From Terriglobia bacterium (GTDB lineage: Bacteria > Acidobacteriota > Terriglobia > 20CM-2-55-15): a DNA stretch of 64,000 nt. The stretch spans positions 64,001 through 128,000 of the forward strand of contig CBDCLE010000012.1 of the NCBI GenBank assembly GCA_965218585.1. The letters run 5' to 3'. The position numbers were made by a program, and so were the translations under genes. The notes beneath the pieces are model-generated. The model was not told where the DNA came from and did not search any database. It was given only the letters and a program-made list of their open reading frames with translations. This document shows positions 1-64,000 of the stretch, piece by piece (the stretch's first letter is position 1; every line of letters begins with the position of its first letter).

Positions 1-5
1 GCGTT

Positions 6-1279
6 ATGTGGGTCCAACTTCTACTCGTCCTTTTCATACAGACGCCTTCAGTACAGACGCCTTCAGTCGAGACCCCTTCAGTGGAGACCGCTCCCAATCC
101 GCTGGAGCTGCTGTATGAGGACGCGATGGTGGCCATGGAGGCCGAGGAATGGGACGAGGCGATATCGAAACTCGAGGCGGTTTCTGCAAGAGGATCCATC
201 CCACGTCGGTTCCCGTTTTAACCTCGCTGTAGCTTTTGACGAAGCAGACAAACCGACAATGCACTGGAAGCCTACCGCACACTACTCGCCGGTGACGCCA
301 CGGTCTTGAGGCACGAATGAATCTGGCGATCCTGTTAAACGAAACCGGCCGGCCGGAAGACGCCATAGATGAATCGCCAAAGCGGCAGACCTGCGGCCCG
401 ACGATCCGGTCCCGGCACTCTATCGGGCACAGTCACTGGATCAAACCAACCGGACGGATGAGACGATCGCGGCATACCGGAGGGTTCTGGAGATCGATCC
501 CGATCTGGTCGAACCCCACGAACGGCTCGGGTTCATCTACAGAGATACGAACGAGGGGGATCAGGCCGTCGACGAACTGCTCGCGGCAGAGCGCCTGGGA
601 TCGACAACTCCAGCCGTGTTTGTGGCTTTGGGCGACATCGAGTCGGAACGAGAAAACCTGGATGCCGCGCGCACCCACTACGAACGTGCCGACCAACTTC
701 TCCCGGGCGACATCGACATTGGTCTCCGCCTAGCCCTGTCTTAAGAGAGCAGGGCGAGGCTTCCGGGGCCATCGCGATCCTCGAAAACCTGGAAGAGGGC
801 CCGGGCGGTCTGGATTCCATTCTGGCCGAAGCGTACATGGAGAATGAGATGTATGCCGAAGCGCTGAGGCGTTTGAGCGTCTGAGCCGGCAGAACCCGGA
901 AACCTCCGACTACTGGTACATGTTGGGCCGGGCGTACCTCGAGATCGACATGGAGGACCTGGCGGAAGCTGCCCTGCACCAGGCTATGAGCATTGACCCG
1001 AAACGCCTCGAAGGCTGGGGGTCGCTGGCGGCGATCTACCTTTCGCGCGAAGACTGGCAGAACGCAGGCATCACGCTGCTACAGTACGTCACGCTGGAAC
1101 CGGATCACGCCGATTCGCACTTTGGGCTCGCGCTCTGTTACGACAATTTGGGACAATTTGATCAGGCACTGGTGCACTATAATAGGTTCATGGAGCTCGA
1201 TGATGGATCGGACGATGCGCGTTCTTTCCAAGTCCGGCAGAGGGCTGAATCACTTGAGCGGTATCTCAATGAAAATTAA
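6..1279 (+). CDS. Secreted tetratricopeptide-repeat (TPR) protein, split by several frameshifts
   Basis: Signal-like N-terminus and TPR-like helices continuing across frames (ORFs 6-221 and 920-1279, e.g. ADSHFGLALCYDNLGQFDQALVHY). The indels are probably sequencing errors. Confidence 0.7.
39..92 (+). repeat. 15-bp coding tandem repeat (QTPSV/ETPSV x3.5)
   Basis: cagacgccttcagta cagacgccttcagtc gagaccccttcagtg gagaccgct. Confidence 0.85.
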
Positions 1280-1774
1280 TAACTTGAGACCCGTGGTCGC
1301 TGGGCTGTTGATCCTCGGGCTGATCGGCTGTTCGAGCCGCCCGAACGTGTTTACCGAACCGCTTGACGAGCGCCTGCGACGGATCAACGAAGAACGGGCC
1401 AGACTCGAGACCACGACCAACCCCGTAACCCGAACCCGAATCCAGATTCGCATATCCGACTTGCTCATCAGCTTCGTGGGAGACGCCGTCGATGTGGGCG
1501 ATGTGGAACTGATCGAAGAGCGCATCGGAGAGTACCGAACGGTCGTCTTCGCCGCACGCGATACGATGGTGAATTCCGGCAGGAATGCTCTGAACGATGC
1601 GAGCGGTTACAGGGATCTGGAGATCGCACTCCGGCAACACGCACGCCAACTGGGCGACATCGGTTCACAGCTGACCTTCGAACCGAGACAACCTCTCGAT
1701 CGACTCATCGAGGAAATATCCGAAGTACGGAAGAAATGCTGGACATCCTTTTCCCGGAGCCCAGCGCGGCATAG
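1269..1774 (+). CDS. Hypothetical lipoprotein (frameshift near 3' end)
   Basis: MKINNLRPVVAGLLILGLIGC lipobox. The alternative frame ends EMLDILFPEPSAA*. Confidence 0.6.
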
Positions 1775-1785
1775 ACGGCTGACAG

Positions 1786-2393
1786 ATGAAGCTTATTAGA
1801 GGCATTGCCATCGGTCTTCTGGTCGCACTGATCGTGACCCCACCCGCCTGGGCCCAGGACGATTACTTCACCGACCTGGAAATAGACGAGATTCGCGGTG
1901 CCCAACAGATCTCGAGACGCGTTGACGTTCTCCTTCAGATCGCCCAGGTTCGACTGGCCGAACTCGGACTGGCAGAACTGGAACAAGAGGTGGAGAGCAC
2001 GAGCGGAAACAGCCGCATCACCCGAACGATTGTGCGTATTCTGGCCCCCGCACAGCCGATGAACTGGACGCGGCCCAGGAAGAGCTGGAAACCTTTGAAA
2101 ACGATCTGTCCTACTTCACAAGGGCAGAGCTCCTCCGTGGCTATCACCAGGCGCTGGAAGAGACCATGGACAACATCGACGACGCCTACGAGCAAGGGCG
2201 CGGAGACATCCGCGAGCCTCTGAATTCGTTGAAGGACTTCATCGAAGACTCGATTCCTCTCCTCCTGCGATTTGAGGTGGAAAACGAATCGGAAGACATC
2301 GCTCTTGAGGACGCCATCACACAATCCGAACTGGCCCTTGAAGGTGCAGAGGCAGCCCTCGATACCGTTCCGAGAACCGAAAGAGATCAGTGA
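1786..2393 (+). CDS. Hypothetical secreted helical protein (one frameshift near 2050)
   Basis: Signal peptide ending AWA-QDD. ORFs 1786-2223 and 2166-2393 join. Confidence 0.6.
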
Positions 2394-3080
2394 CCGATCT
2401 CGAGTCCGCCTTCCGCAAGATTCATCGCGAACTCAAACCACGCACCCCGGTTCCAAAAATCCAGACAGAGTTCTTCCCTTCTGTTGGCGCGAATCATTCG
2501 GCCACACTTGACGAAGGTGTTCTCCGCGTGCGGGTCAGCGATCTCTTTGCGGACGCACCCGCCGAGATCCTCGAAACGGTGGCGATTATTCTGCTGTCCA
2601 AGCTCTACCGGAAGAAGATCGACGCTGAGTACCACACCGACTACCGTCGCTACACGATGAGTACGGACATGCTCGAGCGCGGCCGTCGGGTTCGATCTGA
2701 AAGAGGTCGGCCTACTCCGACAACTGCCCCTCAGGGAAAGTGCTACGACCTCGGCACCCTCTTTGACGAGATCAACATGGAGTGTTTCTCGGGCGGACTG
2801 CGGAAACCTCAGCTCCTCATGGACCCGGAGGGAGGCCCGGACCGTTCTGGGACGTTACGACTTTGACCAGGACGTGATTTTCATCAGCCGTTTTCTGGAC
2901 TCCGACACCATTCCAGCCCATGTTGTTCGATACATCCTGTTCCACGAGATGCTTCACGTGAAGCATGGAACCGAGATCAAGGGCCTTCGTGAGATCGTTC
3001 ACACGCCGGCTTTCCGACGCGAAGAAAAGCAATTCCCCAACTACCAGTTCGCCCGCGACTGGCTGGATCATAGTACGTAG
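2390..3080 (+). CDS. SprT-like/DUF45 zinc metalloprotease (frameshift near 2815)
   Basis: HEMLH zincin motif, LGRYD and downstream HTPAFR. ORFs 2390-2866 and 2763-3080 join. Confidence 0.75.
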
Positions 3081-3616
3081 ATCACGCAGATCCGTGTGAT
3101 CCATGTATCCACAGAAGGGCTTTGCCCGCAAATTCGTTCCTGCCCATAAATCATCAGTTCTGCCCGAAAAACCCCACGAGTCCTCTTTATGGCTCTATGC
3201 TGAAAAGCCGCATTGGAAGATGTGGGTGGAAAAATATTGTGAAAATCCTCGCATGCGCTCTCGCCCGCATCGCAGAAGTCTTGGATCGTATCGTAGATGT
3301 GATCCAACCTAGTGTTGAATGACAGATACACGCTGGTGATCTCTTGAAGATACTGTGAGTTCAAGTCCGCTCTTCCACTCACCATCTCCAACTTTGAAAG
3401 AGTGCCTGCCCCAGCGTAGGGGTCGTAATCGGAAGAGAATGCAAAGAGCAATCCCCACGCATCTGCATCTAACTCAGGGTTCCGACTAAAGTCCTGCTTG
3501 CCGGTTTCGAAATTGGTAGACGTGACCCAGTTCGTGCCCGATGGCAAACGCAAGCTCGCTTTCGAAATCCGCGAGTAGTTCCGCTAATGCCAAACTAATT
3601 TCGACCCCGTCTCTAG

Positions 3617-5084
3617 TACTACTGTATTACAAACGAAGCGGTCCACAGAACGGACAACGAGGAAGCTGCTGAATCAGGAAGCGGGCGATGCGAATGCGAA
3701 GCGTGGCAATCGAGCAGGGGTTATGTCGTTCGGGCCGGATCCGGGGTTCCGCGGGGTTTGAAGTGTTTGGGGAGTTTGGGGACGGATAGTCCAACATGCT
3801 CGACAAATGCAGAGGGGGAAAAACGGCTCCGCTCGGCGACCAGGAACCCATAAGAGGCAATACATAAGGTGCCATGATGGTGAAATCCACGCCAGCCGCG
3901 ACCTTCGTAGTGTCCCAGACCGAGTTCCTGCTTGAGTTCCTGATAGTCGCGTTCGATGATCCAGCGCTGTTTGGCCTGACCGGCCAGATCGGAAAGCGAG
4001 GTATGGGCCCCAAGAGTGGAGAGCCAGTACCGGATCGGTTCGGATGCGGTCTTGGGCCACTCGACCAACAACCACTCTTTCGGATGCGGCGAGTGGCGCT
4101 CGTGATCCAGATGAGCGGGACGAATGCGAACTGCGGCGAAACGGGAACGCAGGGTCTCGGAGGTGCCTTCGCGCCAGGAGACGTTCTTCCAACGCTGGGG
4201 AGACAACGAGAGGGCCAGTTGCTTGACCGAAACCGGTTGATGTTTCTTGTTGCGCTGCATGCGGGTCGGTGTCCGTCCGCGGCCGGTCAAGGATTTCGGC
4301 GGCAAGGGACCCTGGCCCGGTTTCCACACGGTCGTGGTGCCTTGCACCCCTAGGACGTAGCTAAGTCCGAGTTCGGTGATGCCGTGCCGGAACTTGTAGT
4401 TGTTGCCGTAGGCCGTATCGCCCAGAACCGGTGCCGGAGCAATGCCGTCATCGACGGCCTGCCGGATTTGTTCCAAAGCAATTTGAGGTTTAGTTTGAAA
4501 TCGAACGTCTTCGGGAATAGCGGCTTTGCTTCGACGTTCCGGATCCTTCGCCCAGGTCTCGGGGAGGTAGAGTCGCCATGCCACCGGCAAGCTGGATTTC
4601 GCTGTCGCCACCGACAGGCTCACCGCCACCCGGCAGTTCTCAGGTTTGCCGACCTGTCCACAGTATTGCCGGGCCACACCCACCGAGTGGGTCCCCTTTT
4701 TCACGAATCCGGTGTCGTCGACAATCCAGGCTTCAATCGGACCGTTGGCTTCCATCGCCCCCAGCGCGTACTGTCGAACTTCTGCCAACAGAGCCGCATC
4801 GTCCCAGGGCGCATCCGCGACCAGATGATGTAGCGACTGGTGCATTCGGCGTACATTATCCGGAGCCAATCGTGCAGCCATCGGCTCCACACTCTTACGT
4901 TTGATCGGCAGCAACAACCCGGTGCAGTACGACTTCAACGGTTCATGACGATCGGCGTGTCCTGCGGCCGACGCCAGGCGTTCCAAATAGGCCGCAAAAC
5001 GTTTTTCCTGAGTGCCTGGCGCCTTCGATTTGGCGCTCATGACCGGATGCTAACATAAAATAGACCGTTTGTAACATAGTAGTA
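3617..5084 (-). mobile_element. IS701-family insertion sequence, copy 1 (1468 bp)
   Basis: 19-bp TIRs tactact(gta/atg)ttacaaacg, flanks CTAG/ATAG, near-identical to 31227-32694. Confidence 0.92.
3721..5040 (-). CDS. IS701-family DDE transposase
   Basis: Motifs WIVDDTGFVKKGTHSVGVARQYCGQ, GDTAYG, RWIIERDYQELKQELGLGHYEGRGWRGFHHH. Confidence 0.95.
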   Translation of the reverse strand: MSAKSKAPGTQEKRFAAYLERLASAAGHADRHEPLKSYCTGLLLPIKRKSVEPMAARLAPDNVRRMHQSLHHLVADAPWDDAALLAEVRQYALGAMEANGPIEAWIVDDTGFVKKGTHSVGVARQYCGQVGKPENCRVAVSLSVATAKSSLPVAWRLYLPETWAKDPERRSKAAIPEDVRFQTKPQIALEQIRQAVDDGIAPAPVLGDTAYGNNYKFRHGITELGLSYVLGVQGTTTVWKPGQGPLPPKSLTGRGRTPTRMQRNKKHQPVSVKQLALSLSPQRWKNVSWREGTSETLRSRFAAVRIRPAHLDHERHSPHPKEWLLVEWPKTASEPIRYWLSTLGAHTSLSDLAGQAKQRWIIERDYQELKQELGLGHYEGRGWRGFHHHGTLCIASYGFLVAERSRFSPSAFVEHVGLSVPKLPKHFKPRGTPDPARTT

Positions 5085-6106
5085 ATAGTGGCGTAGGCGC
5101 TTATTTCCATCTCGGAAGTGACTGTGAGCTCGATGTCATTGGGATTTGGGATATTAGCGCGTACAGAATCATTGCTGACAAGCGAACGAAACACGTTCTC
5201 TATAACGTGCCGATGGGAAGCGGGCCGCGCCGCTGTACCGCTCGGCAGGGACGAATAGACGCCCCCATCGCCTCGAAGGGTCAAAGCGGAAACGTAGCCT
5301 TTTGAAGCTTGGATCAAAACGGACCCGGTGAAATCACCCGGCAAGTCGGGGATGATCTCGCTGAGCAATTTTGCGCTGTGTCCAAATCCAGGTAGTTGTA
5401 CAGATCCATGGAAGGGATTGCCACCGCCGTTCGGTAGGGCGGCAATTTGCATTGATTGTTCAAAGCTGTAGATATTAACTAAGGCAACCCCCAGATCCGG
5501 AGTAGCGGACGAAAAATATTGTGGTGCCGGCAATGATGCAGGAACACTGACCGAATAGAGTACGTTTCCGGCCTCATCCATGGAGCTGTAAGTCGCCGTG
5601 ACTTGAACGAGGTTCGATGCGTAGACGGTTGCCCATCCAACTTGAGGTACTGGACTCGTGCCTCGGCCTGGTGTACTCCAGCATTCCGAAGCGCGGGATC
5701 TCGAACTCGACTGCGTTCCAATACCCATCCTGATTATCGAAATCCAGATAGATATATTCTCCATCGTCTCCTCTGAACCAGACTGTTCCTGTCACGGCTG
5801 TGTGTTTGGATTAGCGATAGTGACTGTGGTGCGCCACCCGCCACCGTCAACGATTTGCGGGATGTAGGACCAAGCATTTGCCGACTCTGGAATGCCAAGG
5901 AAGAATGTTTGAGCCGAATTTGGGTCAGAGAGAGACACAGAAGGGCCAAAACGAGCATGAGCCGTTTCACTGGAGGTTCCTTTTTACCAGGGGAATCGGT
6001 GTTACCGGAACCATTGTTGGTCACCGGGTCGGTTGCCAGACAGAACGCACGCATGTGCGGAATCCCGCCTGTTTCCCGGTAGGTGTTGTATTCGGCGGGC
6101 AACCCG

Positions 6107-6526
6107 GTGATACAGGTCGCGCGAATGCTTCGGAAGGCCATTTCCGAACGAGCCAGAATTGACCGGAAAATTATCGTCATTCAGAACGATCTCGCCAAAC
6201 TTGCCCCACTCTGCGGTATGCCTGAAGCGCAACATCCGCTCGCTGAAATGGGCGTCACCGACGCAGTGCGAAGCATCGTCGGAGCAGCCCCTGAGAAAGG
6301 CGTTGCCACGGCTGGGGTCAGGAAGGTCTCGGCTATGTGTGGCGTGAGATTGCCAGAGTCTAACCCGTTGGCGGCGATTCAGACTGCTTTGAAGCGGCTT
6401 GAATCCAAGGGAGAAATAGAGAGGCGTGAGAGGAAATGGGTCTGGATCAGCAATACAAATCCACCCACGCAGCCGATACCGGAGTGGATGCTCAGGGATC
6501 CTGAAGAGGAAGAAACGGGGGGCTAG
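6107..6526 (+). CDS. Small coiled-coil plus winged-helix-like protein inside the transposon (putative regulator)
   Basis: Heptad-like N-terminus and C-terminal TDAVRSIV...NPLAAIQTALKRLESKGEIER wHTH-like pattern. Start is uncertain (6083, 6107 or 6125). Confidence 0.6.
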   Translation: MIQVARMLRKAISERARIDRKIIVIQNDLAKLAPLCGMPEAQHPLAEMGVTDAVRSIVGAAPEKGVATAGVRKVSAMCGVRLPESNPLAAIQTALKRLESKGEIERRERKWVWISNTNPPTQPIPEWMLRDPEEEETGG

Positions 6527-6594
6527 CTCAACAGGAGAGAGCACCCGCTTCGTAAGCGGGACCGTTGCGGGTTCGAAGCCCGCGCCCCCATCCA
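6517..6594 (+). tRNA. tRNA-like gene, anticodon CGT (nominally Thr), non-canonical
   Basis: GGGGGGC-TA-GCTC aacaggaga GAGC-A-CCCGC ttCGTaa GCGGG-accgtt-GCGGG TTCGAAG CCCGC-GCCCCCA-T-CCA. Full cloverleaf with a G1:A72 mismatch and a 6-nt variable region. Confidence 0.8.
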
Positions 6595-6720
6595 AACCGG
6601 CCCCGCAGGGTGGTGACACACCCTGCGGAAGCCATAACCTGCAAGGCGCGTGAAGCACCCGACAGGCAGCAGAACCTCATTGTACTGCCCACGGCCCTTG
6701 CAACGCAAAGGAGATCCACC
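6595..6720 (+). ncRNA. Putative structured RNA leader between the tRNA-like gene and the transposase
   Basis: 10-bp perfect hairpin 6603-6628. Stem tgcaagg/ccttgca (6640-6646 with 6696-6702) encloses cgtg/cacg and ggcag/ctgcc. RBS aaggag follows. Confidence 0.4.
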
Positions 6721-7959
6721 GTGGACGATTCCAGAAAACAACGCGCACTCGAAATCGCGGATAAGTTCAGGATCGCGTCCCAAGACGCATGTCGCTGGAT
6801 GGTTCCTTCGCAGTACGGTACTGGACGCTATTCGGTCACGATCCTCGGCCAAAACTCCCACTGCACCTGCCTGGACTGGGAGAAGCGCCGCCAGCCGTGC
6901 AAGCATGTCATGGCGGTCGAACTCTTCCGTGTGAACAGTGAGCGGATAGGAGACGCCCCGAAGGTCACAGAGGCGATCTATCACACGCCACGACCAACCT
7001 ACAAACAGGACTGGACGGCCTACAACGCAGCGCAAACCAACGAGAAGGACGAGTTTCAGATGCTTCTCTGGGGTTTGTGTCAAGGGCTGAAGCAGCCGAA
7101 GCGGACAGCCGCGGACGACCGGCGCTGCCGATTTCCGATTCGGTATTTGCAGCAGCGTTCAAGGTGTACTCCACAGTTTCCGGGCGCCGGTTCATGAGCG
7201 ACCTTCGGAACGCCAAAGCGTCGGGGGTTTCTTAACCAGCTTCCCCACTACAACTCGATCTTCGACTTGATGGACAACCCCGGATTGACTCAGATTCTTG
7301 AGAACCTGATTACGGAGTCGAGTCTTCCACTGAAATCGGTTGAGCGAGATTTCGCCGTGGATTCGTCCGGATTCTCCACCTGCCGATTCGAGCGGTGGTT
7401 CGATCACAAGCACGGCGGCGATAGGTTCAAGCGAAACTGGGTGAAGGTCCACATCATGTGCGGCGTCAAAACCAACATCGTTACCGCCGTCGAGATCCGT
7501 GGCCGCGAGGCCCACGATGCGCCGTTGCTGCCAGACATGCTGGAATCTACGGCTAAGAACTTCACGATGCACGAGGTTTCCGCCGACAAAGGCTACCTGA
7601 GCGTGAACAACGTGAAGAAGATCGTCGGTTCTGGAGCCGCTCCGTTCATCGCGCTCAAGACCAACAGCCAGCCGCAAACGTCGAGCAAGGTCTGGAATGA
7701 CATGTACTACTACTTCCAGTTGAAGCGAGACGAGTTTCTGGAGCACTACCACAAGCGCTCGAACGTCGAAACCACCTTCCACATGATTAAGTCGAAATTC
7801 AGAGACTCGCTGCGGTCAAAGACCGACCGCGCCCTGGTCAACGAAGCATTGTGTAAGATTCTTTGTCACAATCTTGTAGTCCTGGTTCATGAAGCTCACG
7901 AGCTGGGGGTCGAGCCGATTTTCTGGGCAGAAACCCCGGCTGCCCGAATAAATGCCTGA
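6721..7959 (+). CDS. Transposase: N-terminal SWIM zinc finger plus DDE (IS4/IS5-type) domain, with two compensating indels
   Basis: CTCLDWEKRRQPCKH (SWIM) and catalytic FAVDSSGF / SADKGY / RSNVETTF. The frame shifts near 7105 and again at the G5 run at 7223-7227. Confidence 0.88.
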
Positions 7960-8193
7960 CTTATTTAGTTTTCGGGCAAAGCCCCACAGAAGCTGTGGAA
8001 AAGCCTGTGGAAAGGTCCCTGCTCCCCTTGCCTAAGCACACCTAAAGCTATCGCTTATAGCGTTTTGCACCTTTTCCTGTCACCGGCGTCACTGTTGAAA
8101 AATTCGGTAATTTTTTCGATAGAGGGAAAAATCTGCGTAGGACAGAAAAGACCAATGCAGAGACGCGGAGACGCAGAGGGAAGAAAAACCTAG

Positions 8194-9735
8194 GAGTCTG
8201 CGCGGCAGAAGGACCGAAATTGGGCGGGAATGGATGGAAGATAGGGCATGCCACGAACTTACCGAGCCTATATTCCAGAACAGAGCCTGCTGATGCCACC
8301 GTCGCTGAGCGATTGGCTGGCCGAAGATCACCTGTCGTACTTCATATCGGATGCTGTGGACGCGATGGATTTGAGCGGGTTCGAACAGAGGCATGGAACT
8401 GACGGGCCTGGCAATCAGGCCTTCGATCCGCGGATGATGGTGAAGGTGATGATCTATGGGTACGGGACCGGAGTGTTTTCATCCAGGAAGATCGCAGCGA
8501 AGTTGAGAGAAGATGTGGCGTTCCGGATGTTGGGAGCCGAGAACTTTCCCGCGCACCGAACGATCTCGGATTTTCGCAAACTGCATCTTGAGGAGTTCGG
8601 GAAGCTGTTTGTGCAAGTGGTGATGATGGCGCGAGAAGCGGGTTTGGTGAAGATGGGGACGGTAGCGGTGGACGGAACCAAGATGCGGGCGAATGCGAGC
8701 AAACGCAAAGCGATGAGCTATCAACGCATGAAGAAGCAGGAGACCGAGTTGGGTGAGCAGATTCGGGATCTGTTGAACCGGGCGACCGCGACCGATGAGG
8801 ACGAAGACCAGCGTTACGGCAAGGACCGGCGCGGAGACGAACTACCCGACGGGTTGGCGACCCGTAAGAAGCGTCTGGCCACGATCCAGGCGGCGATGAA
8901 GCGACTCGAGGAACGTCAGATGGCTGCGGACCAGGAAGCCGGACGGAAACCGGGAGACGACGAACCGGGAAGCGGAAAGAAGGGCAAGCCATTCAAACGC
9001 CCCATGGGCGAGCCCAAGCCCAAGGCCCAGGAGAACTTCACCGATCCAGAAAGCCGGATCATGAAGACCTCCACGGAAGGGTTCCAGCAATGTTACAACG
9101 CGCAGGCGATGGTGGATTCCGAGGCCCGGATCATCGTGGCGACCACGGTGAGCGACAATGCGTCGGATGTGGGGCAGTTGGAGCCGACTCTGGATGCGGT
9201 GAACAACAACCTGGGAGAGTCTCCAGGCCGCGTGCTCGCTGATGCGGGGTATCGATCCGAGTCGAATCTGGGGATGTTAGAACAACGCCAAATTGATGGG
9301 TATGTCGCCATGGGGCGGGAGAAGGACCTGGACGATGCCCCCCTCCCGCCACAAGATACCGCGCTTGGTCGGATGACGAGAAAAATGAAATCCCCGTCTG
9401 GGCGTGATCGCTACCGGGCCAGAAAGCACATTGGTGAACCGCCCTTCGGGTGGATCAAATCGGTGCTCGGATTCCGACAGTTCAGTCTGCGAGGTTTGGA
9501 CAAGGTGACCTGTGAGTGGAACCTGGTGACTCTAGCAGTGAACTTACGACGGATGAACGGGAAGATCGAATGGGCCTAATCCGGAAAACCGGGACCGCCA
9601 CCCTTATCACACGGCTTACTACTGGAGTCCGCACCGGTCTGAGTTCATCATAACGGCAGAATCGGTCCGGTCGCCTCCGACAACACGATCAAATCCCAAT
9701 AAATCCAGGTTCTTTCCGCTCTGCCGCGCAGACTC
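8194..9735 (+). mobile_element. IS1182-family insertion sequence (1542 bp)
   Basis: 16-bp TIR gagtctgcgcggcaga and CTAG duplication at 8190-8193 / 9736-9739. Confidence 0.92.
8248..9579 (+). CDS. IS1182-family transposase
   Basis: Motifs LMPPSLSDWLAEDHL, FSSRKIA, VAVDGTKMRANAS, NFTDPESRIM, ADAGYRS, EPPFGWIK..GFRQFSLRG. Confidence 0.95.
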   Translation: MPRTYRAYIPEQSLLMPPSLSDWLAEDHLSYFISDAVDAMDLSGFEQRHGTDGPGNQAFDPRMMVKVMIYGYGTGVFSSRKIAAKLREDVAFRMLGAENFPAHRTISDFRKLHLEEFGKLFVQVVMMAREAGLVKMGTVAVDGTKMRANASKRKAMSYQRMKKQETELGEQIRDLLNRATATDEDEDQRYGKDRRGDELPDGLATRKKRLATIQAAMKRLEERQMAADQEAGRKPGDDEPGSGKKGKPFKRPMGEPKPKAQENFTDPESRIMKTSTEGFQQCYNAQAMVDSEARIIVATTVSDNASDVGQLEPTLDAVNNNLGESPGRVLADAGYRSESNLGMLEQRQIDGYVAMGREKDLDDAPLPPQDTALGRMTRKMKSPSGRDRYRARKHIGEPPFGWIKSVLGFRQFSLRGLDKVTCEWNLVTLAVNLRRMNGKIEWA

Positions 9736-9867
9736 CTAGGTTGTATACATCTTCCCGCATTCACACGTGAAGGGTTCACAACTACTCTATTGCCAACCCA
9801 ACCAAGTTCAGGGAACTCCGAACGTCGGCAACCTGTCTTGTCTTCTCTGCGTCTCTGCGCCTCTGCG

Positions 9868-10908
9868 TTATTTCTTCTTCTCCTTCGAGAGTTCTTCCAG
9901 GATCTTTTCTTTGAGTTCGGCAATTCCTTCGCCCGAAAGCGCGGAGACAAAGAAATCGGCGCCTCCAACCTCGGGCTTCTGCCCGATCAGATCTGACTTG
10001 TTATAGACACGCATCTGGGCGTGCGCCGCACAACCCAGGTCGTTGAGAACCCCATCGACGACTTCGATCTTGTCTGGATAATCGGCGTCGGCCACGTCGA
10101 CGACGTGCAGGATCAGATCCGATTCGGTCACCTCTTCGAGCGTCGCACGAAAAGCCGTCACCAATTCGTGGGGGAGTTTTCGAATGAAACCTACAGTGTC
10201 GGAAACCAGAACTTCAGTTCCCGCACCGAGGCGTATACGTCGGACGATAGGATCCAGAGTGGCAAAAACGCGATTCGAAATAAGCGTGTTCTGCCCGGAC
10301 AGCCTCTCAAACAAGGTCGACTTGCCGGCATTGGTGTATCCGACAAGAGAGACAGTCGGCAGATGGCTCCTCTTTCTCTGGGATCGGTGCAACTGGCGGT
10401 GTTTTCGGACCTGTTCGATCTCCTTCTTCAATTTGGCGATCCGAGTCCGGATTCGGCGTCGATCGACTTCCAGCTGCGTCTCGCCGGGGCCGCGTGTTCC
10501 GATGCCCCCGCCCAACCTGGACAGCAGTTCGCCGCGGCCCGCCAGATGGGAAATGCGATAGCTCAACTGAGCCAGCTCTACCTGTAACTTGCCTTCTCGA
10601 GTCTGGGCTCGGCGGGAAAAAATATCGAGGATCAGGCCGGTCCTGTCGATGACCTTCGTTTCCAGAAGGCGCTCAAGGTTGCGTGTCTGGCTGGGACTGA
10701 GCTCTTCATCGAAGACTACCAGGTCGACCCCTTCCAGCAGAACTTCATCGCGGATCTCGGACGCCTTTCCCTTGCCGATGAAGTAGGTTGGGTCAGGCAT
10801 GTCCCGACGTTGGACGAACTCGGCCACGACGCGGCCACCCGCAGCCGCAGTGAGCTCACGGAGTTCGTCTAAGGACTCCAGTCCCACCAGAATGGCGGTT
10901 TCGCTCAA
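9868..10908 (-). CDS. hflX: GTPase HflX
   Basis: GIGTRGPGETQLEVDRR, GYTNAGKS, FATLDP, DTVGFI, NKSD. Lies downstream of hfq. Confidence 0.97.
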   Translation of the reverse strand: MSETAILVGLESLDELRELTAAAGGRVVAEFVQRRDMPDPTYFIGKGKASEIRDEVLLEGVDLVVFDEELSPSQTRNLERLLETKVIDRTGLILDIFSRRAQTREGKLQVELAQLSYRISHLAGRGELLSRLGGGIGTRGPGETQLEVDRRRIRTRIAKLKKEIEQVRKHRQLHRSQRKRSHLPTVSLVGYTNAGKSTLFERLSGQNTLISNRVFATLDPIVRRIRLGAGTEVLVSDTVGFIRKLPHELVTAFRATLEEVTESDLILHVVDVADADYPDKIEVVDGVLNDLGCAAHAQMRVYNKSDLIGQKPEVGGADFFVSALSGEGIAELKEKILEELSKEKKK

Positions 10909-10962
10909 TGAGTGTGCTCAGCTATCGGCTGTCAGCCGGAGGCCCACAGGCCGTCGGCCGCT

Positions 10963-11244
10963 TCACGACGCGTCTTGAGGAGGAGGAGGAGGAGGGGGCT
11001 CTCGACGAGGAGGTCCCGCGGGACGCGAGGAAGACCCCTGCCGTGACGTCGTAACGGTTGAGATAGCATGTTTGAAGATCAGCTGGTCCTGGTGATTGGC
11101 CTCCAGGATGACTGAATACTTGTCGAAACCCCTCAGCCGGCCCATGAGCTTTACTCCACTCATCAGAAAAATCGTCACAGGTAACTTCTCGCGACGGACC
11201 GTGTTGAGATAAACATCCTGGATATTCTGAGTTTTGCCTTCCAT
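10963..11244 (-). CDS. hfq: RNA chaperone Hfq
   Basis: QNIQDVYLN...FDKYSVIL...LIFKHAIST, in the miaA-hfq-hflX order. Confidence 0.97.
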
Positions 11245-11256
11245 CAGGGAACCCCC

Positions 11257-12234
11257 CTAAAAAGTTGATTGGAAATCCTTGGGCGTCTGGCCCAAGTTTC
11301 CAAGAGTATGGTCAATAAACTGATGGATTCTTTCTCTTATCTGTCCTTCGTCGCCGAATCCATCGAACCAGGTAACGGTATGCTGCTTCCTGAACCACGT
11401 CAACTGGCGTTTCGCATATCGACGCGTGTCCCGTTCGGTCAACATCATCGCGTCATCAAGAGAGATTGTGCCATCGATGTATTCTAAAACCTGACGATAC
11501 CCGATGGCTCGAAACGCACTCGCTTCGGGCTTCACGCCTCTTGCTAGAATGCTCTTAACTTCTTCAACCAGACCCGCTTCGAACATCTGTCCGACACGCC
11601 TCCCGATCCGTTCGTAGAGGGCGGCACGGGGTGGATCCAGCCCGATAATGTTGAAAGCAAAGCCCTTAATGGGGCGACGGGGTGTGGAATCAAGATGGGA
11701 CGAAAGCCTCTGTCCCGTCATCAAACGGACCTCCAGGGCGCGAATCACTTTCGGAAGATCCCGTGGAGCGATGCGTTGGGCCGAGGCGGGATCCAGCCGC
11801 TCCAGCAGCGAGTGGAGATACTCCCTTCCCTTCTCTTCCGCTCTGGCCTGCATGCGAGTCCGCCAGTAGGTCGAGGGCCCTGGACCGTCGAACAAACCTT
11901 CCATGACCGCACGCAAATACAGCCCAGTGCCACCAACCAATATCGGCAACCGGTCGCGATTTCGTATGCCGTCGAGGACCTCTCGGGCACGCCGCTGGTA
12001 GGCGCCGGCACTCGAAGTCTCATCCGGATCCAGGATGTCGATCAGATGATGAGGGACCCGCTGCTGATCGCCTTCAGATGGCTTGGCAGTGCCAATGGTC
12101 AGTTGGCGGAAAAGTTGGAGCGAGTCGTAGTTGACGATCTCACCGTCGAAGGTCTCGGCGAGGTAGATCGCAAGATCGGACTTGCCACTGGCGGTCGGGC
12201 CCGCGATCGCTATCGCAGGGTACATGTGCACCAC
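11257..12234 (-). CDS. miaA: tRNA dimethylallyltransferase
   Basis: GPTASGKS, GGTGLY, AIGYRQ, RRYAKRQLTWF. Confidence 0.97.
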   Translation of the reverse strand: MVHMYPAIAIAGPTASGKSDLAIYLAETFDGEIVNYDSLQLFRQLTIGTAKPSEGDQQRVPHHLIDILDPDETSSAGAYQRRAREVLDGIRNRDRLPILVGGTGLYLRAVMEGLFDGPGPSTYWRTRMQARAEEKGREYLHSLLERLDPASAQRIAPRDLPKVIRALEVRLMTGQRLSSHLDSTPRRPIKGFAFNIIGLDPPRAALYERIGRRVGQMFEAGLVEEVKSILARGVKPEASAFRAIGYRQVLEYIDGTISLDDAMMLTERDTRRYAKRQLTWFRKQHTVTWFDGFGDEGQIRERIHQFIDHTLGNLGQTPKDFQSTF

Positions 12235-12238
12235 ATCC

Positions 12239-13978
12239 CTAATATATGCTTTCTATCTCGATTCCCTGATAGTAGGTCTTCAAAATTTCCTCGGCCGATG
12301 CGCCGTCGATCGCCATTCCATAAGCTCCGACCTGACATAGACCGACGCCATGGCCCCACCCCCCACCGAAGAAGCTCATTCCCAGAAGCTCACGACGGGC
12401 GTTGCGCTCCTCATCGATATAGACCAGGCTGTCACGCAAGCCCAGAAGGGTTCTGAGGCGAGAACCTTCGATGACACGCATCCCCTCGGTGCCCCTCATT
12501 TCGACGCGTACGGCGCGACCTGAGCGGCCCCTGGAAAGGATGGCAATGTCATCCAAACGCCCGATGCTCAGGGGGCGGACCGCTTCGTCCAACTCTTCGC
12601 CAGTCCGATGCGTCTCCCAGTCGGCCAGGGGCGAGTAACGATCCGCTGCTGGATCCTCGGGTCCAGGACGGTAAACGAGGGCTTCGATCTGCTCGTCGAT
12701 GATTCGCAGTTCCATACTTTCTCCACCCAGCCAGGCGCCCTGATCGACAGGAATGCGTTCCTCACCGACGCGTCTGAATATAGCCGCATCAGGTGCAAGG
12801 GTCAGTCGTAGGATTTCCGGTCCGATTCTGGTCTCGAAAACTTCTCCGTCCCAGTGAATCAGACGGGCATCCTGCCACTCGAAAGCGTTCTTTCTGAGCA
12901 ACAGGCGAAGAAGGACAGCGTGCATCTCGTTCTCACCGGTTATCGACAAAACTCCCTGCTCCTGGAGAAAGAGGAGGTCCGACTCGGCCGGTATGCCGGG
13001 AAAGAATCGGCTCTTTATGAAGGATGCCAAATCCTCGGCGCTCCCCGCGGAGGGCGAATCCACATCGGCCATACCAAGGAAGCGTCCGGCTGTGGGAAAG
13101 TCGACTACCCCGGCGATTCCCAACAGGCCGTCGTCCCAGTCCTGATAGAGGGTTGTCGACTGAAACAGCATGGGTTCGGGATGTTCGTAATGACAGATCG
13201 TCGATACTAGGTAAGGAATGCTCTCTCCAAATACGTTTTCGGCGTCCTCGGTCTGGCCACCGCACGTCGAACTGTACAGCGCGTTGATCGGCTCTCCTTC
13301 ATACGTCGCAATCTGACCCCGAGTCTCTCGAACAGCCTCGGTGGCAAGAGGGTGCTCGGTATCGAGCCCTCTGTAAACCTGGCAGAAATCCGTGTCACAG
13401 ATGTCGAAGCCTTCGTCTTCGAACTGTCCGAGATTGCGCACAATGTAGGTCCGGGCAGCCACGGACTGGGCCTTCAGTGCCTCAAGCTCTGGAAAGGTGT
13501 CCGGACCGAGTTCGTTGGGAACGACTCCGAGCAGATATTCTTCCAGCGGCAATTCATTGACGAGGGTAAGCGCGTCAGAAGCTCCCAGTACCTCAAGATT
13601 TCCACGATAGGCGTTTCCATTGACGCGCAGCGGCGCTTCGCCGGGGTCAATCGGGATCCGGGCAGTCATTGGTCGGAGAAAGACGCGCTGATCGTCTGTT
13701 TCCACGGCGATACGGCTCTCCAGATCGTCCCTGTCGAAGGGACCCTCGCCCTGACCGATCGCTATGACAATCGAAAACTCGGCCCTCTCGGTGGAGATCC
13801 CTTCCACGACAAACGGGGCGATCGAACTGAGCGTGAATCCCTCAACATTCCGTTCGATGCCGATCCGGACAGTTGGTTCTCCGGGCAGTGACACCTGTGA
13901 CAACAGGACAAACCCCACCATCAACCTGAACCGCCCCAACCAACTCCTCGTAACCTTGAACATATTATTTTTGAACAT
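12239..13978 (-). CDS. SpoIID/LytB-domain protein
   Basis: VNELPLEEYLLGVVPNE, ALKAQSVAARTY, YSSTCGGQT, GWGHGVGLCQ. Start is uncertain. Confidence 0.9.
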   Translation of the reverse strand: MFKNNMFKVTRSWLGRFRLMVGFVLLSQVSLPGEPTVRIGIERNVEGFTLSSIAPFVVEGISTERAEFSIVIAIGQGEGPFDRDDLESRIAVETDDQRVFLRPMTARIPIDPGEAPLRVNGNAYRGNLEVLGASDALTLVNELPLEEYLLGVVPNELGPDTFPELEALKAQSVAARTYIVRNLGQFEDEGFDICDTDFCQVYRGLDTEHPLATEAVRETRGQIATYEGEPINALYSSTCGGQTEDAENVFGESIPYLVSTICHYEHPEPMLFQSTTLYQDWDDGLLGIAGVVDFPTAGRFLGMADVDSPSAGSAEDLASFIKSRFFPGIPAESDLLFLQEQGVLSITGENEMHAVLLRLLLRKNAFEWQDARLIHWDGEVFETRIGPEILRLTLAPDAAIFRRVGEERIPVDQGAWLGGESMELRIIDEQIEALVYRPGPEDPAADRYSPLADWETHRTGEELDEAVRPLSIGRLDDIAILSRGRSGRAVRVEMRGTEGMRVIEGSRLRTLLGLRDSLVYIDEERNARRELLGMSFFGGGWGHGVGLCQVGAYGMAIDGASAEEILKTYYQGIEIESIY

Positions 13979-13986
13979 ATTATTTT

Positions 13987-14129
13987 TTCAACGCAGAGGC
14001 GCAAAGACGCAAACGATAAGCCCGTATGTTCCCAAACAAGACTCTGCGAACCCAGCCATTTCAAGCTGATCTTGATGAAGGCAGCCTGATCGGTCTTTTC
14101 TTCCTTCGCGTCTTTGCGCCTTTGCGGTA
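13987..14129. repeat. Palindromic repeat element (CGCAGAG/CGCAAAG family)
   Basis: aacgcagaggcgcaaagacgcaaa ... ttcgcgtctttgcgcctttgcggt. Confidence 0.8.
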
Positions 14130-14142
14130 GTTCTTCCAATCA

Positions 14143-15249
14143 TCAGTTCATGTTGTACAAAAACGTGAACTGCAAGACGAGGTGATCGTCATCATAGTCC
14201 AGGGGTATTCGTGGAAATGGATTGGAGGCTGTTATCGCCGCCGTGGCGGCGCGGTCCAGAGACAGTGTCCCGGAGTTGGCCACGAGCTGCAAATCCGTGA
14301 CATCACCAGTCTTTGTAATCGTGAAAATCAAAACAACCCTTCCCCGGCTCTGTCTCAAACGGGCAGCCTCCGGGATCAGCGAATACCAGTTCACCCGTAC
14401 CCGGTTCACAACCTGGTTCATGTAAGGCCCGAAGTCATAGCCGCGTGTATCGGAGAGGATCGTCGGTTCCTCTGTCGTGAAATCCGGGATCTGGGGAACG
14501 CCCTGTCGAATTCCGGGGCGACGGCCGTCGATGATGGCGCGTCGATCCTCGGCCAGGTTCTCTTCAACGATGCTCTCGGCGCGTTCTCTGAGATCGGGCA
14601 GCAGAAGCGCGTTGGGGTTGGTGTTCTCCGCGAGTTCTGTCAGGTCCTCATCAGAGCCAGGCACCGCCTCTCGTGCTTCCTCAGCCTCGAGGGCGGCCAA
14701 CTCTTCCCCGGCATCCGGGTCGCCCAGTTCCTCCCCCAGTTCTCCCGTTTCTCCCTCGTCCGGACCGATCTCAACGATGGCCAGATCCTCCGATCCCTCA
14801 GGGCCTGGTGGCTCGACTTCGGCCTCGGGCACAGCGTCCGGTCGGGCTCCCTCGGCGATCACGTCGTCCGGACCGATGATGGGAGGCGGAGGCAGAGGGA
14901 CATCCTCTTCTTCCGAAGACGGAGGGGGAGGTGGCGGCGGCGCAGCTTCGACAGCGGGAGGGAGTGCGATTGCCGGCCCGGGTTCGGCCTCCGCTATCTG
15001 TGGCGGTTCAGGGATCGGCACGATGGCCTCGGGTGGCAGGATAAGATCGAATTGTTCGAAACGATTCGTGTCGTACTCCTGGCCCGCAATCCGTATGATC
15101 CGCGTCGGCGTACTCCTCAGGAATTCCGGGTTGAAGAACACGAACAGGAACAGGAGCGCATGCAAGCCAATCGACACGCTCAGGCTTCGCTGCCTCTGCA
15201 ACCCGAATTCGGGTCTGTTCTTCAACTCTAATTGGAGTTCCTGTTTCAT
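14143..15249 (-). CDS. TonB/TolA-family periplasmic protein
   Basis: SIGLH transmembrane anchor, Pro/Glu-rich linker and TonB C-terminal domain (DFGPY...SGTLSLDRAA). Confidence 0.85.
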   Translation of the reverse strand: MKQELQLELKNRPEFGLQRQRSLSVSIGLHALLFLFVFFNPEFLRSTPTRIIRIAGQEYDTNRFEQFDLILPPEAIVPIPEPPQIAEAEPGPAIALPPAVEAAPPPPPPPSSEEEDVPLPPPPIIGPDDVIAEGARPDAVPEAEVEPPGPEGSEDLAIVEIGPDEGETGELGEELGDPDAGEELAALEAEEAREAVPGSDEDLTELAENTNPNALLLPDLRERAESIVEENLAEDRRAIIDGRRPGIRQGVPQIPDFTTEEPTILSDTRGYDFGPYMNQVVNRVRVNWYSLIPEAARLRQSRGRVVLIFTITKTGDVTDLQLVANSGTLSLDRAATAAITASNPFPRIPLDYDDDHLVLQFTFLYNMN

Positions 15250-15263
15250 GTGCTGTCTTCACA

Positions 15264-15291
15264 CTTGGGGACTGACTCTTCTGTCCCCAAG
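15264..15291. repeat. Short REP-like hairpin
   Basis: cttggggac-tgactcttct-gtccccaag, sharing the GGGAC/GTCCC core of 22116-22191. Confidence 0.55.
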
Positions 15292-15307
15292 CGATGACTT
15301 TTCCTCG

Positions 15308-16270
15308 TCACTGACTTACGCCGTGGACAGAGGTGTCTGTCCCCTGCTCGTTTCGCGACAGATGTGCATCGATCTTTTCAAGGACCAACATAGCCACATC
15401 CAATGCTTTGAGGCCATCCTCGCCACTCACACGCGCGGGGCTCCTTTCCCGAACAGAAGAAACAAACGCCGCCAACTGCTCCTTGAGCGGTTCCCTTTCG
15501 CCTGGTTCCAGCTTTTCCTGACGGATACGCCCTCCATCTAAGGAGAGAACGTAGCCCGTCTGAGACGTGTAATCCAGCGAAACGTAGTCGTTAGGTTGAA
15601 AGAACCTCAGTTTGCGCACCGAATCCGTGCTCACACGGCTTGCCGTCAGATTTGCCACGCAGCCGTCTTCGAACTCCAGACGCACGTTCGCTATGTCCGC
15701 CTTGTTGGAAAGAACAGGTATACCGACAGCCCGGATCTCGGATACGGGAGAATCGACAAGTGCCAAAACGATGTCTATGTCGTGAATCATCAGATCGAGG
15801 ACTACGTCGATATCAAGGCTGCGCATCGAAAACTTGTTCAACCGATGGACTTCGAAAAACTGCGGCCGGGTCGCCACCCGGCAAGCCGCCTCAACCACTG
15901 GATTGAAACGTTCAACGTGGCCAACTTGCAAAATCCGATCTTTCTCCCGGGCGGTCCGGTTCATCGCCCGCGCCTGATCACCATCCTGCGCTATCGGTTT
16001 CTCGACTAACACATCCAGACCATGTTCCAGACAATCGACTCCGATAGACGCATGCATCTCAGTAGGCGCCGCAATGCTGACTGCGTCCACCTGTCCAAAC
16101 AACTCCTTGTAATCGGTGAACGCCTCGGCCCCGTGCTCGGAACCGATCGCCTTGGCCCGATCGCTCAGCACGTCGGCCACGCCGACCAAGTCGACACCGT
16201 CCAACTCGGAATAGATCCGGGCATGATGCTTGCCCAGGTGCCCGACTCCAATGACGCCAACCCTCAACAT
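15308..16270 (-). CDS. Gfo/Idh/MocA oxidoreductase, GnnA-like (UDP-GlcNAc 3-dehydrogenase)
   Basis: GVGHLG, EKP, GHVERFNP, LDLMIHDID. Located directly after lpxA-lpxI. Confidence 0.8.
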   Translation of the reverse strand: MLRVGVIGVGHLGKHHARIYSELDGVDLVGVADVLSDRAKAIGSEHGAEAFTDYKELFGQVDAVSIAAPTEMHASIGVDCLEHGLDVLVEKPIAQDGDQARAMNRTAREKDRILQVGHVERFNPVVEAACRVATRPQFFEVHRLNKFSMRSLDIDVVLDLMIHDIDIVLALVDSPVSEIRAVGIPVLSNKADIANVRLEFEDGCVANLTASRVSTDSVRKLRFFQPNDYVSLDYTSQTGYVLSLDGGRIRQEKLEPGEREPLKEQLAAFVSSVRERSPARVSGEDGLKALDVAMLVLEKIDAHLSRNEQGTDTSVHGVSQ

Positions 16271-16292
16271 ATTCAGATCACTACAAAGAGTT

Positions 16293-16474
16293 TTTCACCG
16301 CAAAGACGCGAAGGCGCAAAGAATAAGAGAGAGATAGGTTGTGTAGGATTCTGCGAAACCAACTCTTGTGGTTCCCAACAACCGCGTTGCTGACCCAACT
16401 ATTTCTGGTCGAGCTAAACCTAGGCAACCTAGTTCTGTCTTTTCTTCCTTTGCGTCTTTGCGTCTTTGCGGTAA
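16293..16474. repeat. Palindromic repeat element
   Basis: accgcaaagacgcgaaggcgcaaag ... ctttgcgtctttgcgtctttgcggt. Confidence 0.85.
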
Positions 16475-16485
16475 TAACATCGGAT

Positions 16486-17301
16486 TCATTCCACGGCCAC
16501 TATCGTGATGTTGTTTTCGTCCGCGGTGCGGATCAGGTCTTCACGATCGATCATCAGCGTCTTCCCTGCTTCGACGGCCAGAGCTGTTACATTCGATTCC
16601 ATCATTGTAGTGAGCGTTTCTGGTCCCACGACAGGAACATCGAAGCGCAGGTCCTGGTTGGGTTTCGCCAGTTTCACCAGAGTCAATTGCCGGCCGTTAA
16701 CCAGTGAGGCTGCCCGCCGAACCACAGCGTCGGTACCCTCCATAGCCTCCAGGGCGACACACGCCCCATCACACACAACGGCGGACTGCCCGAGATCAAG
16801 CCGGCCCAGTTCCCGGACAATACGACAGCCATAATCCAGATTCTGCTGTTCCTCTTCGGACGGAGTTCTGGCCGACAACACTCCGGGATCTGGTAACAAC
16901 GGGCCCAGAAACGCAGTCGAGTCCATCAGCTGAATGCCCTCTTTCTCAAGAACCTTGGCCACACCACCGATCAGAGAATCTGTCGACTTCGTCGCCAACC
17001 CCGCCAGCATCTGGATCATCTTCAGGTCCGGGACGATACCGCTGAAGATCTGCTTGTGCTTTACCTGCCCCGCCATCACGGCCTGGCTCACGCCTTCGGA
17101 CTTGAAAGTCTTGATCAACTTCCCCAGCTGTCCAAGCGACATCCAATGAACGTTCTCGGATTCGTCTTCAATCTCCGGAAACGTTTCCTCCTTGATGGCC
17201 GCAACAACCATGTCGATACCCTGACTGCGCGCCGCCTCCAGAACCAGAAACGGGAATCGACCATTACCCGCTATGAGACCGACTCTACTTGACGATTCCA
17301 C
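16486..17301 (-). CDS. lpxI: UDP-2,3-diacylglucosamine hydrolase LpxI
   Basis: GLIAGNGRFP, LDLGQ, EAMEGTD, QDLRFDVPVVG. GTG start overlaps the lpxA end. Confidence 0.92.
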   Translation of the reverse strand: MESSSRVGLIAGNGRFPFLVLEAARSQGIDMVVAAIKEETFPEIEDESENVHWMSLGQLGKLIKTFKSEGVSQAVMAGQVKHKQIFSGIVPDLKMIQMLAGLATKSTDSLIGGVAKVLEKEGIQLMDSTAFLGPLLPDPGVLSARTPSEEEQQNLDYGCRIVRELGRLDLGQSAVVCDGACVALEAMEGTDAVVRRAASLVNGRQLTLVKLAKPNQDLRFDVPVVGPETLTTMMESNVTALAVEAGKTLMIDREDLIRTADENNITIVAVE

Positions 17302-18088
17302 GATCCGACTTCTCGATAAAATCAATGACAATCCGGGTTTCCGGAGAGTCGACCTCACGACGTATCGCCTCGACTGCCTGTGAAGTATTCAGCTTCGACT
17401 GGAGCAGCAGGCGGAAAGCTTTCTTGATGCCGGAAATCTGGTCGGACGAAAAGCCTTTCCTTTCGAGACCGACAGTATTGACCCCGAACGCTTTCGTATT
17501 TCTCGCGCTGACAGATTTCGAAAACGGCAGGACGTCCTTGGTAATGACGGAATATCCGCCCACGTAACCGTGAAAACCGACGCGGCAAAACTGGTGGACA
17601 CCTGAAAAGGCTCCGATCGTGGCGTGATCCTCAATCGTGACATGTCCGGCAAGCGTAGCCGCATTTGCCATGATGATGTCGTTGCCCAGAACACAGTCGT
17701 GAGCCACGTGGGAATAGACCATTAGGAAATTCCGATCGCCGATCCGGGTCTCTCCACCGCCACCCGCCGTTCCGCGATGAACGTTCGCGTACTCCCGGAA
17801 AACATTGTCGTCTCCGATCGACAAAGTCGTTTCCTCACCACTGTGTTTGAGATCCTGGGGTTCGAGGCCGATCGTGGCGAACGGATAAAATCTGTTGTTG
17901 GTTCCGATCTCGGTGGGACCCTCGATAACGACGTGGGAATCGAGGCGGCAACCCGGCCCGACCTTGACGCCGTCGCCGATGGTGCAGTAGGGGCCGACCT
18001 GCACGTCGTCAGCAAGAACCGCCGCCGGGTTGACAACCGCACTGGGGTGGATCGTTGGAGAGGGTACTGGCAAGGGTTTACTCTTCAC
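17285..18088 (-). CDS. lpxA: UDP-N-acetylglucosamine acyltransferase
   Basis: Hexapeptide repeats, PQDLK, HRGT, HVAHDC, LAGHV, HQFCR. Confidence 0.96.
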   Translation of the reverse strand: MKSKPLPVPSPTIHPSAVVNPAAVLADDVQVGPYCTIGDGVKVGPGCRLDSHVVIEGPTEIGTNNRFYPFATIGLEPQDLKHSGEETTLSIGDDNVFREYANVHRGTAGGGGETRIGDRNFLMVYSHVAHDCVLGNDIIMANAATLAGHVTIEDHATIGAFSGVHQFCRVGFHGYVGGYSVITKDVLPFSKSVSARNTKAFGVNTVGLERKGFSSDQISGIKKAFRLLLQSKLNTSQAVEAIRREVDSPETRIVIDFIEKSDRGIVK

Positions 18089-18537
18089 GGCTGCTTCCCG
18101 ATGGATGAGAGCAGCGTGGCTTCAGCGGCCAGTTCTTCCCCAACGTGAACCTGCCCCTTCATCTTCCAGATGGTGGCTTTTCGGCGGATGATCTCGCCCG
18201 AGATGCGCAACTGGTCTCCGGGAACAATCGGACGACGAAACTTGGCGCCGTCGATGCCCATGAAGTAGACCAGTGAATTCTCGATATCGGATTCTTCGAG
18301 GAGGCCGAGAATTGCCCCAACCTGAGCCATGCATTCGATGGTGAGGACTCCGGGCATGACCGGAGTAGAGGGAAAGTGGCCAGCGAAAAAGGGTTCGTTG
18401 ATCGTAACGTTCTTGAGCGCGACGATCCGATGCCCCCGCTCAACCTCGACAACCCGATCGACCAGCAGGAACGGGTAGCGGTGCGGGAGGATCCGCATTA
18501 TCTCGGCGATTCGCAGCTCCAAAGGTTCTCCTGGCAC
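18085..18537 (-). CDS. fabZ: 3-hydroxyacyl-ACP dehydratase
   Basis: [30 protein letters not shown]. Confidence 0.97.
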
Positions 18538-18646
18538 GTCAGCGTTCGGGATCCGGGTGCGAATAAATTACACCCTCCAAGGGAACGGAATCCCTCAGAG
18601 CTCCCCAGCCCATGGTCCGGCTCCGGGCTGCCAACACACTTCCTCT

Positions 18647-19231
18647 CTAAGGCTCGGGGTCGGGAGCCGCCGCCGGTGCTGCCGGAGGTGCGGGAGGTGC
18701 TTCCGAGCTCTCTGCTGCAGCATCCATACGCCGAATGATCTCGTTCGTGATGTCGATCGAAGGAGCAGCGTAGATCAGGCCGGACTGCTGCGCGGCGACG
18801 TTAAAAATCAGAGTGTACTGCTGCTCATCCGCGTATTCCTGAAAGATTACCTGAGCCTTTTCGAATATCGGCAGCAACAGCTGGTCATTCCTCGCCGACA
18901 TGTCCAGCTCAGCGTCCTCCGAAGCTCGAGTAAGCCGGGTCTGCGTGTTCTGGATGTCGCGATTGAGGTTACCCAGCGCAGTCGCAGAAAGAACCCGCTC
19001 CTGCGTCGCGAGCCGATTCTCCATTTCCGCAAGTTCGGCCTGCATCGTTTCCAGTTCAGCCGACAGCTCGTTGAAATATTCCTCCAGCTGTGCGCTGGCA
19101 ACACGGCCGTCCACGCTTTCAGCAACAACCCTGTCGAAGTTGATCACTGCAACTCTCTGCGCAAGAAGCGAGCCTGGAGTCAACAGCGTCACAAGCAACG
19201 CCAACTTCAAGTACTTCATCTTTGTTCCCAA
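18647..19231 (-). CDS. skp: OmpH/Skp periplasmic chaperone
   Basis: Signal peptide, RVAVIN, coiled coil, DITNEII. Lies downstream of bamA. Confidence 0.88.
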   Translation of the reverse strand: MGTKMKYLKLALLVTLLTPGSLLAQRVAVINFDRVVAESVDGRVASAQLEEYFNELSAELETMQAELAEMENRLATQERVLSATALGNLNRDIQNTQTRLTRASEDAELDMSARNDQLLLPIFEKAQVIFQEYADEQQYTLIFNVAAQQSGLIYAAPSIDITNEIIRRMDAAAESSEAPPAPPAAPAAAPDPEP

Positions 19232-19240
19232 AATTTCCTC

Positions 19241-21886
19241 CTAAAATGTCTTGCCCACCGTAAACTTGAATCCCCTCTGTTCTTCCTGCAGGAGAAACCT
19301 CTGTCCGCTGTTGGGCGTCGTCACTGTCCGATCGAGTCTCAACGGATTGTAATAGTAAATCAGCCGGAACGGCGCGTTGATCACCGGCATAAGGACCTGC
19401 AATTCCACACCAGTGCTGGACCTGATTCCGGCGTTCGTTCCGGGAATAAAATTTACGCCGTCCACACGAATGGATCCATCGGGCTGAATCACCTCACGCT
19501 GTAACTGATCTCTGTTAAATGCCCAGCTGTTCCCAATGTCGACAAAGGGCGCCAGTGTCAGCACCTCTCCCGCAATCGGAATTCGATATTCGAGGTTCGC
19601 GACAGCCGTTGTATCCCCACCGACGAACGCAATATCGTCGATCACGATCGGCTGACCTGTAAAGTCGTCCTCCGACTCCCGTGTCACGAAAGCCATGGGG
19701 CTGATCGAGCGAAACTCGAAACCTCGGATATCGAAGTCTCCACCCATGAAGTAGCGCTGAAAAAACGGGGGTCCGGTTCCCGAGAAACCTCTCAGGTGCC
19801 CAACCTGTACGCGAAGCGCCAAAGTATTCCGGAAGTTGTTGATGGGTTTGTAAAACTGATACTCGAAGAACGGCTGGATATAGTTCACGTTACCGCCCAG
19901 GAAACTGCCCGTAAAATTAAAGCTCAAGTTGATGCTCTGACCTCTGGACGGATTGTTCGGATTGTTTACAGTGCTGTAACTGTAAGTCGAAATCAGCGAT
20001 CGCGTCTTGAAGTCGCTGAAGCTGCCGCCGGTCCGGACGAAGTTTTCACGCTCGGACTGCCGCACATTGTTAAAGAAAGCCGCCGTGGCCGGGTTGACTG
20101 CATCGTTCTCGGAATTGTCGAATTGAAAGGTCAGGCCCAGACGCTGGAAGACCCTGAACGGATAGCTGGAAAAAACGTTGAATCCCCGCCGGCTCTGCTC
20201 GTAGTTGAGTCGGTTCTCGAAACCCAATCCGGTCGGCAAATTATCAACGTCAAGACCAAAAATGTCACGCGCCTGGTCGAAGCGATACTCGCTCCGGTAA
20301 ACGGAAAAACCCGCTGAGATCGGACGGTCGAACAGATACGGTTCGGTGAAGCTGAAAGAGAGATTTGTCTGGCGTGTTCCACCCTGGGCTGTCACGCTCA
20401 GTGTCTCGCCAAACCCCAGGAAGTTGTTCGTCGAATAGTCGATCCCAAGGAAACTGCCGCCAATACCGCTGACGCCGCCGCTGAACCCGATCGTGTTTCC
20501 GCCACGCTCTTCGACATTCAGCGTGATATCAACTTCCGCCTCGGTCGGGTTCGGCTGTATGTCGGCCGCATCCGGCGTGATCTCCTCGAAGTAACCCAAT
20601 TGGTTGAGACGAAGCAGGCTCACATCCCAGAGCTGAGAACTGAACAGATCACCTTCCTGCAACATCACCTCGCGGCGTATCACCTTGTCGCGTGTTGTCG
20701 TATTTCCACGGAAGCTGATCCGGTTGACGAAAAACTGGCGGTCCTCATCGATATTGATGTTCAGGTCGACGGTTCGGGTTGGGTCGTCGAAGCCATAGTT
20801 GGGAACCGGAGTAAAATTGATGTACCCGAAGTTGCCATACAGTGTCGTGAGTTGGTCGAATCCTTCGCGCAACTGCGTCTCGTTGAATATATCGCCCGTC
20901 CGGAGTCCCAGAAAGTTCGTCAACTGGTCTTCGGTAAACTGCTCGTTGCCCGTAATGTTTATGTCACCCACCCGGTACTGTTCGTTTTCTTCAACCCGTA
21001 TCGTCAGGAAGAAACGGTCCACTTCCTTCTTCCAGAACGGAAGCGGAATACCCCACGGAAACGAGGGCTTGATAAACGGGAGCGTTCGGCTGATCTTGTG
21101 CGTACGAATCTCCACCTCCGGCTCCAGAACAACGGCCCGGACGTAGCCGTTCTCTCGCAAGAGCATCTGGATCCGGGTAATATCGTCGGCCATTTTCAGC
21201 TCGTGGTAGGTGTCCTGTGACCGGAAGGAAGCGATAGGGCCTGCTTCCTTGAGCAATTCCATCGCACCCTTGATGTCACCGTCAGAAAAGACTTCGTTGC
21301 CAACGATCTCGATTTGCTCGATCTTGATCTTCTCTCCTTCGTCGATGACAAAGGCCACGCCGATTGCGTTGGGGGGAATTTCGTAGGTTTCGATTTCGAC
21401 GGTCGCGTTCTGGCGTCCCTGGCCGGCCAGCAAATCCAGCAGAACGGCTTTGGCTCGTTGCATCCGCGTCTCGTCGTACGGGATCTCCACGCTCAAGCCA
21501 ACGCCCTCGTCGCGAAACCGTTCGAGGATGGACGATTGGGTAACCGAGCTGTTCCCCTCGTAATCGATGGCGCGGATTATGGGCTTTTCTGAAACCTCGA
21601 AGATGACTATCCTGCCGTTGTCTCCGTCCTCTTCATAGACATGAACGTCGTCGAAATAGCCCATGCCATAAAGGGCTCGAATGTCCCGCTGAACCGTAAC
21701 CGCATCAATGGGCTCACCCGGTCGGCTCTGGAGATTGTAGCGGATGGTTTCTGCCGGAACCCTGCGGTTCCCGGTCACCTCGATCGCCTCGATGATGTTC
21801 GGGACCGGAATCTCGAGGACCTGGGGTTGGATGCCGTTAAGAAAAACTGTAAAAAAGACGGCGAAAAGCTTCATTTCCTCCTCCAA
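19241..21886 (-). CDS. bamA: Outer-membrane protein assembly factor BamA
   Basis: POTRA repeats (GN..T.DKVIRRE), IRGF motif, C-terminal FTVGKTF. Confidence 0.95.
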   Translation of the reverse strand: MEEEMKLFAVFFTVFLNGIQPQVLEIPVPNIIEAIEVTGNRRVPAETIRYNLQSRPGEPIDAVTVQRDIRALYGMGYFDDVHVYEEDGDNGRIVIFEVSEKPIIRAIDYEGNSSVTQSSILERFRDEGVGLSVEIPYDETRMQRAKAVLLDLLAGQGRQNATVEIETYEIPPNAIGVAFVIDEGEKIKIEQIEIVGNEVFSDGDIKGAMELLKEAGPIASFRSQDTYHELKMADDITRIQMLLRENGYVRAVVLEPEVEIRTHKISRTLPFIKPSFPWGIPLPFWKKEVDRFFLTIRVEENEQYRVGDINITGNEQFTEDQLTNFLGLRTGDIFNETQLREGFDQLTTLYGNFGYINFTPVPNYGFDDPTRTVDLNINIDEDRQFFVNRISFRGNTTTRDKVIRREVMLQEGDLFSSQLWDVSLLRLNQLGYFEEITPDAADIQPNPTEAEVDITLNVEERGGNTIGFSGGVSGIGGSFLGIDYSTNNFLGFGETLSVTAQGGTRQTNLSFSFTEPYLFDRPISAGFSVYRSEYRFDQARDIFGLDVDNLPTGLGFENRLNYEQSRRGFNVFSSYPFRVFQRLGLTFQFDNSENDAVNPATAAFFNNVRQSERENFVRTGGSFSDFKTRSLISTYSYSTVNNPNNPSRGQSINLSFNFTGSFLGGNVNYIQPFFEYQFYKPINNFRNTLALRVQVGHLRGFSGTGPPFFQRYFMGGDFDIRGFEFRSISPMAFVTRESEDDFTGQPIVIDDIAFVGGDTTAVANLEYRIPIAGEVLTLAPFVDIGNSWAFNRDQLQREVIQPDGSIRVDGVNFIPGTNAGIRSSTGVELQVLMPVINAPFRLIYYYNPLRLDRTVTTPNSGQRFLLQEEQRGFKFTVGKTF

Positions 21887-22115
21887 GCGACAAACGACAA
21901 AATCGTTTCAAATTGTACTACGACCATGGGTTAAAACCAATGGATAGTGCAGCATAAGCCCTGCCCACGCGCCCACACCTCCAAATTGCAGCGCCATATC
22001 GCCAGAGCGCGGCAAGGCACAACCGCAAGGGCCAGGCGCACGAATCCCCTGACAATGGTCACTTAGACTTTGCGGGAACCGTTTTGGTGTAAAGCGGGGT
22101 AAAAAATAAGAGGCG

Positions 22116-22191
22116 GGTAAAAGTAGGGACAGGGCACTCTTTTTGCAGCCAGATTTGTGGGCAAAAAGAGTGCCCTGTCCCTACTTTTACC
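22116..22191. repeat. 31-bp perfect inverted repeat (REP-like; may also terminate clpC)
   Basis: ggtaaaagtagggacagggcactctttttgc, 14-nt loop, then the exact reverse complement. Confidence 0.85.
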
Positions 22192-22217
22192 GAATAGCGG
22201 TGTTTGAAGGTTAACTG

Positions 22218-24656
22218 CTAGATACTCAACGGCACGCCAACTTCTTCCCGATCCTTTGGCCGATACCAGAGCTGTTCGCCATCCCGATACACCTCGACCC
22301 TGGATATGTTCTCGAGGTTGCCCTGGATCAAGGCTTCCGACAACGGGTCCTCAATGTAGCGCTGAATGGCTCGGCGCAGGGGCCGTGCACCGTAGTTGCG
22401 GTCGTGGCACACCTTGTCCAGAATCCACTGCCGCGCTTCTTCGGTCAGGCTGACTTCCAGATGCTTGTGTTCGAGATTTTCGTTCAACTGGTCGATCATC
22501 ATTTCGACGATTCGCGCCAGGTCAGAGTCCGTAAGCGAGTTAAAGATGATGATCTCGTCGAGACGGTTGATGAATTCGGGATTGAACAGACGCTTCACTT
22601 CCACCATCACCGCATCTTCCATCTTGGCTTCGGTAACCTCTTCGCTTGGCGCCTGGAATCCCAGACTCGTGTGCTTGCTCAGGAATCGTGCACCGATATT
22701 GGAGGTCATGATGATGATCGTGTTCTTGAAATCGATCGTGTTACCCAGCCCGTCGGTCAACTGGCCGTCTTCAAACACCTGTAACAGGATGTTGTAAACG
22801 TCCGGATGGGCTTTTTCGATTTCATCCAGCAGGATGACTGAATACGGATTACGTTTGACGCGCTCAGTGAGCTGGCCGCCCTCTTCATAGCCAACGTATC
22901 CCGGAGGAGAACCGATCAGCTTCGAAACCGAATGCTTTTCCATGAACTCGGACATGTCAAAGCGAATCAGGCTCTTTTCGCTGCCGAAGAGGAATTGCGC
23001 CAGAGATCTCGCCATCTCCGTCTTACCAACACCGGTCGGACCGAGGAACAGGAACGATCCCGACGGCCGCGTCGGTGATTTCAAACCGGCACGAGAACGG
23101 CGGATCGCACGTGCCAGAGCGTCAATCGCCTTGTCCTGACTGACAATGCGCCGGTGCAATTCATCCTCGATCCGGCTCAAGCGGAGCATCTCCTCTTCCT
23201 TGATCGAGGTCACCGGGACTCCGGTCCACTTGGATACGACTTCTTCGATGTCCGCACGAGTGGCCACACCCATGCTGGCCGTCTCACTGATGTTGAACTT
23301 TTCGCGGACTCCCTGGAGGTTGTCCCTCTCGACTTGCTCCTGGTTCTTGTAGTGCTCCGCCTTTTCAAAGTCCTTACTCGAAATGGCGCTCTCCATCCGG
23401 GCCACGATGAACTTGATCCTGCGCTGGATATCGGTCATTTCAGAAGGCAGTGTGGCCTGACGCAGCTTGACACGCGCACCGGCCTCATCGAGGAGGTCGA
23501 TCGCCTTGTCGGGAAGGAAACGGTCAGGGATATATCGATTGGACAGATGCACAGCCGCTTCGATGGCTTCGTCCGTGTAGCTGACCATGTGGAATTTCTC
23601 GTAGCGTGACTTGACACCGTGCAGGATGCTTACCGATTCCTGTTCGGGCGGGGCACCGACCTTGATCGCCTGGAAACGGCGTTCAAGAGACCGGTCCTTC
23701 TCGATCGATTTCCGAAACTCTGCCGGTGTCGTCGCACCGATGCACTGGATCTCGCCCCGCGAGAGTGCGGGCTTCAGGATGTTGGCCGCGTCCAGGGAGC
23801 CTTCGGCAGAACCCGCACCGACCAGCGTGTGCAACTCATCGATAAAGACGATCGTGTTGGGGTTGTCGACCAACTCCTTCATGATGGTCTTCAATCTCTC
23901 TTCAAACTGCCCCCTGTACTTTGTTCCTGCAACGATCAATGAAAGATCGAGGACCAGGATCCGCTTGTCGGACAGAAAAGTCGGCACTTCCCCATCGACG
24001 ATTTGCTGCGCCAGGCCTTCGACGATAGCCGTCTTGCCAACACCGGGATCGCCAATCAGCACAGGGTTGTTCTTAGTTCTCCGGCAGAGGATCTGAACGA
24101 CACGATCGATTTCGTTGCTGCGGCCGACCAATGGGTCCAGAACGCCGTCAACGGCAGCCTGTGTCAGATCACGCGAAAACTCACTCAGAAGAGGTGTTTC
24201 CTTGGGCTTGACCAACGTCTGGCGATCGACAACCGAGCGAGCCAATTCTTCGCGAATGGCGTTCAGCCGCAGGCCGCGCTCATGCAGAATTTCGCCGGCC
24301 ACACACTTCTCTTCGCGCAGGATACCGAGCAGAAGATGCTCTGTGCCGATGTGGCGATGGTTCAGACGCTCGGCCTCTTCGGCCGCATAAGCCAGGATCC
24401 GCTTGCACTCGTTGGACAAGGGCAGATCGATCGATGTCGAAACCTTCTCCCGAATCGTCGTCCGTCCCTCGATTTCCTTGCGGATGCTTTCGATGGACGA
24501 CTGGTTGCGCAGGAACCGGTTGGTGAGGTTCTTGTCCTCCCGAATCAGTCCCAGAAGCAGGTGCTCAGTTTCGATCGTCGTGCTGCCAAACTGACTGGCT
24601 TCATATCGCGCGAAGAAGATTACGCGGCGTGCTCTCTCTGTGTATCTTTCGAACAT
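22218..24656 (-). CDS. clpC: ATP-dependent Clp protease ATP-binding subunit ClpC
   Basis: [11 protein letters not shown] Clp-N repeats and two AAA+ modules ([16 protein letters not shown]). Confidence 0.95.
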
Positions 24657-24794
24657 GATCTCGTCTTTGGGTTGAGGCCCAGTCCCAGAAGGACTTCAGT
24701 TCTTAATTATCGAGCTTTTTCTTTCAGTTGTACGACTCTAAAGATTCTAAACGATGGCCAAAGTCAGAACAAGGCCCCATCCCCGATGGCCAGC

Positions 24795-25463
24795 TCATCC
24801 TTGGACCAACTTTCCTCTATCTATCTGCCATATCTGGTCACACTTAGCCGCAATCTTTTCGTTGTGGGTCACGATCACCGAGGTCAGGCCACGCTCGGAA
24901 TGGAGCCCCCGGATCACCTCAAATACTTCGCTCCCTGTGTCGGGATCCAGATTCCCGGTCGGCTCGTCGGCCAAAAGGAGTTCGGCATCTCCAACCAGGG
25001 CGCGTGCAATCGCTACTCGTTGTTGTTCCCCTCCGGAAAGCTCCCCGATCTGGTGTTCGAGGCGAGCTCCAAGCCCTACTTGTTCAAGCAATTGACGCGC
25101 ACGTGCCATAGCATCGTCCCGGGTCTTCCCCCTGACCATCAACGGCATGGCTGCATTTTCCGTCGCCGTAAACTCCGGCAGCAGGTGATGAAACTGAAAC
25201 ACAAAGCCCACGTGGTGGTTTCGATATTGGGCCAGACGGATCGGATCGAGTGAAAAGATGTCTTCCTCCCGGAACAGGACCTGGCCCGAAGTGGGAGAAT
25301 CCAGGCCGCCCAGCAAGTGGAGCAACGTGCTCTTACCTGCACCCGAAGGTCCAATCACCGCAATCAGGTCGCCCGATTCTACCCGCAGATTCAGACCCTC
25401 AAAAACAACGATGTCTGAAGCCGGTGTGGCGTATATTTTCGTTAGGTTTACGGCCTCTAGCAT
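24795..25463 (-). CDS. lolD: Lipoprotein-releasing ABC ATPase
   Basis: GPSGAGKS, FVFQFHHLLPEF, LSGGEQQR. Confidence 0.9.
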   Translation of the reverse strand: MLEAVNLTKIYATPASDIVVFEGLNLRVESGDLIAVIGPSGAGKSTLLHLLGGLDSPTSGQVLFREEDIFSLDPIRLAQYRNHHVGFVFQFHHLLPEFTATENAAMPLMVRGKTRDDAMARARQLLEQVGLGARLEHQIGELSGGEQQRVAIARALVGDAELLLADEPTGNLDPDTGSEVFEVIRGLHSERGLTSVIVTHNEKIAAKCDQIWQIDRGKLVQG

Positions 25464-25594
25464 TGCGGAAGACGACAGCGCGCTATGTTCCGATTTTGTC
25501 TGAGCGGTTTAGGATTACAGCCCGTTTCCGAGCTGAAGCGGGCGTACTCGGGTTCCGACTGGGAAAAAATCGACCATAGATCCTCGCCTGGAGG

Positions 25595-26809
25595 TCACTC
25601 ATATCTGAGGGCCTCCACAGGTTGGAGCCTGGAAGCCGCTCTTGAGGGATATATCGTGGCGGCGTAGCTGATCAGGACCGCTGCAACAGCCACGATCACT
25701 GAGTCGGACAGGCTGGGTTGGAATGGAACATACGCGATCGAATAGACGTCAGGGGAGATGCTGACCCACTGGTACCGATCGGCCAGATAACTGACTGCGT
25801 TCCCTATGGCGACACCCAAGCCGGTGCCCACAACACCAATGATGACTCCTTGGGCGATGAAGACCTTTCGGATGTTGTCCTGGGTCGCCCCCATCGACAT
25901 CAGTACAGCAATGTCCCGCGTCTTCTCCATTACCATCATCACCAACGTCACGACAATGTTGAGCGAGGCAACGATCACGATCAGGCCGATCGTAATGAAC
26001 ATAACGATTCGCTCCAGCTGCAAAGCCTCAAAGATCGCGGCGTTCTGTGTCCTCCAATCGGTAAACTCCAGCTCTTCGCCAACAGCAGTCACAATTTCGG
26101 GACCTAATACTCCAGACTCATCAATGTCATCGATCTGGACTTCGATCGAAGAAGCGACGTCGTCTTCTCCCAGCAACCGCTGCGCCGCTTCGATCGGTAC
26201 ATAGACATAACCCACATCAAAGTCATAGAGCCCAGAGCGGAAAATACCGGACACTTCAAAGATACGGGAACGCGGCGCAGGGCCCCCTGGAGTGAGAATC
26301 GTTTCCGCGGTCAATGCACGGAGATCGTCCCCCACAAACGAACCCATCGTCAGTGCCAGCTCCTCACCAATCAGAATCGAACGTGGACCGAAATCCTCCG
26401 GTCTGCCTTCGATAAGAGTTTCGAAAACCTCTGAACGCTTCGCTTCCAACTCCGGCACGATACCCTTCATGTATACGCCGCTGCTCTGAAAGCCGTTCGA
26501 CAGCAAGACCTGTTGATAGAGAGCGGGAGCGGCGGCTGTAACGCCATCGACGGATTCGGCACGGCGTGCCGCTTCGATGTAATCGCCAATGCCCTCTCGT
26601 GTAGGTCTCAACAACGTGATGTGGGCCTGTGTCCCCAGGAGCTTCTCTTCAAGGTCCTGTCGGAAACCCGCGTTGATGGCCAGTGCAATGACCAGAGCCG
26701 CAACGCCTGCAGTGACACCAATCACTGAAATGATCGTAATCAGCGACACGACAGCCTGCTTTCGCTTGGCTTTCAAATACCTCAGGGCAACGATGAACTC
26801 AAACCGCAT
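25595..26809 (-). CDS. lolE: Lipoprotein-releasing ABC permease LolC/E
   Basis: MRFEFIVALRYLKAKR, EKTRDIAVL, PVEALRYE. Upstream of lolD. Confidence 0.88.
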   Translation of the reverse strand: MRFEFIVALRYLKAKRKQAVVSLITIISVIGVTAGVAALVIALAINAGFRQDLEEKLLGTQAHITLLRPTREGIGDYIEAARRAESVDGVTAAAPALYQQVLLSNGFQSSGVYMKGIVPELEAKRSEVFETLIEGRPEDFGPRSILIGEELALTMGSFVGDDLRALTAETILTPGGPAPRSRIFEVSGIFRSGLYDFDVGYVYVPIEAAQRLLGEDDVASSIEVQIDDIDESGVLGPEIVTAVGEELEFTDWRTQNAAIFEALQLERIVMFITIGLIVIVASLNIVVTLVMMVMEKTRDIAVLMSMGATQDNIRKVFIAQGVIIGVVGTGLGVAIGNAVSYLADRYQWVSISPDVYSIAYVPFQPSLSDSVIVAVAAVLISYAATIYPSRAASRLQPVEALRYE

Positions 26810-26875
26810 CAAGCAATTATATGGGACAGAGTCCCAGCCCCGGTCACGTATTAAGTCATTAAAAACATGGTGAAC

Positions 26876-26969
26876 TTCAACACGAAGACACGAAGGTAAC
26901 GAAGTTGGGATGTCTTTAAGACAAGCAACCTTCGTGGACTTCGTTTCCCTTCGCGGACTTCGCGTTAAA
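26876..26969. repeat. Palindromic repeat element (ACGAAG subfamily)
   Basis: ttcaacacgaagacacgaaggtaacgaag ... cttcgtggacttcgtttcccttcgcggacttcgcgttaaa. Confidence 0.75.
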
Positions 26970-27038
26970 AATCCCTGACGACGGAATATGGCACAATGTA
27001 GGTTTGGATTTAGGACTGAACAAGGAACAGGGACTCCA

Positions 27039-28847
27039 ATGAATCTCCGTAACATCGCTATCGTCGCACACGTCGATCACGGCAAGACGACACTCGTCGA
27101 CGCCATGCTCTGGCAGAGCGGCACGTTTAGCGAACACGAGGCCGTGCAGGATCGGGTCATGGATTCTATGGATCTCGAGCGTGAAAAAGGCATCACGATC
27201 ATGGCCAAGAACACGGCCATCCGATACGGCGACGTCAAAATCAACATCGTCGACACACCCGGACACGCTGACTTCGGAGGTGAAGTGGAACGGACGCTGG
27301 GAATGGTCGACGGCATCATGTTGCTGGTCGATGCCGCAGAAGGTCCCCTGCCCCAGACCCGCTTCGTCCTGTCCAAAGCCCTGGAACTGGAGCTCCCGGC
27401 CATCGTCGTCATCAACAAGATCGATCGCAAGGACGCACGTCCCGAAGAAGTACTCAATGAAATCTACGACTTGTTCATCGATCTCGACGCAGCGGAGCAC
27501 CAGATCGAGTTCCCTGTTGTCTATTCGATTGCACGGGAAGGCAAGTGCGCTCGCTCGCTCGGGACTGAGCTCACTGACCTGCGGCCCCTGTTCGACACGA
27601 TCGTTGACCATATTCCTGCCCCGTCCGGCGAAGCAGACCGTTCTTTCCAGATGTTGGTCACGACCGTTCAGCCGGACGATTACCGGGGGCCACTCGCCAT
27701 CGGTCGGATTGTCGCAGGGTCCATCCGCGCCCGGGAGAAGGTCGCGCTATGCCACCGCGACGGATCACAGACCCAGGGTGAAGTGACCGAATTGTTCGTC
27801 TACGAGGGCCTGGAACGTGTCTCTGCCGAGGAAGCTGGCCCGGGAGAAATCGTTGCCGTAGCCGGCTTGACGGGAATCGGCCTCGGCGAAAGCCTTGCGG
27901 ACGGCGAGGATCCTCATCCGCTCGCGCCGCTCCACATCGACGAGCCGACGATGTCGATGGAGTTTTCGATCAACGACTCTCCGTTCAGCGGCAAGGAGGG
28001 ACCCTACGTCACCTCACGCCACTTGAGGGAACGCCTCATGAAGGAGGCTCGCAACAACCTGGCTATGCGGGTGGAGACGACTGATTCTCCGGATCGCTTC
28101 CAGGTGTTTGGTCGAGGGGAATTGCAGCTGGCGATTCTGATCGAACAGATGCGTCGCGAAGGTTACGAGTTCTCGGTCGGGATGCCACGCGTCATCACCA
28201 AGAACGTCAACGGAGGCACACACGAACCGTTCGAGCTGGCTATGATCGACACCCCGGAAGAATATATGGGTGTCATCATGCAGAAGCTCGGAACACGGAA
28301 AGGCGTGATGGGGAAGATGGTCAATCACGGTTCGGGCCGCGTTCGCCTGGAATTTGACGTCCCCAGCCGGGGCCTCATCGGATACCGGACCGAATTTCTC
28401 ACAGACACGAAAGGCACCGGGATCCTCACACACATGTTCAATGAGTTCAGGTCGTGGGCGGGTGAAATCAAACACAGGGGAACGGGCGCTCTTGTCGCCG
28501 ACAGGCAGGGACCAGTCACAGGGTACGCTGTCATCAATCTCCAGGAGCGCGGGGAACTCTTCGTCGCACCGACCGATGAGGTCTACCGCGGCATGCTGGT
28601 CGGAGAAAACAGCCGGGACGCCGATCTCGACGTCAACATCACCAAGGAAAAGAAGCTGACCAACATGCGGGCATCAGTGTCTGACACCTACGAGAAGATA
28701 GTCCCGCCCCTCAGAATGTCCCTGGAACAATCCATCGAATTCATCCGTGAAGACGAACTGATCGAAGTCACGCCCAATAGCCTCAGGCTTCGCAAACGCC
28801 ACCTGGACTCGAACGACAGAAAGTACTATGCCAACCGAACAAGTTAG
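27039..28847 (+). CDS. typA: Translational GTPase TypA/BipA
   Basis: [41 protein letters not shown]. Confidence 0.97.
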
Positions 28848-29660
28848 AGCGTGTTAACACTAATGAGCATGAATGTTTTATAATCAGGCATGGAGATCAC
28901 ACAGGAGCAGTATTGTCGCATCGAGCCGGAACTGCCGCGTCAGCGGGGCAACGTCAGTCTTTCGAACCTGACGGTCTTGAACGCCATTTTGTATGTGGCT
29001 GAGCAGGGCTGCAAGTGGCGCGGTCTGCCCAAGCGCTTTGGCAACTGGCACACCATCTACACCCGGATGAACCGCTGGTCCAAGAACGGGGTGCTCGACG
29101 CCGTCTTCGAAAAACTCCAGCGCGAGCAACTGGTGCGCATCCGGGTGGAAGCCGTTTCGATGGACTCGACCATTGTGAAGGTGCATCCCGACGGCACGGG
29201 AGCGTTAAAAAAAACGGTCCGCAAGCGATCGGCAAATCCCGCGGTGGATGGACCACCAAGATTCATCTGGTTGCCGCGAATGCTCGAACGGCGATAACGT
29301 TTGCGCTCTCGCCCGGCCAAGCGCACGACGCCCCGCAGGGCCGCGATCTGCTCGCCGGCCTGGGGCCGTTGCCCGCGCCGCTGCCGCTGCTGATGGACCG
29401 TGCCTACCAGGACGACCAGACCCGCCAATTGGCTCTGGATTTTGGGTGGATTCCCGTCGTGCCGCCCAAGCGCAACCGCCTGGAGCCGTGGGAATACGAC
29501 CGCGTGCTCTACCGCCGCAGGAACGAAGTCGAGAGGCTCTTCCGCCGACTCAAGGGTTTTCGGCGTATCTTCTCCCGTTTCGATAAACTCGACGTCATGT
29601 TCCTCGCCTTCCTTCACTTCGCACTCATCGTCGAGGCACTACGTTAGTGTTAACACACCC
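28847..29660 (+). mobile_element. IS5-family (IS427 group) element inserted at the typA stop codon
   Basis: TIRs gagcgtgttaacactaa / ttagtgttaacacaccc and TA duplication. Confidence 0.88.
28890..29647 (+). CDS. IS5/IS427 transposase, OrfA+OrfB joined by -1 frameshift
   Basis: OrfA 28890-29297 (GCKWRGLP..FGNW, DSTIVKVH). A8 slippery run near 29207-29214. OrfB GKSRGGWTTKIH, MDRAY, VERLF. Confidence 0.9.
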
Positions 29661-29741
29661 TAGTTAGTTCGTTGCATCCAACTGGCAGCTCCAGTCACTC
29701 CGTATCGTCGTTTCTCGGTTCCCTTATTCCTGAAACTAGAA

Positions 29742-30013
29742 GTGGCCTGTACCACCCATATTGGGACCAGCGCCGATGGGTCTTGCGGGCGAGATCGCGG
29801 CGCGAGACGGAAATTGATGTTTTCGCATCCATGACGGCTCGTAACAAAGATATCGCCCGCAACTCCCATCGGCCCGTAGGGTTACGGCGAAACAACATCG
29901 TCTTCGTTGTCGTCCCCTCCTCCGAATGACGGAGCATTTCCTCGTCGCCGACTCCTAAGAATCCAATGCCGTTTGGCCGCAACGCTGGTCCCCATATGGG
30001 TGGTACAGGCCAC
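29742..30013. mobile_element. Non-autonomous MITE (272 bp)
   Basis: TIR gtggcctgtaccacccatat(t/g)gggaccagcg (30/31), TAGAA duplication at 29737-29741 / 30014-30018, internal inverted repeats. Confidence 0.85.
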
Positions 30014-30978
30014 TAGAAACGAGAAATCACCACACGAAATCCGATAGTGGGATTGCGTACCCCAGGATCGACCCGGCCGCGAATGGCCGCACGGAGATTG
30101 TTCTCTGCATCGCTGAATGATCCGCCTCGCATTACCCAGAGCGCATCCGCCTCCAAATCGTCGCGATCGTCCGTTGCATCGTAGGGATACGACTGGTAAG
30201 GACTACGGGTTAACTCCCAAACGTTTCCACTCATGTCGGACAGATCGAAAGCACATTCCGGACACTCGAAACTGCCCACGGGCGTAGTGCCCGTTCCTCC
30301 GTAGTTGGCCCGGTCATTCATGGGCTGGTTTCCCCAGGGATAAATGCGACCGTCCGTTCCCCTGGCCGCTTTCTCCCATTCCGCCTCGCTGGGAAGACTG
30401 ACTTGTCCTCCGTCACGGAGTATCTGACCGAGTTCTGATGGCGTCTCGGACCACTCTTCAAGTGTCGCCTCAAGCCATCGTGAATAGGCAAGTGCATCTG
30501 TCCAAGAGACGTTCACGACAGGATGATCTGGCGCACCACGAAGAGTCTGATCGTCGATCGTGTAATCGGTCTCCTCGACGAACGCACTGAACTGCGCAAC
30601 AGTGACTTCAGTCCTGCCTATATAGAATGTCGGAAGGTCCACCATCCCCTGTCGCTCGGTGTCGGACCAGCGTTCGTTTTCAAAGGCCATCCGGTCTGTG
30701 GCAGGGTCGCTTCCCATCACAAACGATCCGGCTGGAATCTCGACGAAACCCAGTAATGCCTCATCCGGAAGATACCAGGCGTCCGTGCGAAACCCGTCCA
30801 GTTCTATCAAATCCTCCCCGGTCAGGATTCGATTTTCGGCCTCGCCGGGTGACGTCGACTGAGCACTCTCGTAGCTCATCCAAAACGCCACAAATACGAT
30901 CATGGCAACTAGAACAGTTATTCCGATGAATCCACGCGGCTTCTTTACCTGTTCCTCACCTACTGTTGAAACTGTCAT
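30013..30978 (-). CDS. Formylglycine-generating enzyme (SUMF1/FGE-sulfatase) domain protein
   Basis: FVMGS, EVTVAQF, LPSEAEWEKAARG, DMSGNVWE, RGGSF, GFRVV. Confidence 0.92.
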   Translation of the reverse strand: MTVSTVGEEQVKKPRGFIGITVLVAMIVFVAFWMSYESAQSTSPGEAENRILTGEDLIELDGFRTDAWYLPDEALLGFVEIPAGSFVMGSDPATDRMAFENERWSDTERQGMVDLPTFYIGRTEVTVAQFSAFVEETDYTIDDQTLRGAPDHPVVNVSWTDALAYSRWLEATLEEWSETPSELGQILRDGGQVSLPSEAEWEKAARGTDGRIYPWGNQPMNDRANYGGTGTTPVGSFECPECAFDLSDMSGNVWELTRSPYQSYPYDATDDRDDLEADALWVMRGGSFSDAENNLRAAIRGRVDPGVRNPTIGFRVVISRF

Positions 30979-31226
30979 AGTGAACCAACCGCTCTGTCAC
31001 AGGCAAAACTCCAGCCATGATTGCAGGCCCGATCGTATAGTTCCCGCTCGGGCATCAGCATGAGGTTGGGCCCGCCCTCACGCAGCAACAGCCTGAGGTC
31101 CAACTCGTGAGGGACCTCACGACCGAGTGTCTCCCGGTCCAGCAGATTCACACATCCCGCCTGAAATCTGAGTTCGCACGCCCTTCCGAAATAGCCCAAC
31201 GCGAGTGTTGACTCGGGGTCCACTAT

Positions 31227-32694
31227 TACTACTATGTTACAAACGAAGCGGTCCACAGAACGGACAACGAGGAAGCTGCTGAATCAGGAAGCGGGCGATG
31301 CGAATGCGAAGCGTGGCAATCGAGCAGGGGTTATGTCGTTCGGGCCGGATCCGGGGTTCCGCGGGGTTTGAAGTGTTTGGGGAGTTTGGGGACGGATAGT
31401 CCAACATGCTCGACAAATGCAGAGGGGGAAAAACGGCTCCGCTCGGCGACCAGGAACCCATAAGAGGCAATACATAAGGTGCCATGATGGTGAAATCCAC
31501 GCCAGCCGCGACCTTCGTAGTGTCCCAGACCGAGTTCCTGCTTGAGTTCCTGATAGTCGCGTTCGATGATCCAGCGCTGTTTGGCCTGACCGGCCAGATC
31601 GGAAAGCGAGGTATGGGCCCCAAGAGTGGAGAGCCAGTACCGGATCGGTTCGGATGCGGTCTTGGGCCACTCGACCAACAACCACTCTTTCGGATGCGGC
31701 GAGTGGCGCTCGTGATCCAGATGAGCGGGACGAATGCGAACTGCGGCGAAACGGGAACGCAGGGTCTCGGAGGTGCCTTCGCGCCAGGAGACGTTCTTCC
31801 AACGCTGGGGAGACAACGAGAGGGCCAGTTGCTTGACCGAAACCGGTTGATGTTTCTTGTTGCGCTGCATGCGGGTCGGTGTCCGTCCGCGGCCGGTCAA
31901 GGATTTCGGCGGCAAGGGACCCTGGCCCGGTTTCCACACGGTCGTGGTGCCTTGCACCCCTAGGACGTAGCTAAGTCCGAGTTCGGTGATGCCGTGCCGG
32001 AACTTGTAGTTGTTGCCGTAGGCCGTATCGCCCAGAACCGGTGCCGGAGCAATGCCGTCATCGACGGCCTGCCGGATTTGTTCCAAAGCAATTTGAGGTT
32101 TAGTTTGAAATCGAACGTCTTCGGGAATAGCGGCTTTGCTTCGACGTTCCGGATCCTTCGCCCAGGTCTCGGGGAGGTAGAGTCGCCATGCCACCGGCAA
32201 GCTGGATTTCGCTGTCGCCACCGACAGGCTCACCGCCACCCGGCAGTTCTCAGGTTTGCCGACCTGTCCACAGTATTGCCGGGCCACACCCACCGAGTGG
32301 GTCCCCTTTTTCACGAATCCGGTGTCGTCGACAATCCAGGCTTCAATCGGACCGTTGGCTTCCATCGCCCCCAGCGCGTACTGTCGAACTTCTGCCAACA
32401 GAGCCGCATCGTCCCAGGGCGCATCCGCGACCAGATGATGTAGCGACTGGTGCATTCGGCGTACATTATCCGGAGCCAATCGTGCAGCCATCGGCTCCAC
32501 ACTCTTACGTTTGATCGGCAGCAACAACCCGGTGCAGTACGACTTCAACGGTTCATGACGATCGGCGTGTCCTGCGGCCGACGCCAGGCGTTCCAAATAG
32601 GCCGCAAAACGTTTTTCCTGAGTGCCTGGCGCCTTCGATTTGGCGCTCATGACCGGATGCTAACATAAAATAGGCCGTTTGTAACATAGTAGTA
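31227..32694 (-). mobile_element. IS701-family insertion sequence, copy 2
   Basis: Perfect 19-bp TIR tactactatgttacaaacg and CTAT duplication at 31223-31226 / 32695-32698. Confidence 0.95.
31331..32650 (-). CDS. IS701-family transposase (same protein as 3721-5040)
   Basis: Identical 439-aa translation in the ORF track. Confidence 0.95.
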   Translation of the reverse strand: MSAKSKAPGTQEKRFAAYLERLASAAGHADRHEPLKSYCTGLLLPIKRKSVEPMAARLAPDNVRRMHQSLHHLVADAPWDDAALLAEVRQYALGAMEANGPIEAWIVDDTGFVKKGTHSVGVARQYCGQVGKPENCRVAVSLSVATAKSSLPVAWRLYLPETWAKDPERRSKAAIPEDVRFQTKPQIALEQIRQAVDDGIAPAPVLGDTAYGNNYKFRHGITELGLSYVLGVQGTTTVWKPGQGPLPPKSLTGRGRTPTRMQRNKKHQPVSVKQLALSLSPQRWKNVSWREGTSETLRSRFAAVRIRPAHLDHERHSPHPKEWLLVEWPKTASEPIRYWLSTLGAHTSLSDLAGQAKQRWIIERDYQELKQELGLGHYEGRGWRGFHHHGTLCIASYGFLVAERSRFSPSAFVEHVGLSVPKLPKHFKPRGTPDPARTT

Positions 32695-34241
32695 CTATTC
32701 GACCCTCCGTGTAATGCGCGCCCAGCTCATTACACGCCCACGCCGAGTTGTCCCCACAATAGCTGGCTTCGAGTCCGAGCAACCGATCGCAGGCGTTTCG
32801 AAGGTCATTTGCGCAAGCCTGTTCCCAGAACGGCAGGCTGTCCCCGGTGTGTCTTCCATCGGTCTTTCCCAGGACAGTCATCGCGGCAAACAACAGAATC
32901 CAAACGCCCATGTGAGCCAGATTGGCGCGCCCTCGAAACCAGTTTTCATTCCAAAGGTTCAATGCGGCGTCGGACCGGATCGAGCGCACAAAACGGTCGA
33001 TCCCTATCACACTCAAATTCAAAAGTGGCACGCACAGGAGCTTGTCATAAAACGTCGGCAGTCCCATCCCTCCGAGCAGTGAGTAGAGACCGAATACGCC
33101 TAACCCGTACAGTCCGCCAAAAATCGTCTTACCCAGCGGCGTTCTGGGCGAAGTGGAGGGATCGGTGATTAGCAAATGCAATCCGAGGAAAACGGCAGCG
33201 GGAATTTCTGAATCGAGAAAGTATGGAACTCCTGTTGACGCTGAATACAAGGCGCTCAACCCGAACAGCGTCATCGCGGCAGCTCCCGCAACCAGAGTGA
33301 TGGAAAAGAAATACATGACGATCAGGCCGATCACGAACAGAAAGGTATAAATATTGGGCGCCAGGGTGAGTGTCGACGCAATCTCCTCGGCCCAGGTCAA
33401 GCTAGTCGTGCGGGTAGTGATCAACACAAGAGAGAACAAACCCAGTGCAAACGCGGAAGGATTGAAGATGTGTACACTCTGGCCTTCCCTCTGCCAGCGT
33501 ACATATTCTTTCCCCATGAATCCCACTGCAAGCATAAGGAATTGCATGTAGAACCAGTCGTCTCTGAACCATAGAAACAGATTGATGCTGAAGATAATTG
33601 GAAACGGACCAAAGCCGAGGACGTAGCTCTTGTGGCGGGACCAGGACAGCAGCATGTCAAAGCTATAGGCAAACAACAGCTGTGCGGCCAGTAACCAGGC
33701 GTGATCGTATACAGGTCTCCAGTAGTAGCCCCAGTAGACGAACACGGCGAGCTGAACAAGAGCTTGCACATAATGCTGGGGACGGAGGATTATTCGCAGC
33801 GAGGGTGGGGCTCCCGCATTTCTCAGCCGCTTGAAAAGAAACGTTTGCCATGTGATCAATGTCAGGACGGAACCCCAGAACGACCACATCAGGATGACGT
33901 TTTCCTGAACACGAGGCGCGAATGACACCAACAACAGAGCGAGGGTGAGCCCCAGTGGTACCAGGAACACCCCTGGCCGTAGCTGCTCTTTCCCGGTACC
34001 TTTCTTTCTTGTAGATGTCATGAATGTTCGTCCAGTGACCTGCCCTGTTCTTCGGACAACAAGAGAATAAACCACCTCTCACAACGGTTTGGCAATTCAA
34101 TTTGGTTCTACAATTTGCGACCTTCGAAATAACGATTCATACGTTTATGATTGAGACGTTCCATCGGCTGTATGAGTGGCATTGTGTCCGTAGCTTGATC
34201 TTCCCGTCCGAATCTTCGGACGAAACCAGCAGAGGTGAAAT

Positions 34242-35784
34242 ATGGCGAGTGAAGAAAAGATCAATCTCCGCCGTGGCCGAGACTATCTTGCGGCCTTGAA
34301 CGACGGACGAAGCGTTTTCGTTGAAGGCGAAGCAATCGACGATGTGGCAACCCACCCGTTGACGCGGGACTATGCCCAGCGTACAGCGGATTACTACGAG
34401 CTCCATTTCCAGGAAGAATTACAGGACAAACTGACCTACGTTGACGAAGACGGCGTTCGACGATCGCGGACGTGGCAGTTGCCTGGAAACAAAGAGGAAC
34501 TCGTCGCGCGCAGGGAGCATCACGCTACGGTCTCACGCAAGATCGGCGCCGGCCAGTTCGGCCGCATGCCCGACGCCAGCAACACGGTCATGATCACCTT
34601 GATCGACGACCCGGACGTGTGGGAGCGGGCCTCCATCGGGACCGAGGGAAGGGGCTTGGCGGACAACATTCGCCGGTTCTGGACCCAGGCAAAGGACGCG
34701 GATCTCAATATCGCACCGATATTTATAGACAGCCAGCCCGACCGCTCCTCTCCTGATGCCTTCAAGACTTCGCCGGACCTACGCCTTGTCGGCAGCGACG
34801 ACGAAGGCATTACGGTGCACGGCGTCAAGGCTGTTTCTACTGGAGCGGTGTTCGCGGACTGGTTTCTGATCGGCCTCTTTTACCGCCCCGGTGTGACCTC
34901 AGAGCAATGTCTGTTCTTCTTCGTCAAGCCCAACGCGCCGGGGGTCACCGTCGTCGCCCGCAAGGGTGTGGCTCCGGCTGAAAAGACCGATGACGTACCG
35001 CTGTCACGCCTCGGCGACGAGTTGGACAGCTTCCAGTATTTCGACAACGTGAAGATTCCCTGGTCCCAGGTCGTTCACGTCGGCAGCATCGAACACACTC
35101 AACAATACCCCCAGCGTATCTTTGACTGGATACAGGATACACTACGCCGACCTCGCCCGGCACAGCGTTAAGGCCGAACTGATGGCCGGCCTGGCCATAC
35201 TCCTGTGCGACGTGATGGGTACAATAAGTATTCCTTCCGTTCAACTCCGTGTCGCGGACATTGTCCGTTTTCGCGAGGCCATACGTGCGCACCTGATTGC
35301 GGCCGAAGATACAGGTTTCGTGACGCCGGGCGGGCTCTATAAGCCAAACAACATCTTTTTCGATTTTGGCCGCGCGTACTCTAACGAAAACTCTTCACGT
35401 TTCATTACCGAAATCATCGATCTCGCCGGACGGGGCCCAATGATGATTCCGGCTGATGGCGATTGGCAGAACCCACAATTGAAGGAATGGCTGGAGCCTT
35501 TGATGAGAGGACCCTCGGGAGAAGCGGACAAGCTCAAGGTCTTCAGGATAATCCGCGATCTGTATTTGTCCGACTGGGGACGCCGCAATGCCTTGTTCGA
35601 TCAGCTCAACGGAACTCCGCTGACGGCCATCCGATTCCTGACAATGCAGCGATCCGAATACCGCGCCGACGGCCCGATCACCGAACTGGCCCGGGAAGTC
35701 TGTGGCATGGAGGCTATGACCGGTTCGACCGAAGAGAACGAAGCAACCGACTATGCCAAGGCCCAGGATGCAAAGACCACCTAA
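34242..35784 (+). pseudogene. Group D flavin-dependent aromatic monooxygenase, oxygenase component (TftD/TcpA/HadA-like), frameshifted
   Basis: GRDYLAALNDGR, FGRMPD, QYPQRIFDWIHY, YKPN..FDFGRA, RDLYLSDWG, NGTPL. A 7-bp duplication GGATACA at 35128-35141 breaks the frame. Confidence 0.85.
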
Positions 35785-35846
35785 GAAAGACTAACACCCG
35801 CAGGAAGGGGCCTCGGGCAACATCAATTGAATCAAACGGGTAGAAC

Positions 35847-35939
35847 TTCAACACGAAGTTAACGAAGGGCACGAAGGAACACGAAGATGATTTTTCTTCA
35901 AACACCTCACCTTCGTTAACTTCGCGTCTTCGTGTTGAA
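35847..35939. repeat. Palindromic repeat element (ACGAAG subfamily)
   Basis: ttcaacacgaagttaacgaagggcacgaag ... cttcgttaacttcgcgtcttcgtgttgaa. Confidence 0.8.
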
Positions 35940-35975
35940 AGACTAAGCCGAAGAATGTTCAGGCCAGCGATTCGG

Positions 35976-38225
35976 TCAAAAATTGAAGAGGTTGGTGAAC
36001 TTGACGATCAGCGCCCGCTCGACGACCTGGGCGTTGGCGGTGGAACGACGGTCGTTGTAGACGACGAACAAGTCGCTCAAAGGCCGATGAATAATGTTGA
36101 AGCGGATGTTGGAGCTGACCTCGTTGCGGCTGGCGTTGTATTGGATAAAGGCGTTAAAAGACGCGCGCGCGTTGAAAGCGTAAACGAGCCGCAGACCCAA
36201 GAGATCGGTCGTGAAACTTCCCCCCGTCAAGTCGACCTGGTTGCGCGAGTAATTCACTGCAAGGTTGATGCGGTAATTCGGCTTCACACTCAAGTTGGCC
36301 GTGAATGATTCGCTCTCGCCGTCCCAGAACTCCCCCCACTCGACGCTGCCTCCTCCACTGATCTTCCTGCTCGAATCGCTCGAAGCGCTCACCCTCTGCC
36401 TCCGATACGCATAGTCCCCTTCGGGAATGCCGATCCCTGGGCGGATTCGAAACACACGGTTCAGTCGCTCGAATGTTTCGGTCAACCTGAACTCGATCCG
36501 GGCATTGCTCTGAAAGCGAATGCCCAGATTCAGATTCTGGGTCCGCGTCTCGACTTCTTCGGTCGTTCCGTCCTCAAAATACTCCAGGGTCGTCCCGAAG
36601 ATCAGGTTTCGAACCGAACGGCTGCTCCGGATGAGCGGATTGAAGGAAAACTCTCCCGAGTACTTCGTTATGTTCGGGCGCCGGACAAAACCGACTTCGG
36701 GGTTGAAGTTCGTTTCGATGGCACTGTAGGCAGCCCCGACGACCAACTCGTCGTCCCGCCAGGCGGCAGCAAACCTCCGGGCCTGATCTTTTTCCTTCAC
36801 ACCCGGCGTGTCGGTCTTGAGGATGTATGCATCGAACTCGAGGCGGTTGGAAAACTGGAAGAAAGCATCGGCGCCGAAGAGACGGTTGTAGTCGCCCCCG
36901 ACCCTCGAGTCGCGGTTTGTGACTATACCCCCGACCCAGGAGTTCGTCAGGAGGTTCTGCTTCACTCGGCCCACCGTATAGGTATTCGACGGCGTTGATC
37001 CGGACGACTCCGTCTTCATCGTCAGAAAGCCGATATCATAGCGGCCCACCTGGCCTGTGACCCCTGCCCCGCCTATAATCGGAATCGGTGTCCCTTGGGC
37101 GCTGAGACCGATCCGTCGGCTGAAGAACGGCACGAGATCCTCGGCTCGAGCGCTCCTGAACTGCCGCCCACCACCCCCTAAGTTGAAAGTGCCGGAGTTC
37201 TCGAGAAAGAACTCTCTCTTTTCGGGAAAGAACAGGTTGAACCGGGTGAGATTGACCTGCTGCTGGTCCACCTCGACCTGCGCGAAGTCGGTCCGGTACG
37301 TTGCATCCAGCGTCAGCGATTGCGTCAGCCCGAACTTCACGTCCAGTCCACCGTCGTAGTCGGAATCCGTGACCCAGTCCCCGAACGGATTCCCGCCCGA
37401 ACGGGTCTGGGTGAATCCCGCGACGGCGAACGGCTTCACTTTCAGATTCCGGCCCGGCCGGATGTTTTCAAGACCCCGCAACGCTCCGGCCATCGATACG
37501 CGCGTGGGCGAAAACCGCTGCGGAACGGGTGACCAATCGTTCTGTTCATTAATGCGCCGCACAGTCCGCAGCATGTTGAGACCCCACTCTTGCGACACTG
37601 CATTGGAAAACCGCAACGTATTGAACGGGATTTGGAACTCGATCACCCATCCTTCGTCGTTTCGTGTCACCTGAAAGTCCCAAACCCCATCCCAGTCGCC
37701 GTTGATCTGACCGTTATTGGAGATCTGAAAGTCGGACCGGCCCCCACCGGGGTTGACGACAAAAGCGAACCCGGAACGCCGGTCCCGCAGGGTGTCCAGG
37801 ACCACGGCGACAAGGTCCGAACCTCCGAAATTGAAATCTTCGGTGATGTCGTTTACCGTCGCCTGATCGGGTTCCGAATCGAAGGCAACGACCCCTACAT
37901 AAACGACCCCTACATAGAGGTTATCGTCGTCGTAGAGAAAGCGGGCTTCAGTCCGAAACGTCGGAGCTGCACCCGTCACCGGCAATCGTTGAATAAAGTC
38001 TGTTGCGCCGGGCGGAATGTCCCAGACTTTCTCGTCTAGGCGACCATCGAGGTCAATCTGTTCCGTGATCCGTGTGGCCGTTGCGTTCCGGTCAAGGAAG
38101 GCCGTGTTGTAGTCGATGGGAGGCAGAGGGTTCGCGTTCGGAGGGGTCTGGGCAACCGCCGGATTGGTGACAATGAGACATAACAGGGTTCCAAAGAGTA
38201 AGCGCATACGTGTAAAGGGTATCAA
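35976..38225 (-). CDS. CBM9-like plus DUF5916 outer-membrane protein, paralogue 2
   Basis: Signal peptide, LDGRLDE, TDFAQVEVD...RFNLFFPEKREFFLE, terminal Phe. Confidence 0.85.
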   Translation of the reverse strand: MIPFTRMRLLFGTLLCLIVTNPAVAQTPPNANPLPPIDYNTAFLDRNATATRITEQIDLDGRLDEKVWDIPPGATDFIQRLPVTGAAPTFRTEARFLYDDDNLYVGVVYVGVVAFDSEPDQATVNDITEDFNFGGSDLVAVVLDTLRDRRSGFAFVVNPGGGRSDFQISNNGQINGDWDGVWDFQVTRNDEGWVIEFQIPFNTLRFSNAVSQEWGLNMLRTVRRINEQNDWSPVPQRFSPTRVSMAGALRGLENIRPGRNLKVKPFAVAGFTQTRSGGNPFGDWVTDSDYDGGLDVKFGLTQSLTLDATYRTDFAQVEVDQQQVNLTRFNLFFPEKREFFLENSGTFNLGGGGRQFRSARAEDLVPFFSRRIGLSAQGTPIPIIGGAGVTGQVGRYDIGFLTMKTESSGSTPSNTYTVGRVKQNLLTNSWVGGIVTNRDSRVGGDYNRLFGADAFFQFSNRLEFDAYILKTDTPGVKEKDQARRFAAAWRDDELVVGAAYSAIETNFNPEVGFVRRPNITKYSGEFSFNPLIRSSRSVRNLIFGTTLEYFEDGTTEEVETRTQNLNLGIRFQSNARIEFRLTETFERLNRVFRIRPGIGIPEGDYAYRRQRVSASSDSSRKISGGGSVEWGEFWDGESESFTANLSVKPNYRINLAVNYSRNQVDLTGGSFTTDLLGLRLVYAFNARASFNAFIQYNASRNEVSSNIRFNIIHRPLSDLFVVYNDRRSTANAQVVERALIVKFTNLFNF

Positions 38226-38248
38226 GAAAACTAGAGCGACAGTTCTCG

Positions 38249-40459
38249 CTAGAAATCGAAGAGGTTCGTGAACTTAACGATCAACGCGCGTTCGACAACC
38301 TGGGCATTGGCGGTGGAACGCCGGTCGTTGTAGACGATAAACAGGTCGCTCAAGGGGCGATGGATGATGTTGAAGCGGATGTTGGAGCTGACCTCCTTCC
38401 GCTCGGTGTTGTATTGGATGAAGGCGTTGAAGAACGCGCGGGCGTTGAACGCGTAAACGAACCGCATCCCCAACAGGTTGGTCGTAAAGCTTCCACTAAC
38501 GAGGTCTATCTGGTTGCGCGAGTAGTCCATGGACAAGCTGACACGATAATTCGGCTTCACGCTCAGGTTTGCCGTAAACGCTTCGCTTTCACCGTCCCAA
38601 AACTCGCCCCACTCGACACTGCCGCCTCCACTGATCTTCCTGCTCGAATCGCTCGAGGCGCTGATCCTCTGCCTACGGTATGCATAGTCCCCCTCTGGAA
38701 TGACCACACCCGGACGGATTCTAAACACGCGGTTCAATCTGTCGAACCTCTCGGTCAGCGCGTAGTTGATCGAGGCACCGTTCTGAAAGCGAATTCCCAG
38801 GTTCAGATTCTGGGTCCGGGTTTCGACCTCTTCGGTCGTACCGTCTTCGAAATACTCCAGCGTCGTCCCGAAGATGAGATTTCGAATCGAGCGGCTGCTC
38901 CGGATGAGCGGATTGAAAGAGAACTCCCCCCTGTACTTCGTTGTGTTCGGACGTCGGACAAAACCGACTTCGGGATTGAAGTTCGTCTGGATCGTATCGT
39001 AAGCCGCAGCAACGACCAGTTCGTCGTCGCGCCACCCCGCGGCGAACTTCCGGGCCTGATCCTTCCCCTCCAGACCCGGCGTGTCGGTCTTAAGGATGTA
39101 TGCATCGAACTCCAGCCGATTCGAGAACTGAAAAAAGGCATCGGCACCGAAAAGGCGATTGTAGTCACCCATCACAGTGGAATCGCGGTTTGTGACAATA
39201 CCTCCCACCCAGGAATTCCTCAGAAGGTTCTGCTTCACGCGGCCCACCGTATACGTATTCGACGGGGTCGACCCGGCCGACTCTGTCTTCATCGTCAGAA
39301 ACCCGACGTCGTAGCGGCCGACCTGGCCCGTGACCCGGGCCCCACCCACAATCGGAATCGGCGTCCCCTGGGCACTGAGACCGATGCGCCGGCTGAAGAA
39401 CGGAACGAGATCATTGCGGAAGTTCCGGCCCTGGCCGCCTCCCAGGTTGAAGGTGCCGGCGTTCTCGAGAAAGAACTCTCTCTTTTCGGGGAAGAAGAGG
39501 TTGAACCGCGTGAGATTGACCTGCTGCTGGTCCACCTCGACCTGAGCGAAGTCCGTCCGATACGTCGCATCCAGCGTCAGCGACTGTGTCAGCCCGTATT
39601 TCACGTCGACTCCGCCATCGTAGTCGGAATCCGTAACCCAGTCTCCGAATGGACTCCTGCCCGATCGCGTCTGGGTGAAGCCCGCTATTGCGAACGGCTT
39701 TACTTTCAGATTCCGGCCCGGCCGGATGTTTTCAAGACCCCTCAACGTGCCCGCCATCGAGACGCGCGTGGGCCCAAAGCGCTGCTGTATGGGCGACCAG
39801 TCGCTCTGTTCGCTGACGCGCCGAACGGCCCGCATCAGGTTGAGACCCCATTCCTGCGACGACGCATTGGAGAATCGCAGTGTGTTGAACGGGATCCGGT
39901 ATTCGACAACCCACCCTTCATCGTTCCGTGTGATCTGAAAGTCCCAGACACCATCCCAGTCGATGTTGGGTTGACTGTTGTTCGCGATCTGACCGTCATA
40001 CCGGCCACCACCGGGATTGACAACGAAGGCGAAACCCGAACGATCGTCGCCGAGCGTGTCCAGGATCACGGCGACGAGGTCCGATCCTCCGAAATTGAAA
40101 TCATCCGTGACATCGTTAATCGTCATCTGGTCGGGCTCGGGATCGAACGCGACCACCCCTACATAGAGATTGTTGTCATCGTAGAGAAAACGGGCTTCGG
40201 TACTGAATGTCGCCTCGGCGCCCGTATTCGGGAGTCGCTGAACGAAATCCGTGGCGCCAGGCGGCACGTCCCACGCGGGTTCGGTTAATAGACCGTCAAG
40301 TGTTATCGGTTCTGTGATCCGATTAGCAATCGCATTCCGATCGAGGCGGGCCGTGTTGTAGTCGATGGGCGGTGGCGCGTTCGGATTAGGTGGATTCTGG
40401 GCCAGGGTTGGAGACACGAACAGAAGGCCCAAAACAATGATTCGACAGGTTATACGCAC
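38249..40459 (-). CDS. CBM9-like plus DUF5916 outer-membrane protein, paralogue 1
   Basis: Same motifs, highly similar to the adjacent gene. Confidence 0.85.
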   Translation of the reverse strand: MRITCRIIVLGLLFVSPTLAQNPPNPNAPPPIDYNTARLDRNAIANRITEPITLDGLLTEPAWDVPPGATDFVQRLPNTGAEATFSTEARFLYDDNNLYVGVVAFDPEPDQMTINDVTDDFNFGGSDLVAVILDTLGDDRSGFAFVVNPGGGRYDGQIANNSQPNIDWDGVWDFQITRNDEGWVVEYRIPFNTLRFSNASSQEWGLNLMRAVRRVSEQSDWSPIQQRFGPTRVSMAGTLRGLENIRPGRNLKVKPFAIAGFTQTRSGRSPFGDWVTDSDYDGGVDVKYGLTQSLTLDATYRTDFAQVEVDQQQVNLTRFNLFFPEKREFFLENAGTFNLGGGQGRNFRNDLVPFFSRRIGLSAQGTPIPIVGGARVTGQVGRYDVGFLTMKTESAGSTPSNTYTVGRVKQNLLRNSWVGGIVTNRDSTVMGDYNRLFGADAFFQFSNRLEFDAYILKTDTPGLEGKDQARKFAAGWRDDELVVAAAYDTIQTNFNPEVGFVRRPNTTKYRGEFSFNPLIRSSRSIRNLIFGTTLEYFEDGTTEEVETRTQNLNLGIRFQNGASINYALTERFDRLNRVFRIRPGVVIPEGDYAYRRQRISASSDSSRKISGGGSVEWGEFWDGESEAFTANLSVKPNYRVSLSMDYSRNQIDLVSGSFTTNLLGMRFVYAFNARAFFNAFIQYNTERKEVSSNIRFNIIHRPLSDLFIVYNDRRSTANAQVVERALIVKFTNLFDF

Positions 40460-40641
40460 GATCGGATAGATTAACAGAAGCCTCAGACGATTTGAAGCGG
40501 CCCCCTTTGTAAATCCCCCGTCAGGTGGTACAGCCCACTAGGTGCCTCCGCTGATGTAGAATCGGTAACCGACCGACTCAGCGTGACTTGGGATCACGCC
40601 GACAATGTCAGGGGCTGAAGCAAACTAAGGAGAAGGAACAA

Positions 40642-40902
40642 GTGTCATTACGAAACGGCGACCGGTCTCGCGCACACCGCCTGCGGAAAGCGAAAACACG
40701 ACGACGAGCCCACATCCGGGAACTCCAGGCAGCGGATCGACCGGCCTCAAAGCCGACTGCAAAACCTGCAGAACCCGCTCCAGAGCCATCGAAAAAGGCA
40801 GCAAAGCCGTCAGAACCGGCCTCAAAGCCATCGAAACCGGCTGCAAAATCCGCCAAAAAGCCAGCCAAGACGGCCAAGAAGAAGAAACAGGAATCGGCTT
40901 GA
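40642..40902 (+). CDS. Small basic protein with Lys/Pro/Ala (histone H1-like) tail
   Basis: RBS aaggag, GTG start, Arg-rich head, KPA/KPS repeats. Confidence 0.65.
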   Translation: MSLRNGDRSRAHRLRKAKTRRRAHIRELQAADRPASKPTAKPAEPAPEPSKKAAKPSEPASKPSKPAAKSAKKPAKTAKKKKQESA

Positions 40903-40924
40903 GCTACACGAGCTGTGGCAATGG

Positions 40925-41821
40925 ATGAATAAGAAGATCGTCATTTGTACGGGAGCGAATCGAGGTATCGGCTTCCACTATTGCCGCCAGATGCTGGGCC
41001 ATGACTACCAGGTGGTGTTGGCCTGCCGAAACCAGGAGATGGGTGAATCGGCGCTTGAAAGCCTGAACACGGAATTCCCGGACGCTTCGGTGGAGCTCAT
41101 GTTGGTGGACATGAGTGATCTGGAATCGATCAAAGCTTTCGCAGACGCATACTCGAGCAAGCATCCCACTCTCGACATTCTCCACAACAACGCCGGCGCA
41201 TTCTCGTTCAGCAAAGAGCGTGCCCTCACGAATTCAGGAATGGAGCGTCACTTCGGAACCAACTTCGTCGGACCCTTCTTTCTGACGGCGCTTCTCTTTC
41301 CCATATTGAAAGCCACTCCAAATGCACGAGTGGTCAACCTTTCATCCTTTGCGCACGAGGGCCACCCAACTGATCTGAACGATCTGCAGATGGGAACTAA
41401 TCCGAAGGGATTCAAGAGCCCGGAAGCCTATTCCAGAAGCAAGTGGGCCCTAAACGCGTTCACCTTCGAACTCCAGCGTCGCATTGAAGAAGCGAGGCTC
41501 GACATGCAAGCGATCGTGGCTCATCCGGGCATGTCCTACACCGGAATTACACAGCGTGGTAGCACTAACGTGTTCCAGAAGGTCATGATCACTGTTGCTG
41601 AAAGAATCCTTGGGGATGCGCCCGAGAAGGCAGCGAGAGCGGGTGTGATGGCGTCGATCGAGGGTGTGGGCGGCGAGTACTTCGGCCCGACCGGGTTCCT
41701 GCAGGCGAGGGGAAAACCGGGCCGGTTGAAACCCAACCCTGCCACTCTGGACCAGGTCGCCGCACAAACACTCTGGACGGCTGCCGAAGACCTATCCGGC
41801 CAAAGGTTCGTTGTTGACTGA
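40925..41821 (+). CDS. Short-chain dehydrogenase/reductase (retinol-dehydrogenase-like)
   Basis: TGANRGIG, NNAG, YSRSK, AHPG. Confidence 0.92.
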   Translation: MNKKIVICTGANRGIGFHYCRQMLGHDYQVVLACRNQEMGESALESLNTEFPDASVELMLVDMSDLESIKAFADAYSSKHPTLDILHNNAGAFSFSKERALTNSGMERHFGTNFVGPFFLTALLFPILKATPNARVVNLSSFAHEGHPTDLNDLQMGTNPKGFKSPEAYSRSKWALNAFTFELQRRIEEARLDMQAIVAHPGMSYTGITQRGSTNVFQKVMITVAERILGDAPEKAARAGVMASIEGVGGEYFGPTGFLQARGKPGRLKPNPATLDQVAAQTLWTAAEDLSGQRFVVD

Positions 41822-41841
41822 GATGCTCCGCCCCGAAGGGC

Positions 41842-44467
41842 CTACTCGGTCCGCAGCGCCTCGATTGGATCGACTCCTGCGGCCCGGCGCGCAGGCATGA
41901 AGCTCGCAAGCAAGGCAACCACCGTGACACACACCGACACGGTGACGTAAGTGGCTACGTCTACCGCTCCGACCCCCACCAACATTCCGGTCATCAACCG
42001 CGTAAGCCAATAGGCGGCGACAAGCCCCAACGCCACACCCGTGATAGCCAACCCGAACCCCTGACGGAGCACCATCCACGTCGCGCTCTTTCGTCCGGTC
42101 AAAATTCGATTCATCGACAAGCCGAAGAACCGCCGCAGATAGTGCCAGTGTTCGCTACTATTGTATATAATTCCCCTTTTTTAGCTCGGGGAGAAAGTCC
42201 GGGGTGCCAACCCGTGGGCTTCGAATCGCATAGCTCATGGTACGCGGCGAGAAGAACTGCTCACCCCAGAAGTCCTCCATCAACATAGGCCAGTACATCA
42301 CGGCCACTGGAGGCTCTGTGACCCCATCGTCGCGTACATCACCCACCACGCCAATAATCTCCCGCCAGTCTCCCGGCTCCAGTCCCGTGCTGACCCGTCT
42401 GCCAACGGCTTCCCCTGGATCGTTCCAGTACTCCCTGGTGAAGTTCTCCGTGACGAGCACCACCGGGGCCCGGTTGTGAATATCCGTCCAGGTGAGGGAA
42501 CACCCGGCCACGACCGGGTTGCCCATCACCTCGAAGTACCCCTCGCCTATCCATTTGAAGCGACGGATGGGTGGTAGCTGTCCATCTGCGAGCGGAAAGT
42601 CTTCGACAAAAATAGGATCGTTCCCGCCGGTGCCTTCCATCGTGATGGAACTTGAAAAGCCCACTGACGTCACCCCTGTCATCTCGGCCAACCCTCGCGC
42701 AATCTGTTCATGTCGCCCGGCTGCCTCTACAGGATCCTCGATCTCTCTCTCAGGAACAGCTACGTCCAGGATGATCACATCCTCAGGGGCCTGGAAATCG
42801 GGGTTGGATCCCCGGATGGCCTGAAAGCTCCGGACCATGAGACCTGCACCCACGATGAGAACCAACGCCAGGGCAATCTGTCCGACGGCGAGGGCATGGC
42901 GGGTCCGGTGGCGCCCAGGCCCACTCTCACCACCGCGGCCGCCTTCTTTCAATACGCTCACCAGATCCACCCGCCCGCTACGGATGACGGGAAGGAGCCC
43001 GAAGGCGATTCCCGAGAGGATCGAGGCGCACAAGGTGAATGCAAGCACTCCGGGGTCGATCGAGACCACATCGAGACGCGGTAGCTCGGCCGGAGCAATG
43101 GTCACCAGCAACCGGAGTCCTAATCGGGCCAGACCCAGGCCGACGATTCCACCTAGCAGGCCCAGCAGAACGGTCTCCACCAGATATTGGCCCGCAATCT
43201 GACGCTGGCTGGCCCCGATGGCGCTCCTTACGGCCACTTCCCGCTCCCGACCCTCGGCCCGGACGACGAAAAGGTTGGCCACGTTGGCGCAGGCAATGAG
43301 GAGGACGATCCCAACCGTCCCCAGCAATACCCAGAGCACGTCACGCACATCCCCGACGATGGTGTCCCTCAGGGGAGTGAGAACCGAAGCCATTCCCGCT
43401 TCTTCCAGGATTTCCATCGGTATCCCGCCGGGGAATTTTTCCACCGCGACGGGCAAGAGCCGGGCGAAGTCTTCGGTCACCGCCTCGAGGCTCACACCGT
43501 CCCTCAAGCGGGCGATGCTGTAGTAATTGAATTGGCTTACGGTAAGGACGGCACGGTCGAAGCGGAAGGGAAGATAGATCTCGGGGTCGGCGTCAAGAAA
43601 GCGGAAACCGCGAGGCATCACCCCGATGATCTCTCGGACCCGTCCCTCAATTTCAATCGCGTGCCCCACGATATCGGACCGACTGGCAAACTGACTCTCC
43701 CAGTAGGCGTGGCTGAGGATCACCGTCTCGGGCGTTCCCGGCGTATCGTCTTCGACACTGAAGAGACGGCCGAGGATCGTTTGCGCACGCAAGGTCGAAA
43801 GCGTCCCGGCGGTAACCATGGCAGCGGCAAGTTCAACGGGCTCGGCCCCATCACGAACGACGACGTCGTCAAAGCGCCAAAGTCCGATGTCCTCGATGAG
43901 CCGAGCTTCGTCCTTGTACGTAAAGTGGAGTGCCGCCGATTGTAGCAGATCCTCGACACCATTTCCCGGTGCAGTCGAGGACACCGGCACGAGCCGTTCG
44001 GACTCGTCGTAGGGAAGGGGCTCGAGCAGGATTCCCTTTACCAGGCTGAAAATTGCCGTATTCGCTCCGATACCGATGCCCAGGGTCAGGACGACGACCG
44101 CTCCGAAAACTGGGGCCCGGCGCAGGCGACGCAGTGCCAGCCGCGCGTCCCGAAGAACGTTGGCCATCACTTCCCCGAATCCACCCGCCTTGCGCAAAGC
44201 CCTTTCCGAATTCTTAATCGGGCGCACGATGTGATCACGGGTGATACTCCGCTTGGCGTTGAGGATGTCCCTGGCCAACTGGTCCCAGTCACTGACCAGT
44301 CCGCAAGCCTCGGCGTCGGCTTCAACCGGGCCGGCGCCGCGCGTCCGGGCATCGCGATATCCGTCCTCCAGCTGGGAGGAAATGTCTTCAATAATCTCGA
44401 GCTCGGTCGCCCGGTCAACGTCGGGGAGTGCGATGTGCTGGCGGACGTAGGTGGGCCAATCACGCAT
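41842..44467 (-). pseudogene. ADOP-type duplicated ABC permease, internally deleted or interrupted
   Basis: TLGIGIGANTAIFS, LLIACANVANL, REVAVRSAIGA. Breaks at ~42180 and the C-terminus PARRAAGVDPIEALRTE resumes at ~42078. Confidence 0.8.
42080..42175 (+). mobile_element. Probable IS remnant (IS1595-like right end)
   Basis: Foreign ~95 bp encoding a basic tail ...IDKPKNRRR*, then tgtatataattccc, which resembles IS1595-type termini. Confidence 0.45.
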
Positions 44468-44798
44468 CGCTCGGCTCCGTATCCAGGACCAGACTCACAG
44501 CCAGGGTGAACTCGTCCCAGGTTTGACGTTGCGTGGCCAGCGCTGCTATTCCGCTTTTGGTAAGACGATAGAAACGCCTCCGGCGTTCACCTCGCTTCTC
44601 GACCCACCGGCCGTCAATCCAACCACGCTCCTCCATTCGGCAGAGAATCGGGTAAAGCGAGGAGATCTGAAACCGCAGTCGACCACCGGAACGTTTTTCA
44701 ATCAGCTTTCCGATTTCATAGCCGTGGCGCGGCTGGTCTCTGAGGAGTGCAAGCAATAACAGCTCGACGCTGCCTTTCTTGAGGACTGGGCTGAACAC
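44460..44798 (-). CDS. PadR-family transcriptional regulator
   Basis: KKGSVELLLL, HGYEI, SLYPILCRME, RRRFYRLT. Overlaps the permease start. Confidence 0.93.
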   Translation of the reverse strand: MFSPVLKKGSVELLLLALLRDQPRHGYEIGKLIEKRSGGRLRFQISSLYPILCRMEERGWIDGRWVEKRGERRRRFYRLTKSGIAALATQRQTWDEFTLAVSLVLDTEPSDA

Positions 44799-44834
44799 GA
44801 TGACCCTCCAATGGAATCTTCGATGTTATGGTGC

Positions 44835-44866
44835 ATACAGATATGTTGTATTGAAGTATATGTCAA
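44835..44866 (-). promoter_or_regulatory. Putative sigma70 promoter with overlapping PadR operator
   Basis: Minus strand TTGACA-17-TATCTG and inverted repeat ATACA-N7-TGTAT (44835-44851). Confidence 0.45.
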
Positions 44867-45005
44867 TCGAGGGAGCGAGGCAAGGAAACGGAGGGGGGGC
44901 AGGGCGAGAACAGCGTGGTGCAGGAAGCCAGGGAGGGAGAAGCTCGGAAATAGCGTGGTGACCGCAGGGGCCTTTCCGGCCCCCTCAACCGATCAGGAAG
45001 TGGAC

Positions 45006-45797
45006 TTACTCGCAGGCCTCGGCAACAGGCTCGACCAACGTCACGTTGATGCCCTCAACGCCGCCCTCTCCCATCAATAGACCGCTGACCGACATCTTCT
45101 GGCCAAGGAACCCGTCAAGAGCCATAAGAACGAACTTGAGATCGAAGGTCCGCTCTCCCAGCGCCAGGGTCGCGTCGTTTTCGCCAACGCCCGCGGCATC
45201 GATGCGTTCCGGGGCCGTCGAGCTGTTCAACGTCCAGTTGCCAAAACCTTCTCCTGGGGCCAGGCAACCGACCACTCTGGCCAGCGTGGAGTTCGGGAGC
45301 TCTCCGGGTCCATCTTCAGCAATGATCTGAACATCCACCGTAGACTCTGCAGTCAGCTCCGCGTCACCGGCCGGATACCCATTCCGGCTCAGGATGAAGG
45401 CCGTAACGTCGACATATGTATCAATCGACAGCGTACCAGCGTCACCATTCGGCATGTTCGTACGGATGTAGTCGAACAGTTCGTCGACCGTCCGTTCCCT
45501 ATAGCCCTCCTGAAAGCTTTCGCCGACCAGCGGGCTTGCCCTGTTGGCACCCCCCTCGAGCTCGGTGCCGTGGCATCGGGCACAGGACGCCAGGAAGCGT
45601 TCACCACCGCGCGCGGCTTGTGCGTCGGTAAACACGCCATCCCAGACAGTTCGGGCTTCCTCCGCGTCTTGTCCCGGCGCCGCGCTCACGAATAAACCAC
45701 TTGTCACAACAACGAACGCAGCGATGCCGAAGACGAAAAGCCGGACCGCGTGGCTTCTGATTCGGGAGTTGTTCAAACGTTGAAGCACCTGATTCAT
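45006..45797 (-). CDS. Periplasmic c-type cytochrome
   Basis: CARCH heme motif, TVWDGVFT, distal Met in TNMP. Confidence 0.85.
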   Translation of the reverse strand: MNQVLQRLNNSRIRSHAVRLFVFGIAAFVVVTSGLFVSAAPGQDAEEARTVWDGVFTDAQAARGGERFLASCARCHGTELEGGANRASPLVGESFQEGYRERTVDELFDYIRTNMPNGDAGTLSIDTYVDVTAFILSRNGYPAGDAELTAESTVDVQIIAEDGPGELPNSTLARVVGCLAPGEGFGNWTLNSSTAPERIDAAGVGENDATLALGERTFDLKFVLMALDGFLGQKMSVSGLLMGEGGVEGINVTLVEPVAEACE

Positions 45798-45946
45798 AGC
45801 ATTTGCTCCATAGTGTTCGGGTCGCCATCGAGCGGCCCTGAAAGAAAAGACATGTCTGTCTTGAACCCGTTCAACATAGTTCTGGCACAACCGACCGATG
45901 CAGAGATAACCGACTACAGATTTCCAAAGGATCGATGTCTGTCATT

Positions 45947-45986
45947 AAAAGAAGAGTGGCTGGCATCAATCTCCTCTGCCAGCCAC
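45947..45986 (-). terminator. Rho-independent terminator after the DUF1552 gene
   Basis: 10-bp stem gtggctggca/tgccagccac followed by tcttctttt on the minus strand. Confidence 0.6.
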
Positions 45987-46021
45987 ACTCGTTTCACCAA
46001 GCGGTCTTAGAACATCGTCGC

Positions 46022-47341
46022 TTAGGAAAGGTCCAGCAGGCCCGTGCTCTCGCCGATCTTTTCGAGTTCGACATTCGCCAGATCAGCAAGACCTAACAAC
46101 AGATTCTGCGTCGGCTCTTCGTTCTCCACGGCGATGTGACGGCCACCCTTCATACGGCCATTCGCTCCGCCGACGACGACGGCGGGCGGATTGGACCGTT
46201 CGTGCTGGTTGCCGTCGCTCATACCGCTACCCCAGTACAAGACTGAATGATCCAGGAGCGAGCCGTCGCCATCCGGCGTCGCGGCCAGCTTGCCCAGGAA
46301 CTGACTGAACTTCATGACATGGTACGTGCCGATCTTGGTGTACTTCTCGAGTTTCTCCGAGTCGTTCCCATGGTGCGACATGGTGTGGTGCGCTTCAGGG
46401 ACTCCGATAAAGGCGTAACTCCGGTCGCTTGCCTCCAGGCCGGACAGGAACGTGAAGACACGCGTGATGTCACCCTGGAACGCGAGGTGCATCAGATCGT
46501 AGCTGAGCGTCAGGTACTCATCGAAGCTTTGGGGAACACCGATCGGCGACGTGGGAATCTCGATGTCCGCCGTTTCGCTTCGTAGTTCCATCTGCTGGAG
46601 CTGCCGTTCCACCTGGCGGATGTTCTCCAGATACTCGGTAAGAATCCGGTTGTCGGCCGGGCCCAATTCCTGCTGAAGCTTCAGCGCCTCGCCTGCCACC
46701 GAATCCAGCATGCTCTGCTTTCGCTGCAAGCGCGCGAGCCGTTGCTCGGGCGTCCCGGCTTCACCGAACATGCGCTCGAACGTAATCCGAGGATTGATCT
46801 CGACGGTGCGCGGAGTCGTTTCATCCCGCCATGAAAGCGCGTTGAAATAGATGCACGCAAAGTCGTCACACGAACCCACCGAGGTGCCCAGACTTTCGGT
46901 GCCGATCTCGAGCGAGGGGAACGGCGTGTCCCCTGCATGCTTGTCGGCGATGTATTGGTCGACGGTTTTTGCTGATTCGATCGCAGCACCGTTCCTTCCG
47001 ACTGGACCTACTCCGTTCAGGAAGGCGGAACTCGCGCCCAGATGGATGGAATTGCCATACGGGGCTTCCATCCCACTGACTGTGATCATCTGATCCCGAA
47101 ACGGGCCGAGCGGGCTCATCGGAGGCTTCATTTCAAACTTCCGGCCGACCGTTTCCGGGTGCCAACGGTCGGGGTAGATCCCGACGGGATAGTAGATAGC
47201 ACCGAAACGGAACGGGGCGCTGGCCTCGGACTGCGCCGCCAGCGCGGGCACCATCGCATCCAGCATCGGAAGCGCAACCGCGGTGCCTAACGCACCCCGG
47301 AGAAACGTGCGTCGAGACAAACGCTTTTTGGTGATGATCAT
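46022..47341 (-). CDS. DUF1552 family Tat-exported protein
   Basis: SRRTFLRG Tat motif, EINPR..FERMFG, HHTMSHH, GSGMSDGNQH. Confidence 0.9.
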   Translation of the reverse strand: MIITKKRLSRRTFLRGALGTAVALPMLDAMVPALAAQSEASAPFRFGAIYYPVGIYPDRWHPETVGRKFEMKPPMSPLGPFRDQMITVSGMEAPYGNSIHLGASSAFLNGVGPVGRNGAAIESAKTVDQYIADKHAGDTPFPSLEIGTESLGTSVGSCDDFACIYFNALSWRDETTPRTVEINPRITFERMFGEAGTPEQRLARLQRKQSMLDSVAGEALKLQQELGPADNRILTEYLENIRQVERQLQQMELRSETADIEIPTSPIGVPQSFDEYLTLSYDLMHLAFQGDITRVFTFLSGLEASDRSYAFIGVPEAHHTMSHHGNDSEKLEKYTKIGTYHVMKFSQFLGKLAATPDGDGSLLDHSVLYWGSGMSDGNQHERSNPPAVVVGGANGRMKGGRHIAVENEEPTQNLLLGLADLANVELEKIGESTGLLDLS

Positions 47342-47347
47342 CAGTAG

Positions 47348-49747
47348 TTACTCCTCTCTCGGATCTAGTTGGGCGATCTTTGTTCTGTTCTGGAACGGTC
47401 TGCTTTCGACGATTCCCGTGATTATAGATGCTAAGCGATAGTCGTTCGCGGCCGCAGCTGCGACGACACCCCGGACAACCGGCATATCGTATGCCTCGAG
47501 ACCGCGGCCCAGCGCGTAAGTCATAAGCCGTTCGGTAAGAACACCGACAAATGCGTCGGGCCGACTGACTAGGGCTTCCCGCAACGCTACAGGGCCATCC
47601 ACTTCGGTACCATCGGCAAGAACACCCGAGGAATCGATAGGTGCGCCATCGTCGGTCGTCTCTCGCCACTGGCCAATGGGATTGAAGTTCTCAAGCGCAA
47701 ACCCTACCGGATCGATGATCGAATGACAGCCCGAGCAGGCTGGATTGGCGCGATGCGCCTCCATCCGTTGGCGCACAGTTTGTACCTCGGTCACGGGCGC
47801 GCTATCGTCGAGCGCCGGAACGTTCGCCGGAGGAGGCGGCGGCGGAGTGTTCAGGAAAGTCTCAAGAATGTATTTTCCCCTAAAAACGGGGGATGTGCGT
47901 GTTGCAGCCGAGGTTAGCGACAGGACACTCGCATGGCCGAGCAGGCCTCTCCGATTTGGATCGGTCAACCCGACTCGCCGGAAGCGCGACCCGCTGATCC
48001 CGGAAATGCCATAGTGCTTGGCGAGTCGCTCATTGACGAAAGTGTAGTCCGCGGTCAACAGTTCGAGCGCACTACGGTTTTCCTGCACGATGCTCGCAAA
48101 GAACAGTTCGGTCTCACGCCCAAACGCCTCACGCAGGTTGTGGTCGAAGTCCGGGAAGCCGCGGATGTCGGGAACGACCCGATCGAGGTTCCGAAGCTCG
48201 AGCCACTGTCCGGCGAAATCCGAGACCATCGAGGCCGCACGCTCGTCGGCCAACATCCTTCGAACCTGGCCCTCGAGCACTCCCGGTTCACGGAGCACCC
48301 CCTGTTCGGCCAGGCTCAGCAGTTCGTCATCTGGAATCGTGTTCCACAGGAAGAACGAGAGACGCGAAGCCAGCTCCAGGTCGCTCACCTGGTGCCCAGC
48401 ACCACCTTCCAGGTCAGCGGGGTCGCGTTCGGCGCGGAATACGAAAGACGGACTGGCCAGGATTCGAGCGAGACCGTCACGAATACCGGCGTCGAAATCT
48501 CCCGTCCGACGTGCAGACTCATAGAACGCCATCGGCGCCTCGAGTTCGTATTCGGCCAACGGTCGCCGATACGCGCGGCGGGCCACGTCAGAGAGAATTT
48601 CCTCCGCGCAGGCTGTTTCCTCCAACCGAGAAGCGGGTTCGCAAATGAAGAGCCTCTCCCGTATTGGATTCTCACTTACGCCGGTCACGTTGAACGCTCC
48701 CTCGATCGTCACGGACTTCAGCTCGGCCAGGCCGCCGGTGTTGTGCAGATCCAAACTCGCCCGCGCCGACGGGCGGAGGATCTCCTGAACCCGTACTGGT
48801 TTCTCGACAAACGTAAACACAACGTCGTGGGGACCGGCTGTCACGAACGTAGTGACCTGCATCCGTGCTGCGACCTCGGAGGCAGCGATAGCTGAAGTTT
48901 CCGCCGAAAAGGCGCTGTCTTCCACACCCCCAATTGGCGCCACGAGGACCCGTTCACCGTCGATGGAGATCTCGAACTCGTGCGGCTGATCCTGTCCCTC
49001 GATACCGCTGTCCCCTGCTGCGAGCCCTCTGATGAGCGTGCCGAACAGCCGATAGTCGCCGTCAGCGGGGAAGTTGTGGCGGACACGTATGCCGCCGCGC
49101 GTGCCCAGCGGCAGTCCTTCGACATGCGACTCCTGGCTGACGTCGGCGCGCATCGGGTACACCGACATCTCGGCTGGAAATTCGGTGTCGCCGACCGCCA
49201 GCGTGCTGATGCGCATCGCGGCGGTGAGGTAGCGCTCGAGCAGAGCCGGGGAAGTCAACAGCGCGGTCGCGTTGTTGTCAAAACCGAAGTCCGAACTGTC
49301 CGGGGGCAGGAGTGCGGTCACGTCGATTTCGACGCCCAGCAGGTCCCGAATCGCGTTCCCATACTCCGTGCGGTTCAGCCGATGCAGGACAAACTCGCCC
49401 GGATTGTTCTCCTCGTCTGCGGCACGTCCAAGTGAAGCGGACAGATACTCGGTAAAAGCCACCATCCGAGCGTCCGCAGGCCGCGGCATACTCTGAGGCG
49501 GCATCGCCCGCACGGCAAGCTTGCGAAGCACCCGCTCCCATATTTCAGCGTCGGTGCCCGGGTCATCGAGGTTCGCCTGGTCGAGATACACCGGATTGGC
49601 GGACGGTTCTGCGAATTGCTGGTTGTGGCAGGATACACAGTAGTTTTCAACCAGAGCGTGATGTTCGGCCGGTGCCTGGGCCTCGGCCGAGACAGCGCTC
49701 GAGAGAACACACAGGACTGCGAAGGTGAGAAGTAGAAGATTCTTCAT
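47348..49747 (-). CDS. DUF1587/1592/1588/1585/1595 diheme cytochrome-like protein
   Basis: CVSCH, RLNRTEY, ELASRLSFFLW, TSPVFRG, CSGCH. Confidence 0.9.
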   Translation of the reverse strand: MKNLLLLTFAVLCVLSSAVSAEAQAPAEHHALVENYCVSCHNQQFAEPSANPVYLDQANLDDPGTDAEIWERVLRKLAVRAMPPQSMPRPADARMVAFTEYLSASLGRAADEENNPGEFVLHRLNRTEYGNAIRDLLGVEIDVTALLPPDSSDFGFDNNATALLTSPALLERYLTAAMRISTLAVGDTEFPAEMSVYPMRADVSQESHVEGLPLGTRGGIRVRHNFPADGDYRLFGTLIRGLAAGDSGIEGQDQPHEFEISIDGERVLVAPIGGVEDSAFSAETSAIAASEVAARMQVTTFVTAGPHDVVFTFVEKPVRVQEILRPSARASLDLHNTGGLAELKSVTIEGAFNVTGVSENPIRERLFICEPASRLEETACAEEILSDVARRAYRRPLAEYELEAPMAFYESARRTGDFDAGIRDGLARILASPSFVFRAERDPADLEGGAGHQVSDLELASRLSFFLWNTIPDDELLSLAEQGVLREPGVLEGQVRRMLADERAASMVSDFAGQWLELRNLDRVVPDIRGFPDFDHNLREAFGRETELFFASIVQENRSALELLTADYTFVNERLAKHYGISGISGSRFRRVGLTDPNRRGLLGHASVLSLTSAATRTSPVFRGKYILETFLNTPPPPPPANVPALDDSAPVTEVQTVRQRMEAHRANPACSGCHSIIDPVGFALENFNPIGQWRETTDDGAPIDSSGVLADGTEVDGPVALREALVSRPDAFVGVLTERLMTYALGRGLEAYDMPVVRGVVAAAAANDYRLASIITGIVESRPFQNRTKIAQLDPREE

Positions 49748-49750
49748 GTA

Positions 49751-51388
49751 TTAGTTCTCCGCGACGGTAGCAGCTTCCGCATCCTCCGGATCAGGTTCGG
49801 GAAGAGGATCGACCGGCAGGCCCATCAACTCCTGCAGCAACCTGACGACCTCGGGCTTGGCCTCGCCCTCCTCCACCGGCACGGGGTTGCCTTCTTCATC
49901 GTTTGGCTCCGCAGGCTGCTTGCCCATTGCCAGATCCAGCGGTGTCAGATCCGACTCGTTCGCCAGGTCCAGCTTGGCGCCCGCATCCGCCAGGGCACGG
50001 ACCAATTCCACCTTGCCCCTCTCGGCTGCTTGATGGAGCGCGGTATTCCCTTCAAGGTTGACGGTATCCAGATCCGCGCCGCCGGAAACAAGGACCTTGA
50101 CCGCCTCGACGGATTCGCGCACCGATTCCGTTCGGTACGGTACGTCCCAGGGCGCTTCCCCGGGCCGCTCGTCTCCCGGACCACCCCCGCGGTATCGGCC
50201 AGCCACGCTGGCGCCAAGGGCTGCCATCAGGGGTGTCTCACCCACCTTGAATGTCTCGCGGCCACCGTTGACCTCGACGGCTTCGGGAGCGATGTTCGGA
50301 TCTGCACCCGCTTCGAGCAGAAACCGGATCAGGTCGACGTTGGTTTCCCGCGCCGCTCGGTACAACGGCGTGCCGTTGTGACCTGCCGCTCCGCTGGCGC
50401 CCAGCGAGTGCAGCGACCCGCTGAAGGTGCCATTGGGATCCGCACCCGCTTCGAGCAAGCGCTCCATCAGGTCCATCGCGGTCAATTCGTTCGGATGGTC
50501 CGGCCAGGGCCGATTGGAATCGAACGCCAGAAAGTCGCCGGGCATCTCATGCAAGTCCACGGTCCAATACAACGAGCCGTCATTTGGGTCGGCACCCAGT
50601 TCCAGCAGCATGTTCGCCAGATCGAACCGATCGTTGTAGATGGCGATGATCATCGGAGTGGCGTTATCGGGATTCTTCGCGTTGATGTCGGCACCGGCCT
50701 CGAGGAGGGCGCGCACGACATCGGAATGCGCCTGCCGGGTCGCGAACATCAGCGCGGTCAAGCCGCCGGTTGGATGATCCGCGTTCTCCCGAGTCTCGAT
50801 GAGGGTAACACCGGCGACCGCGTTAGGGTCGGCTCCGGCTTCGAGCAACAACTCGACTATCTCAAGATGCCCCTCGCTCGCTGCCCACATCAGCGGGGTC
50901 TGGTCCTGCCACTGCTCCTTAGCGTTGACGGCGGCGCCGGCATCGAGCAGCATGCGCACAGCTGCAGTGTTTCCGGCAAGTGACGCACCCATCAGAGGTG
51001 TCTCTCCACCAGGATGTGCGAGATTCGGATCAGCGCCTGCGTCGAGCAGTGCCTCCACCAGGACCGCATCACCGACGCGACTTGCCTGAATCAACGGGGT
51101 CACACCGTAACGGTTTGCAGTCTGAGGGTCGGCTCCCGCCGCGATGAGCGCCCGGGCCATGTCGGCATCCTGGTGGTACGCTGCCCACAGCAACGCCGTA
51201 GAACCGTCCGCTTCGGACTCGTTGACATCCAGTTGGTCCGCGATTAACTCGAGAACCGCATCGACGTCCCCATTCCTCGCAGCTACGGCCACGTCGGATT
51301 CGGCTGCCCACACGGGTCCTGCTACCAGCAAACCGACGACACACAACAATGCCAGTAACATCCACCCTGATCTATATTCCGTCTGCAT
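49751..51388 (-). CDS. Secreted ankyrin-repeat protein
   Basis: Signal peptide and many G.TPL/TAL...GAD.N repeats. Confidence 0.92.
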   Translation of the reverse strand: MQTEYRSGWMLLALLCVVGLLVAGPVWAAESDVAVAARNGDVDAVLELIADQLDVNESEADGSTALLWAAYHQDADMARALIAAGADPQTANRYGVTPLIQASRVGDAVLVEALLDAGADPNLAHPGGETPLMGASLAGNTAAVRMLLDAGAAVNAKEQWQDQTPLMWAASEGHLEIVELLLEAGADPNAVAGVTLIETRENADHPTGGLTALMFATRQAHSDVVRALLEAGADINAKNPDNATPMIIAIYNDRFDLANMLLELGADPNDGSLYWTVDLHEMPGDFLAFDSNRPWPDHPNELTAMDLMERLLEAGADPNGTFSGSLHSLGASGAAGHNGTPLYRAARETNVDLIRFLLEAGADPNIAPEAVEVNGGRETFKVGETPLMAALGASVAGRYRGGGPGDERPGEAPWDVPYRTESVRESVEAVKVLVSGGADLDTVNLEGNTALHQAAERGKVELVRALADAGAKLDLANESDLTPLDLAMGKQPAEPNDEEGNPVPVEEGEAKPEVVRLLQELMGLPVDPLPEPDPEDAEAATVAEN

Positions 51389-51719
51389 CTCGCTCCCCTG
51401 ACTCAAGAGATTAATCACATGTGGGCCATCTACGAACGAACAAAGAACTTATGACGGCCGCAAGGTCACGCGCTACGGGCGGGCAGAATACCCCGCCCCG
51501 GTATCATCCGCATACATTCCAATACCTGTGCAGGGTACCACAGTGAGCATGGAAGATCGGCCAGAAAATCGGCAAAAAAGGCCAACGTTCTGAAGGACTT
51601 GAGTGCAGTTGCTCCAGACCGAAAATCAGTCGCGTTTACGGTTAGAAATTCAACATGAAGGCGCCGGTTTGACAAATGTCTGAAGACAAATCGTCTTTAG
51701 CTTCGTATTTAGAAAACGG

Positions 51720-53204
51720 TTACTCGGGGCGGAGATGCGGAAAAAGGATGACATCCCGGATCGAGTGAGAACCAGTCAGGAGCATCGTCAGGCGGTCCAC
51801 ACCGATGCCTTCTCCGGCCGTGGGAGGCATTCCGTATTCGAGCGCACGGACGTAATCTTCGTCCATGGCATGGGCTTCGTCGTCGCCAAGCTCCAGTGCT
51901 TCCAGTTGGGCTTCAAAACGCTTCTTCTGTTCCAGAGGGTCGTTCAACTCGGAATAGGCGTTGGCCACTTCCATTCCTGCGATATACAACTCGAAGCGCT
52001 CGACGAGACTCGGATCCTCGGCCTTGGCCTTCGATAGTGGTGACATCTCGATCGGGTAGTCGTAGATGAAAGTCGGCCCCACCATGTGCTTTTCGGCCAC
52101 GGCGTCAAAAAGCTCGCCAATAAGTGTTCCCAGAGGCAGTTGCGGATTGTAGTCGGCGTTCACGTTGTCCAGCAGACCCTTCACTGTGTCCAGGTCTGAC
52201 AACAACGACTCCGCTATCGAATCACCGGGATCACCCGGGTAGTACTTAAGGATGGCTTCCTTCACGGTCATCCGTGACCACTGATTGAAATCGACTTCGG
52301 TCCCGTCGTAGGTAATCGTCGACGAACCACAGACGGTCTCTACCACCTCGGTGATCATTTCTTCGGTAAGGTCCATCAGGTCCGTGTAGTTGCTGTAGGC
52401 CTGATAGAACTCGAGCATCGTGTACTCGGGGTTGTGTTTGAACGAAATACCTTCATTACGGAAGTTGCGGTTCAGATCGTAGACGCGCGTCAGCCCCCCG
52501 ACGATAAGACGCTTCAGATACAGTTCGGGCGCGATCCGCAGGTAAAGGGACATGTCGAGGGCGTTGTGATGGGTCTGGAACGGCCGGGCCAGCGCACCAC
52601 CCGCTATGGGCTGCAGGATAGGCGTTTCGACTTCCAGATAACCGCGCTCATCCAGAAAACGTCGCAACTCCCGGATGATGAGGCTTCTCTTCACGAAAAC
52701 ATCCCGAACATCCTGGTTGACGATCAAATCGACATAGCGCCTGCGATAACGAATTTCGATGTCGGTCAGACCGTGCCATTTTTCCGGCAGAGACAGCAGG
52801 CTCTTGGCCAGAAACGTCAACTCGGAAGCCAAAACGGTCAGCTCACCCGTGCGCGTCCTGAACATCACGCCTTCTGCACCGATGAAGTCACCGATGTCGA
52901 GCAACTTATACAGCCCGAAGTCAGTTTCGGATAGTTTGTCCTTTCGGGCGTAGACCTGAACCCTGGCACCGCCTTCTGAGATCGTCAGAAAACCCGCCTT
53001 GCCAAAGGGCCGGGCGGCGACAATCCGGCCTGAAACTCGCACGGGTGTGGGGGTGGCCTCCAGCTCTTCTGCCGATTGCGGTGAAAACTGTTCGACAGCT
53101 GCCGCGATCGTGTGGGTAAATCGATAGGTCGTAGGATAGGGATCGCACCCCAACTCTTCGATCTTCTTGAGCTTCTCTAACCGTATTTCTTCAGGTTCTT
53201 CCAT
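51720..53204 (-). CDS. lysS: Lysine--tRNA ligase (class II)
   Basis: [39 protein letters not shown]. Confidence 0.97.
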
Positions 53205-53227
53205 GAGAATCTTTCAACAAAGATATT

Positions 53228-53403
53228 TTCAACGCAGAGACGCAGAGACGCAGAGGAAGAAAAGACGGGTCAGGTTGCCTACATCTAGGTCGACCGCAAC
53301 CAATCGGATTGGCAAGAACATTTCGTTGGAACCCATAAAAGTTGATCTAGTCTACTCTCGAACAGCCAATCTTATTCTCTGCGTCCCTGCGTCTCTGCGT
53401 TAA
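53228..53403. repeat. Palindromic repeat element (inverted orientation), overlapping the nusB stop
   Basis: aacgcagagacgcagagacgcagag ... ctctgcgtccctgcgtctctgcgtt. Confidence 0.85.
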
Positions 53404-53816
53404 CTCTTCTTCTCTTCGATTTCCTTGCGCATACTATCGAGCAAGCCGTTTATGAACTGGGGAGATTCCCGGGTGCTGAAACGGCGCGCGATTTCGATCG
53501 CCTCATTGATGACGACCGTCGCCGGTGTTTCCTCGTCGAACAGCAATTCTTCTGTGGCCATGCGTAACAGGTTCCGGTCGAGCGTTTCCATCCGGTCCAG
53601 TCGCCAGTTCTTGGTGTGGCGTTCGATCAAGGCATCGAGCGTGTCGAGATGTTCGACTGTTCCCTGGACCAGGCGGTCGGCGAATTCACGGACGTCGTCG
53701 TCAGCCGTGTTTACTTCCCAGAATGTTGCAATGACCGAATCCAGGTCGTCGCGCCTCAGATCCCACTGATACAACACCTGGAGCGCATATTCTCTCGCAG
53801 CCCGTCTGTTGCCCAC
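53400..53816 (-). CDS. nusB: Transcription antitermination factor NusB
   Basis: RRAAREYALQVLYQ, NEAIEIARRF, FINGLLD. Confidence 0.96.
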   Translation of the reverse strand: MGNRRAAREYALQVLYQWDLRRDDLDSVIATFWEVNTADDDVREFADRLVQGTVEHLDTLDALIERHTKNWRLDRMETLDRNLLRMATEELLFDEETPATVVINEAIEIARRFSTRESPQFINGLLDSMRKEIEEKKS

Positions 53817-53818
53817 CC

Positions 53819-54304
53819 TTAAATACCCCGAAGGGTCGCGAGCATCTCGATAGCTGCAATCGCCGCGTCATAGCCCCGGTTACCAACATCGCCACCGGCC
53901 CGCGCCAGGGCTTGCTCTACGGTGTCAGTGGTCAGGACGCCAAAACCGACAGGAATTCCGGCATCCAGAGAGACCCGTTCCAATCCTTCCGCAGCCGCTC
54001 GACTCACATATTCGTGGTGATCGGTCTCACCCCGAATGACACAACCCAGTGCAATCACGGCGTCGTGTCCTCCAGACAATTTTTGTGCGGCCAGTGGCAA
54101 TTCGAATGCTCCCGGCACACGCAGGACCACTACCGAATCACGAGACGTGCCCGTCTCTTCGAGTGCCGCCAATGCCCCTTCGAGAAGACGATCCACGATC
54201 TCTTCGTTAAACCGGGTCGCAGCGATTGCGAAGCTGTGACCCGCCGAACTCAAACCCTTGAGCGGAGAGGGCTCCTTCTTACTTCCCTTTGAAGTTGGGG
54301 ACAC
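53819..54304 (-). CDS. ribH: 6,7-dimethyl-8-ribityllumazine synthase
   Basis: VPGAFELP, LGCVIRGETDH, GFGVLT. Confidence 0.96.
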   Translation of the reverse strand: MSPTSKGSKKEPSPLKGLSSAGHSFAIAATRFNEEIVDRLLEGALAALEETGTSRDSVVVLRVPGAFELPLAAQKLSGGHDAVIALGCVIRGETDHHEYVSRAAAEGLERVSLDAGIPVGFGVLTTDTVEQALARAGGDVGNRGYDAAIAAIEMLATLRGI

Positions 54305-55058
54305 GTTTCTCCAGGAACGCCCTGGTTCCTTCCTTCTGATCCTCGGTCGAAAAGCACATGCCGAACAACGCCGCTTCCAGGAACTGCCCTTCGTTCTGGG
54401 TCATTTCCATGCCACGATGGACGGCCTCGAGGCAGTACTGCACGGCCAGTGGCGCGTTCGCCATGATCTTTCTGGCCAGTTTTTCGGCAGCTTCGACAAG
54501 TTCTCCCTGGGGGACAACCGCGTTCACCAAACCCATTCCCATAGCCGCCTCAGCAGAGACCTGTTCTCCCGAAAGCAAAATCTCCAGGGCCCTTCCCTTT
54601 CCGACGAGCCTCGAGAGTCGTTGCGAACCGCCGTATCCGGGAATCAGACCCAATCGGACTTCAGGTTGGCCGAAGACGGCGTTTTCAGATGCGATACGCA
54701 GCGTACACGCCAACGCCAGTTCGCATCCCCCACCCAGGGCATAGCCGTTGACGGCTGCGATGACGGGTTTGCCCAGCTGTTCAATAAAATTGAGAACGTC
54801 CTGGCCCGCGAGGGCATATTCCCGTCCGCCTTCAGGGGACAGAGAGGTGAACTCTTTGATGTCTGCTCCCGCGACGAATGCCTTTTCGCCACTCCCGGTC
54901 AGGATGACGACCCGCACCTCGTCGTCATTGGCCCCAGACTCGAAAGCCGAGAACAGTTCCGACATCGTCAACTGGTCGAGTGCATTGAGCACCTTCGGCC
55001 GGTTGATGCTGACGAAAGCAACCCCGTCCTTAACTTCGTAGAGCAGATTCTCAAACAT
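54279..55058 (-). CDS. crt: Enoyl-CoA hydratase (crotonase)
   Basis: AFVAGADI, GYALGGGCELAL, QPEVRLGLIPGYGG. Confidence 0.88.
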   Translation of the reverse strand: MFENLLYEVKDGVAFVSINRPKVLNALDQLTMSELFSAFESGANDDEVRVVILTGSGEKAFVAGADIKEFTSLSPEGGREYALAGQDVLNFIEQLGKPVIAAVNGYALGGGCELALACTLRIASENAVFGQPEVRLGLIPGYGGSQRLSRLVGKGRALEILLSGEQVSAEAAMGMGLVNAVVPQGELVEAAEKLARKIMANAPLAVQYCLEAVHRGMEMTQNEGQFLEAALFGMCFSTEDQKEGTRAFLEKRVPNFKGK

Positions 55059-55078
55059 TGTTCAATCGGTATCAAGAC

Positions 55079-55245
55079 CAACGCAGAGACGCAGAGACGC
55101 AGAGAAAGAAAAGGACAGGCTGTCTAAATTCCGACCAGCCACCGTCTATTGGGTTTGCAATGACGCCTTGGGAAACCACGACAGCTCATTCAAACGCAAC
55201 CCTGCACAACCAAACCTCTGCGTTCTCTGCGCCTCTGCGTTGAAA
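55079..55245. repeat. Palindromic repeat element (inverted orientation)
   Basis: aacgcagagacgcagagacgcagag ... ctctgcgttctctgcgcctctgcgttgaaa. Confidence 0.85.
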
Positions 55246-55305
55246 CAAACTCTTAGTCAGGCAAAACGTCCGGCGCAGGTCGTCGCAATTATCTCACAGA
55301 CCGAG

Positions 55306-56262
55306 TTACCGGTAACGGACAGTGAAGTTGGAATTTACGGTTTGGCCAGGGTAGGTGCGGGTAAGGGAAAACACGTCGGATGAGGTGAAGGGATCCGTCA
55401 TCGGTTCTGCGTAGACTGTGTAGTTTCCAGCGGACAATCCCTGGATCGTGAACTCCCCGTCGGGATTCGTCACGGCGCTGGCGGCAGCCGTCCCGTTGGA
55501 GTCGATCGCTACAACCATGGCGCCGAACACGGCTGCGTTCGCCGTCGTGCGAACCGTTCCACTGATGGAACCCAGGGCAGAGAAAGTGGATGTGGGATAT
55601 GTCGTCGAGAGGCCGATCTGGTCATCGAGCTGTATCGTTCTAGGGAAACTAACACCCGCAAGAATTGTCGGGAACATGGCCGAAGACAGGATATTGGAAT
55701 GATCCAGTCCCAGGAGATGCCCGACCTCGTGTGTCGCGACTGATTCCAGGTCATACCGATCCGACGGGGTTGTCGTGCTCAGGCTGAAGCTGGTATCAGG
55801 GTTGAACATGATGTCGGCGTCAATGATCTGCCCGGGAAACTCAATCGTTGTACCGGTTGTGGCGTCGATTCCTGTACTGGTAAAGCTGAAGATCCCTGTC
55901 AATCCGAGAGCAGTCGAATTGAAATCAGACGTTGTGATGTTGGTCGTAACAAGGTTTACCAGATCCAGTCCCGGCTTCACGGTGGCGGCGGTGACGGCGC
56001 CCTAGCTCATTGAAATGTCTGAGGTCGTCACATCTATCCATTGCTGGAATGAACTTACGAACACATCAGCTTGTTCCCGGTCTCCAGTCACGTTCGAACC
56101 CACGGTCGGATTCATACGCCACGTGAGCGGAAAGAAAGAATCTGCCCATTTCACCGTGACGACGTTTCCGCTTGTGTCGAGATTCGTCTCCGGGATATAG
56201 GCCAGGAGCGGAACCGTCAGAAGGAGAACAACAGAAATCCCTGCTACGCGTGTCCGGTTCAT
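55306..56262 (-). pseudogene. Matrixin (M10) metalloprotease plus carboxypeptidase-regulatory-like domain, with an in-frame TAG
   Basis: HEVGHLLGLDH and Met-turn SAMFP. ORFs 56002-56262 and 55306-55980 are in frame across a single TAG at 56002-56004. Confidence 0.8.
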
Positions 56263-56816
56263 TGGATCAGCTCCCGTATCCGGGCTTTGAAATCTTCAAG
56301 CCCAACTCTCCTCACGACGGAAGCACCGGAAACAATTCCCGTCTTTGGACTCAAGAGGTCCACGCCACTGATGTTCGAGATCGCGAAGTCCTCTTCGATG
56401 ACATAGCGCCCCTGGTTGAGGCCCACAACGTGGAACGTCCCGTTGCCGGCATCCTTCAGGAAAACAATAATGGCGGCTCCTTCATCGAACTCCGGCATCC
56501 CGGGTACGGACATCACCAACGCCCCGACCTGGCCTCCCATCTGGCGTATCGTGAGCGTCCGTCGTCGCTCGCCCTTCAGCGGATCGTCCACGCGTATTGA
56601 TGCATAAGTAAAGATCAGCTTCTTTTCGTTGTCCCATTCGCTGGAAACAGATTCGACAACACCTTGAACAATGCTGTCCGACTCGGCGACAAGGTCCTCC
56701 AGTTCCATCTCGACGACGATGCTGCCGACGGCCGATCCTGCCCAGAGGAGCGTCACGAAACCTAAACCGAGGCAAAGAGCTAACAATTTTCCGTCGATGC
56801 GTGTTCGATGATTCAT
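56259..56816 (-). CDS. Secreted hypothetical protein resembling a matrixin-associated pro-domain
   Basis: Signal peptide, LEDLVAESDSIVQG...GGQVG...PGMPEF. ATGA overlaps on both sides. Confidence 0.7.
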   Translation of the reverse strand: MNHRTRIDGKLLALCLGLGFVTLLWAGSAVGSIVVEMELEDLVAESDSIVQGVVESVSSEWDNEKKLIFTYASIRVDDPLKGERRRTLTIRQMGGQVGALVMSVPGMPEFDEGAAIIVFLKDAGNGTFHVVGLNQGRYVIEEDFAISNISGVDLLSPKTGIVSGASVVRRVGLEDFKARIRELIQ

Positions 56817-58870
56817 TGAATGATGAGTCCTCCGGAAAGCACGGACGTGTCCAGGTTGGAGTTTGTGACGGTTACGGTTCGAGGGCCGAGGGCCGCATTG
56901 GCGTCGACCGCGATCTGAACGAACATTACGTCGCCCGAATACGCTATGTTGGACAAAGTGATTCCGGTACCGCTGACGGTTACCGTCGATCCGTTTGCCT
57001 CACTGACCTCTGTACCCGCAACGATGATGTCGGTTGTCTGTCCCTGCGAAACCAAGGCACTGCTGGAGGCGAAGGAAATACCCTGGGAACGATCACCCAC
57101 ACCGATACTCGTGACGTTGAGGCTCCCTGCGGGCGCGGGTACATATATGTCCACTCCAGTGGTCGTCTGGCCCGCAGTGAGGGTGACACTGGACTGAACC
57201 AGCGCCGAGGACGAAGCAGTGACTTCAAGTATCTGTGAAGAAGAAGACGCGCTTCCCGATTGAACAAGAACCGGACCGCTGATCGCCGTCGAAGGGACAA
57301 CGGCTGTGAGCGAGGTCGACGTCGCAGTAGCCGATGTCTGATCGGTCGTACCGCTCGCGGTCGTAAAGACCACAGTGTTGCTTGAAGCCGTCGCGCTGAA
57401 ACCCGACCCGGTCAAGGTCAGCGTATCCCCTCGGGCAACGGATGAGGGTGAAACCGAATCCAGCGTAATCGTCCCCACCGGCGCCGGCGGCGTGTACGTG
57501 ATCCCGGCCCCAATCGCTCCCGGCGCAACGTTGGCAAGAATATTCAGGTTGGTCAGGAAGAACAGTTCAAGCCCATAGAGCGAAACGCCGTTTGTCGTGC
57601 GCACATAAACGAAACCGCCATTGGTTTGGGCAGCGGGTATCCACTCATTGAGCAGGCGTGCGATCTTGGCGCCGGGTGCAAGCGTAAACGCCGCATCCGG
57701 AGCGTCCAGAGCCCCACCGATGAGCGTGCCGCCTGGATTCATCGCATAAACCTCGACATTCGCAGCGGTATTGGAGGTGTTGAGCAGCGCGACTCCTGTC
57801 GCCCAACCGGTCGCCTGGGCAATGTGTGAGAACAACATGTTCTCGAGGGCCGATGCCTGGGCGGGAACGATCGCCAGCCCCTTAGCTCCCGTGCCGGCAT
57901 AAGCAACGAATCCCGTAACGGGCGAGGAGGAAAGGCTCGTTACCTGAACCCAACCTTCCTGAAATTCACTGGCGGACAATCCGAACAATGATTCCGCACT
58001 CTCGGACAACCCTCCGTTGCCAGCAATCGTTCGCTGGACGGACGTCGCGGTCCCGGGACAGGTTCCCGCTGCTGGGCACGGGGTGAATGTGATCGTGACG
58101 TTGTTACTCGTTGCTGCCAGGTTCGTCACACCAACCGAGGTAATCCAGCCCGCGCCATTGATAACATGGGGAAAATTCAGTTCTGTTGTAACCGCTGACG
58201 CATCGACTCCGTTTACCACCCCCCAGGAAGGACTGACGAGAAAGTCGCTGACAATAGCCGTCGCAGCCACCGACGCACCGCCGGTCATCAGGATGTGAGT
58301 TGCCTGGCTGAGGTCGACACCCGAGAATAGGGATGCGGCCGAAGATTGAAAAACTCCCATTCCGGCTATCGTCTGTAGGGAGGACGCCATCTCGGTGCCG
58401 TTCCCTTGACGTAGGGAGATCGTGACGCTTGCTGTAGTTGCAGCCGTATTCGCGATATTAATTTCCGTGCTGGACGCCACCAGCGGAAACATCGGACTTG
58501 AGACTGGGGGAGCGGCCTCCGCACCGTCTGTGAAAGTCGCGAAATCACCACCAATCCAGAATCCCTGGAGGCCGGTTGTGTCGCTGGTCATCTGAACCCA
58601 GCCGGGAGTTGTGGTCGCGGGGAACAACTCGGATCCCAGCCGGGCAAACTGGCCCCCGGTATCTATGGTCTGGGTCGTCGTGGCAACGGTGGATCCGGTC
58701 GTGTCGCGAAGGGTGAACGTGGCTGTGGCATCGGCACTACCTGGATTGACGATGGCGAAACCGGTGAGGGCGAGATCAGACTGCGTATAGAGCCGCGGAA
58801 AATTGAGTGTGGACTGCCCAAAAACAGTCGCCGGCACGAGGAGCCACAGCAGCAAGAGACCTTTCTTCAC
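56813..58870 (-). CDS. Large secreted Ser/Thr-rich beta-sandwich protein with IPT/TIG domain
   Basis: Signal peptide, repeated FP..I..GGW-type modules, TLTLTGSGFS IPT motif. Confidence 0.75.
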   Translation of the reverse strand: MKKGLLLLWLLVPATVFGQSTLNFPRLYTQSDLALTGFAIVNPGSADATATFTLRDTTGSTVATTTQTIDTGGQFARLGSELFPATTTPGWVQMTSDTTGLQGFWIGGDFATFTDGAEAAPPVSSPMFPLVASSTEINIANTAATTASVTISLRQGNGTEMASSLQTIAGMGVFQSSAASLFSGVDLSQATHILMTGGASVAATAIVSDFLVSPSWGVVNGVDASAVTTELNFPHVINGAGWITSVGVTNLAATSNNVTITFTPCPAAGTCPGTATSVQRTIAGNGGLSESAESLFGLSASEFQEGWVQVTSLSSSPVTGFVAYAGTGAKGLAIVPAQASALENMLFSHIAQATGWATGVALLNTSNTAANVEVYAMNPGGTLIGGALDAPDAAFTLAPGAKIARLLNEWIPAAQTNGGFVYVRTTNGVSLYGLELFFLTNLNILANVAPGAIGAGITYTPPAPVGTITLDSVSPSSVARGDTLTLTGSGFSATASSNTVVFTTASGTTDQTSATATSTSLTAVVPSTAISGPVLVQSGSASSSSQILEVTASSSALVQSSVTLTAGQTTTGVDIYVPAPAGSLNVTSIGVGDRSQGISFASSSALVSQGQTTDIIVAGTEVSEANGSTVTVSGTGITLSNIAYSGDVMFVQIAVDANAALGPRTVTVTNSNLDTSVLSGGLIIQ

Positions 58871-58972
58871 CCATCCTCCTTGGTGGTTCTGGCAGTTATC
58901 GTACAGCCGGGTCACATTTGCTATCAATAGGCTTTATCACCAATTAGTTAGAACACGAACCGAGGGCGCTGA

Positions 58973-59066
58973 TTTAACCACAAAGGCGCAGAGATACAAG
59001 GAAGACAGGATTTCCTTCCAAAGAAATCAAAGAAGATTTTTCCCGTGCCTCTGTGCCTCCGTGGTT
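58973..59066. repeat. Degenerate palindromic repeat element
   Basis: aaccacaaaggcgcagagatacaagg ... cccgtgcctctgtgcctccgtggtt. Confidence 0.6.
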
Positions 59067-59135
59067 CTGATTTCTCTTCTGCACTCTATGCTAGAATTTG
59101 CTTTCGTTTCCAAGAACCCCATAAGGAGCAGAAAA

Positions 59136-59738
59136 GTGAAACTACTGATGATCTTGGGATTGTTCGCGGTGGTCCCGATGGCATTCGCGCAGAGTGGCGG
59201 CAATCTGGAACCTGGCGTTTACGCCGTTTTTGACACGACGCAGGGTGAATTCACCGTCCAACTCTATAACGACCTGGCCCCAAAGACCGTTCAGAACTTC
59301 ATCGCCCTCGCCACGGGAGCCCAGGAATGGCGGCACCCGACCACCGATGAGGTCTTCCAGGAAACGCCGTATTACGACGGCATCGTCTTCCACCGAATTA
59401 TCGAGAACTTCATGATTCAGGGCGGTGACCCCAGTGGCACGGGTATGGGGGGACCGGGATATCGGTTTGAAGACGAGTTCCATCCCGATGCGCGCCACAG
59501 CCGGGCTGGAATCCTTTCGATGGCCAACGCCGGCCCGGATACCAACGGCAGCCAGTTCTTCATCACGCTGGGACCCACGCCCCACCTGGACAACGTTCAC
59601 TCCGTGTTCGGTGAAGTCGTCGAAGGCATGGACATCATCATGAAGATCGGCAGTGTCGATACGGGCGCACGCGACAAACCTGTTGAAGATGTCGTAATGA
59701 ACAAGGTCACGATCCAGCAGGTGCAACGGGTCGACTAG
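59136..59738 (+). CDS. ppiA: Periplasmic cyclophilin-type peptidyl-prolyl isomerase
   Basis: FHRIIENFMIQGGDP, SMANAGPDTNGSQFFIT. RBS aaggag before GTG at 59136. Confidence 0.9.
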   Translation: MKLLMILGLFAVVPMAFAQSGGNLEPGVYAVFDTTQGEFTVQLYNDLAPKTVQNFIALATGAQEWRHPTTDEVFQETPYYDGIVFHRIIENFMIQGGDPSGTGMGGPGYRFEDEFHPDARHSRAGILSMANAGPDTNGSQFFITLGPTPHLDNVHSVFGEVVEGMDIIMKIGSVDTGARDKPVEDVVMNKVTIQQVQRVD

Positions 59739-59755
59739 CCGGCAGGAAAAAGATC

Positions 59756-59827
59756 TAACGCAGAGACGCAGAGGAAGAACGAAATAGACTGCCAACGCCT
59801 CTGCGTCTCTGCGCCTCTGCGTTGAAA
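59756..59827. repeat. Short palindromic repeat element between convergent genes
   Basis: taacgcagagacgcagagg ... cctctgcgtctctgcgcctctgcgttgaaa. Confidence 0.8.
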
Positions 59828-59828
59828 G

Positions 59829-61241
59829 TCATCTTTCCGATTCACCCCTAAGTACTTCCAGGAATTCAGTAGCGGCATAGCCCGATCGGATGACGCGGAC
59901 TCCCAGTTCGTTTTCCACATCCGCCAACGTCATGTCATCTAAGAACAGACCCTCGTCCCCGATCATTGCTTCGGACGGCAAAACCACGAAGTCGCCGTAG
60001 ACCTTATCTTTCAGCGCAGAAACGAAATCACTGCCCGTCAACAGGCCGGCCACGTTGATACCGGAGCCCCAGAACCGGTTCTCTACGGCTACCGTTTTCA
60101 GGTCCGCAGGTAACCGGGACACGCACTCCGTCAAATAGGAGTGGAATAACAGTCCTGTACAGACGGTTCCTTTCAAACCAGCACTATCGAAATCAGTTGC
60201 AGAGCGATCGAAATCGGCATCAAACTCATCGAGAAACGTCCGGACCATTCCGACACCGTTCTCGATCTGAGGAAATTCCTGATAGTGATCGCTCTCGGGA
60301 ATCGGCTGGCCGGCGAGTATGTAGAATTCGTCTCCCAGAAACACGAATGGCGTCCCACGGTTTTCTTGAAATTCCCGCTGGATAGGCTCTATATGCAAGA
60401 TTGCCTCGCGGGCGTAATCCGGCGTTACGGGATCGAGCTCTGGCAGCCCTTTGCGGTGGTCGGTGAGCCCGACCGGCACGACGGCTACAGACTGCACCGA
60501 TGGGTGACGGCGTGACAGGTCTTCGATCGTGCGTTCCAAGTGTTTGCCGTCGTTCAGGCCCGGGCACAAGACGACCTGACAGTGTAGGAAGATCCCGGCT
60601 TCTGTCAGGCGATCCAGTTTTTCGTCGAGGCCATCGTAGACTTCGTTCCCCAACAATCGCGTTCGAAGTTCAGGCTCAGTCGCATGGACCGAAATGTAGA
60701 GGGGGGAGAGCCGCTGTTCGATAATCCGATCCAGCTCTGCCTCATTCACATTCGTCAGCGTCAGGTAATTCCCAAAGAGAAATGAGAGGCGATAGTCTTC
60801 GTCTTTAATACGCAGGGACCGGCGTGTATCAGCCGGGTTCTGGTGTACGAAACAAAATATGCAGTCGTTGTCGCAGACCCAAGGTTCGATGGGTTCGAAC
60901 TCGACACCAAAACTCTCCCACTCTTCCCGCTCAAATTCCAGCATCCGGTTTAACGTGCGCAAAGACAGCGGTTCGTCAAAGGCTGCCATCTCGAACTGCA
61001 GGTCAATAACGTCTCTGGGCGGCCTGCCGTTAACTTCGACAATCTCGTCACCGGCGGCAAGTCCAATGCGCGCCGCCAGGGATTCCGGCTCGATTTCCAG
61101 GATCCGTAGCGGAGCGGAAGCACCGCGGTGCGTCGGTGGCGCGTGCCGATACTCGTGCTGTGCTGAGAGTTTCCTCTGGATGTCCTGGTCGTTGGTTCTG
61201 CGAATGTAGGCGCCGGCCGAAAACTGCTTTTTCTGGTCCAC
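59829..61241 (-). CDS. PDZ plus radical-SAM-like DUF512 protein
   Basis: CDNDCIFCFVHQ, KDEDYRLSFL.GNY, SPLYISVH, ENGVG. Start is uncertain. Confidence 0.9.
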   Translation of the reverse strand: MDQKKQFSAGAYIRRTNDQDIQRKLSAQHEYRHAPPTHRGASAPLRILEIEPESLAARIGLAAGDEIVEVNGRPPRDVIDLQFEMAAFDEPLSLRTLNRMLEFEREEWESFGVEFEPIEPWVCDNDCIFCFVHQNPADTRRSLRIKDEDYRLSFLFGNYLTLTNVNEAELDRIIEQRLSPLYISVHATEPELRTRLLGNEVYDGLDEKLDRLTEAGIFLHCQVVLCPGLNDGKHLERTIEDLSRRHPSVQSVAVVPVGLTDHRKGLPELDPVTPDYAREAILHIEPIQREFQENRGTPFVFLGDEFYILAGQPIPESDHYQEFPQIENGVGMVRTFLDEFDADFDRSATDFDSAGLKGTVCTGLLFHSYLTECVSRLPADLKTVAVENRFWGSGINVAGLLTGSDFVSALKDKVYGDFVVLPSEAMIGDEGLFLDDMTLADVENELGVRVIRSGYAATEFLEVLRGESER

Positions 61242-61251
61242 GTAGCAGCCC

Positions 61252-61854
61252 TTAATGTTCCAGAAGCCTACGTCCAACCGCAAGGTACTGGAAACCCGAA
61301 ATAACAGTCAGCAGGCCGGTCAAGATGAACAGGAAATATAGCGCGCCTTCCTGAACACCCATCCAGTTGTAGAAGAGAACGGCAACCACGGTCAGGAGCT
61401 GGAACAATGTGTTCGCTTTCCCTACAACGGTTGGCGGAAAGACGCGGAAGCCGTGGGTGAGAATGAAGGCCAGACTACCGAGGAGTATGAACACGTCGCG
61501 AAAAATCACCAGGAGCAGGAGCCAGATCGGAATCGGATTTGCAAACCCCATCTGCGGCAACGACAACACGACTATGGAACTGCTCATGAGCAGCTTGTCG
61601 GCAATCGGATCCAGGATCGCGCCGAGAGCTGTCTTCTGTTGGTAATGACGCGCGATAATCCCGTCCAGCCCATCGGTCGCCGCGGCAACGAAGAACGTGA
61701 CGAGTGCCCAACCCAGCCGATTGTAGACAAGTAGAATGACGCACACGGGAATGAAAACGATCCTCAGGATCGTCAACTGGTTAGCGATCGTTAAGATGCT
61801 TGGCCGGTATTTTTCGACCGTGCTGTCGGAAAGGCTGGGAGAAACGTTTTTCAT
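61252..61854 (-). CDS. pgsA: CDP-alcohol phosphatidyltransferase (PgsA-like)
   Basis: ANQLTILR, TDGLDGIIAR...GAILDPIADK. Confidence 0.8.
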   Translation of the reverse strand: MKNVSPSLSDSTVEKYRPSILTIANQLTILRIVFIPVCVILLVYNRLGWALVTFFVAAATDGLDGIIARHYQQKTALGAILDPIADKLLMSSSIVVLSLPQMGFANPIPIWLLLLVIFRDVFILLGSLAFILTHGFRVFPPTVVGKANTLFQLLTVVAVLFYNWMGVQEGALYFLFILTGLLTVISGFQYLAVGRRLLEH

Positions 61855-61926
61855 CCTAAATAGGAAAGGACGCAATGACTGCGGTCACTGCGTCCCTCAA
61901 GAATCTGAATCCGTTATCGTCGGGGT

Positions 61927-62355
61927 CTACTCCGCAGTCACGGGCACCACAACGTCAATGATCTGGCGGGAGCAGAATCCGTCAGCCTTGGAACAGAAAA
62001 AGTAGACGAGTTCCCCGGGGACCTCATAGTCTCCGGCAACGGCCGCTTCGACCTCCACGTTAAACACGGGTACATCGACGTAGTACTCGTCGGTCGACTT
62101 CGGGTCGTCCGGAGAGGCAACAAGGTTGGCCGCGTCGTGCGTCAGTCCCTCGACATCCTGCAGCTTCAGCTGCATTGATGGTATTCGGTTGATCACGTAG
62201 CCATCGATAACGTCAAGCGATACGACAACCTCGCCGGAAGCGCCAGCTTCGACAGCGTCTTCGGAATAGTTAGGGTGCACGATCTGCGGCAGCCCGCCTC
62301 CCAGACTGATGAGCTGGGAAAGAAGAAGGATGATTCCAAAGCCAAAGTTCACCAT
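61927..62355 (-). CDS. Hypothetical secreted protein (DsbD-N-like, CxxxxxxC)
   Basis: Hydrophobic N-terminus, YFFCSKADGFC. Confidence 0.6.
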   Translation of the reverse strand: MVNFGFGIILLLSQLISLGGGLPQIVHPNYSEDAVEAGASGEVVVSLDVIDGYVINRIPSMQLKLQDVEGLTHDAANLVASPDDPKSTDEYYVDVPVFNVEVEAAVAGDYEVPGELVYFFCSKADGFCSRQIIDVVVPVTAE

Positions 62356-62432
62356 AATAGTCTCCTCCGATTGGTCGTCCGGAATCTGCCGGAACGACAT
62401 CGAATACGCTGGAAATTGTTCAGAATTATAGC

Positions 62433-63524
62433 ATGAGAGTCATTTCGGTCGTGGGCGCCCGCCCCAACTTCATGAAGATCGCGCCCCTGGCCGACGAGTT
62501 CTCCCGGATCCCGGGAATCAGTCATTTGCTGGTTCACACCGGACAGCATTACGACCCAGAGATGTCTGACGTTTTTTTTCAGGATTTGTCAATTCCCAGG
62601 CCCGATGTCGATCTGGAAGTCGGGTCCGCTTCCCATGCCGCCCAGACTGCTCAGATCATGACCCGGTTCGAAAAGGTCTGCGTGGAGCAACGTCCCGACC
62701 TTGTGATCGTTGTGGGTGACGTGAACTCGACGATGGCCGCCACGCTGGTGGCGTCCAAGATGGGTATCCCAGTTGCTCACGTCGAAGCCGGCCTGCGGAG
62801 CTTCGACCGCAGGATGCCCGAAGAGATAAATCGTGTTGTGACCGACCAGTTGGCCGACTACTTGTTCACGACAAGCCGGGGGGCCGACGAAAACCTGAAG
62901 CGGGAAGGCGTGAGCGGCGAAAAAATCCACTTCGTCGGCAACGTCATGATCGACACACTGCTCGCTCACAAGGGGAAGGCCGAAGGCCTGGACTCTGCCT
63001 CCCGTTTTGGAGTCGATGGTGAATCGTACGCCCTGATGACCCTGCACCGGCCGTCGAACGTAGACGACCGGTCAACCCTTGAAGACATTCTGACTGCAGT
63101 TCAGGACATCTCGAAATCACTCCCTGTCGTCTTTCCGATTCATCCCCGTACGTCAAGACGTATCCGGGAGTTTGAACTGGATCCCATGGTCCACGGCAAC
63201 GTCAGACTCACAGAACCGCTGGGATACCTCGAGTTTCTGAACTTGATGTCAGGCGCACAGTTGGTCCTTACAGATTCGGGAGGACTGCAGGAAGAAACGA
63301 CCATCCTGGGGGTCCCCTGCCTCACGATCCGTGAAAACACCGAGCGTCCCGTGACGATATCCGAGGGCACGAACGAATTGGTCGGAACGGATCCGGATCG
63401 CATCCGGGAACAAGCCGGCAAGATCCTGTCGGGAAACTGGAAAACACCCCGTGTCCCAGAGCTCTGGGACGGAAAGGCCGCTGAACGTATTGTTGCGATC
63501 CTTACTGCGGACGTTTCGGCCTGA
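62433..63524 (+). CDS. wecB: UDP-N-acetylglucosamine 2-epimerase (non-hydrolysing)
   Basis: GARPNFMK, HTGQHYD, HVEAGLRS, TDSGGLQEE, RENTERP. Confidence 0.95.
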   Translation: MRVISVVGARPNFMKIAPLADEFSRIPGISHLLVHTGQHYDPEMSDVFFQDLSIPRPDVDLEVGSASHAAQTAQIMTRFEKVCVEQRPDLVIVVGDVNSTMAATLVASKMGIPVAHVEAGLRSFDRRMPEEINRVVTDQLADYLFTTSRGADENLKREGVSGEKIHFVGNVMIDTLLAHKGKAEGLDSASRFGVDGESYALMTLHRPSNVDDRSTLEDILTAVQDISKSLPVVFPIHPRTSRRIREFELDPMVHGNVRLTEPLGYLEFLNLMSGAQLVLTDSGGLQEETTILGVPCLTIRENTERPVTISEGTNELVGTDPDRIREQAGKILSGNWKTPRVPELWDGKAAERIVAILTADVSA

Positions 63525-63790
63525 CCTGAAGATCCCTCGATCCGAAGATTGCAAGCATCAACACAAAGGCAGGAACGTAAGGAACTTTCTTATATCGAGC
63601 CGTCGTGGGATCCTCCGCTCGCCCAATCGACCCACGCAAATCATGAATTCTCAACCGTGCTAACATGTTGCGGCAGCCAGTTGCGATTTATCGGTAGAGC
63701 GATTACAAGACTGAGCTTTCTGGTCGGCCTCCGAATCACCCATTGATTTACAAGCAATATGGGGCCGCTCCCTGTGGAGAGGATTCGCCG

Positions 63791-64000
63791 TTGAAACGCA
63801 GAAGCAAACTGACTCTTCTTGAAATGAACAGGATGAAGCGAGACAGAGATCCAATCTCCTGGATCACGGCATACGACCTGCCTTTGGCCCAGGCTGCTGA
63901 AGAAGCGGGAGTCGACATGATCTTGGTCGGTGACTCCGGTGGCATGGTGCAGCTGGGACACGAGACGACAAATCCCGTGACGATGGAAGAGATGATGGTG
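63791..64000 (+). CDS. panB: Ketopantoate hydroxymethyltransferase (5' part, runs off the window)
   Basis: Translation ...ISWITAYDLPLAQAAEEAGVDMILVGDSGGMVQLG...VTMEEM. Confidence 0.9.
   Translation, partial: MKRRSKLTLLEMNRMKRDRDPISWITAYDLPLAQAAEEAGVDMILVGDSGGMVQLGHETTNPVTMEEMMV

Follow-up and report, generated by a model that had tools for sequence, protein, structure and literature searches.

The window, the whole 64,000-nucleotide stretch of a Terriglobia bacterium contig analysed here, holds a transposase gene with a tRNA gene upstream and a peptidase-like gene further off. Do these genes travel as one mobile element, and has the RNA a part in its movement? Elements of the IS903 group have GGCTTTG termini and a 9-bp target duplication, and are about 1 kb long with a transposase gene only. 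A sequence-only reading of the locus had proposed an undescribed class of RNA-containing transporter element. This proposal stands in that a single transposase is accompanied by cargo and that no earlier description of a tRNA-carrying cargo transposon of this architecture was found in the literature, but not in its claim of a new class: positions 3118..7983 very probably constitute a non-composite DDE transposon (transporter IS) of a large lineage distantly related to IS903.

Ends and target site

The element measures 4866 bp, and its right terminal repeat, given as the reverse complement GGCTTTGCCCGAAAA, matches the left one, beginning GGCTTTGC, at 14 of 15 positions; the flanking 9-bp duplication is perfect (Table 1). 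All 9-mer direct pairs of the whole window with a spacing of 200–8000 bp (3630 pairs) were scanned for an inverted repeat of at least 14/15 just inside, and only the element's own pair was found; the same arrangement occurred in none of 20 mononucleotide shuffles of the window. The repeats, the duplication and the length agree with the sequence-only reading, as does the size without the nested IS701-family insertion (about 3.39 kb, expected as 3.4 kb). The subterminal TGCCC repeats had also been placed correctly. They lie at +5, +23 and +43 of the left end (window 3122, 3140 and 3160) and at +5 and +54 of the right end, with an inverted copy between, and the right end overlaps the final codons of the transposase gene. 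Their spacing is also seen in relatives: motif matches at +5, +23 and +43 on the left were found in the window element and 8 of 14 other elements examined (L012 has +5 and +23), and matches at +5 and +54 on the right in the window element and 7 of the 14 (L022 has +54 only). With 64 occurrences in 3600 nt of ends and 179 in 100,398 nt of interior, the motif is about tenfold denser in the ends. With asymmetric ends in which the terminal motif is repeated, the element probably has several sites per end for transposase binding.

Table 1. Features of the element and its flanks (window coordinates)
Feature	Position	Strand	Remarks
Left target-duplication copy CCACAGAAG	3109..3117	.	Direct repeat; single copy at empty sites
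Left end	3118..3170	+	GGCTTTGCCCGCAAA (3118-3132) and two direct (T/C)TGCCC subterminal copies, +23 and +43
Secreted-protein passenger gene	3190..5958	-	C-terminal HELGH...ELDADAWG motif, weakly M48-like
Nested IS701-family IS	3613..5088	-	Transposase 3721-5040, minus strand; Pfam, NCBIfam
Structured repeat 5' of passenger gene start	6003..6111	-	Weak sRNA-Xcc1 match, 32.7 bits vs 53
147-aa ORF, coiled coil and winged helix-turn-helix (wHTH)	6083..6526	+	Start codon uncertain; last 10 nt overlap tRNA
tRNA-Thr(CGU) gene	6517..6594	+	7/5 cloverleaf, short variable arm; ARAGORN, Rfam
Structured leader	6595..6720	+	Hairpin directly after tRNA; 3' helix CCACGG/CCGUGG
Transposase	6721..7959	+	N-terminal SWIM zinc finger, C-terminal DDE_Tnp_1; Pfam
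Right end	7925..7983	-	Terminal repeat 7969-7983, subterminal copy +54, inverted copy ~7940
Right target-duplication copy CCACAGAAG	7984..7992	.	Opens 30-mer conserved at 93-100% across genera

An empty site in relatives had been set beforehand as a test, and it is present in seven genomes, same-genus ones among them, with the SprT-like gene, one copy of the 9-mer, the same right flank and nothing of what separates the two 9-mers in the window. The 9-mer is exact in G003, G013 and G016 and a one-base variant in G001, G002, G004 and G006. The insertion point is a short palindromic motif downstream of the SprT-like gene; this gene (SprT/YgjP-like, 2390-3080), likewise metallopeptidase-like, is not part of the element. 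The site was struck independently in at least two other genomes. At the orthologous site of G026 stands a separate element whose duplication is GCACAGTAA, the flanks being about 72% and the transposase part 83% identical; in record 16 of X5 and record 23 of X6, the right end is joined to the SprT-side flank, that is, the orientation is inverted. Since related copies occupy the same site in opposite orientation, the lineage of the window element has evidently been mobile recently. The transposon is real and recently inserted.

Transposase and family

The transposase matches Pfam SWIM (3.3e-8) and DDE_Tnp_1 (2.7e-27). Residues C48, C50, C60, H62, D214, D289, Y343, R346, E350 and K357 are invariant, including the DDE residues with a Y-x2-R-x3-E-x6-K signature. 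The family comprises 982 cluster representatives (50% identity, E<=1e-30), with 557 confirmed loci in species-representative genomes. The best NCBIfam model, transpos_IS5_2, is reached at 112 bits against a cut-off of 140, over the C-terminal part of the model only; the closest annotated plasmid genes belong to IS903-group IS5 elements, for example ISVa2 and ISSpu16, and identity to IS903-group transposases is only 25–28%. The DDE_Tnp_1 domain, the Y-R-E-K signature, the GGCTTTG ends and the 9-bp duplication place the element in a divergent IS5/IS903-type lineage, which agrees with the notion of a transporter IS and is not a new class. This lineage is apparently unclassified, and apparently it always carries passenger genes.

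As the sequence-only reading had expected, homologues share these ends: 24 elements could be delimited by GGCTTTGC ends and a perfect 9-bp duplication each (9 of 80 loci in a first scan, 5 elements in relatives' loci, 9 via the triple-repeat signature, and that of the window). They span 1070–6561 bp; the full-length ones measure 2.1–6.6 kb with passenger genes in each, and across the lineage cargo may flank the transposase on either side. Some members carry a divergent zinc-ribbon or HTH ORF in place of the wHTH ORF, and among the passenger ORFs scanned, neither an ATPase nor a target selector of Mu or Tn7 type was found. The small size of IS903-group elements could suggest that the window merely has an ordinary short IS beside unrelated genes, with a chance match taken for its distal left end. 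Such an accident is hardly credible, as there is no second IRL-like sequence within the element, the left end shows the family's repeat pattern, the empty sites lack the whole sequence between the two 9-mers, and none of the 24 delimited elements is transposase-only.

In the deposited assembly, the transposase is broken near 7107 and 7223 and thereby split into P0123 (195 aa) and P0124 (229 aa). An intact form of 412 aa (P0002, from another assembly) is identical outside the shifted stretch, and short-read contigs of X1 and X5, with one more G after 7107 and one base fewer at 7223, have neither frameshift. Altogether eight single-base differences separate the assembly from the short-read contigs of run X1, each shown by every X1 contig that covers it. 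They coincide with both frameshifts of the transposase, those of the cargo and a G1-A72 mismatch in the tRNA, and are probably errors of the window assembly. That module and cargo are a decaying relic, their arrangement serving no present function in this genome, is unlikely: although the element is single-copy in its genome, its cargo is broken by IS701, its transposase is split as deposited and a degenerate copy in G001 (L098b) has a stop in its transposase, the perfect duplication, the terminal repeats, the unshifted contigs, the intact protein elsewhere and the oppositely oriented copies at the same site all speak against such decay.

tRNA gene, leader and wHTH ORF

The wHTH ORF, the tRNA gene, the leader and the transposase gene follow one another on the plus strand. 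This order recurs in relatives, and the co-oriented unit described from the window alone is thereby confirmed as a conserved module. The 147-aa ORF has no match in Pfam or NCBIfam; its family was found in 8 loci only, with homologues in the same position in L097, L098, L014, L017, L027, L048 and L068. The AlphaFold model of the L097 homologue (pLDDT 79.2) has a long helix followed by three helices and a beta hairpin, and Foldseek aligned it with the winged helices of Fur, Zur, PerR, MecI, PadR and H1 (E 1e-3 to 4e-2). There is an even chance that the protein is the element's own regulator or an end-binding accessory.

The RNA had been called tRNA-like; a gene does lie at that place, but it passes as a canonical tRNA, with an Rfam score of 47.5 bits (E 5.8e-8; gathering score 29) and an ARAGORN assignment to Thr(CGU). 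Contigs of X1, X3 and X5 have an extra C after 6584, giving a perfect acceptor stem, GGGGGGC/GCCCCCC. A second, different tRNA-Thr(CGU) gene is found on contig C24, and the tRNA of the window is, as judged from the sequences, redundant with this chromosomal copy. A covariance-model census, reaching 700 nt upstream of each transposase copy, found a tRNA of like orientation at 16 of 80 loci, and also at 2 of 4 relatives' loci. As the other 64 loci have none, transposition in general does not depend on the tRNA. In a transposase tree (quick search, midpoint root), all 16 tRNA-bearing rows fall into one clade of 51, among them 11 of the 18 rows of the window's subclade, and the 31 rows outside it contain none. 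Of the 15 pairs in the consensus cloverleaf, 14 have changed on both sides. The element ends enclose the tRNA in the window, L097, L098b, L018, L026, L027, L038, L073 and L084, and also in L017, whose left flank shows 8 of the 9 duplication letters. Several of the upstream tRNAs are 9/3 'allo-tRNAs': those of L017, L018 and L029 have 9-bp acceptor stems and 3–4-bp T stems. The tRNA of L036 is 8/4 with a GGU anticodon, and L031 and L038 carry two tRNAs in tandem. Many combine Ser-like identity elements (a long variable arm and G73) with Ile, Val, Cys or Leu anticodons. In acidobacterial relatives this position seems to accommodate irregular tRNAs, 9/3 allo-tRNAs among them, that pair Ser-like marks with non-Ser anticodons. 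Rather likely, the element keeps a dedicated 'tRNA slot', in which the tRNA rides as a passenger, either selfish or useful.

Might the tRNA-like RNA or the leader instead bind the SWIM transposase and pick the target, as bridge or omega RNAs do? A structured RNA directly upstream of the transposase, one 9-bp site struck three times independently and tandem elements sharing a single 9-mer (L098, L099/L010 and L073) would suit such guidance, which is nevertheless very unlikely. In all eight elements tested for target complementarity, tRNA plus leader match the rebuilt target (39 nt) exactly over 6–7 nt at most, a length that shuffled targets equal in 105 to 198 of 200 trials, and no evidence for an RNA guiding transposition was found. 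The elements of the window and G026 use the same site, yet their tRNAs (78-nt Thr-CGU and 88-nt UAU) are unrelated, L098b has a different 9-mer despite a leader and transposase 88.7% identical to those of the window, and most loci have no tRNA. The flanks tend to palindromy (68 of 176 positions complementary vs about 44 expected), and a table in PMC2577343 gives the protein-read target motif of IS903 as likewise palindromic around its 9-bp duplication. As a class trait, 'RNA-containing' is not upheld: the RNA is a carried tRNA gene.

Nor does the tRNA seem to serve the element's own translation. A suppressor or rare-codon tRNA that recodes the transposase is as improbable as RNA guidance, even though the Ser-like marks combined with Ile, Val, Cys and Leu anticodons would fit it and some allo-tRNAs decode in E. 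coli (PMC5389517). The transposase gene lacks the cognate codon altogether in 2 of 12 loci (TTA in L026 and L038), and two further loci (L014 and L029) have theirs a single time; L097, counted apart, has one ATA. The window tRNA and the host's own copy both decode ACG as Thr, and the intact transposases have no in-frame stop.

The leader behind the tRNA may concern expression of the transposase. The leader has a minimum free energy of -55.1 kcal/mol (z = -3.53), which none of 200 shuffles attained; both-sided changes occur in 9 of 28 pairs of four aligned leaders, and the strand CCGUGG of its 3' helix contains the GUG start codon. Nucleotide homology of the window with L097 and L098b begins at 6636. 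No promoter-like or terminator-like site was found on the plus strand between ORF, tRNA and transposase in a scan limited to sigma-70-type consensus. The contigs of the single RNA run cover neither the tRNA nor the transposase. It is about an even bet that the three genes are transcribed jointly: RNase P and RNase Z would excise the tRNA from the transcript, and the remaining transposase mRNA would have its ribosome-binding site and GUG start folded away, keeping translation of the transposase low and uncoupled from read-through.

Cargo and nested insertion

The passenger gene is split in the window assembly by the IS701 insertion and five single-base indels; once the IS is taken out in silico and the differing bases are set to those of X1, the gene becomes one ORF of about 432 aa from the signal-peptide Met. 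Its long pieces have no match in Pfam, and a 35-aa piece with HELGH reaches Peptidase_M48 at E=0.0025 and 18.1 bits, under the cut-off of 20.3. Of the divergent secreted M48 peptidase read from the window, the secreted HExxH cargo is retained, while the assignment to M48 is weak. The structured repeat at 6003..6111 is a probable 5' leader of this gene, outside the transposition machinery.

The nested IS (about 1472–1475 bp, from 3613 to about 5084–5088) matches Pfam DDE_5 (4e-85) and NCBIfam transpos_IS701 (434.7 bits, cut-off 150), and has 22 other full-length copies in the genome with at least 99.4% identity. One X1 contig of a related copy (40 differing letters in 376) skips from 3617 to 5092. 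The IS701 broke the passenger gene at a later stage. Five other copies of the structured repeat were also seen in the genome, four of them just upstream of signal-peptide-like N-termini.

Comparison with known systems

The family shares with the IS903 group the GGCTTTG ends, the 9-bp duplication, DDE_Tnp_1 and the Y-R-E-K signature, but differs in its low transposase identity, its N-terminal SWIM finger and length of 412 aa, its three spaced end repeats, its passenger genes and its tRNA slot. Transporter IS (tIS) is the ISfinder term for an IS with passenger genes. The window element resembles these in having one transposase, terminal inverted repeats, a duplication and passengers inside the repeats, whereas in its lineage cargo is the rule, not the exception, and a regulator-tRNA-leader module is conserved in one clade. 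Mu and Tn7 have several transposase-binding sites per end; the asymmetric ends with three spaced motif copies, one of them inverted at the right end, are similar, although the window element has an IS4/IS5-like catalytic domain. A SWIM finger is also found in eukaryotic Mutator-like (MULE) transposases, whose catalytic family is IS256-like. The window transposase likewise joins a SWIM zinc finger to a DDE transposase, but its finger is N-terminal and its catalytic family another. Plant Mu also makes a 9-bp duplication, according to a table in PMC2577343, and the modest palindromic trend in the targets of the window family recalls IS903. Mukai et al. (2017) linked odd tRNAs to 'a transposon-related protein', and the available part of their paper gives 9/3 and 8/4 tRNAs, UAU, GCA and GGU anticodons and tandem pairs on Acidobacteriota contigs (PMC5389517). 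The slots of the window family, with 9/3, 8/4 and tandem tRNAs, are akin to these allo-tRNA or 'irregular tRNA polycistron' loci; that part of the paper leaves the transposase unnamed and defines neither element, ends nor slot, and the tRNA of the window differs from allo-tRNAs in being an ordinary 7/5 Thr(CGU).

Delimitation of the element

The element is 4866 bp long (~3.39 kb without a nested insertion sequence of the IS701 family) and is present once in its own genome (26 contigs), in which the nested insertion sequence has 22 further full-length copies with at least 99.4% identity. Its left terminal repeat has an inverted, near-perfect copy at the other end, and the target duplication flanks both repeats externally. 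A scan of the window for identical 9-mers lying 200–8000 bp apart gave 3630 pairs, among which that of the element is the sole one to enclose terminal inverted repeats matching at 14/15 or better; the arrangement was found in 0 of 20 shuffles of the window. The ends proposed in the sequence-only reading are thus upheld, and so is its expectation of an empty site. In seven related genomes, a single 9-mer, exact or with one base changed, stands downstream of the SprT-like gene and passes directly into the right flank known from the window. These are all four others of the same genus (G001–G004) and three of other genera of the family (G006, G013 and G016), with the exact 9-mer in G003, G013 and G016. 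The 9-mer is the start of a 30-mer conserved at 93–100% across genera. Two joints in contigs of public sequencing runs, 2972->7984 (run X5) and 3025->8055 (run X1), have a side length of 30 and undefined letters between, and were not counted as empty sites. To the right of the element, at a distance of ~200 bp, there is an IS1182-family insertion sequence whose first 60 nt are found with 100% identity on at least nine other contigs of the genome, and also in congeners.

Features of the element and its surroundings in the window
Feature	Position	Strand	Description
SprT-like gene	2390-2866, 2763-3080		two frames; ends at 3080
Target duplication, left	3109-3117		CCACAGAAG
Left terminal repeat	3118-3132		GGCTTTGCCCGCAAA
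Element	3118-7983	+ (module)	
Passenger gene, two pieces	5958..5089, 3612..3190	minus	one ORF after in-silico repair
Nested IS701-family insertion sequence	3613..~5088		Pfam DDE_5 4e-85; NCBIfam transpos_IS701 434.7 bits
Structured ~100-nt motif	6003-6111	minus	outer helix CACCGGGTTGCC...GGCAACCGACCCGGTG
ORF, predicted winged helix-turn-helix	6083-6526	+	homologues at the same place in L097, L098, L014, L017, L027, L048, L068
tRNA-Thr(CGU)	6517-6594	+	ARAGORN; Rfam RF00005 47.5 bits (gathering 29)
Leader	6595-6720	+	more stable fold than shuffles, z = -3.53, 0/200 as stable
Transposase	6721 (GTG)-7959	+	frame 1; SWIM PF04434 3.3e-8, then DDE_Tnp_1 PF01609 2.7e-27
Right terminal repeat	7969-7983		inverted copy of the left, 14/15
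Target duplication, right	7984-7992		CCACAGAAG
Intergenic stretch downstream of the SprT-like gene	7984-8188		no Rfam match at E<=1
IS1182-family insertion sequence	8189-~9700		
IS1182-family transposase	8248-9579		NCBIfam 362.5 bits (cut-off 270)

Probable assembly errors and the transposase

The reading frame of the transposase breaks near 7107 and is restored near 7223, and the deposited genome annotates the gene as two pieces of 195 and 229 aa. An intact protein of 412 aa from another assembly (P0002) is identical outside the shifted stretch. The region was compared with contigs of four public runs, of which X1 gives the best cover. Every covering X1 contig has an additional G after 7107 and one letter less at 7223, both also seen in X5. 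Six further single-base differences fall in the passenger gene (3230, 3505, 5667, 5795 and 5916) and in the tRNA (after 6584; also in X3 and X5), so that the assembly differs from the X1 short-read contigs by eight single-base indels in ~5 kb (window 2390–8000). The frameshifts therefore most likely arose as errors in the assembly; at the least, close relatives do not have them. Contigs of X6, a small RNA run, cover 6017–6496 and one junction, with no cover at 6520–7786. The upstream SprT-like gene also looks frameshifted, its orthologue in the related genome G026 being one ORF of 242 aa, and frameshifts elsewhere in this genome need caution.

Residues invariant among 21 aligned family members are the SWIM ligands C48, C50, C60 and H62, the catalytic triad D214, D289 and E350, and Y343-R346-E350-K357 (Y-x2-R-x3-E-x6-K). 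With transpos_IS5_2, the best NCBIfam model, the score of 112 bits stays below the cut-off of 140, and the match is confined to model positions 100–288 of 289. Among the matches listed, four family members carry an NCBI or JGI name, in each case just 'transposase'. The nearest annotated plasmid genes belong to ISVa2 and ISSpu16 of the IS903 group (25–28% identity), and no close relative was found on PLSDB plasmids, where all matches are below 60% identity. An exhaustive search of representatives clustered at 50% identity found 982 family members with E<=1e-30, a number that rises to 3051 at E<=1e-10, and among 90% clusters there are at least 7995 (of 8000 scored candidates) at E<=1e-5. The lineage spans Acidobacteriota, Planctomycetota, Pseudomonadota and Verrucomicrobiota. 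In species-representative genomes, 557 of 571 candidate stretches were confirmed. The analyses of loci described below use the best 80 of these 557 together with four regions from relatives of the window's genome. A very large transposon lineage, left unclassified by current models, is now defined by its ends, duplications and empty site.

End architecture and cargo of the family

In 9 of the 80 loci, the first scan revealed an inverted repeat bordered by an exact 9-bp duplication, and the relatives' regions added five more elements, one of them a 1070-bp deletion derivative. The right end had at first been sought within 300 nt of the transposase stop, and acidobacterial elements were missed since their right ends lie 0.57–1.35 kb downstream; they were recovered by the triple-repeat signature of the ends. 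At the left end, a terminal motif (T/C)TGC(C/A)C is repeated at +5, +23 and +43, and the right end has it at +5 and at +54, an inverted copy standing between these two (the spaced repeats can also be written (T/C)TGCCCAAAA). Its counts are 64 in 3600 nt of ends and 179 in 100,398 nt of interior. A search with the signature yielded nine more elements with perfect duplications and a tenth at a contig edge. Including that of the window there are 24 delimited elements of 1070–6561 bp, and the other 23 bear out the claim that homologues share these ends. No full-length element consists of the transposase only: the sole 1-kb element, L100 (1070 bp), is a deletion derivative that retains transposase residues 135–402.

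Cargo may flank the transposase on its left, on its right or on both sides. The 93 passenger ORFs of 23 elements have few Pfam matches: N6_Mtase in two, HTH_3 in three, and single matches to DUF6471, DUF3800, DUF4325, HATPase_c_2, Response_reg, a PHD-type antitoxin and others. Few passenger families are common to several elements in an all-against-all BLAST of these ORFs. Every delimited full-length member mobilises extra genes, among them restriction-modification methylases, defence-like pairs and regulators. In G026 (element locus L097), the cargo right of the transposase (11193–11619) includes a DUF1508 (YegP-like) ORF (1.1e-15), and the last codons of the transposase (FWTETP) retain a match to the inner right-end repeat, the picture that capture of a second right end would leave.

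Elements also stand in tandem on one 9-mer, in head-to-tail arrays at L098 (7493–16216), L099 (1685–4737, the same record as L010) and L073 (6150–6258), with the 9-mers GAATCCGCT, GGTATGCGG and CATAGCACA, respectively. In such arrays the target is recreated beside an existing end at each new insertion. At L099 (4698–4740), the target is itself a short tandem repeat of GGTATGC, which makes the reading frame of the duplication ambiguous. Loss of the inner ends from a tandem pair would be a plausible source of new cargo.

Passenger gene of the window

The two minus-strand pieces of the passenger gene were joined in silico by applying the five X1 differences and by removing the IS701-family insertion as in X1 record 2, which comes from a related copy with 40 of 376 letters different and jumps from 3617 to 5092. 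In the repaired ORF, a signal peptide precedes a domain without matches, and the C-terminal part contains HELGH...ELDADAWG. The sequence-only reading had taken it for a divergent secreted M48 peptidase. Peptidases of this family have HExxH and a Glu ligand downstream of it. HELGH and ELDADA are present here, and the 35-aa piece with the motif, scored as a fragment of a gene that is broken in the window, reaches 18.1 bits, just below the Peptidase_M48 threshold of 20.3. The assignment is plausible, not established. Pfam and NCBIfam searches with the long cargo pieces gave no match.

A structured motif of ~100 nt lies on the minus strand near the regulator-like ORF, and its outer helix pairs in other copies despite changes. 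Further copies in the same genome are found at C2:144859-144971, C2:291400-291452, C2:348253-348305 and C2:535489-535541, and at C12:141915-141967 on the contig of the window. The window copy and four of these five lie directly upstream of an ORF with a signal-peptide-like N-terminus. The similarity to Rfam sRNA-Xcc1 is weak (32.7 bits against 53), and depth is raised at 5977–6157 in all four runs. The motif may be an undescribed 5' leader.

Regulator-like ORF, tRNA and leader

The ORF at the head of the module has no match in Pfam or NCBIfam, and an HMM built from it finds among all loci just its eight seed sequences. In the ESM Atlas, it falls only in unnamed Acidobacteriota clusters, with HARE-HTH and AbiEi_4 as leads below 0.9. 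The protein modelled, from an alignment of the eight sequences, was the L097 homologue (pLDDT 79.2), whose identity to the ORF of the window is 25%. It has a 50-residue helix and then a winged helix (helices 63–73, 81–90 and 101–114; strands 118–123 and 126–131). In fold it comes closest to DNA-binding domains, those of Fur, Zur, PerR, MecI and PadR, with weak matches throughout (E 1e-3 to 4e-2). From the three helices and β-hairpin wing of this homologue, the ORF is predicted to be a winged helix-turn-helix protein of a DNA-binding type.

The acceptor stem of the tRNA is perfect once the extra C of the read contigs is added. With a 7/5 branch and a 5-nt variable region, this tRNA falls outside the allo-tRNAs, which have a 12-bp branch of 8/4 or 9/3 and a long variable arm. 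Among the 51 tRNAs of the genome is a second tRNA-Thr(CGU), host-like and distinct from this one, on another contig; the tRNA of the element is therefore redundant, and it looks foreign. In the leader, the pairing of a hairpin directly after the tRNA is preserved although both strands have changed, and in the last helix CCACGG is paired with CCGUGG containing the start codon. Neither a sigma-70-like promoter nor an intrinsic terminator was found on the + strand between the three parts of the module in the window or in L097, which argues weakly for a single transcript.

In 23 of 82 loci (L014, L017, L018, L026, L027, L029, L038 and 16 others), a divergent zinc-ribbon ORF of ~60 aa (C-x2-C...HEW-PR...CP-x-C-KSP-W) lies within 600 nt upstream of the transposase and is followed by a palindromic operator-like TTGTCAAGG...CCTTGACAA; six of these loci also have the tRNA. 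This ORF seems to replace the regulator in many members.

tRNA slot in relatives

ARAGORN detects a co-oriented tRNA 148–500 nt upstream of the transposase in 12 of the 80 loci. A covariance model built from 16 slot tRNAs (consensus of 15 pairs, 14 with changes on both sides) finds it in 16 of the 80 and in two of the four relatives' loci. The calls of relaxed ARAGORN (-ps80) at L027 and L068 are supported by this model; those at L016, L033, L047, L052, L058 and L074 are not, and were dropped. In every delimited tRNA-bearing element (window, L097, L018, L026, L027, L038, L073, L084 and L098b, a degenerate copy in G001) the tRNA is inside the ends, as it also is in L017 at a contig edge. In a tree of 82 transposases (quick search, midpoint root), all 16 tRNA-bearing rows are within one clade of 51 rows (support 94); the tRNA is found in 11 of 18 rows of the window's subclade and in 0 of 31 outside the clade. 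The order of regulator, tRNA, leader and transposase is conserved in one clade. Ordinary-looking tRNAs are also seen immediately 3' of the transposase, on the opposite strand, in L007 (2819–2908, minus; Ser-CGA) and L030 (8388–8476, minus; Asp-GUC), as right-side cargo or neighbours.

The occupant of the slot varies between close relatives. The G026 transposase is 86% identical to that of the window, yet its slot holds an 88-nt UAU tRNA with a long variable arm, G73 and CCA, as compared with the 78-nt Thr-CGU; in G001 the anticodon is UAC. L073 and L083 share 91% nucleotide identity in their transposase regions and have unrelated tRNAs (GUC and CCA anticodons). Nucleotide homology of the window to its two closest relatives begins only at 6636, just past the tRNA and hairpin, indicating that the left part of the element is exchanged as a block.

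Some slot tRNAs are irregular. The acceptor stem is 9 bp and the T stem 3–4 bp in L017, L018 and L029 (L018 is 9/3; L017 and L029 were counted as 9/4 by a script that counts one pair twice, and L017 is read as 9/3), L036 is 8/4 with a GGU anticodon, and L031 and L038 have two tandem slot tRNAs. These are the allo-tRNAs and 'irregular tRNA polycistrons' of Mukai et al. (2017; PMC5389517). That paper places allo-tRNAs near toxin-antitoxin genes, one of them overlapping 'a transposon-related protein', and suggests a link to transposable elements, which is restated in a 2020 review (PMC7609411). The accessible text of neither names a transposase or defines an element, and Figure 4A of the former may show the same transposase gene. 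A literature search on allo-tRNA with transposase found no paper, and none of the papers listed by one that included the SWIM zinc finger contains that term.

The lineage provides a concrete genomic home for allo-tRNAs and other irregular tRNAs, in a fixed slot between regulator and transposase that makes a role testable. An unlikely, if far-reaching, reading is that a dedicated slot spreads irregular tRNAs (9/3 allo-tRNAs, serine-like marks, Ile/Val/Cys/Leu anticodons) among soil bacteria, and that excision of the tRNA from a regulator-tRNA-transposase transcript acts as a switch of transposase expression. The element would then alter host decoding and couple its own mobility to the tRNA-processing machinery, and this would be the natural role of allo-tRNAs. 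The idea that the tRNA recodes the transposase of its own element was rejected on codon counts.

Target choice

In G026, of another genus, a 2801-bp element occupies the orthologous place downstream of the SprT-like orthologue, with a perfect duplication GCACAGTAA. The 9-mers agree within each genome and differ at 3 of 9 positions between them, and the flanks are ~72% identical as against 83% for the transposase part, facts that point to two separate insertions. In X5 record 16, which differs by 3 letters over 229 nt of flank and by 105 over 1609 nt of element, the right end is joined to the SprT-side flank, and X6 record 23 has the same join. This corresponds to the opposite orientation at the same site, and hence to a third event.

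The target site is palindromic (CCACAG-AAG-CTGTGG). Over 22 elements, when the 8 nt to the left of the duplication are set against the 8 nt to its right, 68 of 176 positions are complementary, where ~44 would be expected; complementarity is at least 5/8 in L100, L015, L033, L035 and L073, the right flank of L073 being the end of its tandem neighbour. IS903 likewise prefers a palindromic target, according to a table in PMC2577343. Guidance by an RNA of the element would predict matches to the target, and those found are of 6–7 nt, the same as with shuffled targets in 8 of 8 elements. From these sequences, we read the hot spot as a probable target preference of a protein rather than RNA guidance.

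A replication origin was also considered as the target, since its motif resembles DnaA boxes and the intergenic stretch at 7984–8188 contains three DnaA-box-like words. Near the target, only three DnaA-type boxes with at most one mismatch are found in 9 kb, and cumulative GC skew falls steadily along the contig without a turn at the site. With neither a skew turn nor an Rfam match, the stretch is not the origin. The stretch is 75–79% conserved over ~155–206 nt across genera, and in G026 the hflX gene converges on its orthologue. Repeated use of one 9-bp site and multi-site ends are unusual for an IS5-like element, and the role of the SWIM domain is worth biochemistry.

Mechanism and comparison with known systems

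The element is a mobile unit with defined ends, a target duplication and an empty site; its end architecture is conserved, its cargo is variable, and one site has been reused. A DDE transposase bound to several sites at each end would make staggered cuts 9 bp apart. The module would be co-transcribed and the tRNA excised by RNase P and RNase Z, while the folded leader would limit translation of the transposase. The winged helix-turn-helix protein may act as the regulator, and the tRNA would be a passenger in its slot.

Elements of the IS903 group have GGCTTTG termini and a 9-bp target duplication, and are ~1 kb long with the transposase as the sole gene. The present element resembles them in the DDE_Tnp_1 catalytic domain with DDE and Y-R-E-K residues, in the GGCTTTG ends and in the 9-bp duplications (window and 23 other elements). 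It differs in size and gene content and scores below the curated IS5 cut-off, and it goes beyond the group in the SWIM domain, the multi-site ends, the obligatory cargo and the tRNA slot. The sequence-only reading had proposed an undescribed class of RNA-containing cargo transposon: no description of this architecture was found in the literature searched, but the element works in the manner of IS903, and a new class is not warranted. Like a transporter IS (tIS), it holds passenger genes inside its repeats, has a single transposase and makes its own duplication. Unlike bridge RNA, omega RNA and CAST systems, it has no RNA complementary to the target above chance.

What the first reader, a model, noticed from the sequence alone, without database searches (positions are those of the whole stretch)
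6517..6594. Non-canonical tRNA-like gene in the middle of the transposon, fused to the upstream stop codon
A complete cloverleaf with U8-A9, D-loop GG, TTCGA T-loop and encoded CCA. However, the anticodon CGT (Thr) sits on a GGGGGGC/GCCCCCA acceptor stem with a G1:A72 mismatch and no C2-G71, which is a ThrRS identity pair in E. coli. The variable region is 6 nt. The anticodon and T stems use the same CCCGC/GCGGG strands, so an alternative fold is possible. Positions 8-10 are the TAG stop of the wHTH-like ORF. It lies 1.4 kb from the nearest end, so it is not an att site. Inference: a tRNA mimic acting as an RNase P/Z processing signal that matures the downstream RNA or transposase mRNA, a translation-coupled switch, or a decoy for anticodon nucleases.
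Basis: partly seen in the sequence, partly recalled or inferred. Interest (0 to 1): 0.8.

Follow-up and report, generated by a model that had tools for sequence, protein, structure and literature searches.

The report
Passenger tRNA gene inside insertion sequence
A real, well-folded tRNA gene rides inside a jumping gene next to a small DNA-binding protein, and related jumping genes carry the same kind of tRNA with many different anticodons; its oddest features in this copy are sequencing errors.

Summary
The cloverleaf at 6517-6594 is real: ARAGORN calls tRNA-Thr(cgt) and Rfam tRNA scores 47.5 bits. It lies inside a genuine insertion sequence, 3118-7983, with terminal inverted repeats, a 9-bp target duplication and a SWIM+DDE transposase.

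Two 'non-canonical' features are probably assembly errors. All four contigs covering the site, from three public DNA runs, carry one more C in the acceptor C-run. That gives a perfect 7-bp stem, discriminator A and no encoded CCA. The same data remove the two apparent frameshifts in the transposase.

The tRNA is unlike the host's three tRNA-Thr genes (56-63% identity) and lacks C2-G71.

Related elements carry a tRNA in the same slot: 9 of 11 full-length loci in other genomes and 13 of 69 metagenome loci, against 0.28% expected. I saw 18 different anticodons, mostly on long-arm, Ser-like bodies. Stems covary, C32/U33/A37/A38 are conserved, and only the anticodon varies.

The tRNA travels with a coiled-coil winged-helix protein, and this pair also sits beside IS1 and IS1595-like transposases.

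Function is not shown. My best guess (0.4) is a mobile accessory or 'rogue' decoder tRNA; a processing signal is the main rival. Closest precedent: the irregular tRNAs of Acidobacteria (Mukai 2017).

The parts
3118..7983 (+). Insertion sequence that carries the tRNA (4866 bp, including a nested IS). Its ends read GGCTTTGCC... and ...GGCAAAGCC, with repeated TGCCC-type subterminal words.
   Evidence: Terminal inverted repeat I24. The ends and flanks were printed. The same end motif and 9-bp duplications occur in 14 related elements. Three 99.9% identical copies are present in G074.
3109..3117 (.). Left copy of the 9-bp target-site duplication, CCACAGAAG.
7984..7992 (.). Right copy of the 9-bp target-site duplication, CCACAGAAG. 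Without the element the target reads as a palindrome, CCACAG-AAG-CTGTGG.
3612..5088 (-). A different IS nested in the left arm (DDE_5 transposase, ORF 3721-5040). It is not part of the tRNA cassette.
   Evidence: Pfam DDE_5, E 4e-85. Inverted repeat I4. There are 22 other full-length copies in the genome.
6083..6526 (+). ORF-Y: an N-terminal long helix followed by a C-terminal winged helix-turn-helix. It is the partner gene of the tRNA, and its TAG stop overlaps tRNA positions 8-10.
   Evidence: No Pfam or NCBIfam match. It aligns with the upstream ORFs of related elements. The AlphaFold model of the G026 homologue has pLDDT 82.4: helix 3-52, then three helices and a beta hairpin. The best PDB matches are the winged-helix domains of Fur, PerR, MecI and PadR, E about 1e-3. 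Metatranscriptome contigs cover 6176-6496.
6517..6594 (+). tRNA gene, class I, anticodon CGT at 6551-6553. In the read-supported version the acceptor stem is perfect and the discriminator is the A at window position 6590.
6603..6628 (+). Hairpin (10-bp stem, 6-nt loop, no T-run) 9 nt after the tRNA.
   Evidence: Fold. The stem sequence differs but the pairing is kept in G026 and G001. Similar hairpins follow the tRNA in L037, L057, L066 and L090.
6721..7959 (+). Transposase gene, with a SWIM zinc finger and a DDE_Tnp_1 domain. In the window it is broken into ORFs 6721-7197 and 7267-7959.
   Evidence: Pfam SWIM and DDE_Tnp_1. It is 78% identical to the intact 409-aa G026 protein. The alignment shows an out-of-frame stretch of about 40 residues. 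Read contigs have single-base indels at 7107 and 7223 that bracket this stretch.

Best explanation
Shown. This is a genuine, structurally complete class-I tRNA gene with anticodon CGU. It is carried as a passenger inside an insertion sequence (3118-7983) and sits directly behind a small coiled-coil/winged-helix gene, ORF-Y. The pair 'ORF-Y + tRNA' recurs in elements with SWIM+DDE, IS1 and IS1595-like transposases in genomes of this phylum. Named relatives are Acidobacteriota. Across copies the cloverleaf is kept by compensatory changes while the anticodon changes freely, mostly on long-arm bodies with G73 that look like tRNA-Ser.

Inferred. The tRNA is transcribed with or just after ORF-Y. It is cut out by RNase P at the 5' end and by 3' nucleases, and receives CCA from the CCA-adding enzyme, since CCA is probably not encoded here. 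It is then aminoacylated and used by the ribosome as an extra decoder that is independent of the host's own set. In this copy it would read ACG. It would be charged by ThrRS through G35/U36, less well for lack of C2-G71, or charged with another amino acid. ORF-Y would be its DNA-binding regulator. The element thus spreads an accessory or 'rogue' tRNA.

The confidence of 0.4 applies to the inferred role. I put the 'shown' part at about 0.9.
For: Real tRNA.

Inside a real IS: TIR and 9-bp TSD. Three 99.9% identical 2.5-kb copies in G074 each hold a tRNA.

Recurrence. A tRNA lies upstream of the transposase on the same strand in 9 of 11 full-length transposase loci of other genomes. Eight lie about 130-140 nt upstream and one, L024, 390 nt. 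L015 and L017 have none. G001 copy A and G026 also have one. Copy B of G001 and L011 do not.

In metagenomes, 13 of 69 loci with more than 400 nt of upstream sequence have one. Chance gives 0.28%, binomial P 2e-20.

Covariation on 17 slot tRNAs: 93.7% of cells paired, 20 of 21 pairs with double changes, 0 of 500 shuffles as high, and slid controls at 42-54%. The anticodon stem is 94.9% paired.

Anticodon loop in 19 slot tRNAs: entropy is 0.3-0.7 bit at positions 32, 33, 37 and 38 against 1.5-1.7 bit at 34-36. U33 is present in 17 of 19.

The 24 cassette tRNAs carry 18 different anticodons, which read rarer codons than chance: mean 11.3 against 15.6 per mille in G000 usage, P about 0.015.

ORF-Y link: ORF-Y is present in 11 of 21 loci with a tRNA against 2 of 71 without, Fisher P 4e-7. 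The same pair lies beside an IS1-family transposase at G000 C22. It also lies beside an IS1595-like transposase in L126 (the family name there is my reading of the zinc-ribbon motif, not a scan).

Literature: irregular tRNAs of Acidobacteria with Ser identity and non-Ser anticodons decode in E. coli (Mukai et al. 2017, PMC5389517; abstract and sections 14 and 16 read).
Against: No expression, processing or charging data exist for this tRNA. The only RNA run, a metatranscriptome kept as contigs, covers ORF-Y alone.

Mukai et al. found that 0 of 6 allo-tRNA(UAU) variants, the group they linked to transposable elements, suppressed an amber codon in E. coli, and 2 were lethal.

The element's own genes do not depend on the tRNA. 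Cognate codons in the transposases and ORF-Ys sit at positions where homologues have the standard amino acid, for example the zinc-finger Cys and the conserved Trp.

Most relatives lack a tRNA: 56 of 69 metagenome loci and 13 of 15 further ORF-Y loci. It is therefore dispensable for transposition.

The window's anticodon reads a common codon, ACG at 20 per mille, which the host's own tRNA-Thr(CGT) already serves.

The rare-codon test used one genome's codon usage as a stand-in for all hosts. The sequences are related, so its P value is soft.
Confidence: 0.4

Rival explanations
1. It is a processing or regulatory RNA and is not used in translation. The tRNA fold serves as an RNase P / 3'-nuclease punctuation mark. 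The cut ends the ORF-Y message and, in the SWIM+DDE elements, creates the 5' end of the transposase message. The adjacent hairpin then protects that end. This insulates transposase expression from read-through.
For: The tRNA lies on the same strand between ORF-Y and the transposase. It overlaps the ORF-Y stop and sits 127 nt before the transposase start. A hairpin with kept pairing follows it in several lineages. RNA-library contigs cover ORF-Y up to 6496 (weak, because contigs cannot show RNA ends). Mukai et al. concluded that the transposon-linked allo-tRNA(UAU) group may not be used for translation.
Against: RNase P, RNase Z and the CCA-adding enzyme act on the acceptor/T-arm half (general knowledge, recalled). 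Yet the anticodon stem is 94.9% paired with double changes in all 5 pairs. C32, U33, A37 and A38 are conserved around a free anticodon. In L126 the tRNA follows ORF-Y but points away from the transposase. The anticodons lean towards rare codons, which a pure processing signal would not explain.
Confidence: 0.3
2. It is a tRNA-based conflict module. The tRNA is either a decoy or replacement for host tRNAs attacked by tRNA-cleaving or tRNA-modifying toxins, or it is itself the harmful part of an addiction cassette that ORF-Y keeps repressed. In both cases it helps the element persist.
For: Anticodons are hypervariable on conserved bodies. The tRNA is tightly linked to a small winged-helix protein and, in several elements, to a divergent small ORF ending in GEPWP. 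Mukai et al. saw irregular tRNAs near toxin-antitoxin systems, and 2 of 6 tested variants killed E. coli. The ESM Atlas gave a weak lead from ORF-Y to AbiEi_4 antitoxin-type winged helices, score 0.85, a level the tool says is often chance.
Against: I identified no nuclease or toxin gene in the cassette. ORF-Y has no family match. I did not scan the defence library. Nothing links any particular anticodon to a known nuclease target.
Confidence: 0.15
3. It is a hitchhiking tRNA copy without a function, picked up by the element and drifting.
For: The tRNA has been lost from many relatives. L061 keeps ORF-Y and the hairpin but not the tRNA, and L084 keeps what looks like a 3' half only. tRNA-bearing elements are scattered on the transposase tree, needing at least 14 changes of state. 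In this genome the tRNA is redundant with a canonical tRNA-Thr(CGT).
Against: Drift would break stems, but 93.7% of cells pair and 20 of 21 pairs show double changes. In the relative seen in run X5, the three substitutions inside the mature tRNA all fall in loops. The class-II bodies carry anticodons that no normal bacterial class-II tRNA has, so they are not simple copies of host genes.
Confidence: 0.1

Closest known systems
Irregular 'allo-tRNAs' and related odd tRNAs of Acidobacteria (Mukai et al. 2017, Nucleic Acids Res 45:2776, PMC5389517)
   Same: Both are extra tRNA genes in soil bacteria whose body (often Ser-like, with a long variable arm and G73) does not match a very diverse set of anticodons, with UAU frequent. 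The paper mentions a link to a 'transposon-related protein' and to toxin-antitoxin loci, and proposes roles as missense or nonsense suppressors or as regulatory RNAs.
   Different: Allo-tRNAs are defined by an 8/4 or 9/3 acceptor/T branch. The tRNAs here are ordinary 7/5. The window's copy is class I with a short variable loop. The paper does not describe (in the sections I read) an IS family with ends and target duplications, or a partner winged-helix gene.
Insertion sequences with passenger genes ('transporter IS'; recalled from the IS literature, not from a call)
   Same: There are terminal inverted repeats, a 9-bp target duplication, one DDE transposase and extra genes between the left end and the transposase.
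   Different: The passenger is a tRNA gene plus a small regulator-like protein. My literature searches found no description of an IS family with a tRNA passenger.
Phage- and plasmid-borne tRNA genes
   Same: In both cases a mobile element carries its own tRNA, independent of the host set.
   Different: Those tRNAs usually match their anticodon and the element's codon usage. Here the element's own genes show no special use of the cognate codon, and most bodies do not fit the anticodon.
tRNA genes as integration targets (att sites) of genomic islands
   Same: A tRNA lies next to mobile DNA.
   Different: This tRNA lies 1389 nt inside the element. The target duplication is unrelated to it, no integrase is present, and identical copies at three sites in G074 all contain it.

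Membership tests
tRNA (Rfam RF00005) | Score at or above the family's gathering score on the cloverleaf model | tested here: met
   47.5 bits against 29. The host's tRNA-Thr(CGT) scores 71.1. Two gathering-mode scans with Rfam's filters missed it.
tRNA (Rfam RF00005) | Conserved tertiary and loop nucleotides: U8, A14, G18-G19, U33, purine 37, T54-T55-C56 | tested here: met
   Read directly from the sequence and the ARAGORN drawing.
tRNA (Rfam RF00005) | Seven-pair acceptor stem | tested here: met
   There are six pairs plus G:A in the assembly. There are seven pairs in the version carried by 4 of 4 read-derived contigs.
Bacterial tRNA-Thr as ThrRS substrate (identity set recalled from E. coli work: G1-C72, C2-G71, G35, U36) | Anticodon G35 and U36 | tested here: met
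   The anticodon is CGT.
Bacterial tRNA-Thr as ThrRS substrate (identity set recalled from E. coli work: G1-C72, C2-G71, G35, U36) | C2-G71 | tested here: not met
   It has G2-C71. All three host tRNA-Thr genes have C2-G71.
Bacterial tRNA-Thr as ThrRS substrate (identity set recalled from E. coli work: G1-C72, C2-G71, G35, U36) | Kinship with the host's tRNA-Thr genes | tested here: not met
   56-63% identity to the three host genes. Its nearest host tRNA is tRNA-Ala(cgc) at 69%. It resembles the tRNA-Arg(tct) of two genomes of the same class over about 60 nt at 78-80%.
Bacterial tRNA-Thr as ThrRS substrate (identity set recalled from E. coli work: G1-C72, C2-G71, G35, U36) | Charging with threonine | not testable with these tools
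   This needs an aminoacylation assay.
allo-tRNA (Mukai et al. 2017) | 12-bp acceptor branch arranged 8/4 or 9/3 | tested here: not met
   The window tRNA and all drawn relatives are 7/5.
allo-tRNA (Mukai et al. 2017) | Long variable arm and a Sec-like D-arm | tested here: not met
   The window tRNA has a 6-nt variable loop. Many relatives do have long arms of up to about 35 nt.
Insertion sequence | Terminal inverted repeats plus a direct target duplication around a transposase gene | tested here: met
   GGCTTTGCC / GGCAAAGCC ends and the 9-bp duplication CCACAGAAG. The same holds in 14 related elements, 13 with a perfect 9 of 9 match.
Insertion sequence | Multiple identical copies at different sites | tested here: met
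   There is no second copy in G000. G074 has three 99.9% identical copies with different 9-bp duplications.
IS5 family transposase (NCBIfam NF033579) | Score at or above the curated cut-off | tested here: not met
   126.7 and 124.7 bits against a cut-off of 140 for two intact relatives. Pfam DDE_Tnp_1 is met. The family assignment is left open.
tRNA-gene att site of an integrative element | tRNA at the junction of the element, with a repeat of its 3' part at the other end and an integrase | tested here: not met
   The tRNA is internal, the duplication is unrelated to it, and no integrase lies between 3118 and 7983.

The most novel reading that the evidence does not exclude
The 'winged-helix protein + tRNA' pair (with a small GEPWP protein in some copies) is an autonomous mobile cassette. 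It moves between unrelated insertion-sequence families and spreads regulated tRNAs whose anticodon is free to change on a body that fixes the amino acid. This would be a natural, transposable recoding or mistranslation device. Alternatively it is a tRNA-based addiction or defence system in which the tRNA is the effector.
Probability: 0.2. Interest if true: 0.85.

Novelty: new variant of a known kind. Interest (0 to 1): 0.55.

Why it matters
If these tRNAs are charged and decode, insertion sequences would be carriers of missense or nonsense suppressor tRNAs in abundant soil bacteria. That would be a route by which the meaning of codons can be locally altered and spread. It would also give a ready set of natural tRNA bodies that tolerate any anticodon.

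If they are not used in translation, they are a clear bacterial case of a full tRNA fold recruited as a cis-acting RNA signal of a mobile element.

Either way, the defined element gives the loosely described 'transposon-associated irregular tRNAs' of Acidobacteria a concrete, testable genetic unit. The unit has known ends, a target duplication, a partner protein and many natural variants.

The work also shows that two apparent anomalies came from homopolymer errors in the assembly. That is a caution for other findings in this genome.

Tried and rejected
1. 'Private code'. I asked whether the element's own genes use the tRNA's cognate codon at positions where relatives have Ser or another residue. 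In 9 transposases and 8 ORF-Ys the cognate codons sit where homologues have the standard amino acid, and no in-frame TAA was seen in the element with the UUA anticodon. Rejected.

2. A broken transposase as a sign of a dead element. The alignment shows an out-of-frame stretch of about 40 residues. Read contigs carry single-base indels at both borders of that stretch. I therefore do not count it as decay.

3. One ancient insertion shared with G026, followed by a swap of the tRNA. The flanks are syntenic. However, each genome has two identical 9-bp copies that differ between the genomes, CCACAGAAG against GCACAGTAA. Independent insertions into the same palindromic target explain this better. This is inference.

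4. Alternative fold through the identical anticodon and T-stem words. The minimum-free-energy structure is the cloverleaf.

5. Promoter and terminator scan of 5900-6800. It found no plus-strand promoter-like site, and the hairpin after the tRNA has no T-run. Uninformative.

6. RNA evidence. One metatranscriptome run, X7, holds contigs over 6017-6123 and 6176-6496 and none over the tRNA or downstream. Contigs cannot show RNA ends, DNA may be present in such libraries, and the lack of cover over the tRNA proves nothing.

7. Transposase searched against 72,556 plasmid records: no match.

8. The first genome-contig scan with a two-protein alignment gave only 1 locus, because only N-terminal patterns were used.

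9. BLAST-short search for terminal repeats found almost nothing. A motif search replaced it.

10. Literature: searches for 'allo-tRNA'+'transposase' (0 papers), 'insertion sequence'+'tRNA-like'+'transposase'+'suppressor tRNA' (1 irrelevant paper), 'passenger gene'+'insertion sequence'+'tRNA gene'+'transposase' (9 papers, none on this, judged from listings only) and 'Acidobacteria'/'suppressor tRNA'/'transposable element' found no description of an IS family with a tRNA passenger. For Mukai et al. 2017 I read the abstract, passages and sections 14 and 16. For Krahn et al. 2020 (PMC7609411) I read passages only.

12. I did not run the defence-system library, complex prediction, or a second structure prediction.
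Full report
THE OBSERVATION

ARAGORN finds a single tRNA in the window, tRNA-Thr(cgt) at 6517-6594 on the plus strand. The Rfam tRNA model scores it 47.5 bits (gathering score 29, E 4.6e-9) when 601 bases are searched. The whole-window scan in gathering mode missed it, and so did a gathering scan of locus L116. These look like filter losses.

- U8, A9, G18-G19, a T-loop TTCGAAG and a 6-nt variable loop.
- G2-C71 instead of C2-G71.
- Identical words in the anticodon and T stems.
- The TAG stop of ORF 6083-6526 lying on tRNA positions 8-10.

On its own the RNA folds into the cloverleaf (-39.9 kcal/mol, z -3.2, 0 of 200 shuffles as stable). The alternative pairing is therefore not favoured.

TWO ODDITIES ARE PROBABLY ASSEMBLY ERRORS

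I laid contigs of four public runs on 5800-7400. Run X1 matches the window without a single substitution in its long pieces, so it is the same strain. It differs from the window at four single-base indels:
- +A behind 5916.
- +C behind 6584.
- +G behind 7107.
- -1 at 7223.

The extra C at 6584 appears in every contig that covers the place: X1 2 of 2, X3 1 of 1, X5 1 of 1. These come from three studies. Positions 6584 and 7223 lie in runs of five identical bases, and 5916 and 7107 lie beside short runs.

With the extra C, the acceptor stem is GGGGGGC/GCCCCCC, seven Watson-Crick pairs. The discriminator is A and the next bases are TCCA (ARAGORN on a copy made by program). So the G1:A72 mismatch and the encoded CCA are most likely homopolymer errors.

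The indels at 7107 and 7223 bracket exactly the stretch where the window's transposase runs out of frame. The 'broken' transposase is probably an artefact as well.

In run X5, a relative with 67 differences over 1068 bases, the three substitutions inside the mature tRNA all lie in loops.

WHAT SURROUNDS IT

The tRNA lies in a real insertion sequence, 3118-7983.
- Its ends read GGCTTTGCC... and ...GGCAAAGCC, with repeated TGCCC-type words inside both ends.
- It is flanked by the 9-bp direct repeat CCACAGAAG.
- A different IS (DDE_5 transposase; 22 other full-length copies in the genome) is nested at 3612-5088.
- Apart from that nested IS, the element is single-copy in this genome.

From left to right the informative part reads:
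- ORF-Y, 6083-6526.
- The tRNA.
- A 10-bp hairpin, 6603-6628.
- The transposase, 6721-7959, with a SWIM zinc finger and a DDE_Tnp_1 domain.

Intact relatives of the transposase are 405-438 aa. They score below the NCBIfam IS5 cut-off, 126.7 against 140, so I leave the IS family open.

THE tRNA BELONGS TO THE ELEMENT, AND RELATIVES HAVE ONE TOO

In G074, three 99.9% identical copies of a 2536-bp element sit at three sites. Each has its own 9-bp duplication (CCCGGCATT, GTTCGGCGA, CAATTCCTT) and each contains a tRNA about 137 nt upstream of the transposase.

The transposase was found in 11 of 401 genomes sampled from the phylum, G000 included. Of 11 full-length loci in other genomes, 9 have a tRNA upstream on the same strand. 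Six were found by ARAGORN and three only by the Rfam model at 54-60 bits, because their variable arms are about 30 nt long. L015 and L017 have none. G001 copy A and G026 also have one. G001 copy B and L011 do not.

A metagenome scan gave at least 575 relatives of the transposase, of which 80 were fetched. Among the 69 loci with more than 400 nt of upstream sequence, 13 have a tRNA within 500 nt on the same strand. ARAGORN found 11 and my covariance model found two more. From the tRNA density of G000, chance gives 0.28% (P 2e-20).

For 14 elements the ends could be fixed by the end motif plus a 9-bp duplication, perfect in 13. Where a tRNA exists it lies inside those ends.

On a FastTree of 89 transposases the tRNA-bearing elements are scattered, needing at least 14 changes of state. 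L034, L094 and L109 were dropped from the tree because their translated matches were shorter than 330 aa. Relics of loss are visible: L061 keeps ORF-Y and the hairpin but has no tRNA, and L084 keeps what looks like a 3' half.

WHAT KIND OF tRNAs THESE ARE

The slot tRNAs carry the anticodons CGT (window), TAC, TAT (twice), TTA, TAA (three times), GCA, CCA, CAA, TTG, ACA, GAT (twice), TTT, TGA, GGG, GCC, GTA and TAG. Adding TGC (twice) and GCA from the other cassette loci gives 18 different anticodons in 24 tRNAs.

Most are class II, 84-111 nt, with G73 and often the acceptor stem GGAGAG./.CTCTCC that the host's tRNA-Ser genes have. In bacteria only Leu, Ser, Tyr and Sec tRNAs are class II (established knowledge). 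These are therefore not copies of ordinary host genes.

On 17 slot tRNAs the cloverleaf is strongly supported:
- 93.7% of cells pair.
- 20 of 21 pairs show changes on both sides.
- 0 of 500 shuffles reach the observed values.
- Sliding the 3' partners drops pairing to 42-54%.
- The only unpaired cell of pair 1-72 is the window's G:A.

In 19 slot tRNAs the loop positions 32, 33, 37 and 38 are nearly fixed at C, U, A, A (entropy 0.3-0.7 bit). Positions 34-36 are as variable as the variable arm, at 1.5-1.7 bit.

The anticodons lean towards codons that are rare in G000: mean 11.3 against 15.6 per mille, P about 0.015, with 13 of 24 reading NNA codons. This test uses one genome's usage for all hosts and related sequences, so it is only a hint.

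The window's copy is the exception. It is class I, and its codon ACG is common at 20 per mille. The host already has a canonical tRNA-Thr(CGT) at C24 (71.1 Rfam bits) as well as TGT and GGT genes. The window tRNA is 56-63% identical to these. It was not found in the 34 other genomes of the family.

THE PARTNER GENE

ORF-Y has no Pfam or NCBIfam match. A profile search of 5.8 billion proteins returned 27 hits, none named beyond 'hypothetical'.

The upstream ORFs of related elements align with it around a motif G-L-T-D-A-V-R ... N-P-L-A-S-I-H-T-T-L-K-R-L ... G-K. An AlphaFold model of the G026 homologue (pLDDT 82.4) shows a 50-residue helix followed by three helices and a beta hairpin. The best PDB matches are the winged-helix DNA-binding domains of Fur, PerR, MecI/BlaI and PadR, at E about 1e-3 and TM about 0.4.

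ORF-Y goes with the tRNA. Among the 92 loci examined, it is present upstream in 11 of the 21 with a tRNA and in 2 of the 71 without (Fisher P 4e-7).

The pair is not tied to one transposase:
- G000 has a second ORF-Y at C22:178012-178434. It is followed by a class-II tRNA (anticodon TGC) and then an IS1-family transposase (Pfam DDE_Tnp_IS1 24.6 bits against 24.1; NCBIfam IS1 89.2 bits, below its cut-off of 100).
- In L126 (G214) ORF-Y and a tRNA(TGC) point one way. A small ORF ending in GEPWP and a zinc-ribbon transposase that I read as IS1595-like point the other way.
- L136 (G235) has ORF-Y followed by a tRNA(GCA).
- Of 15 further ORF-Y loci found in the phylum sample, 13 had no detectable tRNA, so the link is frequent but not obligatory.

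Named relatives are Acidobacteriota: a Solibacteraceae contig, a Pyrinomonadaceae protein and the ESM Atlas clusters.

HOW IT MOST LIKELY WORKS

What is shown is a structurally orthodox tRNA gene, carried with a winged-helix gene as a cassette on insertion sequences. The whole L-shape is under purifying selection and only the anticodon is free.

That pattern is what a set of working decoders looks like. It is more than RNase P, RNase Z or the CCA enzyme would need, since these act on the acceptor/T half (general knowledge, recalled). I therefore favour, at 0.4, an accessory or 'rogue' tRNA. It would be transcribed with ORF-Y, released by RNase P and 3' trimming, given CCA, charged and used by ribosomes, with ORF-Y as regulator. 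In the long-arm relatives, whose bodies look like tRNA-Ser, this would mean serine at non-serine codons or at stop codons. In the window's copy it would mean a second, weaker ACG reader, or a mischarged one.

Mukai et al. (PMC5389517) showed that irregular acidobacterial tRNAs with Ser identity do decode in E. coli. They also found that 0 of 6 of the transposon-linked UAU group did so, and that 2 were lethal. This result keeps the rivals alive:
- A processing or insulating signal, 0.3.
- A tRNA-based conflict module, 0.15.
- A functionless hitchhiker, 0.1.

A 'private code' for the element's own genes is excluded by the codon maps.

COMPARISON AND NOVELTY

The nearest described phenomenon is the allo-tRNA and irregular-tRNA set of Acidobacteria. 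The tRNAs here share the mismatch between body and anticodon and the loose link to transposons, but they fail its defining 8/4 or 9/3 geometry.

I found no paper that describes an IS family with a tRNA passenger and a partner protein. Supplements were closed. I rate it a new variant of a known kind.

The specific feature handed to me is less strange than it looked once the assembly errors are removed. The family-level pattern behind it is the interesting part.

LIMITS

- There is no direct evidence of transcription, processing or charging of the tRNA.
- Counts come from samples: 401 genomes and 80 of at least 575 metagenome loci.
- Related sequences are not independent.
- tRNAs with very long or degenerate arms may have been missed.

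Noticed in passing
window 5916, 6584, 7107, 7223: The assembly differs from contigs of the same strain (run X1, otherwise no substitutions) by four single-base indels, mostly in or beside homopolymer runs. Other apparent frameshifts in this genome may be errors of the same kind.
   Followed up: partly
window 1-64000 and locus L116: Rfam scans in gathering mode do not report the tRNA at 6517-6594, although it scores 47.5 bits, above the gathering score of 29, when a short stretch is searched in E-value mode. The speed filters appear to lose it.
   Followed up: partly
G000 C19:34293-34379 (L113:3293-3378): This is a class-II tRNA with a tRNA-Ser-type acceptor stem (GGAGAGG/CCTCTCC) but anticodon TCT (Arg), scoring 62.1 Rfam bits. 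It lies about 450 nt downstream of a 656-aa ORF with a weak rve integrase-core match (27.6 bits, below the cut-off).
   Followed up: partly
G000 C4:105179-105271 (L112): This is a 93-nt class-II tRNA-like gene (anticodon TAG) called by ARAGORN but not by Rfam in gathering mode. It is followed by a 117-aa zinc-ribbon ORF resembling the N-terminus of the C22 IS1-type transposase, and by an IstB_IS21 gene on the other strand.
   Followed up: partly
G000 C2:158469-158549: ARAGORN calls an 81-nt 'tRNA-Gly(ccc)' that lies inside an 873-aa ORF on the opposite strand. It is probably a false positive.
   Followed up: no
window 3612-5088 and 8189-9740: The genome is rich in insertion sequences. The DDE_5 element has 22 other full-length copies plus fragments. 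The DUF772/DDE_Tnp_1 element (perfect 23-bp terminal repeats) has 8 other full-length copies, and there are about 12 copies of a 68%-similar relative.
   Followed up: partly
L016, L061, L010, L019, L126 (left arms of related elements): A small helical ORF of about 60-100 aa ends in a motif like F-x-E-x-x-x-x-G-E-P-W-P. It lies divergent from ORF-Y in several elements. I saw no clear counterpart in the window's left arm.
   Followed up: no
L082:4338-4497 and L110:4055-4214: Pairs of closely spaced irregular tRNAs lie downstream of the transposase. In L082 ARAGORN gives anticodons ACT and CTA, the latter an amber-suppressor type. This recalls the 'polycistrons of irregular tRNAs' of Mukai et al.
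   Followed up: no
L057, L066, L090 (just after the tRNA): The hairpin after the tRNA has different, compensating stems but the same loop word GCGCTAAC. It is followed by a conserved ...CACA..GCCGAAGC... stretch. It looks like a protein- or RNA-recognised element of the transposase leader.
   Followed up: no
window 3109-3117/7984-7998; L010:8919-8927/11729-11737; L009:5484-5492, 12054-12062, 14217-14225: Insertion into the same place recurs. G026 has a related element at the orthologous palindromic site with its own perfect duplication, GCACAGTAA. In G001 two different elements lie in tandem, separated and flanked by three copies of GAATCCGCT. This suggests strong target preference.
   Followed up: partly
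window 6640-6712: A 7-bp long-range pairing, TGCAAGG with CCTTGCA, encloses about 50 nt just upstream of the transposase ribosome-binding site. Both words are unchanged in G026 and G001, so there is no covariation to judge it by.
   Followed up: no
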